Position numbers and translations under genes: made by a program
The notes under the pieces: model-generated
What the model was told of the DNA's origin: nothing
Seen by the model: only the letters and a program-made list of their open reading frames with translations
The model's database searches: none
Shown here: piece after piece, positions 1 to 64,000 of the stretch
Numbering within the stretch: position 1 is the first letter of the stretch
How the letters are laid out: each line of letters opens with the position of its first letter
Assembly: GCA_965219995.1 (NCBI GenBank)
Contig: CBDCOX010000002.1
Span: 4,352,001-4,416,000, forward strand
Direction of reading: 5' to 3'
DNA length: 64,000 nt
From: Candidatus Latescibacterota bacterium
GTDB lineage: Bacteria > Latescibacterota > UBA2968 > GCA-2709665

Positions 1-1211
1 CGCCAGGCAGACCCTCCGGAGTCGATGGATTCCGTACCGCTCGAACGGACTTCCTCCGGGAGCAGGTCCCTGCTCAGGACCGCGTCCTCGGCGAATATGA
101 CGGCACGCTCAACGGCGTGCATCAGTTCGCGAATATTGCCCGGCCATGCGTATCCCGCCAGGAGTTTCGTCACATCGGCCGGCACTTCCGAAACGGCCTT
201 TCCGTGCCTTCGATTGAACCGATCCAGATAATACTGGACGAGCACGGGAATATCCTCGCGGCGGTCGCGAAGCGGCGGCAGGAAGACATCCACCACTTTC
301 AACCGGTAAAAAAGGTCCTCCCGGAACCGCCCGTGCGCAATTTCACTCGGAAGGTCCCTGTTCGTGGCGCTGATCATCCGAACGTCCACCGAAACCGTCT
401 CCGAGCCGCCCAGCCGCTCGAACTGTTGCTCCTGGAGTACGCGCAGCAGTTTCGCCTGTGTGTCGGCGTGCATGTCTCCGATCTCGTCCAGAAACAGCGT
501 TCCGCTGTCCGCAAGTTCGAATTTGCCCTGCCGCCGTGACGCGGCTCCCGTAAAGGCCCCCTTCTCATGACCGAACAGCTCGCTTTCGATCAACTCGTTG
601 GGAAGCGCTGCGGCGTTTACCGCGACGAAAGGGTGTTCTTTTCGCACGCTCTGCTCGTGAATCGCCCGCGCCACGAGCTCCTTGCCGGTTCCACTCTCAC
701 CGTGAACCAGCACGCCTGCGTCGGTTCCGGCCACCTTGCCAATCATGTCGCAGACCCGCTCCATGGCCCGGCTACGGCCGATCAGCAACCCGAACCCGGA
801 CTGACGGCGAATCTCGTTGCGCAACGTTTCGTTCTCCCTTCGCAGGCGAACCGTCTCCAGCGCATTCTGGACCAGGCAGCGAAGTTCGTCCACGTCGTAC
901 GGCTTGCTCACGTAGTCGTATGCTCCCGCCTTCATCGCTTCAACCGCAATCCGTTCCGACCCGTAAGCAGTCATCATGATGACCGGAGGCGCGTCTCCAT
1001 GTTCGACCAGCCTCTTCACCAGCGTCAAGCCGTCCATCTTCGGCATCTGGATGTCACAGATCAGCAGATCGGGACCGCTGCGTGCGATTTCTTCCAGCGC
1101 CGCTGCTCCGTCGGCCGCTTCCACAACTTCGCAGGACAGCGCCGCCAGGGCCCGCTTCAGTCCGTGCCGCGCGGCCGGATCGTCGTCTACAATCAGAATC
1201 TTATGCCGCAT
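1..1211 (-). CDS. Sigma-54-dependent NtrC-family response regulator (runs off left edge)
   Basis: Absent from the ORF track because its stop lies outside the window. Manual translation from ATG 1211 gives receiver start MRHKILIVDDD and a GHEKGAFTGA motif near 542-572. Overlaps the kinase stop. Confidence 0.92.
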   Translation of the reverse strand, partial: MRHKILIVDDDPAARHGLKRALAALSCEVVEAADGAAALEEIARSGPDLLICDIQMPKMDGLTLVKRLVEHGDAPPVIMMTAYGSERIAVEAMKAGAYDYVSKPYDVDELRCLVQNALETVRLRRENETLRNEIRRQSGFGLLIGRSRAMERVCDMIGKVAGTDAGVLVHGESGTGKELVARAIHEQSVRKEHPFVAVNAAALPNELIESELFGHEKGAFTGAASRRQGKFELADSGTLFLDEIGDMHADTQAKLLRVLQEQQFERLGGSETVSVDVRMISATNRDLPSEIAHGRFREDLFYRLKVVDVFLPPLRDRREDIPVLVQYYLDRFNRRHGKAVSEVPADVTKLLAGYAWPGNIRELMHAVERAVIFAEDAVLSRDLLPEEVRSSGTESIDSGGSAW

Positions 1212-3324
1212 CGTCCGCTCCAGGAAGTTGAACCTCGAACACCGCACCCTCGCGATCCCCGTTCTCAACCCCGATCATCCCGCCCATGCGCTCCACGTCC
1301 CGCTTTACAATGGCAAGCCCCAGGCCAGTCCCCGAAGCCTTCGTGGTAAAGAACGGTTCGAAGACATGTGAGAGCGCTTCTTCCGATATCCCCGGCCCGG
1401 TATCCGACACCCGCACGGCGACCCGCCCGTTTGAACGTCCGGCCCGCACCGTCAATCGCAGGTCCGCATTTCCTTCCGCTTCGTCCATCGCCTGGATGCC
1501 GTTCAGGATCAGATTGAAAAACACCTCTTTCAGATCTTCCGGATCACCCGTAACGACAAGGCCCTCGGCAACCTCGGCCCTGATTTCGACCCGCCGCCGT
1601 TCCGCCTCATGGGACAGGATCACCACCACGTCTTCGAGCACGGCCTTGATGTCAACCGGTTGAAAGGCATCGTCCTGTTTCGGCTGCGCGAATCTGAGCA
1701 GCCGGTCCACCACCCGGCCCAAACGGTCGATTTCGTTCAATACAACCGTCAGGTCGCCGGACTTGGCGTGGTCGTTCGCCAGGTCTTCCCGCAACACGGT
1801 GGTGATCGCCTTGATCGAGCTCAATGGATTCTTCACCTCGTGCGCGATGCCGGCCGAGAGCAGGCCCAGCGCCGATAACCGCTCGGCCTCGTACATGCGT
1901 CGTTCCAGTTGCAGCCGGCGTTCCACCAGACGCGTATTTTCGACGGCCAGCGCAATCTGATTGCAAAGCGTACCGAGCAGTTCCCATTCCTCCGATGAAA
2001 AGGGCACACTTCGTTTTTTCTCTCCCAGGCACAGAAACCCGGTTAGCCTTTCCTCCTGCATCACCGGTATACACAACCGGACGCCGTGTTCGGCGAGAAC
2101 AGCGGCGAGAGCCGGTCGATGCAATTCACCCACGTCCAGCGCCCGCCGGTGGGTCGACATCCAATCCGCCACCAGCCGGACTTGCTCCTGTTTCCCGTCG
2201 CTTCGACTGAACGGCGGAGCGGGCGGATCGAACCCGGCCAATCCGCTGCCCGAGATCACCCGTACGTCGCCGGCGCGGTCGTCCTCGTCGTCGAACAGCA
2301 CCAGCGAGACAAGGTGCACCTTCAGCACCGTCCCCACGGCGTCCACAACCGCCTTCAACCGGCTTTCCAGCGCGTCCGGCACGTTCAACGTCTGGCTCAG
2401 CGTACCAAGCAGGTGCTGGTATTCGAAGCGTGCTTTAAAGAAGAGCCGGTTGATCGCTCCCTGCAGCCTGTTCTTGACCGGCTGAAACAGAAAGATCAAC
2501 AGGGAGATCAGTACCGCCTCAACGACTTCCACCCGGAACCCGCCGCCCAGGCGCCCAAGCTCTTCGGCGATGCGTCGGATCACAAGCAGGTAGACCGTGA
2601 GAACGATCCCCGTCAGCGCGGAATAAAGAAGCGCGGGATTCACCACGATCCGGAAAAAGCTGTATCGATAAATATAGTAACCGAGAATGTACGCCGGCGC
2701 GATCGGTGAGAGAAACAGCGCGAGGTCGAGGGCCGGTCCAACAACTGCCAGTCTGATTCCACCCATCGGATAGGCGGCGCCGGCCAGAACCGCGATGCCG
2801 GTCAGCGCCAGAGCCGTCAGGCGGTAGAACGACCGTTGCACCTCCGTTGCCAACTGCCCGGCGAACCCACGGCAAAGCCACGCGGAATACAACAGCGCGG
2901 GAATCGTGTACAGGCTGAAGCCCACGCGCTTCAGCGGTATGTCCCACAAACCGATCAGGAATACGGTCAGCCCGGGAACAACCGCGAGCGGAACCGGATT
3001 GTGTCGCAGCCAGCCGGCGATCCGCGTCCTTTGTTCGTCGGCGGAAATGAGCACCGTCGCCAGAAGCGCGGAGGGCAGGAAACACATTCCGAATCGCGCG
3101 GCCTGGGCCGCGTAGACTGTCGCGGGAGCGCCGGGCGACGCCTGTTCGATCAGAATCCGCAGCGCGTCTCCCGTATACCAGAGCGCCCCCCCAAGAATCA
3201 GCAGCAGCAACGGAAGCGGCGTGCCCCGTCGCTTAATGGCGGATACGAAAATGCCCCAGAGCAGCCCGGCGGCGATCGCGCCGCCGACCAGCCAGACTGT
3301 GTCATATAGCGAGAGATTCATCAT
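1201..3324 (-). CDS. Membrane sensor histidine kinase (multi-TM N-terminus, GAF, HisKA, HATPase)
   Basis: H-box AHEVKNPL, N-box NLILNGIQA, G-boxes DTGPG and GTGLGL, GAF-like segment, many TM helices. Confidence 0.92.
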   Translation of the reverse strand: MMNLSLYDTVWLVGGAIAAGLLWGIFVSAIKRRGTPLPLLLLILGGALWYTGDALRILIEQASPGAPATVYAAQAARFGMCFLPSALLATVLISADEQRTRIAGWLRHNPVPLAVVPGLTVFLIGLWDIPLKRVGFSLYTIPALLYSAWLCRGFAGQLATEVQRSFYRLTALALTGIAVLAGAAYPMGGIRLAVVGPALDLALFLSPIAPAYILGYYIYRYSFFRIVVNPALLYSALTGIVLTVYLLVIRRIAEELGRLGGGFRVEVVEAVLISLLIFLFQPVKNRLQGAINRLFFKARFEYQHLLGTLSQTLNVPDALESRLKAVVDAVGTVLKVHLVSLVLFDDEDDRAGDVRVISGSGLAGFDPPAPPFSRSDGKQEQVRLVADWMSTHRRALDVGELHRPALAAVLAEHGVRLCIPVMQEERLTGFLCLGEKKRSVPFSSEEWELLGTLCNQIALAVENTRLVERRLQLERRMYEAERLSALGLLSAGIAHEVKNPLSSIKAITTVLREDLANDHAKSGDLTVVLNEIDRLGRVVDRLLRFAQPKQDDAFQPVDIKAVLEDVVVILSHEAERRRVEIRAEVAEGLVVTGDPEDLKEVFFNLILNGIQAMDEAEGNADLRLTVRAGRSNGRVAVRVSDTGPGISEEALSHVFEPFFTTKASGTGLGLAIVKRDVERMGGMIGVENGDREGAVFEVQLPGADDAA

Positions 3325-3362
3325 ATCGGATCTTCCGGCCTTCCGCTGATCTTCCAGTGTTC

Positions 3363-3391
3363 AAATTAGTGAAAATGGCAAGTAATTTCAA
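3363..3391 (-). promoter_or_regulatory. Putative sigma-70 promoter for the kinase/regulator pair
   Basis: TTGAAA-17 bp-TAATTT on the minus strand. Confidence 0.45.
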
Positions 3392-3454
3392 TCCAATCCG
3401 CCGGCAGCCGAAGCGAGCGGTCCGTTGTGCAGGCATCCGCTGGAACCCGAAGCG

Positions 3455-4258
3455 TCAACTGCCCGTGGACCGATAGTGGCGCACGCCTAATTTCCAGACG
3501 CGGAGGGCAATGTACAGGAATGCCGGACCCGCCAACGGGGACAGGAATTGCATCCATTCGGTGGAGCCGAAGGGATCGGCCCGGTCCAGAATGACAAGGG
3601 CAGGGTAGTAGCTGACGCCGGCAAGCGGGACGAAGTACGTGAAGAAACGTCGGAACCATCCGGGATAGATCGACAGGGGGTACTGGGCAGTCTCGGTGCC
3701 GCCGTTGGTGAGAGCGTTGGCGATTTCCAGGCCTTCGGTGGTCCAGAAGGCGAGGGTGGCCTGCAGGATGAACAGGCCGATGAAGAGGCAGACGCCGCCA
3801 AGAACGGCCCCCGTCGCGAGGGCGATCTTGCTGGCAGACCAGGCGACTTCGAGCACGTATTGGGCCCAGATGAGCACGGCGAGTGCCTGAAGAAACCTGC
3901 CGATTCGCAAGAGGTGAAATTCCTGGCCCATCAGCTGCAGGACGGAACTTCGGGGGCGCAGGAGGATTCGGTCGAAATCTCCGCTCCTGACCCATGTGCC
4001 GAAGGTGTCGAACCCTCGTGCGACGCCCTCCGCAAGGGCGAAGGCGATATTGACCATGCCGTACAGCAATGCGACCTCGGGCAACTTCCAGCCCTGAATG
4101 CTTCCGAAGTGGCTGAACAGCACCCAGAGTGCTGCAAAGTCCAGACCGGTCATCAGAAAATATCCCGTAGACAACATTGCGAACGAGGCCCGGTACTGCA
4201 TCTGACCGCGAATCGAAATTGCGATATATCGGGCGTACAGTCGCAGGGCATTGCTCAT
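3455..4258 (-). CDS. ABC-2 family (DUF990-like) permease
   Basis: Hydrophobic; QMQYRASF, GDFDRILLRP and YPLSIYP motifs; in an operon with the ATPase. Confidence 0.88.
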   Translation of the reverse strand: MSNALRLYARYIAISIRGQMQYRASFAMLSTGYFLMTGLDFAALWVLFSHFGSIQGWKLPEVALLYGMVNIAFALAEGVARGFDTFGTWVRSGDFDRILLRPRSSVLQLMGQEFHLLRIGRFLQALAVLIWAQYVLEVAWSASKIALATGAVLGGVCLFIGLFILQATLAFWTTEGLEIANALTNGGTETAQYPLSIYPGWFRRFFTYFVPLAGVSYYPALVILDRADPFGSTEWMQFLSPLAGPAFLYIALRVWKLGVRHYRSTGS

Positions 4259-4262
4259 TTGA

Positions 4263-5054
4263 CTACCCTCCCTGAATGACGAGCCTGCGGATTCCCCGGG
4301 CGAGCAGAAGGCGTCCCATGACGATCAGACCCAGGGTCCAGGCCAACTGGTGTGCGAAGAGCGGAAGGATTTCCTCGGGAGGGATGTGGCCGATGTAGAA
4401 GCGAAAAGGCACGTCCACGAGTCCCCGGAAAGGCAGGACGTCGAGGACGGTTCGGGCCCAGTCCGGGAAGAAGGGCAGGGGAACATACATGCCGGAAAAG
4501 ATCGCCACGGCTGCGACCATGAGCGTGGAAATTCCCTGCCCCGAGACCGTCCAGAGCATGGAGACGTTGAGCAGATTCGCGATCGCGGTGCCGAGGAGCA
4601 GCGCCCCGAGGGTTGTCATGGCCCACGCGCCGCCGGCAGCCCATGAGTGCGGAGGCTGAAGGCCGAAAAACAGTCCGGCGATAACGAACATCGGAACCGC
4701 CCGAAGCAGAGTCGGGGCGGTTCGCCGGGCGATATCCCGGCAGAACCAGAACGCGTACAGGTCCAGGGGCCTGGCAAGTTCGTAAGCCACCGTACCCGAC
4801 CGGATCATCGCGCGCATCTCCCGGTCGATGATCCAGGGAAGCATTCCCAGCATGGCCTGGCCCAACCAGATGTAGGTGATCACTTCAACGAGGCTCATCG
4901 GCTGGTGGGCCGTGGTGGAACGGTAAAACGCGGAGAAGAACATTGTGCGTATCAGGCCCCAGAATACCTGTGTGCCCAGTCCCGCCGCGGCCGCCATCCG
5001 GTATTGCAGCAGCATCCGGAAGCGCGCGCCGATCACGGCTGCGTAGGCCTTCAT
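4263..5054 (-). CDS. ABC-2 family (DUF990-like) permease
   Basis: LQYR, IRSGTVAYELARP and SGMYVPLPFFP motifs; overlaps the ATPase stop. Confidence 0.88.
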   Translation of the reverse strand: MKAYAAVIGARFRMLLQYRMAAAAGLGTQVFWGLIRTMFFSAFYRSTTAHQPMSLVEVITYIWLGQAMLGMLPWIIDREMRAMIRSGTVAYELARPLDLYAFWFCRDIARRTAPTLLRAVPMFVIAGLFFGLQPPHSWAAGGAWAMTTLGALLLGTAIANLLNVSMLWTVSGQGISTLMVAAVAIFSGMYVPLPFFPDWARTVLDVLPFRGLVDVPFRFYIGHIPPEEILPLFAHQLAWTLGLIVMGRLLLARGIRRLVIQGG

Positions 5055-6034
5055 AGTCTCTCCTTTTCGTACATCTTCGCGATGATTTCTTCGATGGGCG
5101 GGTTTTCGACGTAGAGGTCCCGCACCGGGTGTCCGGCCGTGATTCGGCCAATGAGGGATGCAGCTGACACCCGATCGGGATCGAAGCTGAATTGAACCCG
5201 ATACCCGTCGCGTTCCACGACCGCGGCTTCCGGAACGGAAACTTCCCGGGTTTCATCAACAAGGTACACGGTGAGGCGTCGCTCCCGGCTGACGCGGGTT
5301 CGCAGGTCCTTCAGCGTGCCGTCGGAGAGGATCCGTCCCTGACCGATCACCATGACCCGGGTGCACAGGGCTTCGATATCGTCCATGTCGTGCGTTGTGA
5401 GGATGACGGTAACGCCTCGCTCCCTGTTGAGTCGTTTGACGAAGTCACGGACCTTCAGCTTGGACACGGCGTCCAGTCCAATGGTGGGTTCGTCCAGGAA
5501 GAGGAGGGAGGGAGAATGGAGGAGCGCCGCGGCCAGATCGCAGCGCATTCTCTGGCCCAGGGAGAGTTGCCGCACCGGGGTGTCAAGGAGCCGGTCAAGG
5601 TCCAGCAGGCCGATGAGTTCATCGCGTCTTGCGATGTATTCCTTACCGGGAACTCTGTAGATGTCGCGGAGCAGATCGAAAGACTCGATGACGGGCAGAT
5701 CCCACCAGAGTTGCGTGCGTTGTCCGAAGACGACGCCGATGTTCCGAACGTGTGAAATGCGCTCCTTCCAGGGTACGCGACCGGCGATCTCGCATCGGCC
5801 CGAATCGGGAACGAGGATGCCGGAGAGGACCTTGACGGTGGTGGATTTGCCCGCGCCGTTGGGTCCGATGTAACCGACGAGCTCTCCGGGCCGGATGGTG
5901 AACGAGACGCCGTCCAGCGCGCTGACGGTTCGGTATCGGCGTTGAATCACGCCGATGAGCGCACCCCACGTGCCGGACTTGCGTTCAGCGATGCGAAAGG
6001 TTTTCGCAAGATCCTCGACGATTATCCGGGGCAT
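5051..6034 (-). CDS. ABC exporter ATP-binding protein
   Basis: Walker A GPNGAGKST, signature LSLGQ, Walker B LFLDEPT; SD GGAGG. Confidence 0.95.
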   Translation of the reverse strand: MPRIIVEDLAKTFRIAERKSGTWGALIGVIQRRYRTVSALDGVSFTIRPGELVGYIGPNGAGKSTTVKVLSGILVPDSGRCEIAGRVPWKERISHVRNIGVVFGQRTQLWWDLPVIESFDLLRDIYRVPGKEYIARRDELIGLLDLDRLLDTPVRQLSLGQRMRCDLAAALLHSPSLLFLDEPTIGLDAVSKLKVRDFVKRLNRERGVTVILTTHDMDDIEALCTRVMVIGQGRILSDGTLKDLRTRVSRERRLTVYLVDETREVSVPEAAVVERDGYRVQFSFDPDRVSAASLIGRITAGHPVRDLYVENPPIEEIIAKMYEKERL

Positions 6035-6075
6035 TTCGGATATCCTCCTCGTGTGACGGGCCGGTCCGCTTCAAA

Positions 6076-6118
6076 GACAAACAAAAAGCCCGTTGTCGAG
6101 ATAACCTCGACAACGGGC
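6076..6118 (-). terminator. Intrinsic terminator (attenuator) in the 5' leader of the ABC operon
   Basis: Perfect 13-bp stem (6088-6100 with 6106-6118), 5-nt loop, then TTTTTGTTTGT on the minus strand, about 40 nt upstream of the ATPase start. Confidence 0.85.
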
Positions 6119-6162
6119 AGTAGCCGCCAACCGGGCCTGGCCTGCGAAAGGCCGCCTTATGT

Positions 6163-6216
6163 TTAGCCTCCAGGGCACTTCGGCTTTTCCCGGGAGGCGC
6201 GGATGAGAATTTTCAT
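6163..6216 (-). CDS. Putative leader peptide MKILIRASREKPKCPGG
   Basis: 17-codon ORF between the promoter and the attenuator hairpin; weak SD. Confidence 0.55.
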   Translation of the reverse strand: MKILIRASREKPKCPGG

Positions 6217-6292
6217 CTTTATTATTTTCAAAGGCTTATACGTTTTCCCCGCATATATGGAGTATTGTCAGGTATACTCGGATCCCGATTGA

Positions 6293-6321
6293 AATATAAC
6301 ATGGCGCCCATGCGAGGTCAA
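6293..6321 (-). promoter_or_regulatory. Sigma-70 promoter of the ABC operon leader
   Basis: TTGACC-17 bp-TATATT with an extended -10 TG. Confidence 0.65.
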
Positions 6322-6480
6322 GAGAATTCAACCCCGAAATTTCGGAACGTTTATTCCCTCCCGGTCGTTCCTGTGACATAGGGAGGGGTCTGCGGACGCG
6401 GTTCGACCCTCGCGATTTTCGTCTCATGGGCACGGAGCCGCACAAGCGGAATTCCCTCTAACTACCGATAAGGAAAACAC

Positions 6481-6509
6481 TTGCGCGCGTAATTCGGGAC
6501 AATTATAAT
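6481..6509 (+). promoter_or_regulatory. Sigma-70 promoter for the lactonase gene
   Basis: TTGCGC-17 bp-TATAAT. Confidence 0.55.
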
Positions 6510-6623
6510 GGGCCGAAATCAGATTGATGGACACCGCCGGATGCAGAACTGCGCCGTCGCCGCTTCGCGGTCACCGGTCCTGAAGAGAAAGTGAACGCCA
6601 GCGGAAGCCCGTCGTTAATTGGA

Positions 6624-7637
6624 ATGACGATGAACTACCATGCCTATATAAGCGTTTCCAGCGAAGACAAGATTCTCAAATACAGGATGGATCCCGGCTC
6701 GGGCGATCTCGATTTCGAATACAGCATCCACGCCGGGGGCGGGCCGGGCCCGCTGGCGGTCGATCCGCGTCAGAAAACCCTCTATCTCAGCAGACGAGGC
6801 GCGCGCGAGATCTCGGCCTACGCCATCGATTCCGCCACGGGCGGCATTGCCCTGCTGGGTTCGGTCGCCGTGGACGCCGACGCCTGTTACGTGAGCACGG
6901 ATCGAAACGGACGATTCCTTCTCTCCGCTTCGTACGGCGGAGGAGTGGCGGCCGTCCACGCGATCCGGGGAGACGGGACGTTGAGCGATTCGCCGGTCCA
7001 GACCGTCAAGACGCTGCCGAAAGCCCACTTTATCCTGACGGATCCTTCGAATCGCCTCGCGTATCTGCCCCACGTCGGAGAATCCAACACCATTATCGGA
7101 TTTCGTTTCGACGAGGACGCGGGCTCGCTTCGGGAGGTCTCCCGGACCGTTCACGAACCCGATGTCGGTCCCCGTCACCTGGTCTTCCACCCCGAACTGG
7201 ATATGGTCTTCGTCTCCAATGAGCAGGGCAGCAGCGTGACCGCGTACAGACTCGACACCGGTTCCGGCGTTCTCGAACCCGTGCAAACCCTTTCCACGCT
7301 GCCTGACGGCTTTGGCGGTGAAAACACGTGCGCGCAGATCCACATCCACCCATCGGGCAGGTTCCTGTATGTTTCAAATCGGGGCCACGACAGCATTGCG
7401 GGCTATTCGGTTGACGGGGCGGGCCGGCTTACGCGTATCGGCATTCAGCCCACGGAACCGGTACCCAGGGCTTTCGGGATCGATCCCACGGGCGGTTTTC
7501 TCTACGCGGGCGGGCAGGAATCGGGCAAGCTGGCATCATACCGTATTGACGCACGGACCGGCCGGTTGTGTCCCCTGAAGACCTATACCGTCGGCGAACA
7601 GTCCATGTGGGTCCTTGTTCTCGCGCTTCGTGGCTGA
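6624..7637 (+). CDS. pgl: 6-phosphogluconolactonase (cycloisomerase-2 beta-propeller)
   Basis: GPRHLVFHP, GRFLYVSNRGHDSIA and PRAF motifs. Start could be 6591, 6624 or 6630. Confidence 0.85.
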   Translation: MTMNYHAYISVSSEDKILKYRMDPGSGDLDFEYSIHAGGGPGPLAVDPRQKTLYLSRRGAREISAYAIDSATGGIALLGSVAVDADACYVSTDRNGRFLLSASYGGGVAAVHAIRGDGTLSDSPVQTVKTLPKAHFILTDPSNRLAYLPHVGESNTIIGFRFDEDAGSLREVSRTVHEPDVGPRHLVFHPELDMVFVSNEQGSSVTAYRLDTGSGVLEPVQTLSTLPDGFGGENTCAQIHIHPSGRFLYVSNRGHDSIAGYSVDGAGRLTRIGIQPTEPVPRAFGIDPTGGFLYAGGQESGKLASYRIDARTGRLCPLKTYTVGEQSMWVLVLALRG

Positions 7638-7838
7638 CAACCGACGGTATCGACATTTGAAGGAACCGGACCTTCACGAGGGTTTCCGTTCCAAACCGTG
7701 GGCGATCACCGGGGAGATCCGGAGTCAGGTTGTTGCAATTCACAAGCCGTCTTGCGACACGGAGCGGCCATCCGATGCAGGAGAACGAAAAAGTAGCCCT
7801 AAATGCCTTATTTTCCGTGAATAATAACAGTAATCCTA

Positions 7839-7867
7839 TTGACAAACCCAAAGTTGTGCCGTATTAT
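7839..7867 (+). promoter_or_regulatory. Sigma-70 promoter of the cell-wall cluster
   Basis: TTGACA-17 bp-TATTAT in an AT-rich intergenic region. Confidence 0.7.
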
Positions 7868-7910
7868 CGTAATATAGTGTGTAGTATGGTACAATACCTG
7901 AGATAACAAG

Positions 7911-8693
7911 ATGTTGGGACGATTGGCAATGGCTTGTTCGATCTCACCAGGATCCGGACGCCTGTTCGCGGCAGGTTTGCTGGTTTTAATGGCGGCGTGC
8001 GCAACTCCCGGCCGGAAAACCGCGCCACCGGCGCCGGCCGCCGACGAGGATTTCGATCCGGCAAGCATCAGTGACGATGACTTCCTGCTGAAACCGCCGA
8101 CCGGGACAGAAATCCCCCCTGTCGACCCGACTCCCGCGGCAGCGCCTTCCGTGGTCCATCTCGAAGGGTTTCGGGTGCAAATCGCGGTGGTGTCGAGTCT
8201 TGACCGGGCGGAGAGGGTTAAAAGCGAAGCGGAGTCGAAATTCGGGGTTCCGGTTCATGTCTACCGCGACCCGGACACCGGTCTGCACAAAATCCAGGTG
8301 GGAAACGGGAGGACCGCGGCCGAGGTCGAATCCCTGCGCCAACTTGCCAAGAGCCGGGGGTATCCCGAAGCATTCATTGTACGAACCGGAATCGAAGTAC
8401 CCCGTGCCGAGATTTACGGCCCGGATCCCGTGTACGGTTACCGCGTTCAGATCTTTGCGGCATCAAGCCGCGCGGCTGCTGAAGCCGAGAAGGCCAACGC
8501 CCGGGACACACTCGGACAGGACGACGTTTATATAGAGTCCGAGCCGCCGTACTTCAAGGTCCGCATTGGCAATTTCCAAACGAAGGAAGCCGCTGAAGGG
8601 CTTATGGAGAGGCTTAAGGCATACGGATACGATACAACGTTTGTGGTTCGGACACGCATCGCAACCATCACTGAAGAGACAACCGGCAACTGA
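7911..8693 (+). CDS. Lipoprotein with two SPOR domains
   Basis: Lipobox MAAC; two GFRVQI/GYRVQI...K(I/V)xxGN repeats. Confidence 0.85.
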   Translation: MLGRLAMACSISPGSGRLFAAGLLVLMAACATPGRKTAPPAPAADEDFDPASISDDDFLLKPPTGTEIPPVDPTPAAAPSVVHLEGFRVQIAVVSSLDRAERVKSEAESKFGVPVHVYRDPDTGLHKIQVGNGRTAAEVESLRQLAKSRGYPEAFIVRTGIEVPRAEIYGPDPVYGYRVQIFAASSRAAAEAEKANARDTLGQDDVYIESEPPYFKVRIGNFQTKEAAEGLMERLKAYGYDTTFVVRTRIATITEETTGN

Positions 8694-8834
8694 ACGCGTA
8701 CGGGGTTTACCGCGGCGGTCCCGCTGCCTTGACTGCCGCGAACACAGGCCTGCAATGCGCGACCGGTCCGTCGCCCGTTTCACCGGTGTTTCCCGGTGGC
8801 CGGGCTTCCGGATCGATTTTTCCAGAATGTTCAG

Positions 8835-10691
8835 ATGAGAGTCAACCCGCTGTCCCTGAGAGTCGCGCCTTGCAGCCTTTTGGTTCTGTTTCTGCTCACG
8901 GGATGTTCGACGACCGGACAAGTCGCGACGATGCCCGAAGCCGAAACGCCGACTCTGACCGAGAAGGCGCCGGAAGCCGCTGAGGATTCCAAGGCAGCCG
9001 GGAAGCAACGCCCCCGTCAGGATGGCAAGCGGATTCAGCGGGCCGCGGAGGCACTCCGGAAGGCCCTCCGCGACGAAACGGCGTTATCCGTGGAACGCCT
9101 GTGCATTCTGCTCACCGATTCCACGATAACCCGAACCCTGACGCATGAGCGCCACCTCGAATTGCTTCGCACGGCGTTCGAGCGCTATCGGGAAATGACC
9201 CCGCCATCCGCGCTACTGCGGCCAAACTCCGTCATGGCGCGGCTGCTCGACGCCATTCCGGACAGCCTCCGTTCGCACTTGCGCGAAGACGTTCATTTCA
9301 GGGAACTCTATGTCCGCAAGCTGGCAGGTTCCGCCGATGTTCCGGTCGACTACAATTCCGAGGTCGTCAAGACGATCCGTTATTTCCAGACCACCGCCCG
9401 GAAGGCATTCAAGACATGGCTCTCGCGTTCACCGCTCTATGTCCCGATGATTCGGGAAGCGCTGCGTGACGCGGGTCTTCCGGAGGATCTGGTTTATAAG
9501 GCCATGATCGAGAGCGGCTTCAACCCCAGAGCCTATTCACGTGCAAGGGCGGTTGGCATCTGGCAGTTCGTTTGGGGCACGGCCCGGCTTTACGGTCTCA
9601 AGAACGACGGCTTTATCGATGAACGGCGGGATCCGGAAAAGTCGACGCGTGCCGCAATCCGGCATATCCGCCACCTCTACGGGCTTTTTGGCGACTGGCG
9701 TCTTGTCATTGCCGCGTACAACTGCGGGCAGGGCCGTCTCCAACGCATTATTCAGCGTTCGCGAACGGACGATTTCTGGAGACTGAGGGGCTTGCCCAGG
9801 GAAACGCGGAGACACGTCCCAAGATTCATGGCGGCGCTCATCATCTCCAAAGATCCCGAGTGGTTCGGGTTTGACGACGTGGTGTATCGGACACCTGAGA
9901 AATACGACTCGGTACCGGTGATGGAGTGTGTCGACCTTCGTGTGGCCGCCGAATGCGCGGGTACGTCCTACACACGCCTGCGAGTCCTGAATCCGGAACT
10001 CTATTCCGGATATACGCCGCCGGGCAGGCGGAGGCCCTATTATCTCAGAATTCCGGCGGGCGCGGCCGACAGATTCAGAGCCAACTACGCGCGCATTCCT
10101 GCCACACGGAAACCTGGAATGGTCGAATACACGATGCGTTACGGCGATACCGTTTCCGGAATTGCCCGCCGGTTCCGTACTTCAACCAAAGCTGTGCTCG
10201 CGGCGAACAACATATCGAATCCAAGGCGGATTCGCGCGGGCACAAGGCTGAAGATTCCCATCTTTCCGAAGGGCCGACCCACGCGGGCAGCGAGAACGCC
10301 TGCGCGCGTGGCGTCGCCCGACCCGGACACGCACCGGAAAGTCGCGCATCGTGTAAAGAAGGGGGACACCCTGTGGGGAATCGGACGCCGGTACGGCGTC
10401 ACGCCGAATCAGATCCGCGCGTGGAATACCCTCAGGAGGCATATTGCGCCAGGCGACCGTCTGGTCATCTGGAGGCCGGAAGCGAATCGGGTGGCTCTGG
10501 CCAATCCTCCGGACCCGCGACACGGCGAATTCTATATCGTCCGATCGGGCGATACGCTCTGGGACATCGCGCGCAGTTTCAGAGTCCGGGTCAACGACCT
10601 CAAGAAATGGAACCGAATCCGGAAACCCGCCAGTTTGCGGGTGGGTGCCCGGCTACTCATACGACCATCCGGATCCCGGGCGGTCGACTGA
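8835..10691 (+). CDS. mltD: MltD-like lytic transglycosylase lipoprotein with three LysM domains
   Basis: Lipobox LTGC, catalytic IESGFNP, GIWQF, AAYNCG; LysM starts GDTVSGIA, GDTLWGIG, GDTLWDIA. Confidence 0.9.
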   Translation: MRVNPLSLRVAPCSLLVLFLLTGCSTTGQVATMPEAETPTLTEKAPEAAEDSKAAGKQRPRQDGKRIQRAAEALRKALRDETALSVERLCILLTDSTITRTLTHERHLELLRTAFERYREMTPPSALLRPNSVMARLLDAIPDSLRSHLREDVHFRELYVRKLAGSADVPVDYNSEVVKTIRYFQTTARKAFKTWLSRSPLYVPMIREALRDAGLPEDLVYKAMIESGFNPRAYSRARAVGIWQFVWGTARLYGLKNDGFIDERRDPEKSTRAAIRHIRHLYGLFGDWRLVIAAYNCGQGRLQRIIQRSRTDDFWRLRGLPRETRRHVPRFMAALIISKDPEWFGFDDVVYRTPEKYDSVPVMECVDLRVAAECAGTSYTRLRVLNPELYSGYTPPGRRRPYYLRIPAGAADRFRANYARIPATRKPGMVEYTMRYGDTVSGIARRFRTSTKAVLAANNISNPRRIRAGTRLKIPIFPKGRPTRAARTPARVASPDPDTHRKVAHRVKKGDTLWGIGRRYGVTPNQIRAWNTLRRHIAPGDRLVIWRPEANRVALANPPDPRHGEFYIVRSGDTLWDIARSFRVRVNDLKKWNRIRKPASLRVGARLLIRPSGSRAVD

Positions 10692-10743
10692 GTCAACCGG
10701 CAGAACAAAGAGGGAGGGCTCGTCCACGCCCCAACTGTCGCTC

Positions 10744-11253
10744 CTGAGAGTCCTTCGAGACCTTGTGCTGATCGCCCTGGCGCTGCTGGTTCAGACCTCC
10801 TGGGCGCATTCGGTCCGAATTCTGGACGTCGGCCCGGATCTTGTAATCATCGTGCTGGTATACCTGGGCATAAACGGGGGGCAGATTGAAGGCACGTTGT
10901 ACGGATTCGCATCCGGCTTCCTGCTGGATGTGTACAGTCCCGAGACGATGGGCATCAACGCGCTTGCAAACAGCGTGGTTGGATTCTCCGTCGGTCATTT
11001 CCGATCGGGCGTCGCTATCGAAGATTTCCGCGTGCAGGCCTTGCTGCTGTTCCTGGCGGTTCTGCTGCACGATCTGATCTATTTTGTTTTTGCGAACATT
11101 CTCTCGAATCCGGATGCGATTCCGGCATTGATCGTCCGGTTCGGGATCGGGACGGCATTATACACCGCGGTCGTTGGAGTCGGCATTTCGCTGGTATTGT
11201 CCATTCGCTTCAACAAAGGGATTTACCTCGATGCACGACGACTTTATGGATAA
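10744..11253 (+). CDS. mreD: Rod shape-determining protein MreD (start uncertain)
   Basis: GPDLV, GFLLDV and GINAL motifs; directly before mrdA. No in-frame ATG nearby (CTG 10744 or GTG 10765). Confidence 0.85.
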   Translation: MRVLRDLVLIALALLVQTSWAHSVRILDVGPDLVIIVLVYLGINGGQIEGTLYGFASGFLLDVYSPETMGINALANSVVGFSVGHFRSGVAIEDFRVQALLLFLAVLLHDLIYFVFANILSNPDAIPALIVRFGIGTALYTAVVGVGISLVLSIRFNKGIYLDARRLYG

Positions 11254-13123
11254 CGGCTTTCGGAAGAACCGGGCACGATGGATGATGTCGGTGGTGATCG
11301 TTCTGTTCGCCGTTCTGTTTGTCGGCGTGTTCCGGCTGCAGATTACAGACAGCGAACGCTACAGCATCCAGTCCAAGAAGAACACGATGCAGGTGGTGCC
11401 CATCGAAGCCGGCCGGGGCCTGATTACGGATCGCAACGGTGTCGTCCTCGTAGACAATCGGCCTTCGTACACCGTTTCCGTGCTTCCGCAACGACTGCGT
11501 GGAAACACCGATCCGACGGTTCGGGGGCGCGTGGTCAACCGGCTCAGTCAGGTCGCGGGCCTGCCGGTACAGCGCATCAACCGAAAACTCGAGGACCGAA
11601 ACCGCCGTTTCCACGAGCCGGTAAGACTGATACGAGACGTTGGATTCAACATCGTGTCCGTCGTGGAAGAAGAACGCCACGATCTGCCGGGTGTGGAAAT
11701 ACAGTTCGAGGCCCGCAGAGGATATCTCAGCCTCAGCGACGGCCTCCCTCTTGCGCCACATATCGTCGGATATGTCGGATTGATCGACTCTGAGACCTAC
11801 AAGCGTAAGCGGGAGATGGGTTACCGTCTGGACGATCAGATCGGCAAGCGGGGGATTGAGCGCTTGTGCGAGTCTGTTCTGAGGGGCCGGGAAGGTATGA
11901 AATTCATCGAGGTCGATGCCTTCGGCAGAGAGGTGGGCAGCTTTCCCGAAAAGACAACCATGCCCCTACAGGGTAACGACGTCCGGCTGACCCTGGACTG
12001 GCGATTGCAGCAGTCTGCGGAACTTGCGTTTGCCGATTCGCTGAGAGGCAGCCTGGTGGCGATGAATCCGAACAACGGAGAGATCCTCGCCATGGTCAGC
12101 AAACCCGGATTCCATCCGCAATCGATCCGCGACCTGCGCCAATGGCGAGCCCTGCAGGCCGACAAGTCAAACCCCCTGCTGAACCGGAGCACAAAGGGCG
12201 AATACCCCCCTGCCTCGGTCTTCAAGATGGTTACGGCGATTGCGGGTCTTGAAACGGGCCTGATCGACTCGGAAACAGCGCGATTCCGGCCCTGTACGGG
12301 CAGCATGAAGTTCGGAGACAGGGTATTCCGCTGCCACAAGGCCACAGGGTGTGGACGGCTGTCGCTGCGTGGCGCGCTCATTCGCTCCTGCGACGTCTAC
12401 TTTTACCAGTTGGGGCGCAAGGTGGGGATTACCAACTGGAATCGTTACACCAGAATGCTCGGATTCGGTCAGCCCACTGGAATCGACATCGCTGCCGGCG
12501 GCGATGGCGAGGCTGCCGGACTCGTCACCGACCGTTCGTACTACAAAGCACGTTATGGACACTGGGCGGAAGGGTACATGCTGAATCTCACAATCGGCCA
12601 GGGCGAGACCTCCGTGACCCCCGTACAGATTGCCCGGTACATCAGCGCGCTGGCTGTCGGCAAACTGCCGCGACCCCGCGTCCTGAAGAGTACGGCCCCC
12701 GAGTTCACGCCGGTTCAGATTTCCGCACAGACCCTGAAGACCATACGAAGCATCATGCTGGACGTGGTCGAGGATCCGCACGGCACAGGAAAACGCGCGA
12801 GGGTGGAAGGGGTACGGGTGGCGGGTAAGACCGGTACGGCACAGAATCCTCACGGTGAAGATCACGCCTGGTTCACCGCCCTTGCGCCGGCGCACCATCC
12901 TGAAATCGTGGTCGCCGTTGTGGTCGAAAACGCGGGCCATGGCGGCGCGGTTGCCGCTCCGATCGCGGGGCGGGTTCTGGAAACGTACTTCGACCTGACG
13001 CGGCCGGAACGGAAGACCGATATGATCGTCGCCACGCGCGTCGACAACGAACAATCGCCTGAAGCGAACGACTCCGATCCGGCGCCGGCGGGGAGCACGA
13101 CGCCCGCGGTCGTCTTGAGATAG
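11231..13123 (+). CDS. mrdA: Penicillin-binding protein 2
   Basis: RGLITDRNG; active-site SVFK, SCD and KTGT motifs. Confidence 0.93.
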   Translation: MHDDFMDNGFRKNRARWMMSVVIVLFAVLFVGVFRLQITDSERYSIQSKKNTMQVVPIEAGRGLITDRNGVVLVDNRPSYTVSVLPQRLRGNTDPTVRGRVVNRLSQVAGLPVQRINRKLEDRNRRFHEPVRLIRDVGFNIVSVVEEERHDLPGVEIQFEARRGYLSLSDGLPLAPHIVGYVGLIDSETYKRKREMGYRLDDQIGKRGIERLCESVLRGREGMKFIEVDAFGREVGSFPEKTTMPLQGNDVRLTLDWRLQQSAELAFADSLRGSLVAMNPNNGEILAMVSKPGFHPQSIRDLRQWRALQADKSNPLLNRSTKGEYPPASVFKMVTAIAGLETGLIDSETARFRPCTGSMKFGDRVFRCHKATGCGRLSLRGALIRSCDVYFYQLGRKVGITNWNRYTRMLGFGQPTGIDIAAGGDGEAAGLVTDRSYYKARYGHWAEGYMLNLTIGQGETSVTPVQIARYISALAVGKLPRPRVLKSTAPEFTPVQISAQTLKTIRSIMLDVVEDPHGTGKRARVEGVRVAGKTGTAQNPHGEDHAWFTALAPAHHPEIVVAVVVENAGHGGAVAAPIAGRVLETYFDLTRPERKTDMIVATRVDNEQSPEANDSDPAPAGSTTPAVVLR

Positions 13124-13186
13124 CCGGCGCGCAATTCATAAGTTCAGACCGGCATTACCCGTATTGAGTGAAACAGGAATCTACGC

Positions 13187-14407
13187 GTGGTCCTCTCCAG
13201 TTTCTTCAAAAAGGAACTCGATCTGCCGCTGCTGCTTTCGGTTGTTCTTGCCACGCTGTTCGGCATTGGTGCAATTTACAGCGCCACGTACAGCTGGGAA
13301 CACGGCGCGGCCGGCAGGACCTACGAAAGGCAGATCATCTGGAGCGCGGTTGCCGTTGCCGCCCTGCTGCTCACCCTGTTCGTCCCGCCCAAGATTTATT
13401 ATGCCTTTGCGTACATTCTCTATGGCATCTCAATCTGTCTGCTGGTACTGGTTCTACTGTTTGGGGATCAACGCTGGTTCGATCTGGGCCCGTTTTATAT
13501 GCAGCCGTCGGAACTGGCGAAAATAGCAACCATTTTTGCCCTGGCAAGGTACCTCTCAACTCGCAACCTGGACCTGGACCGGCCCCGCTCACTGGTCACA
13601 CCATTTCTTCTGGTCCTGCTTCCGGCGGTTCTGGTAATCAAGCAGCCCGACCTGGGCACCGCGCTGGTGTTCATCTCCGTACTCCTGCCCATGTTCTACT
13701 GGGCCGGCATGAGGCCGATCGTGCTGTTTTTTCTGATTTCCCCATTCCTGAGCGTGATCTGCGCCTTCCACTACGTCGCGCTTGTTGTCCTGGTTCTGAC
13801 GATTGCGGGCGTTGTATTCCTGGTCCGTCCGGGCCGGTTGATGGTTGGCGCTATCGTCGTGGTCAATCTCGCGGTCGCGGTCGGCGCGCCATTTCTCTGG
13901 GAGAACAAGCTGCACGACTATCAGCGCCGGCGGATTCTGACCTTTTTGAATCCGGACCTGGACAAACTGGGCGCGGGCTACCAGGTCATGCAATCCAAGG
14001 TGGCGATCGGCTCGGGCGGCCTCAATGGCAAAGGATACCTGCAGGGTACCCAGACCAAACTCTCCTTCCTTCCCGAACAACACACCGACTTTGTATTTTC
14101 CGTAATCGGCGAGGAGTTCGGATTCGCCGGCGCGACGATCGTACTCGCCATGTTTCTCCTGATCATCTGGCGCGCCATCCATATCGCGGGCCTTGTCAAG
14201 AGCCGTTTTTCAAGTCTCGTCGCCATTGGTCTGGCCGCCATGCTGACCTTTCATGTCTTTGTCAATATAGGCATGACCGTCGGCGTGGTGCCGGTTACCG
14301 GTCTGCCGCTGCCGTATTTCAGCTACGGCGGCTCTCACCTCGTTGTCAATCTGATCCTGGCCGGACTGCTGCTCAACATCTATGCCTACAGGCACGAATA
14401 TCAATAG
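13187..14407 (+). CDS. rodA: SEDS glycosyltransferase RodA
   Basis: QPSELAK, QPDLGT, PEQHTDF and SYGGS motifs. Confidence 0.95.
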   Translation: MVLSSFFKKELDLPLLLSVVLATLFGIGAIYSATYSWEHGAAGRTYERQIIWSAVAVAALLLTLFVPPKIYYAFAYILYGISICLLVLVLLFGDQRWFDLGPFYMQPSELAKIATIFALARYLSTRNLDLDRPRSLVTPFLLVLLPAVLVIKQPDLGTALVFISVLLPMFYWAGMRPIVLFFLISPFLSVICAFHYVALVVLVLTIAGVVFLVRPGRLMVGAIVVVNLAVAVGAPFLWENKLHDYQRRRILTFLNPDLDKLGAGYQVMQSKVAIGSGGLNGKGYLQGTQTKLSFLPEQHTDFVFSVIGEEFGFAGATIVLAMFLLIIWRAIHIAGLVKSRFSSLVAIGLAAMLTFHVFVNIGMTVGVVPVTGLPLPYFSYGGSHLVVNLILAGLLLNIYAYRHEYQ

Positions 14408-14557
14408 AAGGTGCCTGACATTTCTGTCTTCCACGAGAAGAGGCGACCAAACGGTCGCCTCTTTCGTTGTCGCTCGACAGGCGCGCGCCCGCGCCGAAAA
14501 ATGTGAGCAGGTTGCCCGAAATGCCGGACGGCATGGGCACGGTGATCCTTCGCGGGT

Positions 14558-17500
14558 TCAGGACTTCCGGGATACCCAGGCGCGGCGTTCACCCAGAAAC
14601 GCGCCAATTTCCGAAAACAGCGCGTCCGACGGCGACACGGTAAGCGCCCGGGATCGAATGACCCTTGTTTCTCCGTTGCCCAGTTCAAGGTGCAGAAACA
14701 CCCTGCACGCGCCCCGGTGACCCTCCAGCATCGCTTTCAGCTGCGCCAGCGGCTCCGGGTCCAGCATCTCGGCTGGAAGTTTTACGTTCAGCGTGTCCGC
14801 AAGCGTCTCCCTTGCGTGCTCCATCGCCAGAACCTCCTCTACGACCAGCGACTGGCGACCATTGCGTCCGGAAAGCCTGCCCTGGACCACGACCATCGCG
14901 TCGGCTACAAACGCAGCCTTGACTTTTTCAAATGCATCGGGAAACACCACCAGATCCATGGCGCCTTCGAGATCCTCAATGGTGCCGAACGCCATCGGCC
15001 GTCCGGTTCGGTCGGTGTGCGACCTCGTTTCGGAAATCAGCCCCCCGAGTTTCACATCCGCGCCTTCAGGCAATTTTCCGGCATCCTGTGACGAACGGAT
15101 GCCCAGCGTTGCCAGGTCCGTGCGGTACCTCTCCAGCGGATGCCCGGATAGATAGAATCCAAGCATGTCTTTTTCGTGAGCAAGCCTCTCGGGTTCCGTC
15201 CACTCCGGCTGATCGGGAAGCACATGGTTGTTGATCACCGCCGTCTGGTCCGCGAGGCCTTCCATATCGAAGAGCGAAATCTGCCGTCGCTGCCGCGCTG
15301 CGTGCGCGGACTGGCCCGCGTCCAGAGCCCGGTCGAGACCCTCCAGGAGTTGCGCCCGATGCCCTGAAAGACAATCCATCGCTCCGGCGCATATGAGGCT
15401 CTCGATGGCGCGGCGGTTTACCGCGCGCAGGTCCACGCGTTCACAGAACTCGAACAGGGAATGAAACGGTCCGTCGGTTTCCCGCGCGCTCACAATGGCC
15501 TCGACCGCACCCCGGCCCACGTTTCGCACCGCCGCCATCCCCATCCGAATCGCCGTTTCTGAAGCAACAAAGTCCACGTGGGAGGTGTTCACATCCGGCG
15601 GCAGGACCTCCAGCTTCATCCGCCGGCACTCTTCAATCACGACCACCATTCGTTCGATGTTGCCAATCTCTCCGTTCAGGCTGGCAGCCATGTATTCCTG
15701 AGGATAGTTCGCCTTGAGGTAGGCGTTCCGGTACGCCACAATCGCATATGCCGCGGCGTGTGCTTTGGGAAAGGCGTACCCGGCGAACACTTCGATATTG
15801 GCGAAGATCTTCTGCGCCAGTTTCCCGTCCACCCCGTTCGAATCGCACCCCCCGACAAACGCGTCTTTCTGTCGCGCCATCTCCTCGGGTTTCTTCTTGC
15901 CCATCGCATCGCGCAGGATATCGGCCTGCCCGAGACTGAACCCGGCCAGGACCTGCACGCTCTGCATCACCTGTTCCTGGTAGACCATGATGCCATAGGT
16001 TTCTTTCAGGATGGGTTCCAGCTTCGGATGGTCGTAGGCCACCTCCTGCTGCCCGTGCTTGCGCGCGATGAAGTTCGGAATATGTTGCATCGGCCCGGGG
16101 CGATAGAGCGCGTTCATGGCGATGATGTCATCGATACAGTCGGGCCTCAGCTGCACGAGGTATTCCCGCATTCCCGGGCTTTCGAACTGAAACACGCCCA
16201 CGGTATCGCCGCGACCGAACAGGTCCAGGGTCTTTCTGTCGTCTTCAGGAATTCTCGTAAGGTCGAATTGCGGCTCTTTCGTCCGGATCAGGTCCACGGT
16301 CTCGTCGGCAAGCGAAAGCTCTTTCAGGCCCAGAAAATCCATCTTCAGAAGGCCGATATCCTCGCAGGTTGGTCCGTCGAACTGGGTGGTCACCTTTCCG
16401 TCCCTGGGGGACTTGTAAAGCGGCACGAAATTCGTCAGATCGTCTGGTGCGATAATTACCGCCGCCGCGTGTACGGAAGCGTGCCGCGCCAGTCCCTCCA
16501 GCGCCCGCGCGTGCCGGATCAACTGCGCTTCGCCGCCGCCGCCGTCGGCCATTTCCTTCAGCTCCGGCACCTGTTCTATCGCCTTGTCCAGTGTCATTTT
16601 CAAATCGTTGGGAACCAGCTTGGCGATACGATCGACCTCGCCAAACGGCATGTCGTGAACGCGGCCCACGTCGCGGATTGCCGCCTTCGCCTTCAATGTG
16701 CCGAATGTGATAATCTGGCAGACGTTGTTCTCGCCGTATTTTTCGGACACGTACCTGATCACCTGGTCGCGTTTCTTGTCGGAGAAATCGATATCGATGT
16801 CCGGCAGACTCAGGCGCTTCGGGTTCAGGAACCGTTCGAACAGCAGGTTGTATTTCATCGGATCCAGGTCGGTTATGCGCAGTGAATACGCCACGAGGCT
16901 ACCGGCGCAGGAACCCCGCCCGGGCCCCACCGAGATTCCGTGTTCCTTCGCGTATTTGACATAGTCCCATACGATCAGGAAGTATCCGGCCAGGCCCATT
17001 TCCACGATCAGGTCCAGTTCGAATTCCAGGCGGTTCCGGAACTCCTGCGGCACGGAATCGAACCGCCTGTGCAGGCCCTGCCGAGCCAGATGTTTGAGGT
17101 ATTCATCCGCCGTGGGGAATTCCGCGGGCAGCGGGAATTCCGGTGCGAGGTAATTCCCGAACGCGAATTCCACATTGCACTTCTCCGCGATCTCGAGCGT
17201 CCGTTCGATCGCATGCGGCAGGTCGGAAAACAGGGAGTGCATCTCGTCCGCTGTCTTGAAATAGACGTTTGTCGGATAACACATCCTTCCGGGGTCCTTC
17301 AGCGTCTTGCCGGTCTGCAGCGCCACGAGTACGGCGTGGGCCTCATGATCGTCGGCTCCCAGAAAGTGGGAGTCGTTCGTCGCCACCAGCGGAACCCCCA
17401 TTTCCGAGTGAATCCGGATCAGCCCTTCGTTTATACGGGGCTCCCTGTCGATGCCGTGCCGCTGAATCTCCAGGTAGTAATCTTCGCCGAAGATGTCCAG

Positions 17501-17992
17501 GTATTCTTCCACCGCGGCCATGGCGGCAGGTACGCCTTCACGCTCGATCAGATGAGGCACCTCGCCGCTCACGCATCCGGAGAGGCAGACCAGGCCCTCC
17601 GAGTGTTCCCTCAACAGGTCCTTGTCGATCCTCGGATGATAGTAGAACCCTTCCATGTAACCGGCGGAGACCAGCTTGACGAGGTTGGCATACCCGCGCG
17701 CGTTCTTCGCCAGCAGCACCAGGTGGTTCGAACCGCTGGGGACGCCCCGTGCAGGTTTTTTCTCCAACCTGCTTTCGATCGCGCAATAGACCTCGCATCC
17801 GATAATCGGCTTCACGTCCACCGCTTTCATGGCGCGATAGAAGTCCACGGCGCCGAAGAGATTGCCGTGGTCGGTAATGGCCGCAGCGGGCATCCCGTAT
17901 TCGGCGGTCCTTGCGGCGAGACTGTCAATCTTGCAGGCGCCGTCCAGAAGGCTGTACATGCTGTGGCTATGGAGGTGCACGAATTCGGCCAT
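14558..17992 (-). CDS. dnaE: DNA polymerase III alpha subunit
   Basis: PHP HLHSHSMYSLLDG, GRGSCAGS, PDIDIDF, KMDFLGL, C-terminal OB fold; no intein-sized insertion. Confidence 0.97.
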   Translation of the reverse strand: MAEFVHLHSHSMYSLLDGACKIDSLAARTAEYGMPAAAITDHGNLFGAVDFYRAMKAVDVKPIIGCEVYCAIESRLEKKPARGVPSGSNHLVLLAKNARGYANLVKLVSAGYMEGFYYHPRIDKDLLREHSEGLVCLSGCVSGEVPHLIEREGVPAAMAAVEEYLDIFGEDYYLEIQRHGIDREPRINEGLIRIHSEMGVPLVATNDSHFLGADDHEAHAVLVALQTGKTLKDPGRMCYPTNVYFKTADEMHSLFSDLPHAIERTLEIAEKCNVEFAFGNYLAPEFPLPAEFPTADEYLKHLARQGLHRRFDSVPQEFRNRLEFELDLIVEMGLAGYFLIVWDYVKYAKEHGISVGPGRGSCAGSLVAYSLRITDLDPMKYNLLFERFLNPKRLSLPDIDIDFSDKKRDQVIRYVSEKYGENNVCQIITFGTLKAKAAIRDVGRVHDMPFGEVDRIAKLVPNDLKMTLDKAIEQVPELKEMADGGGGEAQLIRHARALEGLARHASVHAAAVIIAPDDLTNFVPLYKSPRDGKVTTQFDGPTCEDIGLLKMDFLGLKELSLADETVDLIRTKEPQFDLTRIPEDDRKTLDLFGRGDTVGVFQFESPGMREYLVQLRPDCIDDIIAMNALYRPGPMQHIPNFIARKHGQQEVAYDHPKLEPILKETYGIMVYQEQVMQSVQVLAGFSLGQADILRDAMGKKKPEEMARQKDAFVGGCDSNGVDGKLAQKIFANIEVFAGYAFPKAHAAAYAIVAYRNAYLKANYPQEYMAASLNGEIGNIERMVVVIEECRRMKLEVLPPDVNTSHVDFVASETAIRMGMAAVRNVGRGAVEAIVSARETDGPFHSLFEFCERVDLRAVNRRAIESLICAGAMDCLSGHRAQLLEGLDRALDAGQSAHAARQRRQISLFDMEGLADQTAVINNHVLPDQPEWTEPERLAHEKDMLGFYLSGHPLERYRTDLATLGIRSSQDAGKLPEGADVKLGGLISETRSHTDRTGRPMAFGTIEDLEGAMDLVVFPDAFEKVKAAFVADAMVVVQGRLSGRNGRQSLVVEEVLAMEHARETLADTLNVKLPAEMLDPEPLAQLKAMLEGHRGACRVFLHLELGNGETRVIRSRALTVSPSDALFSEIGAFLGERRAWVSRKS

Positions 17993-18145
17993 GGAGGGAC
18001 GCTCCGAATGGGTTGTTCGAAAGAGGCTTGACAAGGAAAGAAATGCGCCGCCTGGGGAAAGCGGAGAACATCCGGGGGATACCGGAAATCAGGATCGCGC
18101 GGGCGTCGTTGACGCGGCCGGCACGGATTTTCCGGCAACGGAACT

Positions 18146-18174
18146 ATCTTACTTCCGGCCCGACCAAAAGTCAA
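18146..18174 (-). promoter_or_regulatory. Sigma-70 promoter for dnaE
   Basis: TTGACT-17 bp-TAAGAT. Confidence 0.6.
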
Positions 18175-18245
18175 GCAGCAGATTGACAGGACACCAGACG
18201 GCCTGCAGCCCGGAGGGAGCGGACACGCAGAAAAAGCGTTTTCCG

Positions 18246-18274
18246 TTGAACTCCTGGCGCGTTTGGGTTATTTT
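18246..18274 (+). promoter_or_regulatory. Sigma-70 promoter for aroA
   Basis: TTGAAC-17 bp-TATTTT. Confidence 0.45.
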
Positions 18275-18333
18275 ATCCGGATTCCGGGAGTGGACGCGAC
18301 GACGACCGCCGCGGATAGAGGCGCCAGCTATCT

Positions 18334-19620
18334 ATGTCCGATACCCTTGAAATCCAACCGCTCCTCCGTCCAGTCGACGCAGACGTGACGGTCCCCGGCT
18401 CCAAGTCCTACACCAACCGGGCGCTGTTAATCGCGGCGCTGGCCAATGGGCGGAGCCGCCTTTCGGGCGCCCTGAAGAGCGACGACACCAGGTATATGGG
18501 CGACGCGCTGTCCGCCCTCGGCGTCGACGTCCGGGTCGAAGCCGACGACACATTCATTGTCGAGGGCACTGACGGACGCATTCCCGCCTCGAACGCGACA
18601 CTCTTCGTTGGAAACTCCGGAACCACCATACGTTTTCTCACGGCCTGCCTCGCACTGGGTAGCGGCACCTATACGCTTGACGGCGGGTCTCGCATGAGAG
18701 AGCGGCCCATCCAGGACCTGATCGACGGTCTCCGTCCCCTCGGGGTACACGCGCGGAGCCTCTCGGGCAACGGATGTCCTCCGGTGGTCGTCGAAGGTTC
18801 AGGCCTCGAGGGCGGGTGCACACGGATGCCGGGAGACCGGAGCAGCCAGTATCTTTCCGCCCTTCTCATGGTCGCGCCGTATGCGCGGAAGGACGTTGAG
18901 ATCCGAGTTACCGGGAACCTCGTATCCAGGCCCTACATCGACATGACCGTTCGCATCATGGGGGACTTCGGCGTCAGCGTCGTCGCGGAACACGAAAACG
19001 TCTTTCACGTGGAAGCGGGACAGCGATACGAAGCCGCTGAATACGCCATCGAACCGGACGCCTCCAACGCGTCCTATTTCTTCGCCGCGGCTGCGCTGAC
19101 AGGCGGCCGGATCAGGGTCCGCAACCTTTCCTCTCAGTCCGCACAGGGTGACCTGGGATTCGTGGACGTTCTGGGTCGTATGGGCTGCACGGTCAGCAGC
19201 CGTCAGGACGGCGTCGAAGTCCACGGCCCCGAGCGGCTTTCCGGCATCGACGTCGACATGAACGCGATGCCCGACGTGGTTCAGACCCTTTGCGCGCTGG
19301 CTCCCTTCGCCTCCGGGCCTGTAACCGTGCGCAACATCGCCAACCTGCGCATCAAGGAGACCGACCGCATCGCAGCCGTCACGGCTGAACTGACAAGACT
19401 GGGGGTTCGCGCAATCTCCCGGTCCGACTCGCTGACGGTCTATCCCGCCGAGCGCATCCGCCCGGCCGCACTCGACACGTACGACGACCACCGCATGGCC
19501 ATGAGCATGGCGTTGATCGGTCTGAAAGCGCCGGGTATCGCGATTCGGGACCCCGGCTGCGTCGAAAAGTCCTTTCCGGCGTACTTTCAATGTCTGGACG
19601 CGCTCAGGCAATCGCACTGA
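18334..19620 (+). CDS. aroA: 3-phosphoshikimate 1-carboxyvinyltransferase
   Basis: PGSKS, GNSGT, SSQY, RIKETDR and DDHRMAM motifs. Confidence 0.97.
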   Translation: MSDTLEIQPLLRPVDADVTVPGSKSYTNRALLIAALANGRSRLSGALKSDDTRYMGDALSALGVDVRVEADDTFIVEGTDGRIPASNATLFVGNSGTTIRFLTACLALGSGTYTLDGGSRMRERPIQDLIDGLRPLGVHARSLSGNGCPPVVVEGSGLEGGCTRMPGDRSSQYLSALLMVAPYARKDVEIRVTGNLVSRPYIDMTVRIMGDFGVSVVAEHENVFHVEAGQRYEAAEYAIEPDASNASYFFAAAALTGGRIRVRNLSSQSAQGDLGFVDVLGRMGCTVSSRQDGVEVHGPERLSGIDVDMNAMPDVVQTLCALAPFASGPVTVRNIANLRIKETDRIAAVTAELTRLGVRAISRSDSLTVYPAERIRPAALDTYDDHRMAMSMALIGLKAPGIAIRDPGCVEKSFPAYFQCLDALRQSH

Positions 19621-19641
19621 AGCACAGACCCTCCTGTTCTC

Positions 19642-20514
19642 TCAGCGGCGCCGCCACCGGCCTTTTCCTCCCGGTTTGTCTCCCCGGTGCGACCGCTCGC
19701 GCTCCAGAATTCTCTTCTTGATTGCCTGAAACCGGTGAGAATCCCTGGCCAGACCCGCTTTAGCGGGCAGGCCTCCGATCTGCGCCCGGACGTTCTCAAC
19801 CCGCTCACTGCTGGGTGGATGGGTGGAAAAAAGCACCTGCAACATCCCGGGCTCCTTCTCCTGCATCGCCATCAGCTTTTCGAAAAACGTGGCTGTACCC
19901 TCCGGATCGATTCCCGCCGCGTAGGTCGCGGCGACCGCGAACCGGTCCGCCTCCCGCTCCGCGTCGCGTCCGTATCTCAATTGTCCAACGCCCGTAGAAA
20001 CAGCGGCGACCTGTTTCAGCACGCGACGCTTCACTGACGCGTCCTCTCCGCCCAGGGTCGCGTCGATTACGAACGCGGCGCCGAACTGCCTGCTGATTGC
20101 CTGTGCGCCGTGTTTTCCATCCACGTGGCCGATTTCGTGGCCGATTACCCCTGCCAGTTCCGACTCGTTCTCCGCGGTTGTAATCAGGCCCCGGTTCACG
20201 TACAGCCAGCCGCCGGGAAGCGCGAATGCATTTACCTCATCCGTATCCACGACCTTGAAATAGTAGGTCAGGTCCGTGCGGCCGGAATGCCGCGCCAGCA
20301 TCCGGCCGAGCTCGTGAATGTACGCGTTCACGACGCGGTCGTGGTAGAGCCTCAGGTCGCGCTCGATCTCCTGTGCCGCCTGCCGGCCGATCTCGACTTC
20401 CTGTTCTGTACTCAATATATTGAACCGGCCCACCGCCGCGCAGGACACAATCGATCCGGTCAGGCACACAGCGATCAGCGTACGCAAGTAAGGGATTCGC
20501 GTCATTTTCGACAT
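19642..20514 (-). CDS. M48 family metallopeptidase (BepA-like lipoprotein)
   Basis: NAFALPGG, HEIGH, EREAD, STHP; lipobox-like IVSC. Confidence 0.9.
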   Translation of the reverse strand: MSKMTRIPYLRTLIAVCLTGSIVSCAAVGRFNILSTEQEVEIGRQAAQEIERDLRLYHDRVVNAYIHELGRMLARHSGRTDLTYYFKVVDTDEVNAFALPGGWLYVNRGLITTAENESELAGVIGHEIGHVDGKHGAQAISRQFGAAFVIDATLGGEDASVKRRVLKQVAAVSTGVGQLRYGRDAEREADRFAVAATYAAGIDPEGTATFFEKLMAMQEKEPGMLQVLFSTHPPSSERVENVRAQIGGLPAKAGLARDSHRFQAIKKRILERERSHRGDKPGGKGRWRRR

Positions 20515-21446
20515 CCCATGTCACGAGGCGAGGCGGGTCGCAAAGCGTTGTTCTCGACTTGCAGTGTTCCCCGGTTTCCATCCACGACTGCGGGGAGTCC
20601 GATTGGCAGAACGCGCCGTCCGGGTCCGTGCCCGTACGGGAGTCCGCAGAAGACCGGAGCGGCAATCGAATTTGAAAAATGCCGCAGGACGTCTTTCACG
20701 GTGCCCTCGTCGTCCCGTTCCGGTTCGCAGCCTTCGAACTGCCCGAATACCACACCGGCCGCGCGATCGAACACCCCCGCCATTCGGAGTTGCGTCAGCG
20801 TGCGGTCTACACGGTAGGGGGCCTCGTTCACGTCTTCCAGAAAGAGCAGAGCTCCATCGGTACTCGGCAGAAATCCGGTACCCGCGAGCGAGGCGACGAC
20901 CGACAGACACCCGCCCAGCAACGTTCCTTTCGCCGTCTGCCCCCGAAGCGGCTCGACACCGGCGATCGCGTCGAAGCGCCCGGCCGTGAGCGCGTTCCAC
21001 AGCGAAGTTCCGGTTGCTTCCGGAATTCCCGACTCGGATATGTCTCCGCACAGCGTCACTCCGGTATAACTCACCATTCCGGTGCGGCTGAAGATTGCCA
21101 GCTGCAGCGCGGTCGTATCGCTGAACCCCACCAGCGGCTTCGGAAATCTCCTGATCGCCTCGTAGTCTACAGATCCCAGTATCCGCGCGGCGCCGAAACC
21201 GCCGCGGGATACAAACACTCCCTGGATCTCGGGGTCGACGAACATGGCGTTCAAGTCCTTCGCCCTGGCGGGGTCGCGGCCCGCCAGGTATCTGTCCCGA
21301 TCGTAGACGGCGGAGCCGACACGCACACGATACCCTCGTTCACGCAGGTACGCCAGACCCGGGCGCAGTCGTTCCCGTTCGAACGATCCCGATGGCGATA
21401 CGATTCCAATCAGATCGCCGGGTCGAATATAGGGCGGAACCACCAA
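20502..21446 (-). CDS. ldcA: LD-carboxypeptidase (peptidase S66)
   Basis: RGGFG, GFSDTT, LEDVNE and GH triad motifs. Confidence 0.9.
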   Translation of the reverse strand: MVVPPYIRPGDLIGIVSPSGSFERERLRPGLAYLRERGYRVRVGSAVYDRDRYLAGRDPARAKDLNAMFVDPEIQGVFVSRGGFGAARILGSVDYEAIRRFPKPLVGFSDTTALQLAIFSRTGMVSYTGVTLCGDISESGIPEATGTSLWNALTAGRFDAIAGVEPLRGQTAKGTLLGGCLSVVASLAGTGFLPSTDGALLFLEDVNEAPYRVDRTLTQLRMAGVFDRAAGVVFGQFEGCEPERDDEGTVKDVLRHFSNSIAAPVFCGLPYGHGPGRRVLPIGLPAVVDGNRGTLQVENNALRPASPRDMGCRK

Positions 21447-21504
21447 TGGACCCTCCCGTCTGCAGATCGCACGACGGTGAAGGAGGCCGGCCCGCGCCGG
21501 CTTC

Positions 21505-22902
21505 TCAGGGCGCGAACGACGTCAATATCCCGGTAGCAAAATCCGTTAGCGTATCGTCGCGCGCCCCCATGATTACCACGCGGTCGCCGGGCCGCGCTTC
21601 TTTCATGAACCAGCGTGCGACGTCTTCGCGCTCAGTGAAAAACGCCGCCTGAATACCCCGGTCTGAAATCGCCTCGATCAGGTCACGGGAAGAAATATCG
21701 CGCACCGCTGTTCCGCCCGCGTAGAAAATTTCGGGCATCGCCAGCACATCCCGCCTCTCGAGCCCGTCCGAGAATGCGGCGATCAGCCCTTCTCTGAGAA
21801 ACCGCGTCGGCGCGAATCCGGTTGGCTGGAACATCACCAGCAAACGCCCGGGCTGTTCCTTGAGCGTGGAGAGCGTGGCCGCAATCTTGTCGGGATTGTG
21901 TGCGAAATCATCGATCACCGTCACGCCGCCGGCCGTGCCAAGTACCTGCAGGCGCCGCCTGATGCCGGCAAAAGTCGCCAGCGCCTCGGCCGAATGCGGG
22001 ACGGGGACGCCCAATGCGCTGCAGGCGGCTACGGCCGCGGCGGCATTCGAGACATTATGCCTGCCTGGCACCATCAGGCGAAACACGACTTTATCGACTT
22101 CGAACGCCACGCCGTCGGGCAGTGGCCGGACCCGTTCCGCGCAGACCTGCGCGCGCCGGTTTTCCACGCCAAAGCCGATGCCGCCCAGGCCCAATGCCAT
22201 GGATGACTCGCAGTCCATGTTGAAGACGGCCGTCCGGCGGGCTTTCCGCACGAATCCACGAAACATCTCGCACAATTCCGGAAGCGGCTTGTGATCGTGA
22301 GAAATGTTGGTCAGAACCGCAATGGAAGGCTCGTACAGGACAATCGTGCCGTCGCTTTCGTCCGCCTCGATCACCTGCAGGCACGGATCGCCGCAGGTGG
22401 CGTTCCCGGTCGGCGACGGCGACTCACCAAGGGGGGAGCCCCCGAGAATAACAGTAGGATTCCGGCCCACCTGCTTCAGAACGTGGCCGATCATGCCTGC
22501 AACGGTCGTTTTTCCGCTCGTGCCTCCGACGGCGACCCCTTCCGCCCGGTTGAACAGATCCGCGAGTACCTCCGCGCGCTTTCGAACGGGGATCCGGAGG
22601 CGCAGCGCGGCGCGCACGTCGGGGACGTGTTCCTCCACAGCCGCCGACACGATCAGTTCGTCCACGGCTCTATCCACGCCCGAGCCATCCTGGGGAAACA
22701 ACGCGATGCCCTGCGCCCGGAGCTGCTCGAAGAGCTTTCGGTTCTGGCCGCGATCCCGGCTGCGGTCGGATCCGCGAACCGTGTGACCCTGGTGCCGGAG
22801 TACCTGCGCCAGCGCGCTCATCCCGCTTCCTCCGATCCCACAGAAAAAAACCGACTTCCAGGCCTTCACGTCGTCTCCTTTCCCGGTGACATGGAAACGC
22901 AC
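21505..22902 (-). CDS. MurC/Mpl-family Mur ligase
   Basis: GIGGSGMSALA, GTSGKTT, EADESDG, DDFAHNP. Start may be slightly downstream. Confidence 0.88.
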   Translation of the reverse strand: MRFHVTGKGDDVKAWKSVFFCGIGGSGMSALAQVLRHQGHTVRGSDRSRDRGQNRKLFEQLRAQGIALFPQDGSGVDRAVDELIVSAAVEEHVPDVRAALRLRIPVRKRAEVLADLFNRAEGVAVGGTSGKTTVAGMIGHVLKQVGRNPTVILGGSPLGESPSPTGNATCGDPCLQVIEADESDGTIVLYEPSIAVLTNISHDHKPLPELCEMFRGFVRKARRTAVFNMDCESSMALGLGGIGFGVENRRAQVCAERVRPLPDGVAFEVDKVVFRLMVPGRHNVSNAAAAVAACSALGVPVPHSAEALATFAGIRRRLQVLGTAGGVTVIDDFAHNPDKIAATLSTLKEQPGRLLVMFQPTGFAPTRFLREGLIAAFSDGLERRDVLAMPEIFYAGGTAVRDISSRDLIEAISDRGIQAAFFTEREDVARWFMKEARPGDRVVIMGARDDTLTDFATGILTSFAP

Positions 22903-22911
22903 GGTCCCACC

Positions 22912-22940
22912 ATACTAAAGACCGGCGTGCGGATTGTCAA
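22912..22940 (-). promoter_or_regulatory. Sigma-70 promoter for the Mur ligase operon
   Basis: TTGACA-17 bp-TAGTAT. Confidence 0.6.
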
Positions 22941-23079
22941 GTGGACAAGGAAATCGATGGAAATCCGAAACGCGGGCTTCGGCGTCGCCGTTCAGCGGCC
23001 CGCAGCGCGGATCCAATCGTGTGCCGGACGAAAGAGTCCGCGCGTCGGTTCCGGGATTCGAATCGCGGGCCTTCTTCCA

Positions 23080-23108
23080 TTGACACACCGGCACGTGTAC
23101 AGTATATT
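23080..23108 (+). promoter_or_regulatory. Sigma-70 promoter
   Basis: TTGACA-17 bp-TATATT. Confidence 0.7.
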
Positions 23109-23169
23109 TCGTCTTCTGGTTCAGAAGCGAAATTTGCACGACAACCTCCTATTATACAAGGAGTTCCAG

Positions 23170-24372
23170 ATGGACGGCATGTTTCGTCACGTGCTGACCG
23201 ACGTGGAACGGGCGCTCTGGACCGAATCCTGGTCCGTGGATGAGGATGCCCTGTCCATCGGGACCGGTTCCGCGTGGAGCGTGAGGAAGAAAACCCTTCA
23301 GGGGGGGCTTCAGGCGGGCGTCGACCTTATTGAAGTGGACAATGGCGCTTTCTCATTCTCTATTGTGCCGACCCGCGGTATGGGAATCTGGAAGGGTGTC
23401 TACCGGGGCATCCCGATCGGATGGGAATCGCCGGTCCGCGAACTGGTCCATCCCGCGCATGTAGACGCCAACGATCGGGGCGGACTCGGCTGGCTGAAGG
23501 GCTTCAACGAATGGATCGTTCGCTGCGGCCTGGAAAGCAACGGCGCGCCCACGAACGACGTGGTCATCGACAATAGCGGAAATGAAGCCTCGGTATTTCT
23601 CCCGCTGCACGGAAAGATAGCAAACATCCCCGCGCGCTTCGTGGAGGTGCGCGTCGACCTTGCCCCGCCGCATCGCATCACGGTTACGGGCGTTGTCGAT
23701 GAAGCGATGATGTTCGGTCCGGCGCTGCGGTTGACGACCCGTATATCCACGGTCCCGGGCGCAAACAGTCTCACGATTTCAGACCGGATAACCAACCTCA
23801 ACAACAGGCCCGCCGAAATGCAGATGCTGTACCACTGCAACTACGGCCCCCCATTGCTGGAAGAGGGCAGCGCTCTCGTGGCCCCGGCAAGGTCCGTATC
23901 GCCAAGAGACGCCCGGGCGCAGAAAGATGCTTCCGCGCACGGCAAGTTCGGCGCGCCGGAATCCGGTTTCGTCGAACAGGTCTATTTTTACGAATTGGCA
24001 GGAAAACGGGGCAGCGGTCAGACGGTCGTGCTGCTCAAGAATGCCAGGGGAGACCTGGGGTCCAGCCTGCACTGCTCGCTCAAGCAACTGCCCTGCTTTA
24101 CGCTCTGGAAAAACACGGCCGCGACCGAAGACGGATACGTCACCGGTCTGGAACCGGCGACGAACTACCCCAATCCGAAACCATTCGAGCGCAAACATGG
24201 CCGTGTGGCCATACTGGAAGCCGGCGAGACCCGTCGTATGGACCTGACGGTCGCCGTCCACGACAGCAGGAAGAAGGTCCGAACCGTGGAACGGGCCATC
24301 AGGCAGATCCAGAAAACAGTGAAATCCAGAGTTTCCCGGACGCCCCTCAAGAGGCTGTCCGATGCGGGTTAG
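23170..24372 (+). CDS. Aldose 1-epimerase-like protein (DUF4432-like)
   Basis: PTRGMGI, RCGL, LHG, LYHCNYG and YVTGLEP motifs; SD AAGGAG before ATG 23170. The upstream part of the track ORF is antisense to the Mur ligase. Confidence 0.85.
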
Positions 24373-24470
24373 CGCCGCACCATACCCGGGTTTCGGGGAC
24401 GGTCCCGGGACGCGCTTACGGTGACTGCGCCGGCGGCATCCGCATGCCGTCAGACGGAATCAGCGAAAGG

Positions 24471-27400
24471 ATGGCATTCGTGAATTCCACACCAACTTTC
24501 CAGGAGCTCATTCTTCGCCTCGAACGGTACTGGGCGGACCGGGGATGCGTCATCTGGCAACCTCATAATGAGAAGGTGGGCGCCGGGACGATGAACCCCG
24601 CCACGGTTCTTCGAGTGCTCGGTCCGGAGTCCTGGAACGTGGCCTACGTTGAACCCAGCTTCCGCCCGGACGACGGAAGATTCGGCGAGAATCCGAACCG
24701 GATGCAGATGCACACGCAGTACCAGGTCATTCTCAAACCCGAGCCGGGCAACCCCCAGGAACTTTATCTGGATAGCCTGGATGCATTGGGTCTGGACCGG
24801 CGGCAGCACGACATCCGTTTTGTGGAAGACAACTGGGAACAGCCCGCACTGGGCGCGTGGGGCCTGGGGTGGGAGGTCTGGCTCGACGGCCTGGAAATCA
24901 CCCAGTTCACCTATTTCCAGCAGGCCGGAGGTCTGTCCCTGGACCCGGTGCCCGTCGAAATCACGTACGGCATGGAACGTATCGCCATGTACGTGCAGGA
25001 TGTACGCGAAGTCTGGCAGCTTCAATGGAACGATCAGGTCTCCTACGGCGACATTCTCAGACAGCAGGAAGTGGAGTACTGCACCTACGAGTTTCACGCC
25101 GCAAACGTGGAACGCCTGCATACCATGTTCAACCTCTTCCATGACGAAGCCGCCGCCGCCATAGACCGCGGTCTCGTCATTCCCGCCCATGACTACGTGT
25201 TGCGGTGCTCTCATACCTTCAACCTGCTGGACACCCGCGGAGCCGTTGGCGTTACCGAGCGTGCGCGGTATTTCGCGCAGATCCGCAACCTCGCCACACA
25301 GGTGGCCGAAGGATTCGCCCGGCAGCGCGAAGCGACCGGGCACCCCCTCAAAAGGAAGACCAGAGCCGCAACTGCACCGGATTCGGGACCGGGCGCTGAA
25401 CCGCTGGAGCGCGCCGAACTGCTTCTGGAGATCGGATCCGAGGAACTCCCGCCTCAGGACGTACGGTCGGGGATCGAACAGCTCAAAGCGTCACTGCCCA
25501 GGCTTCTTCAGGAGCAGAGGCTGGAATATGACGACGTCGAAATAACCGGTACGCCCAGACGGCTCGTGGCCATCGTCAGGAATCTCGTTGGCCGGCAGCC
25601 GGACCGCAGACGCGAAGTACGCGGACCGGCCGTGAAGGCCGCTTACGACGACGAAGGAAACCCCACACGCGCCCTCGCGGGATTCTGCCGCGGCCAGGCC
25701 GTCTCTCCAGGATCGGTGGAACACAGGCCGGACGACAAGGGCGTTGAATACGTCTATGCCCGGCGTCACGAGCCCGGACGCGAGACACAGGAAATCCTGT
25801 CGGATGTTCTTCCCGGGCTGATTGCCGGCCTGAACTTTCCGAAAACAATGCGTTGGGACTCCGACGGCATCGCCTATCCCCGGCCTCTGCGCTGGATTGT
25901 CGCCCTGTTTGGAAACCGGATGATCCCGTTTTCCTTCGCCCGGATCCGGAGTGGGCGTGCCAGCCGCGGCCTCAGGCCAGCGGGCGATCCGCCAATCCGG
26001 GTGGAATCCGCTGAGACCTATCAGCCGCAAATGCAAGAACACGGCCTGATCGTCGACCGGGACCGGCGAAGAAAAACCATCTGGAAGCAGGTCCTCGAAG
26101 AGGCGCGGACGGCAGGCGGCAGTGTGCGGGAAGATCCGGATCTGCTCGACGAAGTCACCGACCTGGTCGAGGCGCCGTTTGCGCTTTGCGGCGGTTTCGA
26201 TGAAACCCACCTTGAACTGCCGCAGGAGGTCTTGGTCACCGTACTCAGGACATACCAGCGCTACTTCCCCATCGTGCACCCGGAGACCGGCCGACTGCTA
26301 CCCCGGTTCGTCGCCGTATCCAACGGCAAGCCGGAGGATACGGGCCCCGTCGTTCGCGGGAACGAGAATGTCGTTCGCGCCAGATTTGCGGACGCCGCCT
26401 TCTTCTACAGGGAAGACGGCCGAAAACCCCTGGAAGATTACCTGCCGCGGCTGGACACGCTTACCTACCAGGACGACCTCGGATCCGTCAGGGACAAGAG
26501 TGCGCGAATCGAGCAGCTTGTTTCCGTGGTTGCACCGGAACTGGGGCTGACGGACGGTGGCACGAGCACGGCAGAGCGGGCGGCCCGGCTGTGCAAAGCC
26601 GATCTGGCCACCGGAATGGTTGTGGAGATGACGTCCCTTCAGGGTGTGATGGGGCGCTACTATGCCCTGTTATCCAAAGAGACAGACGAAGTGGCCCTGG
26701 CCATTCAGGAACACTATCTTCCCCGGTTTCCCGGGGATATGCTGCCTGCAGGCGAATCCGGATTTGCGGTTTCCGTCGCCGACCGGCTGGACAGTCTGGC
26801 CGGCCTGTTCTGTGCCGGCATCAAGCCCCGGTCCACCGCCGATCCCTATGGACTGCGCCGCGACGCGCTGGGTCTCCTCGCACTGCTCATCGGGAAACGC
26901 CGCCACTTCTCCCTCAAAAAGGGCCTGGAGGCCGCGGCGTCGGGCCTGCCTGTCCGGATCGATGCAGATCGATTGAACGACGCATATACGTTCATCCTGC
27001 GCCGCCTTGGCGTACAGCTGAAAGAGGAGGGCTTTCGCCACGACGTGGTCGAAGCGGCCCTTGGCGGCGGATGCGACGATCCCTTCGGCCTTCGCAACAT
27101 CGTGGAAGGCCTCGATCGAATGGTCCGTTCGGACAATTGGACGGAAACGCTTCATGCGTACGCGCGCTGCAGACGCATTGTCCGCGACCTGGATGAAATC
27201 CATCCATTGAATACTGACGCAGATCCGGCCCCTGCTTCCCGCAGCCTTCTCGAAAAGTGGCGGGACGCCCGCAACGTGATGGATGGCTGCGATGCCGGGA
27301 TCGACACGCTGGATAGCGTGCTTGCCGAAATGCGCGGACCCATCAACACCTTCTTCGATGAAGTCATGGTGATGGATGAAGATCCAGTCCTGCGGGCGGC

Positions 27401-27476
27401 GCGCCTGGCGCTGGTGCAGCGTATCGCCTCTCTCGCCGAAGGCGTTGCGGACCTGAGCAGGCTGGAGGGGTTTTAA
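24471..27476 (+). CDS. glyQS: Glycine--tRNA ligase, fused alpha and beta subunits
   Basis: Alpha motifs [36 protein letters not shown], then beta motifs [28 protein letters not shown] in one ORF. Confidence 0.95.
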
Positions 27477-27489
27477 GTCTGTTTCGCCC

Positions 27490-28071
27490 ATGCGCATAAT
27501 CACGGGAAAACTCAAAGGCCGGACCATCCCCTTCATCGTCGGGAAATACGGGAATGCCCGCGTAACGCCGGCAAGGGTCAAAGAGGCCGCGTTTACCGTC
27601 CTGGGCGCCCGGCTCGACCGGCTTCATTTTCTCGATCTCTTTTCCTGTTCCGGGCAGATCGGGCTGGAGGCGTACAGCCGCGGCGCCCGGGTGCTTCTGA
27701 ACGAACCGGATCGTCGCCGGCGCCGCTTTCTTTCAAGACTTCTGAAAGACTGGGATGTCGAACGACAGGTCCGACTGCTGGATCGGCCGGCGGAGACACT
27801 TCTGCCGCTCCTGGAGTCGGAAAAGCGGCACTTTGACGTGATTTACCTGGACCCGCCGTACCGCCTGCAAATGGACGGGGTTCCGTTCGCCCCCGCCATC
27901 CTTGCCCGCCTGAGCGGTTCGACCCTCGTTGCTCCGTCGGGCCACGTCCTCATACAACACTTCGCAGACCTGGAGTTGCCCGTTGCCGCAGGTGCCCTTG
28001 CGCTGCGGGTGCGGAAGAACTACGGCGGGACTTCATTATCCGTGTACCAGAGGGTGGTACGCGGCGAGTAG
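27490..28071 (+). CDS. rsmD: 16S rRNA m2G966 methyltransferase RsmD family
   Basis: MRIITG, LDLFSCSG and DPPY motifs. Confidence 0.88.
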   Translation: MRIITGKLKGRTIPFIVGKYGNARVTPARVKEAAFTVLGARLDRLHFLDLFSCSGQIGLEAYSRGARVLLNEPDRRRRRFLSRLLKDWDVERQVRLLDRPAETLLPLLESEKRHFDVIYLDPPYRLQMDGVPFAPAILARLSGSTLVAPSGHVLIQHFADLELPVAAGALALRVRKNYGGTSLSVYQRVVRGE

Positions 28072-28092
28072 GCCTCAATCCGAAAGTTCCAT

Positions 28093-28121
28093 TTGCTTTG
28101 GTACGCCAACGTACGTATTTT
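28093..28121 (+). promoter_or_regulatory. Putative sigma-70 promoter of the candidate selenoprotein gene
   Basis: TTGCTT-17 bp-TATTTT. Confidence 0.45.
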
Positions 28122-28158
28122 TCAGGTATCCAACCCTATTCCGAAAGGAGTCGACCGC

Positions 28159-28437
28159 ATGGATACGATGCACGAGTCTATCGAATTCCGCCCCCGCGGC
28201 CGAACGCTCGCCATGGGCGGTATCCCCTGGCTGCCGCGGATAACGGACAAAGCCCGGGCCATGCTGAGGAACAATATCGGCGACTACGTCTACCCCTGAC
28301 CCGCCGACAGGAAGTTCCTGGAGGAACTAGGCATACCGGAAGAAAAGTTCACGCGGATCGTCTCGGAATGTAAACTGGACGAGGAAGTCATCGAACGCGT
28401 CCGCCCCTATTTCGAGAAGTCCCGAAGTCGCCGATAA
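28159..28437 (+). CDS. DUF5069-like small protein with in-frame UGA (codon 47), candidate selenoprotein
   Basis: SD AAGGAG; translates as MDTMHESIEFRPRGRTLAMGGIPWLPRITDKARAMLRNNIGDYVYP-UGA-PADRKFLEELGIPEEKFTRIVSECKLDEEVIERVRPYFEKSRSRR-TAA. UGA falls at the family Cys position. Confidence 0.78.
28302..28332 (+). promoter_or_regulatory. Candidate bacterial SECIS hairpin
   Basis: AGTTCC-TGGA-GGAACT stem-loop with the loop starting 20 nt after the UGA, plus a possible lower GCC/GGC stem. Confidence 0.6.
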
Positions 28438-28443
28438 GACAGG

Positions 28444-28478
28444 AAAGCCGCCGCGCAGCGCGGCGGCTTCGTATTTTT
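28444..28478 (+). terminator. Intrinsic terminator
   Basis: AAGCCGCCGCG-CAG-CGCGGCGGCTT followed by CGTATTTTTT, just after TAA 28437. Confidence 0.8.
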
Positions 28479-28494
28479 CCACCCGATCGGAACG

Positions 28495-29430
28495 CTAACG
28501 CCTCCCGCCTTCCGGCAATGCCTGCCTGGCCAGCGCTCTGATCTCGCCTGACTCCATCCGAAGCAATCCGTCGATCCCGATCACGTCAGCCGCGATGAGC
28601 TGCGGACATTCCTGGGCAGCCAGATCGTATGCTTCTTCGACATCGTAGTTGACCCCTCTGTACCTGTAGAGATGGCCCAGGCTATCCAGCTGTCCACTGC
28701 GTCTGAGCGAATTGGTGACGCCCATCTTGAAGTAATATAACTGCCGGTCTCTCCTGTCTCCCCACCTCAACGTATCCGGCTCCGGGACATCCGCCATCGA
28801 TCGGTCGAGTTCCGCCTGAAAGGCGTCGATCTGGCCGTCGACCATCTCCAGCAGCCCCCGAAGGATTTCCCTGCGAGCGGCCTCTCTTTCGTCCTGGAGC
28901 ATATCCTGCAGCACCAGCGCTGCCTTTCCGTAAAACACGTAGCGTTCGCGCTTCCCCTCTCCGAACAGATCCATTTCAATGGCTTCGGCCTTACGCGCCA
29001 GGGCCTCCAGGTCGAGGGTATCGTCGCCCACGCCGGCATAGTCGTCGTCCCCGCGCGCTACCTGAATGCCCACCAGAAAGGCCTGCTCGACAACTTGCAT
29101 CATATTTTCGGCCGGATCGAATACCCGCAATTTCCCGGACGCTTTTCTTTCCGTGCGTACCGGATCCGCGGCAGGCGTAAACCCTCTTCCGATCAGTATC
29201 TGCTCAGCTTCTATACCCAGACGACCCAGCAGTTCACGGAGCACGCCGCTCAACACCGGATGCCGTGCAGTCGGCAGGAATTCACCCCGGTCCGCCACGA
29301 CGAGGTCCGCCATCTCGGACGCCAGCGCTTCGTCTCCCTCGGAATCGGCATTCTTTCGCACGTCCCGTGCGCGCGTCAGGCGGAAGACAATCACGAATAT
29401 CAACAGGACAGCCGCGACGACATAGACCAT
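28495..29430 (-). CDS. Hypothetical protein with N-terminal membrane anchor
   Basis: 311-aa ORF, hydrophobic N-terminus, 19 bp after the ABC permease; no motif recognised. Confidence 0.7.
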   Translation of the reverse strand: MVYVVAAVLLIFVIVFRLTRARDVRKNADSEGDEALASEMADLVVADRGEFLPTARHPVLSGVLRELLGRLGIEAEQILIGRGFTPAADPVRTERKASGKLRVFDPAENMMQVVEQAFLVGIQVARGDDDYAGVGDDTLDLEALARKAEAIEMDLFGEGKRERYVFYGKAALVLQDMLQDEREAARREILRGLLEMVDGQIDAFQAELDRSMADVPEPDTLRWGDRRDRQLYYFKMGVTNSLRRSGQLDSLGHLYRYRGVNYDVEEAYDLAAQECPQLIAADVIGIDGLLRMESGEIRALARQALPEGGRR

Positions 29431-29449
29431 TTCAACCGTTCTCCGTTAA

Positions 29450-31147
29450 CTACGCACGGAACAACTCTCCCATGCGCCGGCCCAGGAACCGTCCGGCCAG
29501 AAAGAGGCTGAACATGAGAAGCAGCATTCCCAGCATGCCCATTGCGCTGGCAATATACGGTCCATCCGCAATTCTGCCCATCAGAGCGTAGATTGCTTTG
29601 GTGATCGGGTAATATTGCGCCTTCAATGCAAGGATCAGACTGTCGCTGACCTCCAGCATGGCGAAAGAAAAACAGAGAATGGACCCGGCGACCAGATTCG
29701 CCAGAATCAGCGGGAAGGTTATCTGCAATGTCGTCCGCAGGGGTGAGGCGCCCACGTTCCGGGCGGCCTCCTCGAGGGCGACGCTTGTTTGCTGGAATCC
29801 GGCATAGGCCGATCTGACCATATACGGCAGCCGTCTCACCGCGTATGCGATGACAAGCAACGGCACGGGATTGTGTCTTGCATCCAGAAAGGTTCCGGAA
29901 AACCCTGCCAGATATCCGAAGGCCAGCACCGGGCCCGGCAGGGCCAGGGGCAGCATCGCTACCGTATCCAGCGCGCCCCTTCCGGGGATACGGGTCCGGG
30001 AAAGCAGCCAGGCAATGGCAATCCCGAGTACCACGTCGCAGACCGTGCTGAGCGTACTCAACATCAGGCTCATTGTGACGCTGGGGCCGGCGATCGGATG
30101 CCGATATACCAGCGGGTAGTATTTGCCGGTAATCTCCTGGGGCCAGATCGACATGAACCAGCGTTCGGAGATCGAAGTCAGCAAAACACTCAGGTGAGGG
30201 ATCAGCGCAATGGCCGTCAACGAAATCATCAGTGCATAGATGAACGCGGTCATCCTGGTCGATGCCCGGCGGCTCGCGGATCCGACGTGTCCACGCGCCA
30301 CCATTTCGTACCGCTTTCCGCCCAGCAGGAGTTTGGAAAGGCAGAAAAACAGAACGGTCAGCAATAGCAGGAAAACCACAAGCGCGTACGCCATGGGGTT
30401 TTCGTTGATATCCGATATTGCATTGAAAATCTCAACCATGACCACCTGACGGTAGTTGAAAATCAGCGGTGTTCCCAGGTCCGTAAACGCCCAGATGAAG
30501 ACAATGATCGCGCCGGCGAAATATCCCGGCAACATCAGCGGAAACGTGACGGTTCGAAACAGCCTGAAACCGCGTGCGCCCATATTGCGGGCGGCCTCCT
30601 CGAGGCTGGGGTCGATATTCGCGAGCGCCGCGGCCACGTTCAGGAACATAATGGGATAGAGGTGCAACACCTGCAGAATGACCACACCCGCGAAGCCTCC
30701 CCCGAACCAATCGACGGGCTGGTCGACGATTCCCAATTCGAGCAACAACAGATTGATGGATCCGAATCGGGCGAACATCTGCTTCATCCCGATCGCGCCG
30801 ACGAACGGCGGGAGGACCATGGGCACCAGGATCAGACCGTTGAGGACATTTTTCCCCCTGAAGTCGTACCGTACCAGCAGGAATGCGACAGGCAGGGTCA
30901 GGAGTGTCGTTGCAACTGTGGTGAACATGCCCAGGCGGAAACTGTTCAGGATCATCTCACGATAGACGGGATTGCCTGCCATCAGCTCGAAAAAAACGAG
31001 CGAGATTTTTCCGTCCACCCACAGGGCTCGAACAACTGCATACCACAGCGGATAGAACAGAAAGCAGACGAAAAAGGCAAACATGCCCGCCAGAAACAGG
31101 ATTCTGGGGCCGTTCAGGTCGTATCGATCAAGTAGCGCTGTCTTCAC
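29450..31147 (-). CDS. FbpB/ThiP-type ABC importer permease (two domains)
   Basis: Two EEAARNxGA motifs and many TM helices. Confidence 0.92.
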   Translation of the reverse strand: MKTALLDRYDLNGPRILFLAGMFAFFVCFLFYPLWYAVVRALWVDGKISLVFFELMAGNPVYREMILNSFRLGMFTTVATTLLTLPVAFLLVRYDFRGKNVLNGLILVPMVLPPFVGAIGMKQMFARFGSINLLLLELGIVDQPVDWFGGGFAGVVILQVLHLYPIMFLNVAAALANIDPSLEEAARNMGARGFRLFRTVTFPLMLPGYFAGAIIVFIWAFTDLGTPLIFNYRQVVMVEIFNAISDINENPMAYALVVFLLLLTVLFFCLSKLLLGGKRYEMVARGHVGSASRRASTRMTAFIYALMISLTAIALIPHLSVLLTSISERWFMSIWPQEITGKYYPLVYRHPIAGPSVTMSLMLSTLSTVCDVVLGIAIAWLLSRTRIPGRGALDTVAMLPLALPGPVLAFGYLAGFSGTFLDARHNPVPLLVIAYAVRRLPYMVRSAYAGFQQTSVALEEAARNVGASPLRTTLQITFPLILANLVAGSILCFSFAMLEVSDSLILALKAQYYPITKAIYALMGRIADGPYIASAMGMLGMLLLMFSLFLAGRFLGRRMGELFRA

Positions 31148-32219
31148 CGTCGTCCTTCAGAATTGTAATCGCGTCGTGGGCGAAACGGATGCTTACACGA
31201 TCGTCAGGAAACGCTTTCTGAACCAGCGGATGGCCGTCGACCAGTTTCACCCGTGTCCCGTCGGGCAGGTCCAGAACATACTGTTCCGTCTCGCCCAGAT
31301 AGACCGTGTTCCGGATCGTTCCGGTGACGACGTGGTCTGCCTCGTCCGGTCGCCCTTCAAGGAAGTCCATGGCTTCCGGGCGGATGGCGCATAACACGCG
31401 GTCGTCTTTCCGGATGCCGTCGTAGCCCGGCCGGCCATACAGAATCCCGACAGGCGTCTCCACCCCGATTTTCTCGCCCAACCGAACGACCCGCCCCGAA
31501 ATCAGATTGATTTCGCCGATGAAATCCGCGACAAACCGGTTGGCCGGCTGTGAATACAACGTCCTTGGCGCCCCCGACTGCACCACGCGCCCGGCGTTCA
31601 TCACGGCGACGCGGTCGGCCATCGCAAGCGCCTCTTTCTGATCGTGCGTCACGTAAATCATGGTAACGCCAAGGCCTCGATGAAGCGCCTGGATCTGCTC
31701 TCGCATCTCCAGCCGCAGACGGGCGTCGAGATTGGAGAGCGGTTCGTCCAGCAAGACCACGTCGGGTTCGATTACCAGCGCCCGCGCCAGCGCCACCCGC
31801 TGCTGCTGCCCGCCCGACAACTGGTTCGGGGACCGGTCCCGGTAGGCTTCCATCCGGACCATCTGCAACGCCCGCAGGATGCGTTCAGTGCGTTCATGCA
31901 GCGCGACGTTGCGCATGGAAAGGCCGTACTCCACGTTCTGCCAGACCGTCATATGCGGCCAAAGGGCGTAGTTCTGAAAGACCATTCCCGTGTTGCGCTT
32001 TTCGGGCGGTACGTCGGTTACGTCCCGATCGTCAAAAAACACGCGGCCGGGTTCCGGCCGGTAGAATCCGGCGATTGTTCTCAACAGCGTGGTTTTGCCG
32101 CATCCGGATGGCCCCAGCAGGAAGAAGAATTCGCCTTCTTCGATTTCCAGATTGACGCGTTCAACCGCGACGACGCTGCCGAAACGCTTTGTGACATCCA
32201 TCAGACGAACACGCACCAT
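31128..32219 (-). CDS. ABC importer ATP-binding protein (FbpC/PotA type, TOBE)
   Basis: [27 protein letters not shown]. Confidence 0.95.
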
Positions 32220-32259
32220 GGATCGCCCTCACGTCAAAAACGAATGACATTGGGAGGAT

Positions 32260-33750
32260 TTACGACGTCCGCTTTCGCGAGAAAGAAGCACCCCGCAGGA
32301 CCGTTCTCGGCGAAATATCAGCGAGGTGGAGTACCATCGCGACCGCAAGGGCTAAAGGGAACAGGAGCGTCACCCAGTCCAGAAGACGCGATCGAAACGG
32401 TGGGAGGGCATCGCCGTATTTGTTTCGGGCGAATTCCGTCCAGGTCGCCAGGGTCTTGTTGCGCAGTTCCGAGTCCCGCCAGCGGGCGCCCAGCCGGACG
32501 CAGGCTTCCTCGCTTACAGGTACTTCAGAAAGCCCGCGAACAATCCCCGGAGTCACGCCTTCTCCGATCGCCGATTTCCACGCGTCTTGCAGTTGTTCGT
32601 GAGAATCGATCACCATGGCCCCGATCAGATCGTTCAGGACGCGCCACCTTGCGGACGCCTTTTCGGAGTCATAGACGAGATCCGAAGTCCACTCGAACGG
32701 GTTCAATGAAACGGCCGCTTCGTCGGTATACCGCCGGTAAAGATCGGGTAAAACCGTAAACCGGTTCAACGCTGTTTCCACGGGGCCGCCCGGAGCGCCT
32801 TTCTTCAGAAACCACAGTTTCTGTCCCGCATCCGACATGACAAACTCGACGAAACTCCGAGCCGCATGCAGGTTCGGCGCACCTTTGAGGATCGCCACCC
32901 CGTCGGGATTGACGATGGTCAGATTGTCGGGCATCGTGAACCCGATATTGTCCGCTCCCACCTGGCTGACCTGGGCCCAGGCATAGAAGTCGATGGACAG
33001 GCCGTAGGCTACTTCGCCGGCGGCGACATCCTTGGGCGCCTGGGCGCCGCCCGAAGCGAAGTTTCGGACATTGGCCCCCAGTGTCGTAATGACCTCCCAT
33101 CCCCGTTCCCAACCGTATGCCTGCAGGATCAACTCATATGCCATGTGTACGCTTCCACTGCTCCGCGGATCGCCCGACCCGACCCACGAAAACAATCGAG
33201 GATCCCCGAGATCTGCCCAGGTCCGCGGAAGCGGCAGACCCAGAAGCTCGAGCACCGCACGATTGTAGACAATACCGAAACCCGCCAGGGTGGCGCCGAA
33301 CCAGCGGTAATCGGGATCGTAAAGCGGCACGCCGCCGATTTTTCGAGGCAAACGATCCAATAACTCATCCGAGAGTCGATGGGCCGAGAACAAGCCCATG
33401 TCGGCAAGCTCCATAAACGGATCCATGCCGCCGCCGAAAAAGACGTCGATTCCGACGCCCGCCGGGGCGCGGCTGAACTCCGACTTGATGTATCTCAGAA
33501 TCGAACTGGTGCCGCCACCGACATCCAGCCATTCCAGGACGATCTCCCGTCCGGTCAGCGTGGTATAGTGCGACCTGAAGGCCGCCTCGAATTCGTTCTG
33601 CACGCCGTCCGGATGCGGCGAGATCAGCACGAGCCGGTCCGTCGCGGCCGTCGTGATGACGGGATTGAGGGTACAAAAGAAAATCAACAAAAAACGTCCC
33701 AATCCAAGGGACTGAGACGCATGCGACGGGCGTTTTGACAGGCGATTCAC
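32260..33750 (-). CDS. ABC substrate-binding protein (AfuA/FbpA-like) with C-terminal TM helix
   Basis: LISPH, DVFFGGG, DPRSSGS, AILKGAPN; hydrophobic C-terminal segment. Confidence 0.88.
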   Translation of the reverse strand: MNRLSKRPSHASQSLGLGRFLLIFFCTLNPVITTAATDRLVLISPHPDGVQNEFEAAFRSHYTTLTGREIVLEWLDVGGGTSSILRYIKSEFSRAPAGVGIDVFFGGGMDPFMELADMGLFSAHRLSDELLDRLPRKIGGVPLYDPDYRWFGATLAGFGIVYNRAVLELLGLPLPRTWADLGDPRLFSWVGSGDPRSSGSVHMAYELILQAYGWERGWEVITTLGANVRNFASGGAQAPKDVAAGEVAYGLSIDFYAWAQVSQVGADNIGFTMPDNLTIVNPDGVAILKGAPNLHAARSFVEFVMSDAGQKLWFLKKGAPGGPVETALNRFTVLPDLYRRYTDEAAVSLNPFEWTSDLVYDSEKASARWRVLNDLIGAMVIDSHEQLQDAWKSAIGEGVTPGIVRGLSEVPVSEEACVRLGARWRDSELRNKTLATWTEFARNKYGDALPPFRSRLLDWVTLLFPLALAVAMVLHLADISPRTVLRGASFSRKRTS

Positions 33751-34937
33751 GGGCCGATATCCTCAACGCTTCCGATCTTGTTTCCGGTCGGATCGGTGAA
33801 CCAGATCCTGCCGATCCGATCGACTGTCAGCCTTCCGACGCCAGAGACCGATGACGGCAGTTCGAGAATCCGAATGCTGGAAGCCTCGGGATCGAATCGG
33901 GCGATATATTCGGACTGATCACCCGCGTACCAGATTCGGCCGTTCGTGTCCGCTGCCAGCGAGGTTGGATCGGGCCCGTCTTCGGGCAACAGGTAGCTCA
34001 CGAAATCTCCCGTCGCCAGCAGGTCCCACATGTGCAGCTGATAGGATTCCGTGGAAAACCAGATCTGCCCGCCGGCATCCAGTACGAACTGCCTTATCGT
34101 CAGGTTCTGCGCGGGTACCGCGATCTCCACGATCTCCTTCGTTTCCGGATTCATCCGGCCGAATTTCCCGGCGGCGCGTTCCACAAATACCAGCACCCCT
34201 TCACTATCTGTAAGTATCTCGTCCAGCCCCGCGGAGGGAGTGAACACGGGATACTCATCGAACCTGCTGCGATCCGGATCGAAACGGCCAATCTGGTTGC
34301 CGGATTCCTGCGTGAACCAGAGAACCCCCTTTCGGTCGAAAACGAGGCCGCTGGGTCGGCTTCCCGGCGTGGGTACGGTATACATGCGGATCTCTTGGGA
34401 AATCGGATCGAGGCGGCCGATCGCGTTTGCGACGACATCCGTGAACCAGACGATCCCGCGGCCGTCGACGACGAGCCGCGTGGGCCGCCCGCCGGGGGTC
34501 GGTAACGGATATTCAACGAATGTCCCGGTTGACGGATCGAACCGGCCGATCTGATTGGCGCCCGTCTGCGCGAACCAGACACGCCCCAGGGCATCCACAA
34601 CGATATCCTGGGGCTGGCTGCCCAGCGTCGGCACCGCATAGATGTCCACCGACCCTACAGCGACGTCTTCTTCCACATGAGAATGCATCACCGTATGCTG
34701 GGCCTTGTCGTAAAGGCGCGCGAAGATCAGAAAATCCTGAAGATCCACGGCGTTGTCGCCGTTCAGGTCGAAGCGTGTATCTTCGGTACCGAATGCCTGC
34801 GCAAGAAGGATGAAATCCCCGAAGTCGATCACATCGTTGTCGTCGAAATCGATGTCGGCCGTGGACTGGGCGAACACGGTCGAAAGAAGGATACCGACCG
34901 AGAACGTCCAGGTCCCTGTTTTCTTAAGGATATTCAT
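33747..34937 (-). CDS. Secreted EF-hand/dockerin-like plus Vgb-like beta-propeller protein
   Basis: Signal peptide, DFDDNDVIDFGDF and DLNGDNAVDLQDF Ca loops, seven G.(V/I)W(F/Y)...N.IGR.DP-type repeats. Confidence 0.85.
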   Translation of the reverse strand: MNILKKTGTWTFSVGILLSTVFAQSTADIDFDDNDVIDFGDFILLAQAFGTEDTRFDLNGDNAVDLQDFLIFARLYDKAQHTVMHSHVEEDVAVGSVDIYAVPTLGSQPQDIVVDALGRVWFAQTGANQIGRFDPSTGTFVEYPLPTPGGRPTRLVVDGRGIVWFTDVVANAIGRLDPISQEIRMYTVPTPGSRPSGLVFDRKGVLWFTQESGNQIGRFDPDRSRFDEYPVFTPSAGLDEILTDSEGVLVFVERAAGKFGRMNPETKEIVEIAVPAQNLTIRQFVLDAGGQIWFSTESYQLHMWDLLATGDFVSYLLPEDGPDPTSLAADTNGRIWYAGDQSEYIARFDPEASSIRILELPSSVSGVGRLTVDRIGRIWFTDPTGNKIGSVEDIGP

Positions 34938-34989
34938 CTCTCGTTCGCGATTGAAAACCGCAGGATGCGTGAATGAATTGGCAGCAGAT

Positions 34990-36471
34990 TCAACCGGTTC
35001 GGTTTCCCGCGCGGGCAAGTTCGAATATGGCCCTGGCAGCTTCAAGACGCAGGCCCGGTTCCGCGTCATTCAGGTACGGCCGAAGCGTCGTCAACTGATT
35101 CAGATCACGCGAATTCGCCAATCCTCTCAACGCTGCGGCCTGAAGGATCGCTTCGTCGCTTTGCTCCAGGATCTCGCTCAGCGCCCTGGACGCCCCCACG
35201 TGCGCAATCTGTCCAAGCGATTCAACGATCGCTTCGCGGATATCCGGCGACGCCTCCTGATGAAATGCCCATAAAAGTGTATTGGCTGCCTCGGCGTCGC
35301 TGGTTTTGCCCAGCGCCTGCACAACGGCCCGGCGAACGGAAATTTCCTCTTCTCGCGAGAGCGCTTTCTTCAGGGCGGGGATCCTTCCGGCATCGCCGAT
35401 GATTCCCAGAATTTCCGCGGCGCGCTTGCGAAACGGACGGTGTGCGCTCTCCAAATCGGGTTCCAGTTCCTCTGAAAACTCAAGCCCATGACCGAGCCTC
35501 GCGAGGGACCAGGCCGCGATGAGCCGGAACGGTTGACTCTCGGGTCCGTAGAAGGCGGACCGCAGGAGGTCCACCGCCGTTGAATCCTGAACCCACCCCA
35601 GTCCCTCCGCGGCCAGCAGCCTGTCCATCGCGTCGCCCTCTTCCAGCAGCTGTTTCTTGAGATAGTCGCCAATCGTTGTCGCGGACAGGCCTCCCAGCGC
35701 CTCGAAGCAGCGAATACGCAGGGACTGTTGCCAGGCTGTCTGTTTCGCCACCGTCTCAAGGTGGCCGATCGCTTCGGCCGTGCCGTACGATTCCAGAGCC
35801 TCCACCATGACCAGTGAAGTCGAGAGCTGTTTTGTTTTCTTCAGCGTATCGGCAACGGCGGACAGACTCTGCAGATCTCCCAGCCGGGAGAGCGCCAATG
35901 CGGCGGCGGATCGTACCACCGGATCGGGATCTTCTCCAAATGCCCGACGCAGCGCAGGAACCGTCGACGAGTTCCCCAGTTGACCCAGTGAGGCGGCCGC
36001 TTTTGACCGGACCATGCTCATCTGACCGTTCCCGAGCGTTTCCGCGAGCCATGGACCCATCGTCTCCGGATTCAGACGTTCAAGCGCCGCTGCAACTTCC
36101 ACTTTCACGAGAGCGCTTTCGGTTTTTTCGAACAGGCCGGTGAGTGCCTCGACGGCACCCGGGCCATTCCGCCTGCCGAGCGTTTCGGCCGCCCGAAGCA
36201 CCACGATCTGATCAGGATGGTCGAGCAGAGTGAGAAATGCCGATTGCGTATCCGGGCTGTCCTGACCGCCAAGGACCGTTACGGCCTCCGCGACCAGGGC
36301 GCCGTCCAGACCGGCGTTGCGGACCAGGCCGAGTACCGTGTTCAGCGCGTCTTTTTCGGCCCGTGCCACTTCCTGGGGACCGACGCCGCAACCCCACGCC
36401 ACGACACAGACCAGGATGAACCACCCAACGCGGGAAACCGGCCGCTCCCGCCCGCGGTTTGACTCACGCAT
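34990..36471 (-). CDS. HEAT-repeat (PBS-lyase-like) lipoprotein
   Basis: Lipobox-like AWGC; repeated VRxxAAxxLG units. Confidence 0.85.
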   Translation of the reverse strand: MRESNRGRERPVSRVGWFILVCVVAWGCGVGPQEVARAEKDALNTVLGLVRNAGLDGALVAEAVTVLGGQDSPDTQSAFLTLLDHPDQIVVLRAAETLGRRNGPGAVEALTGLFEKTESALVKVEVAAALERLNPETMGPWLAETLGNGQMSMVRSKAAASLGQLGNSSTVPALRRAFGEDPDPVVRSAAALALSRLGDLQSLSAVADTLKKTKQLSTSLVMVEALESYGTAEAIGHLETVAKQTAWQQSLRIRCFEALGGLSATTIGDYLKKQLLEEGDAMDRLLAAEGLGWVQDSTAVDLLRSAFYGPESQPFRLIAAWSLARLGHGLEFSEELEPDLESAHRPFRKRAAEILGIIGDAGRIPALKKALSREEEISVRRAVVQALGKTSDAEAANTLLWAFHQEASPDIREAIVESLGQIAHVGASRALSEILEQSDEAILQAAALRGLANSRDLNQLTTLRPYLNDAEPGLRLEAARAIFELARAGNRTG

Positions 36472-36473
36472 AC

Positions 36474-37859
36474 CTATTCGACTCCCACGACACAACGAAA
36501 CCCGACGTCGGACCGTCTTGCGTCGGACTCCGCCCAGGACGCGCCAGTACATTTCGCCCGCTTTTCATCGTCCAGCCACGAGCCGCCGTAGATTGCCCGA
36601 AGTTCCCTCTTGTTTCCATACCATCCGTCCACCCATTCCCATACGTTGCCGACCATGTCCCTGACGCCATAGACGTTGGGAGACCCCTTTGCAACTTCCG
36701 ATGCGCCCGCGTCCCAGGCCAGGCCCGTTCGGCCCCTGGCGGGATCATAACGCTTGCCGTAGGAATAGATATCGCCCTTCTCACCCAGACATGCCGCAAC
36801 CCATTCTTCAGACGTGGGCAGCCTCTTGCCGAGGGAACCGCAGTAAGCCCGCGCCTGTTCGTGTGTGATTCCGGTGGCGGGCATTCGAGGCCCGCCCGAA
36901 AACTCATCCGGTCTGTAACCCGGATCGAACGCCCGGAACGCTTCGACGCTGACTTCGTGCGGATCGATGAAGAAGGTCTGGAACGCGGAGGTCTCGATTT
37001 TCAGCATGCCTTCGACCTTTCTGGCAAAAGCCGCTGCCACTCGCTCCGCCTCGGCCGCACGAGCCTGTTCTTCAGCAAGTTCGACTTCCCGCGCTGTTTT
37101 TGCCTTTGCTTCGATCTTGGCCTTCCGGGCCTCCTCAGCCGCCCTGATGGCGGCTTTGCGGCGCGCGGCTTCCCTGCGAACCCGCGCCTGAATCCTGCGC
37201 CGGGCCTTCGCCTCTGCCTCTGCCAGCCGAATCCGATCGGCGTCCGTAAGAGTTCGCGCGCACCGAAATCCGTAATTCAGCGATTTCAAATCGACTTTGG
37301 CCCGTCTGGCGGAGCCGCACCGCGTCAACCTCGGACCGTCCGTCCAGGAACCGCCGTACACTTTCTGCATTCCGCTTTTCGCGCCGGCGTCGTCCACCCA
37401 CTCCCACACATTTCCCGACATATCATACAGCCCCGCTTTATTCTCTTCGTAGCTCATTACCGCCTTGGGTCCGTCGGTCCAGTTCTTCCGGCCCACCCGT
37501 GCGAGGTTGGGATCGAAGTTGTTTCCGTAGGCATAAGCCGATCCCTCGATTCCGCCGCAGGCCACGACCCACTCGTCCGATGTCGGCAGGCGTTTGCCCT
37601 GCGCCTCGCAATACGCCCTTGCCTGAGTGAACGAGATTGCCGTCGCCGGCATCTTCGCATCTTCGAAATAGGTGTACGCCGGGTGATAATCCGGATCGAA
37701 TGCCTTCATCTGCTCGACCGTCACTTCGTGCCTGGCCATATAGAATCGTTCCTGCCCGGACTGCACCAGGACCATTTCGTCTCCGGGCGGCTGAGCGGGA
37801 ACCGCCCACGGAATGAATCCAGCCGCAACCGTTATCGCGAAATGTGCTATCCACCGCAC
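36474..37859 (-). CDS. Protein with two FGE/SUMF1-like domains and a coiled-coil linker
   Basis: Two copies of KRLPTSxEW, DMxGNVWEW, YGGSW and GFRC; Ala/Glu/Arg-rich linker. Start GTG 37859 is inferred. Confidence 0.85.
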   Translation of the reverse strand: MRWIAHFAITVAAGFIPWAVPAQPPGDEMVLVQSGQERFYMARHEVTVEQMKAFDPDYHPAYTYFEDAKMPATAISFTQARAYCEAQGKRLPTSDEWVVACGGIEGSAYAYGNNFDPNLARVGRKNWTDGPKAVMSYEENKAGLYDMSGNVWEWVDDAGAKSGMQKVYGGSWTDGPRLTRCGSARRAKVDLKSLNYGFRCARTLTDADRIRLAEAEAKARRRIQARVRREAARRKAAIRAAEEARKAKIEAKAKTAREVELAEEQARAAEAERVAAAFARKVEGMLKIETSAFQTFFIDPHEVSVEAFRAFDPGYRPDEFSGGPRMPATGITHEQARAYCGSLGKRLPTSEEWVAACLGEKGDIYSYGKRYDPARGRTGLAWDAGASEVAKGSPNVYGVRDMVGNVWEWVDGWYGNKRELRAIYGGSWLDDEKRAKCTGASWAESDARRSDVGFRCVVGVE

Positions 37860-37860
37860 C

Positions 37861-38856
37861 TCAAAATTCCCCGAGCAATTCCTGGCGTTCGTCGCCTTCG
37901 CCAAGAATCAGGCTGATGTCCCATTCGTATTGGCCGTTGGCCGGCGCCACACCGCAGGCTTTCAATCCCCACGCGGTATCCAGACGATCGACCTGCGACG
38001 TGGAGGGCTCCAGCGCCGCGTGATGAAGGTTGTTCCATCCGCCTTCGTTAATCCACAAGCCCAGGTGCGAGAGCTTTTTGGCGGGAAACAGGAAACCGAT
38101 AAATTCCCCGTTCGGATAAACCAGCGCACAGCGGCCCTGCTCCAGCCGCGTGGAAAAAAGCTTCTCGGCCTCTTTCGTGCGGCTGGACCGGATCGAGGAC
38201 CGGTTATAGTCCTTGTCCAGGGTCAGATCCGTTACTTTGGGCCAGACATGCCGTGTCATTGGCGGCCCGAGGCGGTCTTCCGTACTCATGTAGGACACCA
38301 CGTCGGTTCCGGAAGGCATCAGGACGCGCGAGCGGGTCTCCACCTTGAACAGCGGGTGGAACGCATAGACGAACGGCATGTCAAACGGGCTTTCATTCTG
38401 AACCGTATAGGAAAACCGAATATACGGCTTTTCGCCGCGTGCCAGCGTTTCGAAGCGGACCTCGCGTTTGAACACATAGGGAAGCCGCACGCCTCGCACC
38501 CACATCTGCAGGCGTCCCTGTTTGACTTCATACTCCCAGGGAAGCGTCCATACCTCTCCATGATCCGGAATCGGCGTGCCTTCCCACGGAAAAGCAGGGT
38601 ACGGACAGGCTTCGACGGTGGGAAAACACTCGTCCGCGCCGTCGCGTTCGTAATTCTCGAAGCGGTCCGCGTAGGTCCGGCGTCTGTGCGGGATGCTCGT
38701 GCGTGACAGAAACTCACGCCCGGTCGCCTTATTGACAAGAGAGGTTATCTTGCCGCCCAGTTCGGGTACGACAACGAGGGAGAAGAATTCGGTGTCCAGC
38801 TTTATTCCCGAAATATCCGGCGTCAGCTCCACCTCTTCCAGCTTGAATTTTTTCAT
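37861..38856 (-). CDS. Galactose mutarotase-like protein
   Basis: PELGGKITSL, DECFPT, PDHGEVW, FHP, LEP; SD GAGG. Confidence 0.8.
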   Translation of the reverse strand: MKKFKLEEVELTPDISGIKLDTEFFSLVVVPELGGKITSLVNKATGREFLSRTSIPHRRRTYADRFENYERDGADECFPTVEACPYPAFPWEGTPIPDHGEVWTLPWEYEVKQGRLQMWVRGVRLPYVFKREVRFETLARGEKPYIRFSYTVQNESPFDMPFVYAFHPLFKVETRSRVLMPSGTDVVSYMSTEDRLGPPMTRHVWPKVTDLTLDKDYNRSSIRSSRTKEAEKLFSTRLEQGRCALVYPNGEFIGFLFPAKKLSHLGLWINEGGWNNLHHAALEPSTSQVDRLDTAWGLKACGVAPANGQYEWDISLILGEGDERQELLGEF

Positions 38857-38962
38857 GCTTTTCGTATCCTCTCCTTCGCATTAAGGACCGAACGGCCGGA
38901 CGCTGTCCTCGGGGACGCCCTGGTCAGACGCGTTGCGCGGCAAACCTGTTCCACGAATTCTT

Positions 38963-39934
38963 CTACGGAGTTCGTACGGGAATTCTTTGTTGAACCAGGC
39001 GGCCGATGTGCGCAACGCCGAGCAGATCGAAATATTCCCGATCGTCGTCTCGTGGGCGAAAGGGAACGTATTCAAGCATCCGCGCCAGTACGCTGTTCTG
39101 CCTGGCGACTTCCTCCGGTATGGGGATGTTGAGACGCCTCATCACGGTTTTCATCCGTACCCTTCCTTTGCGTATCCATCCGCCGTCGTACGTGATGTCG
39201 AGCGATCCTTGCGCCGTGCGGATGATCGGAACCGGATGCTCGGCCAGCTTCAGGTCTCGCAGCGACGTCTCGTAGACTGCAATCTTGTAGGCATTCGGAC
39301 TCCCATGCTCGTCGTATCCGTCCGGATAGAGGGGTTCCTCGGCCACCATCGTCCCCAGTCTTTCGTAGAGTTCCTCGGTGCCAAGCGCAGTCGCTTCCAG
39401 ACTGTAGAGCGATTTCCTGCTCTCCACGTGGAAGATTTCCACGCGGAGATTCAGATGCATCCCCTCGAACGGCGAAGACCAGCTGAAGCCGTCGAATTCG
39501 CCGATCCTGTGGCTGCGTTTTATATAGTAGTGCGCCACACACACGGCGTCCACGTTCCGGGCACGGTCGATCACTTCTCCGAGTTGCAATCCGTTCCAGC
39601 CGCCCTGGTGTCTTACCAGGTATCCTCTGGCCTGGAGCGCGGCACGGATCGCTTCGTAAAGCCGGAGTTCGTACCTGGGCGGCATACGAAACGGGTCCCC
39701 CTGCAACTGGCGGCTGAATCCCAACACGACTCTCCCGGCGTACCGGAGCCCGAGGTCCGGATCCCGGTCCGACGCCAATACAATGAGGCCGATCCGTTTG
39801 GGCCGATAGCGCGCAAAGGCCGCCGCCGCCGAGCTCGTGCCTTCGGCGAAAGCCTCCTTCTTTACTTCTCCAGGTTCGCAGGGCGCCGCCACGATACACG
39901 ACAACCCGAACAGAATCAAGAAACGCACACACAC
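38963..39934 (-). CDS. Hypothetical exported protein
   Basis: 323-aa ORF with a signal-like N-terminus, in operon context. Confidence 0.6.
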   Translation of the reverse strand: MCVRFLILFGLSCIVAAPCEPGEVKKEAFAEGTSSAAAAFARYRPKRIGLIVLASDRDPDLGLRYAGRVVLGFSRQLQGDPFRMPPRYELRLYEAIRAALQARGYLVRHQGGWNGLQLGEVIDRARNVDAVCVAHYYIKRSHRIGEFDGFSWSSPFEGMHLNLRVEIFHVESRKSLYSLEATALGTEELYERLGTMVAEEPLYPDGYDEHGSPNAYKIAVYETSLRDLKLAEHPVPIIRTAQGSLDITYDGGWIRKGRVRMKTVMRRLNIPIPEEVARQNSVLARMLEYVPFRPRDDDREYFDLLGVAHIGRLVQQRIPVRTP

Positions 39935-39942
39935 CCCCGGTT

Positions 39943-41262
39943 TCAGTTGTTGCGCTTGAGTACATCCAGCAATTCGAGCGTCGCGGATTTGATCAGTCGT
40001 TCGCAGGCCGACGTTATCATCAACGTGCCGTAATATCGAAACGCGTGGTCAACTTCGTACCCGCCCTCCGGAAATGCCCCCGACGTCGGCACGTATCCGA
40101 TGCATCCGTTGCTGTACGCCAGCGTAAACGTCTTTTCGAACGGCGACGCCCGGTCCATTTCCAGCTGATAATCCACGAACATCTCGCCGGGATACGCCAC
40201 CAGCGCCGCCTCGCCGATGCGCATCGCCTGAATCTCGAACGCTTCCGGGCGGGGACGCCGGTTCCGCGCGGTGCGCAGATAATCTTCCGCCCATTGAACC
40301 TGACCACGGTACTGGCGAATCAGATAGTCGGTCGCGTCGGGGTCCTGCTCGGCCTGCCTTACCCGCGCCTTCTGCTCCTCGAGCGCACGTTCCGCCTCGT
40401 CTTCGGAGGGAATTCTCGTGGGCAGGTGGATCACCTGAGTGGCTGCATCCAGTCGATTCGACCGCAACGCTTCGGAGCCGCGGGCGGCTGCGACGGCTGC
40501 CTTACCCAGCAGTTCGCCTTGCTGCTCGGTCGTTTGCAGCGTGCCGTCCATTGGCGTACAGTTGATGTCGCCGCAACAGCCCTGCGCAAACATCGGCAGC
40601 GCGCCGTCCAATTCACGACGGATCGTCCGCGCCGCATATCCCGGGAATTCAGCGCTGAATGCCAGGCCCCGCAGGTTGACGGGGTGGGCCGCCGTCGAAT
40701 ATAGAAGCCCGAGTGCGGATCCCGACCGGCGGTCGATGCGCAGCACGTCCACCCAGGGAGCTTCGGCGCCCTCCGGGTTGCGTCCGATCGTCATCCGTCC
40801 GTTACGTACCGCGCGGCGGTTTATGGCAATCCTGACGGGCGCGCGGCCAATCCGCAGTGAAACGGCCTCCAGGCGGTCCGCCGCCATCCGGACGGCGCCC
40901 GTCACCTGCCGGCAAAGCACATCCTCGTAAGCGCTGTCCCGCAGGCCCATGCTGCGAAACGACATTACCGTGGGGCCGGAATGAGAGTGCGATCCGTTCA
41001 ACAACAGGGCCGCGCCGGGTACGCCCGCACCGCGTTCGACCAGAATCCGTATCCGCTGAACGAGGTCGGGCGCAAACGAGATGAGATCCGTCGTTACGAT
41101 CGCCAGCCGCGTCCGGCCGTCGTCGAGTACCAGCGCGCGTGCGAACAGGTCGTCGCAGACGGTTTCGGCCGGCCCCTTCCGGTGTCCGAATCCGCACAGC
41201 GACATGCCGATTGGCGGCGTAATGTTGACTTCGGCAACGCCGGCCTTCAGTTCGCCCGTCAC
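39943..41262 (-). CDS. Neutral/alkaline ceramidase-like amidohydrolase
   Basis: NITPP, DDLFARAL, SHSHSGP, QGCCGD, PGEMF, GYVP, GGYE motifs. Confidence 0.85.
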   Translation of the reverse strand: MTGELKAGVAEVNITPPIGMSLCGFGHRKGPAETVCDDLFARALVLDDGRTRLAIVTTDLISFAPDLVQRIRILVERGAGVPGAALLLNGSHSHSGPTVMSFRSMGLRDSAYEDVLCRQVTGAVRMAADRLEAVSLRIGRAPVRIAINRRAVRNGRMTIGRNPEGAEAPWVDVLRIDRRSGSALGLLYSTAAHPVNLRGLAFSAEFPGYAARTIRRELDGALPMFAQGCCGDINCTPMDGTLQTTEQQGELLGKAAVAAARGSEALRSNRLDAATQVIHLPTRIPSEDEAERALEEQKARVRQAEQDPDATDYLIRQYRGQVQWAEDYLRTARNRRPRPEAFEIQAMRIGEAALVAYPGEMFVDYQLEMDRASPFEKTFTLAYSNGCIGYVPTSGAFPEGGYEVDHAFRYYGTLMITSACERLIKSATLELLDVLKRNN

Positions 41263-41301
41263 GGGAACCTCCCAACCCGATCACACAGACCGCTTATCCG
41301 G

Positions 41302-42333
41302 CTAGAACTGCCCGTTCCGGGCTTCGTACCGGGTTGGCTTGCCAAGCGTCGGGCCTCCATGAATCACCCAGGCGGCCACCCATTCCATCATTTCGTCGGA
41401 CGAGGTTCGGGGCAGTCCCAGGAGATCGAACAACGCCCTCGAATCGCCCAGCAGGGCCGTCGGACGCTCTTCGCCCTCGAAAGCCGGCGTCCGCCCCATC
41501 AGCGCGCCGAACTTCAGCGCAACGTCTCGCACTCCCAGCAGATCGGGGCCGGTCAGATTGAGCACACGGGCCGGGCTCTCGCACAGCGGAAAGCTCCGCG
41601 CAAGATAGGCGTTCGCGTCGCCCTGCCAGATCTGGTTCACATATCCCATGCTCAGGTCGATCGGTTGTCCGATCCAAACCCTCTGGGCGATGTCCAGAAA
41701 CACGCCGTAGCGCAACTCCGTTGCGTAGAACAACCGGATAACGGCGAGCGGCGTTCCGTTCCGCTCCGCGTAGTATGCCGCGAGCCGCTCGCCCCCGAGG
41801 CGGGATTGAGCGTATTCCCCAATCGGGTCCAGCGGCGAAGACTCCACGGAGCCGCCCGTGTCCGGAGAGACAAACCGGTAAACGTTCCCCGAGGACACAT
41901 ACACGATCCTGGAATCCGGAAACCGCTGCATCACCTTTCCGGGTAGCAGTGCGTTCATGGCCCACGTCAGTGGCTCGTTGCCGGTTGAACCGAATTTGTG
42001 CCCCGCCAGCAGGATAATGTGGCCCGCGTCGGGAAGACTTCGCAGCGCATCGTCGTCAATCAGGTCGCAGCGTACGGTCCGTATGCCGCGGGCTTCCAGG
42101 TAGTTCCGATCAGCCGGATTGGAAAAACGCGATACCCCGATAACGCCGCTGGCGCCTGATCGGACCAGAAGCTCGCCCAGCGTCAACCCCATCTTGCCGG
42201 CAATCCCCAGGATCATTATCTCGCCGTCGATTCCGGATACGGCATCCTGCACCTCGGGAATCGGTTGCGTCATCCGATCGACCAGCGCGGTCTCGTTCTC
42301 TATGGGATCAAGGGTAAACTTCGACGTCTCCAT
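41302..42333 (-). CDS. NAD-dependent epimerase/dehydratase family protein
   Basis: GIAGKMG, SSGNVY, EYAQSRLG, NQIWQGDA; SD AAGGAG. Confidence 0.85.
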   Translation of the reverse strand: METSKFTLDPIENETALVDRMTQPIPEVQDAVSGIDGEIMILGIAGKMGLTLGELLVRSGASGVIGVSRFSNPADRNYLEARGIRTVRCDLIDDDALRSLPDAGHIILLAGHKFGSTGNEPLTWAMNALLPGKVMQRFPDSRIVYVSSGNVYRFVSPDTGGSVESSPLDPIGEYAQSRLGGERLAAYYAERNGTPLAVIRLFYATELRYGVFLDIAQRVWIGQPIDLSMGYVNQIWQGDANAYLARSFPLCESPARVLNLTGPDLLGVRDVALKFGALMGRTPAFEGEERPTALLGDSRALFDLLGLPRTSSDEMMEWVAAWVIHGGPTLGKPTRYEARNGQF

Positions 42334-42622
42334 CGCCGCTCCTTCAGGTGCTGGACCCCCGCGAACACCGCGTCCGTCCAATCGACCGGCCACCGGGCGC
42401 GATTATCCCATTTCGCCGCCGGTCGAAGTGAGCCGCCCAGGCCGTTTTTCGATCCGACTTCCTCTTCGTCCGCGGGCGGAAATCCATAAGAATTTATTTT
42501 AAATCAATACACTCTTCTATTAACAAAACTAACGTTTTGCACGTTAGATCATACAATATAGACCGTAAGTCCTTCTCACACAACCGAAATCTGGAGTGCG
42601 CATGCATGGGGGGGTAAAAGAG

Positions 42623-42651
42623 TTGACTTTGATTCGACAGAAACCTAGGTT
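42623..42651 (+). promoter_or_regulatory. Sigma-70 promoter for the ABC exporter
   Basis: TTGACT-17 bp-TAGGTT. Confidence 0.5.
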
Positions 42652-42740
42652 AAGCCAGTCACACGTCCCCAAAAAGCCGGACCTCGGGTCCGGTGTGAAG
42701 AAAGGAACGCCCGTTCCCTGCGGAGGAAGGGTTTTCAGCG

Positions 42741-44504
42741 ATGGATTTCCTCGTCCAATTCTACCGCATTCTGGAAGGGAAACGCCTTCTCATCGCCCTG
42801 ACCGTCGCGTGCGGGCTTCTGTTTGCCGCCGCCAACCTTCTGCCTCCGCTGCTCATCAGAGAACTCATCCGCTGGCTGACGGAAGGCTCCGGCGGCGCCG
42901 ACCTGCTTCGGATCAGCCTGCTTCTCGTCGGGGTCTACCTTTTCAGGGGCGCAACCAGATACGGTTATGGGTTCTTTTCCCACATTGCAGCCTATCGCGT
43001 GATGCACGATCTGATGGTGAAGATCTACCGACACCTGCAGAACATGCCCCACCGGTTTTTCAACACGCAGCGGACGGGAAATCTCATCTCAAGATCGATC
43101 AACGACGTCGAAGCCCTTGAAGACTTCGTGGCTCACGGCATCCCCGAGACGGCGCTGGCCGCGATCATACCCCTTTCAATGACTGTTGTGCTGTTCACCC
43201 TGAACCCCGACCTCGCTCTCATCACCCTGATCCCCATTCCGCTGACAGCGTTTCTGGTATACCGTTACGTTTCGAAGGTACGCGCCCTCTGGAGCGCGGT
43301 GCGCGCGCATCTCGCCGACCTGATCGCGCTCGTCCAGGACAGCTTCGCCGGCATCCCGGTAATCAAGTCATTCGCGCAGGAACACCGGCGCGCCCGCCTT
43401 GTCGAAGCCCAGAGCCGGAAGTTCAGAGACAGCAGCGTCACCGCCAACCGAATCTCGCTTCTGCCCGCCGGCATCATCGAGGCCACCGGCGGAATCGGTA
43501 TCGTCCTGGTGATCTGGAGCGGCGGTGAAATGGCGCTGGAAGGCGTGATTTCCGTTGCGGACCTCTTCGTGTTCATCGTCTACATGGGGCATATTTACCA
43601 GCCATTTCTCCAACTCGCGTCGTTCAACGACATCCTGCAGAAAGCCGCGGCCAGCACCGACCGCGTCACCGAACTCCTCGCCGTTGAATCGGACATCCAT
43701 GACGCCCCCGGCGCCGTTATGCCGCAAGCCATATCCTGGGACATCCGGTTTCAAAACGTCACGTTCGGATACGATCCCGAGAATCCCGTGCTCTCCGGCG
43801 TCGATTTTCATGCGGATGCCGGTGAAATCATCGCTCTTGTAGGGCCCACGGGCGCCGGAAAGACCACCGTTGTCAATCTGATCCCGCGCTTCTACGACCC
43901 GCAAAGCGGCGGTGTCTTGATCGGCGGGCACGACGTACGCACCCTGCCACTGGCCTGCCTTCGCTCACGGATTGCGACCGTGTTTCAGGATGTCTTCCTG
44001 TTCCACGCCACCGTGCGCGAGAACCTGCTCTTCGGTCGTGCGGAGGCTACGGACCGGCAGGTTCGCGAAGCGGCGCGGGCGGCCAATGCTGAAGAGTTCA
44101 TCCTGGATCTCCCCGACGGCTACGACACACTCGTCGGGGAGCGGGGCGTCCGGTTGTCCGGCGGCCAGAAACAGCGGCTATCGATCGCCCGTGCCGTGTT
44201 GAAAGGCGCGCCGATCCTGATCCTTGACGAAGCTACTTCCTCTGTGGACGCCGAGACCGAAATCCTCATCCAGGAAGCCATCGCGCGCCTCACGCGCCAT
44301 CGCACCACATTTGTGATCGCGCACCGGTTATCGACCGTGCGAAACGCGGACAAGATTCTCGTCTGCGACGGCGGTCGAATTGTCGAGTCCGGCACCCACG
44401 AGAAGCTGATGGTTCAGGATGGCCTTTACACGCGAATGGTGCGGACTCAGGAGATTTCCCGCGGCTGGCGGATTCCCCAGGCCAGGGAAAACGCTGCCGA
44501 CTGA
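42741..44504 (+). CDS. ABC exporter, fused permease/ATPase (MsbA/MdlB-like)
   Basis: TM domain plus GPTGAGKTT, LSGGQ, LDEATS. Confidence 0.93.
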   Translation: MDFLVQFYRILEGKRLLIALTVACGLLFAAANLLPPLLIRELIRWLTEGSGGADLLRISLLLVGVYLFRGATRYGYGFFSHIAAYRVMHDLMVKIYRHLQNMPHRFFNTQRTGNLISRSINDVEALEDFVAHGIPETALAAIIPLSMTVVLFTLNPDLALITLIPIPLTAFLVYRYVSKVRALWSAVRAHLADLIALVQDSFAGIPVIKSFAQEHRRARLVEAQSRKFRDSSVTANRISLLPAGIIEATGGIGIVLVIWSGGEMALEGVISVADLFVFIVYMGHIYQPFLQLASFNDILQKAAASTDRVTELLAVESDIHDAPGAVMPQAISWDIRFQNVTFGYDPENPVLSGVDFHADAGEIIALVGPTGAGKTTVVNLIPRFYDPQSGGVLIGGHDVRTLPLACLRSRIATVFQDVFLFHATVRENLLFGRAEATDRQVREAARAANAEEFILDLPDGYDTLVGERGVRLSGGQKQRLSIARAVLKGAPILILDEATSSVDAETEILIQEAIARLTRHRTTFVIAHRLSTVRNADKILVCDGGRIVESGTHEKLMVQDGLYTRMVRTQEISRGWRIPQARENAAD

Positions 44505-44552
44505 TCGCCTGGCGCGGAAATAAGACGCCCGTTCGGTACTCAGTCTTCAAGG

Positions 44553-44597
44553 AGGAAAAAGAAATGAGGGGGCGACCCGACGGATCGCCCCCTCTAC
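44553..44597 (-). terminator. Terminator/REP-like hairpin between convergent genes
   Basis: GAGGGGGCGATCCG-T-CGGGTCGCCCCCTC then ATTTCTTTTT on the minus strand; GTAG at the 5' foot. Confidence 0.65.
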
Positions 44598-44623
44598 GGC
44601 TGCTGCCGGCCGTGTGTAACCGC

Positions 44624-45622
44624 TCACTTCTCCCACACCGTCACGTCCGCGAATGCCGTTCGCGCTCTGTCGCGCGCGACGCGCTGCCCGTACGTGACGG
44701 AAGCACGGAATCCGGCCTGAGAAAGCGCCGCCGCCTTCGGTTCGAACCCTGCGTCGCAATAGGCCAGGTACCGGTCCGCTTCCGGAAGGGACAACGCGTC
44801 CAACAGATCACCCGCACGGTCCCAGAAGTCGGGATGGCAATAGACGTCCACCAGACAGCTTTCGGGCCAAAGACGGTCGAAGGACCACATCGCCAGACCC
44901 GCCACGGCCGTCGTTTCACGCTGCCGCAGCACGATCACGCGCGGGGGCCTTCCGTCCGCTCTTCGCGCCGCCGCGTCTCGAATGAACGGCAGAAGCGGGC
45001 TTTCGGTGGACTGCCGACCGAAAACCCGCATGCCCGCACACCGTGTCACGCCGGGAAAATCACCCGAAAACAGGGCCGTCGACGCCGGCCAGTCCCGCCA
45101 CTCCAGCCCGGCAGCGTCCGCCTCTCCTTTCGCGAAATAATCCCTCTCGAATCCTTCCTTTGACGTCGTGTAGAATTCCATGTAGCCGCTTTGGGATTCC
45201 ATGCCTTCGAAGCCGTGCGCCCGGTAGATGTGATAAGGGGGCGAGTCGTAGCCCGTCCCGAGGTAGAGCGCCTTCCCGCCGCGCCTCCGGAAATGATCCA
45301 TCGTCACGCGCATCAGTTCCATCGCGGCCCGCTTCCGTCTGTCCTCCGGTCTCGTATACACGTGTCCGAATATGCCTGCCCCCCGGGTTTCGACCGTGGT
45401 CATATTGGCAAACGGAATCCCGTTGCGATGCAGAACGTAGAAGTACGCCTCGACGTCCAGGCGCTCCCGAAGCACCATCGTGTTTCCCCAGCGCCAGTTC
45501 TCGCCCTTGTGCTCCAGCAGCGCTTCGATTCGATCCGCCCAGTCCGGATCGGGTCCCTTCACCACGCCCGCATCCACGGGTTCGCCGGATTTCAGTCTGA
45601 TTGTGTCAATGTGCTCGTACAT
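44624..45622 (-). CDS. GNAT-family N-acetyltransferase-domain protein
   Basis: GHVYTRPEDRRKRAA, LYLGT, IYRAHGF motifs. Confidence 0.78.
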   Translation of the reverse strand: MYEHIDTIRLKSGEPVDAGVVKGPDPDWADRIEALLEHKGENWRWGNTMVLRERLDVEAYFYVLHRNGIPFANMTTVETRGAGIFGHVYTRPEDRRKRAAMELMRVTMDHFRRRGGKALYLGTGYDSPPYHIYRAHGFEGMESQSGYMEFYTTSKEGFERDYFAKGEADAAGLEWRDWPASTALFSGDFPGVTRCAGMRVFGRQSTESPLLPFIRDAAARRADGRPPRVIVLRQRETTAVAGLAMWSFDRLWPESCLVDVYCHPDFWDRAGDLLDALSLPEADRYLAYCDAGFEPKAAALSQAGFRASVTYGQRVARDRARTAFADVTVWEK

Positions 45623-45694
45623 CTCAATCCTCGTCTCCGGATCCGGGCGACGGATTCCATGCGGCCCGCCCGCTCGCGAACCGCGGAATCCGGA

Positions 45695-47209
45695 TTATCT
45701 CGCCCATTCGGGCAACCCTGTCCACTCAATGCCCAATGCCGGCCCGCCAAGGGCATATATGGCGCCCGCGATGATCGCGACGCCCGTCAGATTCAGGATC
45801 AACCCCGCGCGGACCATATCCTTCATGCGAACCCGGTCCGTGCCGAATACGATCGCATTGGGCGGTGTGGCCACGGGCAGCATGAATGCGAAGGAGCAGG
45901 AAAGTGTGGCGGGGACCATCAACAGAAGGGGATTCACCTGTATCGCGACGCCCAGCGCCGCCAGAATGGGGAGAAACATCTCGGCCGTTGCGGTGTTGGA
46001 CGTCAACTCGGTCAGAAACGTAATCATCAGGCAAAGGACGGCCACGAGCAACATGGGATGGACCGCGCTGAGCCCTGCCAGGCGATGCCCGAACCACATG
46101 GACAAACCCGAATCCTTGAACCCCGTCGCCAGTGCGAAACCCCCTCCGAAGAGCAGCACGATATGCCACGGCAGCTTCGCCACGGTTTCCCGATCCAGGA
46201 TTTTTTCCGCGGAAGCGCTGCGGGCGGGAATGAGAAAGAGCAGCAGAGCCATTCCCATTGCGACCGTTCCGTCATTCAGAAACGCGCCGCCTGGAAACAG
46301 CCCCGACCAACCCGGGACTACCGTATCGCCGATCCGGATCTCGTTCCTGAAGAGCCAGAGGAGCGCCAGCAGCACGAAGTTCGCCAGAACGACCGCTTCC
46401 TCGTAAGAGAGCGGCCCCAGCGCTCTGTATTGATCCCGTAGAACACGCTGATCGAAAGTCCTCGCCTGCCTGCCGCCGGCGTGCAGATGACTCAACAGCA
46501 GCCACGCCAGGACCAGAAAGAACACGGAAACCGGAAATGCGAAAAGGAACCAGCCCGCGAACGAAATCTCCGGCGCACCAGGGAAGTGAATGTTCAGAAT
46601 CCGGGCGAACGAGAGATTCGGCGGCGTGCCCACCAGCGTCGCCACGCCACCGATGGATGCGCTGTACGCCACACCGAGAAACAGACCGGTTGCAAATCGC
46701 CCCTGTTGTGTTCCCTCCTCCAGCTTCAACACCACCGCCAGGACGATCGGCACCATCATCATCGTGGTTGCCGTATTGGAGATCCACATCGACAAAAAAG
46801 CCGTGGACACCATGAATCCCAGGAGAATCCGCCGCGGACGAACGCCGCACCACAGGAGCACGCGCAATGCGATCCGACGATGCAGATTCCAGCGCTGCAT
46901 GGCCAGCGCAACCATGAAACCGCCAATGAACAGCAGAATGACGTGGTTGAAATAGATCGGCGCGACCTTTTTGCCATCCATAATTCCGAACAGCGGGAAC
47001 AACACGACCGGGAGCAGCGCGGTGGCCGCCAGCGGTACCGCTTCCGTCATCCACCATACGGCCATCAGCAGGGCGACGGCGGCCGTCCTTGTCACGACCG
47101 GCCGGCCGGGATCCAGATCGAAGAACAGGAGCAGCCCGATTGCCAGAACCGGTCCCGCGATCAGGCCGATTTTCTGCATCCTCGTGCCGGAATGTCTATG
47201 CAGATCCAT
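45695..47209 (-). CDS. SLC13/DASS sodium:di/tricarboxylate or sulfate transporter
   Basis: SMWISNTAT, GTPPN, TSNTAT, LPVATPPNA motifs; SD GGAGG before 47209. Confidence 0.93.
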   Translation of the reverse strand: MDLHRHSGTRMQKIGLIAGPVLAIGLLLFFDLDPGRPVVTRTAAVALLMAVWWMTEAVPLAATALLPVVLFPLFGIMDGKKVAPIYFNHVILLFIGGFMVALAMQRWNLHRRIALRVLLWCGVRPRRILLGFMVSTAFLSMWISNTATTMMMVPIVLAVVLKLEEGTQQGRFATGLFLGVAYSASIGGVATLVGTPPNLSFARILNIHFPGAPEISFAGWFLFAFPVSVFFLVLAWLLLSHLHAGGRQARTFDQRVLRDQYRALGPLSYEEAVVLANFVLLALLWLFRNEIRIGDTVVPGWSGLFPGGAFLNDGTVAMGMALLLFLIPARSASAEKILDRETVAKLPWHIVLLFGGGFALATGFKDSGLSMWFGHRLAGLSAVHPMLLVAVLCLMITFLTELTSNTATAEMFLPILAALGVAIQVNPLLLMVPATLSCSFAFMLPVATPPNAIVFGTDRVRMKDMVRAGLILNLTGVAIIAGAIYALGGPALGIEWTGLPEWAR

Positions 47210-47289
47210 CGTCGCGCCTCCAATGGCCGGTGTTTCGCCAACGGCACAATATATGCACGCGCCGCCACCAAAAAAGCGCAAAATGCCCA

Positions 47290-47318
47290 TTGACATCCCG
47301 CCTGCCTTGACCTACATT
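47290..47318 (+). promoter_or_regulatory. Sigma-70 promoter for the tandem oxidoreductases
   Basis: TTGACA-17 bp-TACATT. Confidence 0.65.
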
Positions 47319-47379
47319 GCATCCCGCTCGATTTCTTATGATCGCGGCCCGTGGGGTTCAGCAAATACAGAGGCGGTGG

Positions 47380-48453
47380 ATGGAGAACGGGAAGTTCGGT
47401 TTCGGGATTATCGGCTGCGGAGTGATCGCCCCCACACATCGCCAGGCCATCGACGCCTGCGACGCGGCCGAACTCGTAGCGGTCTGCGATACCGACGAAA
47501 ATCAGGTCCGGTCGTTTCTCGCCGGCGCGGATGGCGCCGCGGCGGAGATTCGCACGTATTCAGACTATAGAGAACTGGTCCGGGACCGGAATGTGGACAT
47601 CGTCAGCGTCTGCACTCCCTCGGGGCTGCACTGGGAAGGCGTGACCGCAGCCGCAAGGGCCGGCAGGCATGTGTTGTGCGAGAAGCCGCTCGAAATCGAC
47701 GCCGGCCGCATGACCGACATGACGGCGACCTGCCGCAAAGCCGGGGTGAAGCTCGGATGCGTCTTCCAGAGCCGCACCAGTCCGGACATGATGAGGGCGC
47801 GCAAAGCCATTCAGGACGGCCTGCTGGGTCAGATGATTCTGGCTGACGCCTATCTCAAGGACTACCGGTCTCACGCCTACTACCGGAGCGCGGGCTGGAG
47901 GGGCACCTGGTCGCTGGACGGCGGCGGCGCTCTCATGAACCAGGGCGTTCACGGCGTCGACCTTCTCCTCTGGCTAACGGGAAGCCCGGTTGAATCGGTA
48001 TTCGCGCGGGCAGAGCATAAGGTGCGCGACATTGAAGTGGAAGACACGGCCGTTGCCAATCTGAAATTCAGAAACGGCGCGTTCGGCGCCCTCATCGGCA
48101 CCACGTCGTGCAACCCCGGCGAAGCCCGCCGCATCGAGTTGCACGGAGACCGAGGCACCATCACGGTAAGCGGCAGTTCGATTTCCCGCTGGGCGCACAC
48201 CCGAGAAGAAGACGGCCGCGCCGAAGACACCGAACCGCCCAAAGCAATCGAAATCGAAGGCGCGGTGGCCGATCCCGGTGACATCGGCAGCGCCGGCCAC
48301 GTCTACCTTGTGGAAGACCTTGTCCGGGCTATCCGGGAAGACCGCGACCCTTACGTTACGGGCGAATCCGCCCGCGGCGCCGTAGACCTCATCCTGGCGA
48401 TCTACGAGTCCGCACGAACGGGCAGGGAAGTCGAAGTCCGGAACGAAGGCTGA
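47380..48453 (+). CDS. Gfo/Idh/MocA oxidoreductase
   Basis: GCGVIA, CEKP, GGGALMNQGVH. Confidence 0.92.
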   Translation: MENGKFGFGIIGCGVIAPTHRQAIDACDAAELVAVCDTDENQVRSFLAGADGAAAEIRTYSDYRELVRDRNVDIVSVCTPSGLHWEGVTAAARAGRHVLCEKPLEIDAGRMTDMTATCRKAGVKLGCVFQSRTSPDMMRARKAIQDGLLGQMILADAYLKDYRSHAYYRSAGWRGTWSLDGGGALMNQGVHGVDLLLWLTGSPVESVFARAEHKVRDIEVEDTAVANLKFRNGAFGALIGTTSCNPGEARRIELHGDRGTITVSGSSISRWAHTREEDGRAEDTEPPKAIEIEGAVADPGDIGSAGHVYLVEDLVRAIREDRDPYVTGESARGAVDLILAIYESARTGREVEVRNEG

Positions 48454-48512
48454 ACCGGGCGGTCCCTGCGCGGCATGCCGCGCAACAACCCCGAAAAGGA
48501 ACGATTTCCAAT

Positions 48513-49571
48513 ATGGCCAGACAGACCAAACTCGGCTGGGGCATCATTGGCGCCGGAATGATCGCGGGTCATTTCAGGTCGGCAATCGACGCCTGTTCCA
48601 ACGCGGAACTGGTTGCGGTCTGCAACTATAACGAGGAAAAGGGAAGGAATTTCGCGTCCGAGTCCGGCGGCATCCGGTTTTACAGGCATTATCAGGATCT
48701 GGTCGAGGATCCCGATGTGCAGATCGCCGGTATCTGCACCCCGTCCGGCATGCACGCGGACAACGTGATTGCGGCCGCCCGCGCCGGCGTGCATTCCCTC
48801 TGTGAGAAACCGCTGGACGTCACGCGTGAGAAAATGGACCGGATGATCGGTGCCTGTCGCGATGCCGGCGTCAAACTCGGCTGTATTTTTCAGAGTCGAA
48901 CCAGCGATGAAGCGATAAGGGTGCGAAACGCCGTCAGGAATGGAGACCTGGGCAAGCTGGTGCTGGCCGACGCCTTGTTGAAGAATTACCGCTCACAGGA
49001 GTACTACGACAGCGCCGGATGGCGGGGAACCTGGAAACACGACGGCGGCGGCGCGCTGATGAACCAGGGGGTCCACGGCGTGGATCTCTTGTTGTGGCTG
49101 ATCGACGACGACGTGGAATCCGTCTTCGCCCGCGCCGAACACAAGGTGCGCGACATCGAGGTGGAAGATACCGCCGTTGCCACCATCAAATACAGGAGCG
49201 GCGCGTTCGGAACGCTTATCGGCACCACTTCGTGCAATCCCGGAGAGGCGACGCGGCTTGAAATTCACGGTGATTCCGGGACCATCACCATGAGCGGTAC
49301 CGAAATCACGCGCTGGGCCACCACCACCGAGGAAGACGGACGCGCGGTTGACGCGTTTCCACCAAGGCAGATCGCCGCGGCCGGCAACGTGGGCGCCGCC
49401 AGCGCCGTCGCGCCCGGCCACGGCTTTCTCGTAGATGACATCACCCGCGCCGTCCTGGAAGACCGGGAGCCCCATATCCCGGGCGAGTCGGCGCGGAAGT
49501 CGGTGGACCTGATCCTGGCCATCTACGAATCCGCACGAACCGGACGGGAGATTATCATGGACAAGTGGTAG
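48513..49571 (+). CDS. Gfo/Idh/MocA oxidoreductase (close paralog of the preceding gene)
   Basis: GAGMIA, CEKP, GGGALMNQGVH. Confidence 0.92.
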   Translation: MARQTKLGWGIIGAGMIAGHFRSAIDACSNAELVAVCNYNEEKGRNFASESGGIRFYRHYQDLVEDPDVQIAGICTPSGMHADNVIAAARAGVHSLCEKPLDVTREKMDRMIGACRDAGVKLGCIFQSRTSDEAIRVRNAVRNGDLGKLVLADALLKNYRSQEYYDSAGWRGTWKHDGGGALMNQGVHGVDLLLWLIDDDVESVFARAEHKVRDIEVEDTAVATIKYRSGAFGTLIGTTSCNPGEATRLEIHGDSGTITMSGTEITRWATTTEEDGRAVDAFPPRQIAAAGNVGAASAVAPGHGFLVDDITRAVLEDREPHIPGESARKSVDLILAIYESARTGREIIMDKW

Positions 49572-49879
49572 GCACCATGAACCAGGCGTCCTGTCCCAAA
49601 GATACCGCACCCTTCTTCCAACGATTCATCCCGTCGCGCTACGTTGCCTTCACTGATCCAGTCGAAGTGCCCTCGCTCGCCTACCTTGCGCAGGCGGGCT
49701 GTCGGCGGAAAGCTAATGTCTGTCCTCATCAATCAGACGCCAATCGGCTTACGACGGGATATCCTGACCGGAGGACTCCCAGAGCAGAGCGCGCTGATCC
49801 GTCCAGCAACGTGGTTCGCTGTGCCAACGAGGGTGTGAGGTCAGAGGATTGAGTGCATCCTGTGAGTGGGTTCGCGCAG

Positions 49880-49957
49880 TGCATATGGCAGGCCCCGCGC
49901 CCAGCGGCGACTTTTGGTTCCTTTTGGTCGCTTCAAAAGGAACCCGCCGGAGGCAGG
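49880..49957. repeat. Hairpin-rich interspersed repeat-like element
   Basis: 11-bp stem GGTTCCTTTTG/CAAAAGGAACC and a CTTTTGGT direct repeat in a 600-bp gap between convergent genes. Confidence 0.45.
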
Positions 49958-50170
49958 GAATTTGGGGAGATGTGGATGTTGAATCTGACCTTCGTCTTAT
50001 AGTTAAGACTGACGGTTGACAACTTAAGGTTGTTTGCTGGATTTCTCCGGCCGAATTCAGGCAGCTTATTGCCGGGACGGAACACCGCATCACGCAGACA
50101 CATCGAAAGGAACAGCCGGTTGCGACGCCTGCAACCGGCTGTTCCCTTTGTTACCCGATGTCGCGCGTCT

Positions 50171-51244
50171 TCACGCGGCGCAATCTCCCACCTCCACAAC
50201 TCTTCCCGTTTCCGCGGAGGCATAGATCGCTTCCACCACCTCAACGGCGCGAAGTCCGTCCATTCCCGAAATCCCCGGACCGCTACCGTCCAGAATCGCG
50301 TCGACCGTCTCGCTCAGATAGACCCGGCCCGAAACGCCGCCGTATCCTTCTACCGCCCCGGAGGCGACTCTCAACGTCTTCCGCGGGCCATCCGGGAAAT
50401 CAGGGTGGTCGCTCACCACGAAGACTTCGTCCGCCGTACCTCCCCAGGCCGGACTCCAGGAGACCGTACCCAGGGTGCCTCGAAGGCCGATGAAGAGATC
50501 CCTGCCGGCGGGATAGGCATCCGGAACGGAATAACTGATGTCCAGCGTGGCAGTCGCGCCCCGCTTGAACCTTACGATACCGAAACTGTTGTCTTCAATG
50601 TCCAGGTGATGCTGCTGGTGGCTCACCATGCCGGTCGCCTGTCCGACTTCGTCCTGAAGGATCCATCTGAACAGATCGATCCAGTGGGTTCCCAGGTTGT
50701 GCATCGGGCCGCCCCCCGCGATCGACCGCTGATTCAGCCAGGGTGAAATGCCATCTTCCAGGTACCGCAGGGGAGAGCCCGCCGCGCATCGCCCCTCGAG
50801 CGCGACAATCTGCCCCAGAAAGCCGCGGTCTACCAGTTCCTTGATCTTTCGGGATGCCGGATGTGCGCGCCAGCAGTAGGGCGAAGTCAGCGCCACGCCC
50901 GCCGCTTCCGTGGCCGCGATCATGCGCCGGATGCCCCCGGAAGTGTCGGCCATCGGCTTCTCGACAATCACGTGCTTGCCGGCCTCCGCGGCCCGTTCCA
51001 CCGCGTCGGGGCACTCGGCGTGCGGCAGCAGGATCACCGCGAGGCCGATATCCTCCCGCGCGAGAAGCGTGTTGTAATTCCCGTACCCTTCGATCCCGGT
51101 CTGACCGCACACCCGCTTCAGGTACGCCGGATCCGCCTCCGCGACGGCCCGCACCTCCGCCCGGGCGATGGCGTCAAAATGCGGAAGATAGTCCAGGGAG
51201 TGAAGATGGTGAAATCCGATGATCCCGACCCCGAGCCTCTCCAT
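50171..51244 (-). CDS. Gfo/Idh/MocA oxidoreductase
   Basis: VEKP, GGGPMHNLGTHWID; SD AAGGAG before ATG 51244. Confidence 0.88.
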   Translation of the reverse strand: MERLGVGIIGFHHLHSLDYLPHFDAIARAEVRAVAEADPAYLKRVCGQTGIEGYGNYNTLLAREDIGLAVILLPHAECPDAVERAAEAGKHVIVEKPMADTSGGIRRMIAATEAAGVALTSPYCWRAHPASRKIKELVDRGFLGQIVALEGRCAAGSPLRYLEDGISPWLNQRSIAGGGPMHNLGTHWIDLFRWILQDEVGQATGMVSHQQHHLDIEDNSFGIVRFKRGATATLDISYSVPDAYPAGRDLFIGLRGTLGTVSWSPAWGGTADEVFVVSDHPDFPDGPRKTLRVASGAVEGYGGVSGRVYLSETVDAILDGSGPGISGMDGLRAVEVVEAIYASAETGRVVEVGDCAA

Positions 51245-51308
51245 CGAATCGCATTCTCCTTTTCTGCCGGCCGCGGCTTTTCCGCTCGCGACTCCCGGCG
51301 ATAGACGT

Positions 51309-52544
51309 TCAGCCACACCAATCCACGATGGCGCGCGCGAGTACTTCGGCCCCGTCAGCCAGGCTCTGTTCGGGTATCTGCTCCTGGCTGGAGTGGGCTA
51401 CGCCCAGCGTTCCCGCGCCGATCACCACGGCGGGTACGCCAATCAGATTCGTGTAGAACCACGCATCGCACGACGCGGGCATCGCCGCCACCTCGGCGTT
51501 CTGTCCGCTGGCCAGGCAGGCCCGTTCCAGCGTGCCTACGATCGGATGATCGACGGGGACTTCGTTGCAATCGTGCCGGTACATGAACTCCATATCGAAA
51601 TGGTCCGGGAGCCAGTCGCCTCCCTCGGCCTTCAACGCCTCCTCCATCTCGCGCATCACTTCTTCTTTGGTGCGCGTGGGCAGGAATCCGAGAACGCCCT
51701 TGAACGTCGCTTTTCTCGGCGCCATTGCCGGCCAGTCCCCCGCCTCCAGCGTGCCAAACGTAATGGGCATCGGGTTGTCGTACGAATCGTAGAGCGGGTG
51801 CCCCCTGGATTCCGCCAACAATCGGCCGTGGTACCCCTCCAGAATCTCAATTGCCCGCATGGCTTCCTTCAGCGCGCTTACCGTACGCCCCGCCTGACCG
51901 CTGTGACCGGCCCGCCCGTAGACGTTTACCGTGAACCATACCGCGCCGCGGATGGAAGGAAGGATCTTCAGTTCGGACGGCTCCAGCACCAGCGCAGCAT
52001 CGGCGCGGTCGTCCCCTCGCACAAAAGCCAGCGTTCCGTTGCCGCCGCATTCCTCCTCGATTACCAGGTGACCGATCAGATCCCCCTTGAGCTCGATTCC
52101 CATCTCCTTGATCGCGGCGAGCGCCAGATAGAACATGGCGGCCTGACCCTTGCAGTCGCACGCGCCGCGGCCGAAAACGACGCCGTCTTCAACGCGCCCG
52201 TCGAACGGCCGGTCCTGGCCCGACGATGCCGGCACGACGTCCAGGTGGGTATTCACGATCAGCGACCGCCCCCCGCCGGTTCCATTCCTGACCACCCTCA
52301 GGTTCGGGCGATCCGCGTAGGTGATATCCGGAAGCCGGAACGAATAGTCGGGGTCCTCCTGAATGGCGTCCGCAACCGGTACCAGCTCGCGTTCGTCCAC
52401 CACCGCGTGCATTCGCGCGTGCAGCAGGCGCATCGCCTGTCCTTCGTCTCCGCGCACGGACGGAATGCGGATCAGATCGCACAGCAGTCCGACTGCGTCT
52501 TCCCTGTGAGTCTCTATTGCCGCTCTCAATTGCCGATGTTCCAA
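51309..52544 (-). CDS. M20 ArgE/DapE-family deacylase
   Basis: HLDVV, GRGACDCKG, EEE, AHS motifs. Confidence 0.9.
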   Translation of the reverse strand: MEHRQLRAAIETHREDAVGLLCDLIRIPSVRGDEGQAMRLLHARMHAVVDERELVPVADAIQEDPDYSFRLPDITYADRPNLRVVRNGTGGGRSLIVNTHLDVVPASSGQDRPFDGRVEDGVVFGRGACDCKGQAAMFYLALAAIKEMGIELKGDLIGHLVIEEECGGNGTLAFVRGDDRADAALVLEPSELKILPSIRGAVWFTVNVYGRAGHSGQAGRTVSALKEAMRAIEILEGYHGRLLAESRGHPLYDSYDNPMPITFGTLEAGDWPAMAPRKATFKGVLGFLPTRTKEEVMREMEEALKAEGGDWLPDHFDMEFMYRHDCNEVPVDHPIVGTLERACLASGQNAEVAAMPASCDAWFYTNLIGVPAVVIGAGTLGVAHSSQEQIPEQSLADGAEVLARAIVDWCG

Positions 52545-52646
52545 GACCGCACTCCCCGGATCCGGCGCGCGCCTTCGCCCGCTCCGGATCCCCAGTTACC
52601 GGGACGGCATGACCGGTCGTCCCGTCTCCGACAGATGTCCGCCGGA

Positions 52647-53984
52647 TCACCCGGCGACTTCCTCCAGCGCACGGTCGAGGATGTCGATGCCCATCTCCGC
52701 CTCGCTTTCCGTAATCACGAGCGGCGGCGCGATCCGTACGACGTTTCCGTACAACCCGACCTTGCCCAGCAGCAGCCCGTGCGCTCCCGCCGTGAGGAGC
52801 ACGTCGGACGTCAGTTCCGGCGCGGGCGTCTTCTTTTCGGGATCCAGTACGAACTCCAGCCCGATCACGAGCCCCTGCCCGCGCACGTCGCCCAGGACCT
52901 CGTATTTCGCCATCAGTTCCCTGAGCCGCGCCATCATGCAGTCACCCACGCGTTGCGCGTTTTCCGGCAGCATCTCCTCTTCCATCACGTCCAGGACAGC
53001 GTGGGACGCAGCGCTGGCCAGCGGATTGCCGCCACAGGTGCTGGACATCTCACCCACCCCCATGCATTCGAAAATCCCGCTCTCACCGGCAAGCGCGGAC
53101 GCCGGCATTCCGCTGCCGATGCCCTTGCCCAGACAGACCATATTCGGCAGCAGGTCCTCCCACTCCAGCGCGAACAGCTTTCCGGTACGCCCGAACGACG
53201 ATTGCACCTCATCCAGAATGAAGACCATCTCCCGCTCACGCGCCCACGCTTCCAGCCCCTTCAGCCACCCGGCTGGCGGAAAAATAAAACCCGCGCCGCC
53301 TTGATAGGGCTCTGTGATGACCGCGCCAACGTCTCCCGTGGACGTGGAATCGATGATGCGGTCCAGGTTTTCCAGGCAGCGTTGCGCGCACTCCTCTTCC
53401 GTTTCGCTATTGTAGAAATCCCGATAAAAGTAGGGAAACGGCGCCAGTATTCCACCCGGTAGCTGCGGACCGAACGCGCGCTTCGTCTTCATATTTCCGG
53501 CCACGCTCATCGGTCCGTACGTGCGTCCGTGAAATCCCCCGTAGAACGAAAGCACCTCGTGCTTGCCCGTGAACCGCTTCGCGATGCGGATCGCCGCCTC
53601 CGTCGCCTCGGCTCCCGTCGTCAGCAGAAAGGTCTGATCGATGTTTTCGGGCAACAGGTCGGTCAGTCGTTTCGACAGCGTCACGCGTTCCGGCGTCGGA
53701 AACGAATAACAGTTCATCAGGCGCCCGGCCTGTTCCCGTATGCTCTCCACGTGGCGCGGGTGGGAGTGCCCCAGATTGGTGACCAGCACGCCGGAGGTGA
53801 AGTCGAGAAACCGGTTGCCGTCCACGTCCCACACCCAGACGCCCTCGCCGTGGTCCCACACCACCGGCACCTGATCGGCCATGCACGGCGGCTCGTATTC
53901 CCTCGAAACGTCGAGCAATTCGGCGGACCGGGGTCCGGGAATCTCCCGCTTCTCCAATGTGATCGCGTTCGCCGCCCGCGCCAT
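52647..53984 (-). CDS. Class-III PLP aminotransferase (GabT-like)
   Basis: WDVDGNRFLD, FHGRT, DEVQS, LGKG (PLP Lys). Confidence 0.93.
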   Translation of the reverse strand: MARAANAITLEKREIPGPRSAELLDVSREYEPPCMADQVPVVWDHGEGVWVWDVDGNRFLDFTSGVLVTNLGHSHPRHVESIREQAGRLMNCYSFPTPERVTLSKRLTDLLPENIDQTFLLTTGAEATEAAIRIAKRFTGKHEVLSFYGGFHGRTYGPMSVAGNMKTKRAFGPQLPGGILAPFPYFYRDFYNSETEEECAQRCLENLDRIIDSTSTGDVGAVITEPYQGGAGFIFPPAGWLKGLEAWAREREMVFILDEVQSSFGRTGKLFALEWEDLLPNMVCLGKGIGSGMPASALAGESGIFECMGVGEMSSTCGGNPLASAASHAVLDVMEEEMLPENAQRVGDCMMARLRELMAKYEVLGDVRGQGLVIGLEFVLDPEKKTPAPELTSDVLLTAGAHGLLLGKVGLYGNVVRIAPPLVITESEAEMGIDILDRALEEVAG

Positions 53985-54008
53985 ATCAGATCTCCCGACA
54001 GGTTGATG

Positions 54009-54998
54009 CTATGCCAGTTCCTTGTTGATCAGAAACCGCGGCGGCCGTCCTTCGATAAACCGCACAAAGTCCTCCATCACCTTCTCACGCATGCTCCAGT
54101 TCGCCTCTTCGGAATACCACGCCAGATGGGGCGCGAGGAGCGCATTCTCCAGATTGAACAGGTCCATTTCCGGATCGGGCGGTTCCTGCTCGTAGACGTC
54201 GATGGCGGCGCCCGCAATCCAGCCCTCCCTCAGCGCACGCGCGAGGGCATCCGCGTCCACCAGACCTCCCCTGGCGGTATTCACAAGATAGGTGTGGGAC
54301 TTCATCGCCCGAAGTTCCTTTTCGCCGATGAGATGGTAGGAATCTTCGTCGAGCGACGCGTGAACCGTGATCATATCCGCTTCTTTGATCACCGTGTCGA
54401 GGTCCACCACCTGCACACCCAGTTCTTTACGGCGTTCCGCGGAGAGATACGGATCGCAGACCAGGACGTTCACGTCGAACCCCGCCAGTTTCCGCAGCGT
54501 GAGGCTCCCGATGCGGCCGCACCCGACAATGCCCACGGTCTTTCCCTTGACGGAATAGACCGGATATACGTCGGTGAAGTCCCATATCCCGTTTCGGCTC
54601 GACGCTTCCAGAATTCTCCGTCCCACGTTCAGCTTCCGCCAGCCCGCCAGCATCAGCGTGATGGCGTGTTCGGCCACCTCGTCCGAACAGTAGTCCGGCT
54701 CGTAGGCGACCCGGATTCCCTTTTTCGTCGCCGCGCTCACGTCCACGTTGTCGTATCCCACGCCATGCCTCAGGATCAACCTGCACCTTTCCAGCTGATC
54801 GATCACGCTCGCAGTCATCTTTACCATATTCACCAGAATCATATCCGCGTCGACGATCGTTTCGACCAGATCCGGCTCGGACCTGAACTTCAGCTGATGA
54901 TATTCGAAGGTGACGTGTCCGTATTTGCCGAGTTCTTCCTCTTCCCATTTCAGATCGGGCTCAATATAGTCGGTGACCACAATTTTGATCGGCTCCAT
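54009..54998 (-). CDS. D-2-hydroxyacid dehydrogenase (CtBP/SerA-like)
   Basis: GVGYDNVD, GCGRIG, NTARG, PHLAWYS. Confidence 0.92.
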   Translation of the reverse strand: MEPIKIVVTDYIEPDLKWEEEELGKYGHVTFEYHQLKFRSEPDLVETIVDADMILVNMVKMTASVIDQLERCRLILRHGVGYDNVDVSAATKKGIRVAYEPDYCSDEVAEHAITLMLAGWRKLNVGRRILEASSRNGIWDFTDVYPVYSVKGKTVGIVGCGRIGSLTLRKLAGFDVNVLVCDPYLSAERRKELGVQVVDLDTVIKEADMITVHASLDEDSYHLIGEKELRAMKSHTYLVNTARGGLVDADALARALREGWIAGAAIDVYEQEPPDPEMDLFNLENALLAPHLAWYSEEANWSMREKVMEDFVRFIEGRPPRFLINKELA

Positions 54999-55027
54999 AG
55001 AACGCTCCTGAGAATAGAGATGCGGGT

Positions 55028-56071
55028 TTACCCGCCAAAAGGCAGCGCCACGGGATTGCCCGTCCTCGCCGATTCGTAGATCGCCAGGATAATCTCGATC
55101 GCACGCTTCGATTCCGGACCATCGATTTCCGGCTCGCCGCCTTCATTCAGAATACGTACCATCTCCGCTATCTGCGCCTTGTGCCCCTCCGTGCCGAACG
55201 TCCTGGAATCCGATGCCGCCCTGGCGACGTCGGTCGTGTCCGCCGCGGCCTCCTCCACGCTTTCGCCCTCCACGTCCCACCTGGTAATCTGGTCCGCTTC
55301 CACCACGACCGTACCCCGATCACCGGATAACTCCATGCGGGCGGGCAACCCGGGATACGCCGCGGAAGACGCTTCGATCACACCCAGCGCTCCGTTCTCG
55401 TATTCCAGTGTGGCAACCACGGTGTCTTCCACTTCGATATCGTGGATTAATGTGCCCATCCTGGCGTAGACGCGCTTGACCGGTCCCATGATCCACTGGA
55501 GCAGGTCCACCGTGTGGCTGCCCTGCGTCATCAGGGCCCCGCCGCCCTCCATCGCCCAGTCGCCGCGCCAATCGTCCGCATCGTAATAGGCCTGCGGCCG
55601 AAACCACTTGATATAGGCGTCGGCCAGCACCATTCTGCCGAGAGCGCCGGATTGAACAGCGGCTCGCACCCGGTTGACGGCCTCCCCGTACCGCAACTGA
55701 AATACCCCCATGAGTTTCACCCCTGCGTCTCCGGCCGCTCCAATAATGCGATCCATATTCTGAATCGACACATCCAGAGGCTTTTCCACGATCAGATGCT
55801 TTCCCGCCGCCGCCGCATCGGTGACGATCGGAATGCGGACGCCGCTGGGCGTACATATACAGACGACGTCCACTTCCGGCCGGCGAAGAACGGCTTCGTG
55901 GTCGGTAAACCAGGGGACGCCGTGGGCTTCTCCGGTGGCCCGGGCGCGCGATTCGCTGCGGCTGTACACCGCGACAAGCTCCGCTCCTTCGGTGTCCTGC
56001 ACGGCGCCAATGTGATAATCCGCCACCACGCCGCATCCAATCATTGCAAAACCGACGGTCCGATCACCCAT
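55028..56071 (-). CDS. Gfo/Idh/MocA oxidoreductase
   Basis: GCGVVA, VEKP, GGGALMTQGSH; SD GGAGG. Confidence 0.92.
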   Translation of the reverse strand: MGDRTVGFAMIGCGVVADYHIGAVQDTEGAELVAVYSRSESRARATGEAHGVPWFTDHEAVLRRPEVDVVCICTPSGVRIPIVTDAAAAGKHLIVEKPLDVSIQNMDRIIGAAGDAGVKLMGVFQLRYGEAVNRVRAAVQSGALGRMVLADAYIKWFRPQAYYDADDWRGDWAMEGGGALMTQGSHTVDLLQWIMGPVKRVYARMGTLIHDIEVEDTVVATLEYENGALGVIEASSAAYPGLPARMELSGDRGTVVVEADQITRWDVEGESVEEAAADTTDVARAASDSRTFGTEGHKAQIAEMVRILNEGGEPEIDGPESKRAIEIILAIYESARTGNPVALPFGG

Positions 56072-56298
56072 AGACGAATCCTCCCGGACGATACCTTCAA
56101 CATGCATGGAAAACCCCAAAGCGACGGCGCACGTCCGGCGGCGATGTGCCGCAGCCGGTTCTTCGGGGCTTGCCCGAAGGCCGCGTGTGGTGTATCTTTT
56201 TCGGGCCTTGCGTCCGTCAGGCCGGCGGGCCCCTTCGACTCCCCGTTTCTTGACTCCGGGTTGCGAAAGACGCGTTCACCTGCGGAGGACATGACCGG

Positions 56299-57126
56299 AT
56301 GGAATACGTGCATTCCGATCTTCTGGACGGCAAAGTCGCGTGGGTCACGGCTTCCGCGCGAGGCCTGGGACGGGCGATCGCGGAACGTCTTGCACGTTGC
56401 GGCGCTTCGATGGTTGTCCACGCAAGGTCCGACCGGACGGCCGCCGAGTTCGACGAAGCCCCGTCGACGACTCACGTGGCCCGGGAAATCGGGAGAGCGG
56501 GCAACGCAGTGATTGCCGTATTCGCGGACGTCTCGGACCCCGTACAGGTTGAGACCGCAGTTGAACGCATCGAAAGCGAACTCGGCCCCATCGACATTCT
56601 GGTGAACAATGCCGGAGGCGACATCGCGGCGGCGGGCGGAAAACCGAAGCCCAACGATACGCTGGATATTCCGCTGGAAGACGTGGAAGCCGTGTTCAAG
56701 AGGAATTTCGACACGACCCTGCATTGCTGCCGCGCCGTTGTTCCAGGCATGATTCAGCGCGGGGGCGGCAGAATCGTCAATATCGGCTCGGTGGACAGCT
56801 TTACCGGCGCGCCCGGGGGAGGTCCCGTCTACGCCACGGCCAAAGCGGCGCAGACCCACTATACCCGCTGCCTGGCCGCTCAACTCCGGGAGCACAACAT
56901 CACCGTGAACATGGTTGCGCCGGGCGACTCCCCCAGCGGTCGCTTTATCGCCACGGGTCAGGCCGACCCGGAATATCTGAGCGCAATGAACCGGCCCACG
57001 CTGATCCGATACGCGTATCCGGATGAGATCGCGCGGGCCGTGCAGTTCTTCGTGTCACCACTGGCGAGCTTCGTGAGCGGGCAGATCCTGCGCGTGGACG
57101 GAGGCGCGCAACTCTCCCCGGCGTAG
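56299..57126 (+). CDS. Short-chain dehydrogenase/reductase
   Basis: TASARGLG, NNAG, YATAK. Confidence 0.92.
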   Translation: MEYVHSDLLDGKVAWVTASARGLGRAIAERLARCGASMVVHARSDRTAAEFDEAPSTTHVAREIGRAGNAVIAVFADVSDPVQVETAVERIESELGPIDILVNNAGGDIAAAGGKPKPNDTLDIPLEDVEAVFKRNFDTTLHCCRAVVPGMIQRGGGRIVNIGSVDSFTGAPGGGPVYATAKAAQTHYTRCLAAQLREHNITVNMVAPGDSPSGRFIATGQADPEYLSAMNRPTLIRYAYPDEIARAVQFFVSPLASFVSGQILRVDGGAQLSPA

Positions 57127-57147
57127 TCCGCCCGGCGACGACGCCCG

Positions 57148-57744
57148 TCAGCGCCTGTCCAGTTCCGCCCGGTAATCCTCCGGCGTATCGATATCCCGCA
57201 ACACCCCCCCATCCTCCACTTCGACTTCGATCGTGTCGTGCGGGTGCCCCCGCATAACGGGTTTCAGCCCGTCTTCCCCCGTTAGAGATCGGATTGCAGG
57301 GAGATAACGACCCAGATCCACCAGGGCCGGATGCCCCCGTCTGCCCTGATATACAGGAACCACGATTCCCTTATTGCCGTTCCGATACACCGTCGCAACC
57401 TTCCTGACGACGCTCTCGCGGATATGCGGTTGGTCGCCCAGGGCGATTAACGCCGCATCGGCCGATTCTTCCAGGGCTGAAAGCCCGCACATGATACTCG
57501 AAAACATCCCCTCACGGTAGTCGGGATTCGTTTGAAACAGGACGGGCCGTTCCGCCAGACTTGCACGTACGGCGTCCGCCTTGTGGCCCAGCACCACCAG
57601 GACATCATCCAGTTCGGCCTCCAGCAGCGTATCGACCACGGCCTGAAGTACCGTCTTTCCGCGGAACGGCAACAGCTGTTTGGGAGACCCCATGCGTGTA
57701 GACATCCCCGCAGCCGGCACGAGCGCGCAAATGCGTTTTGTCAT
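57148..57744 (-). CDS. MocA-like nucleotidyltransferase (molybdenum cofactor cytidylyltransferase family)
   Basis: AAGMSTRMGSPKQLL, LGDQP, RGHP, DIDTPEDY. Confidence 0.88.
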   Translation of the reverse strand: MTKRICALVPAAGMSTRMGSPKQLLPFRGKTVLQAVVDTLLEAELDDVLVVLGHKADAVRASLAERPVLFQTNPDYREGMFSSIMCGLSALEESADAALIALGDQPHIRESVVRKVATVYRNGNKGIVVPVYQGRRGHPALVDLGRYLPAIRSLTGEDGLKPVMRGHPHDTIEVEVEDGGVLRDIDTPEDYRAELDRR

Positions 57745-57998
57745 CTGGTTATCAAGTATAATAAAAAACCGGCGCGGAGACCACAACTTCTGACCGGCTG
57801 CGGGACAGGACGGGTGCGTCCTGCAGATCCGCATTTAAAACAACTACTTACTCGTCACCCTTCCAGGCAGGCCGCCGGGAGGCCGTTCCGGACCGCAGTC
57901 CGGCGAATGAGATAACTCCGACGCGGCGCCCATTCGCGCGAGATTATTGATAAAACTAATAAAAACAAATGATTAATTCGTCCATTTCACGCTTTACC

Positions 57999-58026
57999 TT
58001 GACTTTTTTCCATTAAATAGTACATT
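57999..58026 (+). promoter_or_regulatory. Sigma-70 promoter with AT-rich upstream tract
   Basis: TTGACT-16 bp-TACATT. Confidence 0.5.
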
Positions 58027-58093
58027 ACATCCCTTTGATAGGTGCAGGGGGTCGAATTTCGCACGTCCTCAGCCTCCGGATAAGGCATTTCAG

Positions 58094-58339
58094 GTGCTCT
58101 GTGAAACGTGTGAAAAGCGTCCCGCCACACGGATCTCCACCCGGATCATCAATGGCGGGAAACAGATCGCGTATCGTTGCGAAGTCTGCGACACGTTACC
58201 GGAAGCCGGGTCGCAACCTCGCCTGGAGCGCCCTTGCGTGCGTTGCGGGAAGGAAGAGGGCGTTGTCAAGTATACGCGATTCGCTGAACGATATCGAACC
58301 GTAACCTATCTTTGTGAAACCTGCGCGGCCGGGCCCTGA
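58094..58339 (+). CDS. Small protein with four CxxC motifs, two McsA-like zinc-binding units
   Basis: MLCETCEKRPAT...CEVC and CVRC...LCETC. Confidence 0.7.
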   Translation: MLCETCEKRPATRISTRIINGGKQIAYRCEVCDTLPEAGSQPRLERPCVRCGKEEGVVKYTRFAERYRTVTYLCETCAAGP

Positions 58340-58409
58340 TGTCCTGTCTCCGGAAGTTGTCACCATGCTTTCCCGCCTGCGCCGCGCCCTTGAGCAACCG
58401 GACAGCCGC

Positions 58410-61400
58410 ATGATGGATACCAGCACATTCCTTAATCCCCCGGCCCCCTATCGAATTCTGCCTACCTGGACCTGGAACAGCACGATCGAGGAGGGAGAGA
58501 TCGTGCGTCAGATCCGGGAGATGGGTGAAAAGGGTCTGGGTGGATTCTGCCTGTCCGCGGGGCCGGGGCTTCGCATTCCGTACCTTTCCAGAGTCTGGTT
58601 CGATCGGGTTCGCGTGGCTGTGGAAACCGCCCGCGAGGTTGGACTTCAGGTCTGGCTGCACGACGAATATCCTCACCCCCACAGCATCAGCGGCGTCCAG
58701 GTATCGTTGGGGTACCCGCAGTATCGGGCCCAACACCTTACGTTTGACGAAATCACGGTCCAGGGTGGCCAGCAGGTCGATATGGAGCTTCCATGGGGAA
58801 CCGTGCTGCGCGCGCTGGCCGTTCCGTTGAAACGCGACCGGTGCCTCTGGGAGGACGTCGCGGATATCGGCGACAATATCGGCGCGAATCAACGGCAGGA
58901 AATATTCCGCGAACACGCGGACGACGCGGTTTACCACAACAAACGGTTTCTTGCCGGCCACCTCACACACCGCCTGTTCTGGAAGGCGCCGCCGGGGCGC
59001 TGGAGAGTGCTTGTCTTCATCCAGCGGGAAAACGAAGCGGCGCAACCCCATGGAATCCACTTCGATCCGTTCAACGCGGATGCCGTCGCCTGCTTTCTCG
59101 AGACCACCCACGGAAGGTACGCCAGCGGGCTGGCGGACGATTTCGGCCGCGTGATTCAGGGCATTCTTACCACCGAGGCGTTTCCCACTCCCGGGAGATG
59201 GCCCTGGTCTCCGACATTGCCCCGGGTATTTCAGGACCGGAACCGGTACGACCTGCTTAAGTGCCTCCCGGCGCTGATGACCTATTTCGGCCCGAACACG
59301 GCCCGGATCCGGTATGATTACTTCCAGACGCTGAGCGAGATGCTCAGGGACAACTTCCACAAAGCCTTTGAGACGTGGTGCGCGAAACGGAACGTGCTGC
59401 ATGCGGCCGACGTCACCGTCTTCAGGAACGCCCACCGGCGCAACGTCCATATTCCCGGGACGTGCGGAGGCGGCGAAAAGGTAGGCGGGTTCAGAAATGG
59501 GGACGCGCACGCCGCCTCGTATCGCCGCAACCCCCGGTTCTCCGTTTCGGAGCACGACGGGGGCCGGGCGTTCAACACATGTTTCCAGGATACCGGCTGG
59601 TCGCTGACGCTCCAGGATATGAAATGGACGGTCGACCGGATGGGCGCACTCGGCGCGAATCTCTTTCACGCGCGGGGATTGTCCTACACCCTCGACGGAC
59701 TGCGCAAGCACGACAGTCCGCCCTCGATTTTCCATCAGAACCCGTACTGGAAACATTTCCGGCTTCTGGCGGATTACGCCGGCCGCCTCTCCTACGTCCT
59801 CAGCCAGGGACGCCGGAGGGCCAACCTGGCACTTCTGGATCCGGTGACGAGCCTCTGGGCGCACCTGGGCAGTCCCGGCCTCGGATGGGAATATATCGGT
59901 TACGACGAGGATGAGGCCAAGCTCACCCAGCGGCTCGCTACAGATTGGGCGTACCTGATAGAGTCCATGTGCCGGATGCAGCGCGATTTCGACTCCCTGG
60001 ATCCGGAAACCCTCGCGGCGGCGCGCGTCGCCGGAAATCGGCTGCAGATCGACGGAGCCGGCTACGACGTGCTCATCCTGCCTCCCATCACAAACCTGGA
60101 GCGAGACGCGTTTGAACGTATCAGGCAATTCATCAATGCCGGCGGCAGAGTCATCTGTCTCGGCCTGCTTCCGATCGAAGACATCCAGGAGGGGCCATCG
60201 GTTGTCGAGGCTTTCTCCCGCCTGACCGATATGGAGCCCGGTAGAATGAGGCGGGACTATATCGGCCACGAACTGGGCGTACATCTGATTCAGCGGGGAA
60301 ACCTCTACTTCATTCGCACGGGTGGTTCCGTCGAAAAAAACCGCGGCGCCCGAATGCTGGGCGATCTGCTCCACCGGATCCTTCCCGCGGACGTGATTGT
60401 CGAGACCGACAAAAAGAACGGATCTGCGATATTGGCGCAGAGACGAGAGACGGCAAACGAAGATCTGTTTTTCTTTGCCAATACCGACCGGAACGCCTTC
60501 ACGTCCCGGATCACCCTGGAGATTCCGCCCCACAGGCGAAAGGTGGAACGGTGGGATCTGGAAACAGGCAGGCGCACCCCATTGCCGGTGGAGCGCGAAG
60601 GAGATCGGGTCAGGCTCAACGTCGACTTCGAACGATTGCAGTCCCACCTGATTGTTGCGTCAGAAGACAAACCGCAGCCTCCCGGCGAATCGGAAACCCC
60701 GGCCGTTCTGCGTCCCGACGGGAGCGACCCGTGGAAAGTCGATCCCGAAGAGGACAACTGCCTTCGCCTGGACAGGTTCCAGATGCAACTCGATCCGCAG
60801 AACAAGGGGATCGAGCAGGGCTGGCACAAACCGGGCTACAGGGACAATCGCTGGACGTCCGTAACCCCCAAGCCGGTTGTCGACCAGATTGGAGACCTGT
60901 CGTCTCTCTCCGGACTGCCTTTCACGTTCAATGGCGCCGGACCGGGCAGGACCGCCGGTCCCGGTATCGAATTTCCCCTGGTCTGCTGGTTCAGAACGGC
61001 ATTCTCCGCCGACGTCGTGCCGTCCAAACTGTCCCTGGTCATGGACCGCAGCGCCATTCTGGGCAATTACCAGATCTATCTGAACGGCGTCCGACTGCCG
61101 GGCAAGGCTTTTCGTCCCACTTTCAGGTACGACCACAACAACGTCACCTGCGCGGTGGTGCGCCGCGCAACGACCGGAAGGAACGTCCTGGCCATCCGCG
61201 TGGAACTGGACGATCTCAACCAGGGCCTCGTCGACGCCTTTTATCTCTTCGGAAAATTCGGCGTGAGGCGCTGGCTCAACCACTATTTGCGAATGGTTGC
61301 CCCGGTCGACCGTGGATTCCCGGGCGAGCTGGACGAGCAGAAAATGCCATATTACGCGGGCACGGTCGTGTATACGAAGGATATGACGTTTGCCGAGCCT

Positions 61401-61652
61401 CCCGAGACCGAACAGTTCGTTTTTTCGCTCGAAGAAGAACTTAAGGACGTTTCGGATATTGTAGAGGTGGCCATCAACGGCCGCTCCCTGGGCACGAGGG
61501 CCTGGGCGCCCTACAAGTGGTCGGCCAGAACCGAATGGCTGAAGCCGGGAAAGAACCGAATCGTCGTCCGGATGACCAACACGCTTTCCCGGCTTCTCAC
61601 CGGCTGTGAATTCGAGACCCGATCCCACTCCCTGGAGCCCGTCAAACTGTAG
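58410..61652 (+). CDS. Large glycoside hydrolase, GH106 (alpha-L-rhamnosidase)-like, with C-terminal beta-sandwich domains
   Basis: PPAPYR..P.W.WN, GLGGF, YLS..WF, QNPYW, INGRSLGTRAWAPY. Start could be 58365, 58410 or 58413. Confidence 0.78.
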   Translation: MMDTSTFLNPPAPYRILPTWTWNSTIEEGEIVRQIREMGEKGLGGFCLSAGPGLRIPYLSRVWFDRVRVAVETAREVGLQVWLHDEYPHPHSISGVQVSLGYPQYRAQHLTFDEITVQGGQQVDMELPWGTVLRALAVPLKRDRCLWEDVADIGDNIGANQRQEIFREHADDAVYHNKRFLAGHLTHRLFWKAPPGRWRVLVFIQRENEAAQPHGIHFDPFNADAVACFLETTHGRYASGLADDFGRVIQGILTTEAFPTPGRWPWSPTLPRVFQDRNRYDLLKCLPALMTYFGPNTARIRYDYFQTLSEMLRDNFHKAFETWCAKRNVLHAADVTVFRNAHRRNVHIPGTCGGGEKVGGFRNGDAHAASYRRNPRFSVSEHDGGRAFNTCFQDTGWSLTLQDMKWTVDRMGALGANLFHARGLSYTLDGLRKHDSPPSIFHQNPYWKHFRLLADYAGRLSYVLSQGRRRANLALLDPVTSLWAHLGSPGLGWEYIGYDEDEAKLTQRLATDWAYLIESMCRMQRDFDSLDPETLAAARVAGNRLQIDGAGYDVLILPPITNLERDAFERIRQFINAGGRVICLGLLPIEDIQEGPSVVEAFSRLTDMEPGRMRRDYIGHELGVHLIQRGNLYFIRTGGSVEKNRGARMLGDLLHRILPADVIVETDKKNGSAILAQRRETANEDLFFFANTDRNAFTSRITLEIPPHRRKVERWDLETGRRTPLPVEREGDRVRLNVDFERLQSHLIVASEDKPQPPGESETPAVLRPDGSDPWKVDPEEDNCLRLDRFQMQLDPQNKGIEQGWHKPGYRDNRWTSVTPKPVVDQIGDLSSLSGLPFTFNGAGPGRTAGPGIEFPLVCWFRTAFSADVVPSKLSLVMDRSAILGNYQIYLNGVRLPGKAFRPTFRYDHNNVTCAVVRRATTGRNVLAIRVELDDLNQGLVDAFYLFGKFGVRRWLNHYLRMVAPVDRGFPGELDEQKMPYYAGTVVYTKDMTFAEPPETEQFVFSLEEELKDVSDIVEVAINGRSLGTRAWAPYKWSARTEWLKPGKNRIVVRMTNTLSRLLTGCEFETRSHSLEPVKL

Positions 61653-61753
61653 ATAACCGGGGTCGGCCGGCGCTGGCCCGCTCCCTCACCTGAGGAACCG
61701 GATGCGCCAAGGACCCCCGCTGCCGGCGACTTGAACTCTGTATCGGTCAAGAG

Positions 61754-61784
61754 AAAAAGCGGCCTCACATCGAGGTCGCTTTTT
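61754..61784. terminator. Bidirectional intrinsic terminator
   Basis: AAAAAGCGGCCTC-ACATC-GAGGTCGCTTTTT. Confidence 0.75.
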
Positions 61785-61963
61785 CGTACAATACGAACGG
61801 TGAGATTCATCGAACGCCTATGCGCCGCGGTCGGGAGGAGTTACAGGCGGGGGCTGTTCGGTCAGCGAGTGGTCCGCTCGGTTCGTGCGTGAAGCGAGAA
61901 CGGGCCGCGTTCCAGGGGCGCCGTTCATTATCATTAGCCTTAATTCGAAAAAAGATAACCGCT

Positions 61964-62111
61964 AAATTGGCCACAAAAAGCACAAAAGGCACAAAGGGTA
62001 TCGGTGCGAAACGGCATGTGTCATAACGCCGTGATCCTGAACGAATTCCCACGTCTTTCGGCGATACGCCCAGCAACAGAATAGCTGTTTTTGTGCCTCT
62101 TGTGGCAATTT
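61964..62111. repeat. MITE-like element bounded by inverted 9-mer repeat arrays
   Basis: Left AAATTGGCCACAAAAAGCACAAAAGGCACAAA; right end reverse-complements to AAATTGCCACAAGAGGCACAAAAA. Confidence 0.6.
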
Positions 62112-62341
62112 GCCTTGCATCGAAAATTGCAGCAAGCCGACACTGTGGAGAAAACTCCCGAAACGGGCCGAAAAGGTCGTCTGGAAGGACATTTTTTCCG
62201 TCCACGTCCGGTGACCTGAAGGATCATAGAAATCAGCAGTTAAATCGCCTTTATTTGCTCGCACATATTCGAATTAACGTCCCCGAATATTGACGAATCA
62301 AGGTTAGATTTCGGCAGATGTCATTTCAAACGGAGATGAAT

Positions 62342-62605
62342 ATGAAAAAGGGATGGATCGCAGCAGGCGTGGCGGCGGCACTGCAGGGGTTTCTTCTGGT
62401 GGCGGCGGGCGTGATCTTCGCCGCCCTGTTCCTCATCAAGATCCTCTGGGCGTGGACGATTCCCGATCTGTTTCCCGGCGCGGTGGAACAGGGACTCATC
62501 GCGGGGGAGATTTCGTGGTTTGCATCGCTCAAGCTCGCACTCTTCCTTGGAATCCTTTCGGCGATCATCGGCGGACGAAGCGTGTCTACGTCGGTTTCGA
62601 GGTGA
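62342..62605 (+). CDS. Small hydrophobic membrane protein
   Basis: Two hydrophobic stretches around WAWTIPDLFPGAV; GGAG upstream. Confidence 0.7.
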   Translation: MKKGWIAAGVAAALQGFLLVAAGVIFAALFLIKILWAWTIPDLFPGAVEQGLIAGEISWFASLKLALFLGILSAIIGGRSVSTSVSR

Positions 62606-62636
62606 TAGTCACGCAAAGCAGCGATCAGCCAAAGGC

Positions 62637-62805
62637 GGTGAGACGTAAGACGGGAGATGATATGAGTGCCTGAAGAACGGGTAGGCGTTAGACGGGAGAC
62701 GGGAGATATTGTTTGCCTCGTGCGGGTTGATTTCTCGCCAGAGGCATAAGATTAGAATCGATCGGGCAAGGATGTCATCTAACGTCTTGCGTCTCACGTC
62801 TCACC
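62637..62805. repeat. MITE-like element bounded by inverted 7-mer (NNAGACG) arrays
   Basis: Left GGTGAGACGTAAGACGGGAGATGATAT; right end reverse-complements to GGTGAGACGTGAGACGCAAGACGTTAGATGACAT; an internal array at 62682-62709. Confidence 0.6.
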
Positions 62806-62891
62806 AAATTTTGGAGAGGGGGAGGAAAGCCTGGCGCACATCAAGCGATGGCAGTTTTGGAACGATCGATTAGACGTGATCGGATACTCAG

Positions 62892-63644
62892 ATGAAGTTT
62901 GACGACGGGTCTTACTACAGGGCATACGATCACAACTACCGGGTCGCGTATGAAGAAGGCCTGACGTACGCCGGCGAAGGCGGATCGCAGAAGGATCTTG
63001 AGCGCCTGCGGCGAATGCTCGGACGCATCCCCCACGATCCTCGCGATACCGGGATTCTGGACCTGGGATGCGGCGATGGCACAACAGGTATTTTTCTGGT
63101 ACGGCTAGGCTATCGGTACCTGGGCATCGACGTTTCGGAGGCTGCCATCGAACGTGCGAAGCGGCGCGGTGCCGAAGCCGGCGCGGGTGCGAGGTTCGAG
63201 GTGGCGAATGCGCTGGATCTCCATGCGTTTCCCGGTAGAGGTTTCGATATCGTCGTCGACTGCTATTGCTTGAATATGCTGGTTGTCGACGCCCACCGGA
63301 GAGCCTATCTTGAAAACGCCAGACGGGCAATGAAGTACGGGGGATTTCTTATCCTGTTCGGTGCGCGCGACGAGAATGCCTATGAGGGCCCGGTGGACTC
63401 GTTCGCCGAATTCTGCAAACGAACAGGCGCCAACACTTCCGGCGTGCCATTCCAGAAACGGAAGGGAAACGAGTGGCGGAGCGTACGTGACAAGAGGGTA
63501 TTCCTTTTGGGCCGCGCGCGCAGTCTCAAGGGGTATAAGGAGGAATTGAACGCGGCGGGTTTCGCGATCCTGCACCGAGCGGCCTATGGTCGAGAACGGC
63601 AATACGCGGGCTTCCTGATGCAAAGGGAACGGCAAGCGTTATGA
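62892..63644 (+). CDS. Class I SAM-dependent methyltransferase
   Basis: ILDLGCGDG, GIDVSEAAI, FDIVVD. Confidence 0.9.
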   Translation: MKFDDGSYYRAYDHNYRVAYEEGLTYAGEGGSQKDLERLRRMLGRIPHDPRDTGILDLGCGDGTTGIFLVRLGYRYLGIDVSEAAIERAKRRGAEAGAGARFEVANALDLHAFPGRGFDIVVDCYCLNMLVVDAHRRAYLENARRAMKYGGFLILFGARDENAYEGPVDSFAEFCKRTGANTSGVPFQKRKGNEWRSVRDKRVFLLGRARSLKGYKEELNAAGFAILHRAAYGRERQYAGFLMQRERQAL

Positions 63645-63756
63645 ATGGCAGATGGAACCAGGCGGGGCGATCCCATGAGAAATCTCGACGTCGGCTACTC
63701 TTGGTGTCACTTGTAGTAGCGCATTCAACTCTTTCTTCAAGGTACTGAGGAGTGCC

Positions 63757-64000
63757 ATGCCGGAGCGCGGCGACAGTCTTACGTGGTACCACGGCTCTCA
63801 GCAGGTGTTGGAGGAACTTCGCGTTGGGAGTTCTATCACGCGGAACCGCGGCCTGGCAAGGGCGTTTTCCCACCGGCCGTCGATTGTCACTATGCCTGAC
63901 CGGAGCGAGTCGGTTTCTCTCGAGAGTACGGTTAAGCACAACGGCGTCACGCCGGGCTATCTCTATGCTGTTTCCGAGCAGATCGACCCCCGGGATATCT
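63757..64000 (+). CDS. Partial ORF, possible ADP-ribosyltransferase-fold protein (runs off right edge)
   Basis: SD GAGGAG; translates as MPERGDSLTWYHGSQQVLEELRVGSSITRNRGLARAFSHRP...HNGVTPGYLY, open to the window end. Confidence 0.6.
   Translation, partial: MPERGDSLTWYHGSQQVLEELRVGSSITRNRGLARAFSHRPSIVTMPDRSESVSLESTVKHNGVTPGYLYAVSEQIDPRDI

Follow-up and report, generated by a model that had tools for sequence, protein, structure and literature searches.

The question raised by this locus is whether a TGA in the middle of a small open reading frame ends a peptide of 46 residues or is read as selenocysteine (Sec) in a protein of 92. The frame lies in a 64,000-nt stretch of DNA from the metagenome-assembled genome of an uncultured marine bacterium, a Candidatus Latescibacterota; this whole stretch, which was the object of the analysis, is called the window here. 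A first-pass annotation made from the sequence had marked the frame as a candidate selenoprotein gene. From the comparisons between genomes presented below, the product of the frame is very probably a selenoprotein of 92 residues that belongs to DUF5069 as a short form and has Sec at UGA codon 47. New bacterial selenoprotein families are regularly reported. This one would come from Latescibacterota, a candidate phylum of which we know no cultured members.

Organization of the locus

The features of the locus are collected in Table 1. The Shine-Dalgarno-like motif, the ATG that opens the frame and the TGA in its sequence context can be read straight from the DNA, as the first-pass annotation had them. 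Its count of 45 sense codons between the TGA and the final TAA is also right, with 28437 being the last base of that stop and not the first. The same annotation held that a promoter and a terminator bracket the readthrough form. A strong terminator-like stem-loop is there, with 11 pairs, nine of which are G-C, followed by a T run. The promoter part did not stand: a motif scan of 27900–28600 found no sigma-70-like promoter. A weak terminator-like site, consisting of a 5-bp stem and a T run (28101–28121), was seen just past the rsmD-like gene.

Table 1. Features of the short DUF5069 locus, in window coordinates
Feature	Position	Strand	Remarks
Shine-Dalgarno-like AAGGAG	28145–28150	+	8 nt ahead of ATG 28159; from sequence
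Short DUF5069 selenoprotein CDS (predicted), 92 aa	28159–28437	+	ATG 28159, stop TAA 28435–28437
TGA codon 47 (predicted Sec)	28297–28299	+	In-frame; context GDYVYP-TGA-PAD
Predicted SECIS hairpin	28313–28328	+	Stem AGTTCC 28313–28318 / GGAACT 28323–28328, loop TGGA 28319–28322
Intrinsic-terminator-like stem-loop with T run	28445–28478	+	Stem-loop 28445–28469; minus strand too, for the convergent gene
RsmD-like methyltransferase (PF03602), upstream neighbour	27490–28071	+	Context only

Two other genes of the window were noted in passing. One is a fused glycyl-tRNA synthetase, alpha plus beta (1010 aa, PF02091 and PF02092), at 24444–27476. The other is a convergent gene of 311 aa on the minus strand (28495–29430), which is found beside the Sec gene across genus g1 with 75–92% identity. 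The 311-aa product belongs to no Pfam or NCBIfam family and shows no similarity to the gene upstream of DUF5069 in family f3 (see below). It was dropped as a potential functional partner: it co-occurs with the Sec gene in genus g1, with one partial match outside that genus (L044).

Conservation of the TGA and alternation with cysteine

Matches to the frame were found in 60 of 61 related genomes and, at E <= 1e-12, in 121 of the 168 genomes of the phylum. By hand count, 104 of these 121 rows have the TGA and 17 have no stop; four of the 104 also list a TAG close to the end of the match. The TGA is kept while identity drops to 38–45%. By family, matches are present in 19 of 21 genomes (f1), 29 of 31 (f2), two of three (f4) and 69 of 76 (f3). 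Ten other families of the phylum, with 36 genomes between them, gave a single match, to a long paralogue with Cys; in this sample of genomes the short form therefore occurs in one class only.

We extracted 92 short orthologues, comprising 81 of the 104 TGA rows and 11 of the 15 short rows without a stop; the remaining two of the 17 no-stop rows are long paralogues. The stop falls exactly at aligned codon 47 in all 81 TGA forms, and the other 11 of the 92 have TGC or TGT there. The first-pass annotation had proposed to look for such an alternation among related genomes, and had reasoned that close relatives all carrying TGC or TGT would point to a private mutation. They do not, and a TGA shared at one codon by 104 of the 121 genomes with a match is more than chance would give.

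The history of the site was followed on a rapidly computed maximum-likelihood tree built from the 92 proteins (78 columns, with the Sec/Cys column masked), which is unrooted and poorly resolved. On this tree there are at least four changes of state between Sec and Cys, at least two of which are forced by well-supported branches. For example, two Cys forms, L047 and L048, branch from within a group of 18 Sec forms that has 97% support, which reads as a clear case of Sec-to-Cys replacement. The Cys forms of f3 are placed between two large Sec clades. Sec in the short DUF5069 proteins may have originated once or twice, both of which are compatible with the unrooted tree.

Presence in public sequencing runs

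Among the public runs listed, 20 from 12 studies contain part of the stretch; sponge, coral and marine metagenomes are among them, three are RNA libraries, and four were placed on the window. An independent sponge-metagenome DNA run, X6, has the locus at 99% identity or above, with contigs that reach the UGA from upstream. Two metatranscriptomes of one study gave RNA-library contigs at 28156–28421 (X18) and 28145–28421 (X19), with three differences each, and a third RNA-library run from another study (X20) gave a contig at 27490–28536 with 91 differences. The UGA lies inside each of these three contigs. Since RNA libraries can contain DNA, these contigs are compatible with transcription and are not proof of it. 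X18 and X19 have no cover at 28075–28139, where the DNA run X6 continues. This gap and the weak terminator-like site near it give a weak hint that the selenoprotein gene might be a transcription unit of its own; as X18 and X19 come from one study, a separate transcript start is a weak hint at most.

A short form of DUF5069

The resemblance to DUF5069 that the first-pass annotation had put forward was borne out by a search of Pfam, in which the 92-aa readthrough product matched PF16798 with an E-value of 3.1e-14 (53.7 bits, cut-off 27). The match takes in residues 12–82 and runs across codon 47. Positions 4–74 of the 133 in the profile are covered, which is less than a full-length domain, and the protein is therefore a short form of DUF5069, without the C-terminal half found in the crystal structure 3omd and in paralogues of 140–180 aa. 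No NCBIfam family matches the 92-aa product at E <= 1. Using a profile of close homologues, one solved structure was found, PDB 3omd (E 4.7e-15), in which the Cys of GEYTYNCPLD aligns with codon 47.

An AlphaFold2 model computed from 41 aligned sequences has a pLDDT of 91.1 and a pTM of 0.80, with predicted helices at residues 25–36, 48–57, 61–70 and 74–91. Because the second of these helices begins at residue 48, residue 47 would form its N-terminal cap. Nine residues are invariant in the 41-row alignment (P12, R13, R27, D30, K31, R33, Y43, D50 and D74). When the model was compared with the PDB by Foldseek, 3omd was the sole match below E = 0.001 (TM 0.77, rmsd 1.6 Å, 78 columns); as this protein is uncharacterised, the fold gives no functional lead.

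The wider family was sampled by an exhaustive search of 1.84 billion representatives, which returned 386 matches at E <= 0.001, and the best 148 were examined. Among these best 148 of 386, single-domain proteins that cover the site have Cys in 100 of 110 cases, the others being six Ser, two Pro, one Trp and one Gly. The UGA thus sits on the conserved Cys, as the first-pass annotation had it, both by alignment to 3omd and by the residue found in these representatives. Cys is not universal there: another residue stands at the site in 10 of the 110 single-domain representatives and in 20 of the 26 repeats of multi-domain proteins in the same best 148 of 386 (18 Ser, 6 Cys, 1 Gly and 1 Asn). The long paralogues of 140–180 aa have Cys at the position of codon 47.

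A 463-aa paralogue with three tandem DUF5069 repeats was also noted in the same genome (C2:3628419–3629810; L118, 920–2311), with a Pfam E-value of 3.3e-87 over three stretches. It keeps the Cys in its middle repeat only (YNCPID) and has (D/E)(D/E)SG in the other two. Similar frames of 430–480 aa occur in most related genomes.

A hairpin downstream of the TGA

The stem-loop AGTTCC-TGGA-GGAACT lies where the first-pass annotation had placed it. Its 6-bp stem starts 14 nt past the UGA and its loop starts 20 nt past it, with 19 nt between. The criteria for a bacterial SECIS element (bSECIS) quoted in a recent review (PMC13188914) are a loop of 3–9 nt, a stem of 4–16 bp, a G at one of the first two loop positions and a UGA spacing of 16–37 nt, together with a model energy limit of -7.5 kcal/mol. 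With a loop of 4 nt, a stem of 6 bp, UGGA as the loop and a spacing of 19 nt, the hairpin agrees with these published loop, stem, loop-G and spacing values, so the geometry of a SelB-binding SECIS that had been claimed for it holds.

Folding of the single sequence gives a less distinct picture. The isolated hairpin has an energy of -6.8 kcal/mol, weaker than the -7.5 limit of the published model (PMC13188914); its z is -1.28, and an equally good fold is reached by 28 of 200 shuffles. A 48-nt stretch reaches -11.1 kcal/mol via a competing fold (z = -0.48; 51 of 200 shuffles fold as well). The minimum-energy fold of the window's own sequence is a competing 5-bp hairpin, CAGGA-AGU-UCCUG (28308–28320), which needs AGG at codon 51, a codon found there in one of the 50 Sec forms tabulated. 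A lower stem, pairing codons 48–50 with 59–62, was seen in single-sequence folds in shifting registers; it is dropped by RNAalifold and was rejected. As single-sequence folding is unremarkable, the support for the hairpin rests on the comparison between genomes.

In this comparison the loop T-G-G-A is invariant in all 81 Sec forms, in an ungapped alignment. Families f1, f2 and f4 contribute 50 Sec forms, and in these codons 52–56 do not vary synonymously at all: AAG is used in all 43 that have Lys, and TTC, CTG, GAG and GAA in 50 of 50 each. At other positions of the gene, these amino acids show codon entropies of 0.4–2.1 bits. RNAalifold, unprompted, returned the same 6-bp hairpin. Over 74 distinct rows, which come from kin genomes and are not independent, 92.9% of the cells are paired versus 81.7% in shuffles, a level reached by none of 500 shuffles; slid controls have 20–63% of cells paired.

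The check for covariation that the first-pass annotation had called for was thus positive, and the individual pairs show where it comes from. One stem pair is G-C in 43 of the 74 rows and C-G in 31, and the next is A-U in 39, G-U in 25 and G-C in 10, with neither broken in any row; two further pairs tolerate U-G wobbles only. The flip from G-C to C-G divides families f1, f2 and f4 from f3 and goes with changes of Lys to Arg and Leu to Val. Because it separates two clades and involves these amino-acid changes, it may be a single event.

The Cys forms provide the counterpart. All 11 differ from the Sec consensus inside the 16-nt core, in the stem or in the loop. In both L047 and L048 a pair is lost through a single synonymous substitution, L077 has an intact stem with the loop UACA, and the eight Cys forms of f3 have the hairpin altered at several positions. 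The hairpin clearly illustrates how one set of codons is restricted both by an RNA fold and by the encoded protein.

Selenocysteine machinery in the genome

The genome search proposed in the first-pass annotation found selA, selB, selC and selD, all with scores above curated cut-offs and all on C2, the 5.4-Mb contig to which the window belongs. The tRNA-Sec, with anticodon TCA, scores 73.4 bits (cut-off 47), selB is full length at 366.8 bits and selA scores 558.9 bits; these three are adjacent at C2:1802582–1806100. The selD gene lies at C2:2652925–2653848 (359.9 bits, one in-frame TGA) and has a hairpin, CAGTCC-GGTC-GGACTG, whose loop starts 18 nt past the selD UGA. As an observation on the side, selD is a selenoprotein gene itself, with its in-frame TGA in the motif C-G-U-A-A-K (locus L022, 1441–1680).

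With this machinery, recoding in the short DUF5069 gene would most likely follow the ordinary bacterial mechanism. SelB with GTP and Sec-tRNA(Sec) would bind the UGGA-loop hairpin that starts 14 nt past UGA codon 47, and selenocysteine would then be inserted at codon 47 in place of termination.

Translation past the UGA and alternative explanations

Were the UGA a real stop, the gene would yield a 46-residue peptide, and the downstream sequence would be conserved as an RNA element or as a separate product. Gene callers do produce the 46-residue form (database entries P0014, P0016 and P0019), and seven further cluster representatives among the best 148 of 386 end exactly at residue 46. However, the codons past the UGA evolve as protein-coding sequence. 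By the Nei-Gojobori method, dN/dS for codons 8–46 upstream and codons 58–86 downstream is 0.022 and 0.121, respectively, in 15 genomes of genus g1, and 0.022 and 0.077 in 18 genomes of g6. Synonymous sites vary freely at conserved downstream residues, for example F64 (TTC 25, TTT 25) and D74. Low dN/dS together with free synonymous change argues that the downstream part is selected as protein, and, with the PF16798 match across codon 47, upholds the earlier statement that similarity continues past the UGA. The frame runs on to a second stop at codons 90–95 in the 50 TGA forms that were extracted first. The downstream part matches both the DUF5069 profile and 3omd, and in the window sequence it has neither a start codon nor a ribosome-binding site of its own. 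Termination at the UGA is therefore very improbable. Still less credit is due to a pseudogene, a nonsense mutation private to this genome or a mistake in sequencing or assembly, for which nothing speaks except the stop codon itself. The TGA recurs in 104 of the 121 genomes with a match, across many genera, with purifying selection on both sides, and this conservation and selection refute such an origin; furthermore, the contigs of DNA run X6 reach the TGA from upstream, and the RNA-library contigs span it.

Another explanation is that the UGA is read through without Sec, with Trp, Cys or some other amino acid inserted by a near-cognate tRNA, in which case the hairpin would be no more than a general stimulator of read-through. 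Sec and another inserted residue are indistinguishable by the computations used here, and two database proteins, P0006 and P0007, have W at position 47 (YPWGAD), which is how some gene callers read it. TGA is an ordinary stop codon in the window, where it terminates 22 of 39 long open reading frames, and the W in these two entries is thus most simply the result of a wrong code table; TGA also serves as the final stop codon in 22 of the 92 extracted short orthologues. Against insertion of an arbitrary residue, the site is the conserved Cys of the family and alternates only with Cys codons, in all 11 of the short forms that lack TGA. The genome also has the complete Sec machinery, and the hairpin resembles that of its own selD and has the bSECIS geometry described in PMC13188914. 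We consider read-through of this kind improbable, and recoding of codon 47 as Sec remains the preferred reading.

Gene neighbourhoods and possible function

The RsmD-like gene is directly upstream in f1 and in most f2 loci, with 46–89% identity, and we see no functional link to it. Of 28 loci sampled in family f3, with Sec as well as Cys forms, 23 carry a gene of 345–456 aa that abuts DUF5069 directly upstream on the same strand, and nine of the 28 have an FNR-like NAD-binding oxidoreductase gene (PF00175) directly downstream. The upstream gene is missing from five f3 loci, which make up a Sec lineage of their own and have the motif FLEGA. The product of the upstream gene (for example, L159:2881–3987) has no match in Pfam, even at E <= 1, or in NCBIfam or the PDB. 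By language-model similarity only, it falls near the APH-type phosphotransferases and is possibly kinase-like, which is only a lead. A homologue with 38% identity exists in the window's genome (C2:4723562–4724560), where it is not a neighbour of the Sec gene. This homologue was seen to sit directly upstream of a gene of the AIR-synthase family (PF00586 and PF02769).

On the basis of this gene context, of the invariant Arg and Lys residues and of the place of Sec47 at a helix cap, we would suggest with low confidence that Sec47 is a single nucleophilic or redox-active residue, and that the substrate is small and probably anionic. A redox step would be in keeping with the apparent operon of f3 (kinase-like gene, DUF5069 and often an FNR-like gene), again with low confidence. 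A more speculative proposal, which we hold to be on balance unlikely, is that the short DUF5069 protein could be the selenol-bearing catalytic part of an undescribed small-molecule pathway of Latescibacterota, with the kinase-like and FNR-like proteins as its partners in f3. The SECIS element would then have been carved from a pre-existing F-L-E-E motif, with Sec gained or lost at least four times in one class. Whatever the reaction, the use of Sec at this site marks the conserved Cys of DUF5069 as the likely functional residue.

Relation to known selenoproteins

The short DUF5069 proteins apparently constitute an undescribed selenoprotein family. Table 1 of a May 2026 review (PMC13188914) gives 119 prokaryotic selenoprotein families and subfamilies with domain accessions, and the comparison with a published family list that the first-pass annotation had left to be made found neither PF16798 nor DUF5069 anywhere in this complete table. 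In passages from the papers on BSepDB (PMC13326102) and deep-Sep, neither DUF5069 nor Latescibacterota is named. Our literature searches found no publication naming DUF5069 or PF16798, a single paper, and there an incidental mention only, for Latescibacteria together with selenoproteins, and for 3OMD only unrelated uses of the abbreviation.

In the public databases, a Cys form is named "DUF5069 domain-containing protein", and the truncated TGA forms that were looked up are unnamed. Entries are either cut off at residue 46 or have Trp at 47, and none of those looked up is called a selenoprotein; the short DUF5069 genes are thus mis-annotated. Their recognition would add a well-supported family, from a candidate phylum, to the bacterial selenoproteome.

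The closest known system is the DUF5069 family itself (PF16798), for which a crystal structure exists (3omd, an uncharacterised protein of Leptospirillum rubarum) and in which no member has a known function. The short form shares family and fold with 3omd and the DUF5069 Cys proteins, whose conserved Cys in G-[DE]-Y-x-Y-x-C-P-x-D aligns with U47. It differs from 3omd in that Sec replaces Cys and in its length of about 90 residues, as opposed to 145. The hairpin is like the bSECIS consensus in its 4-nt loop, its 6-bp stem and a G at loop position 2 followed by another G. It also resembles the selD element of its own genome, which has a 4-nt loop and a stem of 6–7 bp likewise ending in UCC/GGA, but the loop is UGGA here and GGUC in selD. 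Among the computationally predicted bacterial selenoproteins in Table 1 of PMC13188914 are members of DUF166, DUF523, DUF1573, DUF1858 and DUF3179. The evidence for these is of the same kind as that presented here, namely an in-frame UGA standing in the place of Cys, homologues that have the Cys, and a hairpin in the coding region just downstream. The short DUF5069 proteins belong to a different family and, unlike those selenoproteins, have no partner Cys in a UxxC or CxxU arrangement, but a single Sec in the motif Y-P-U-[PG]-A-D.
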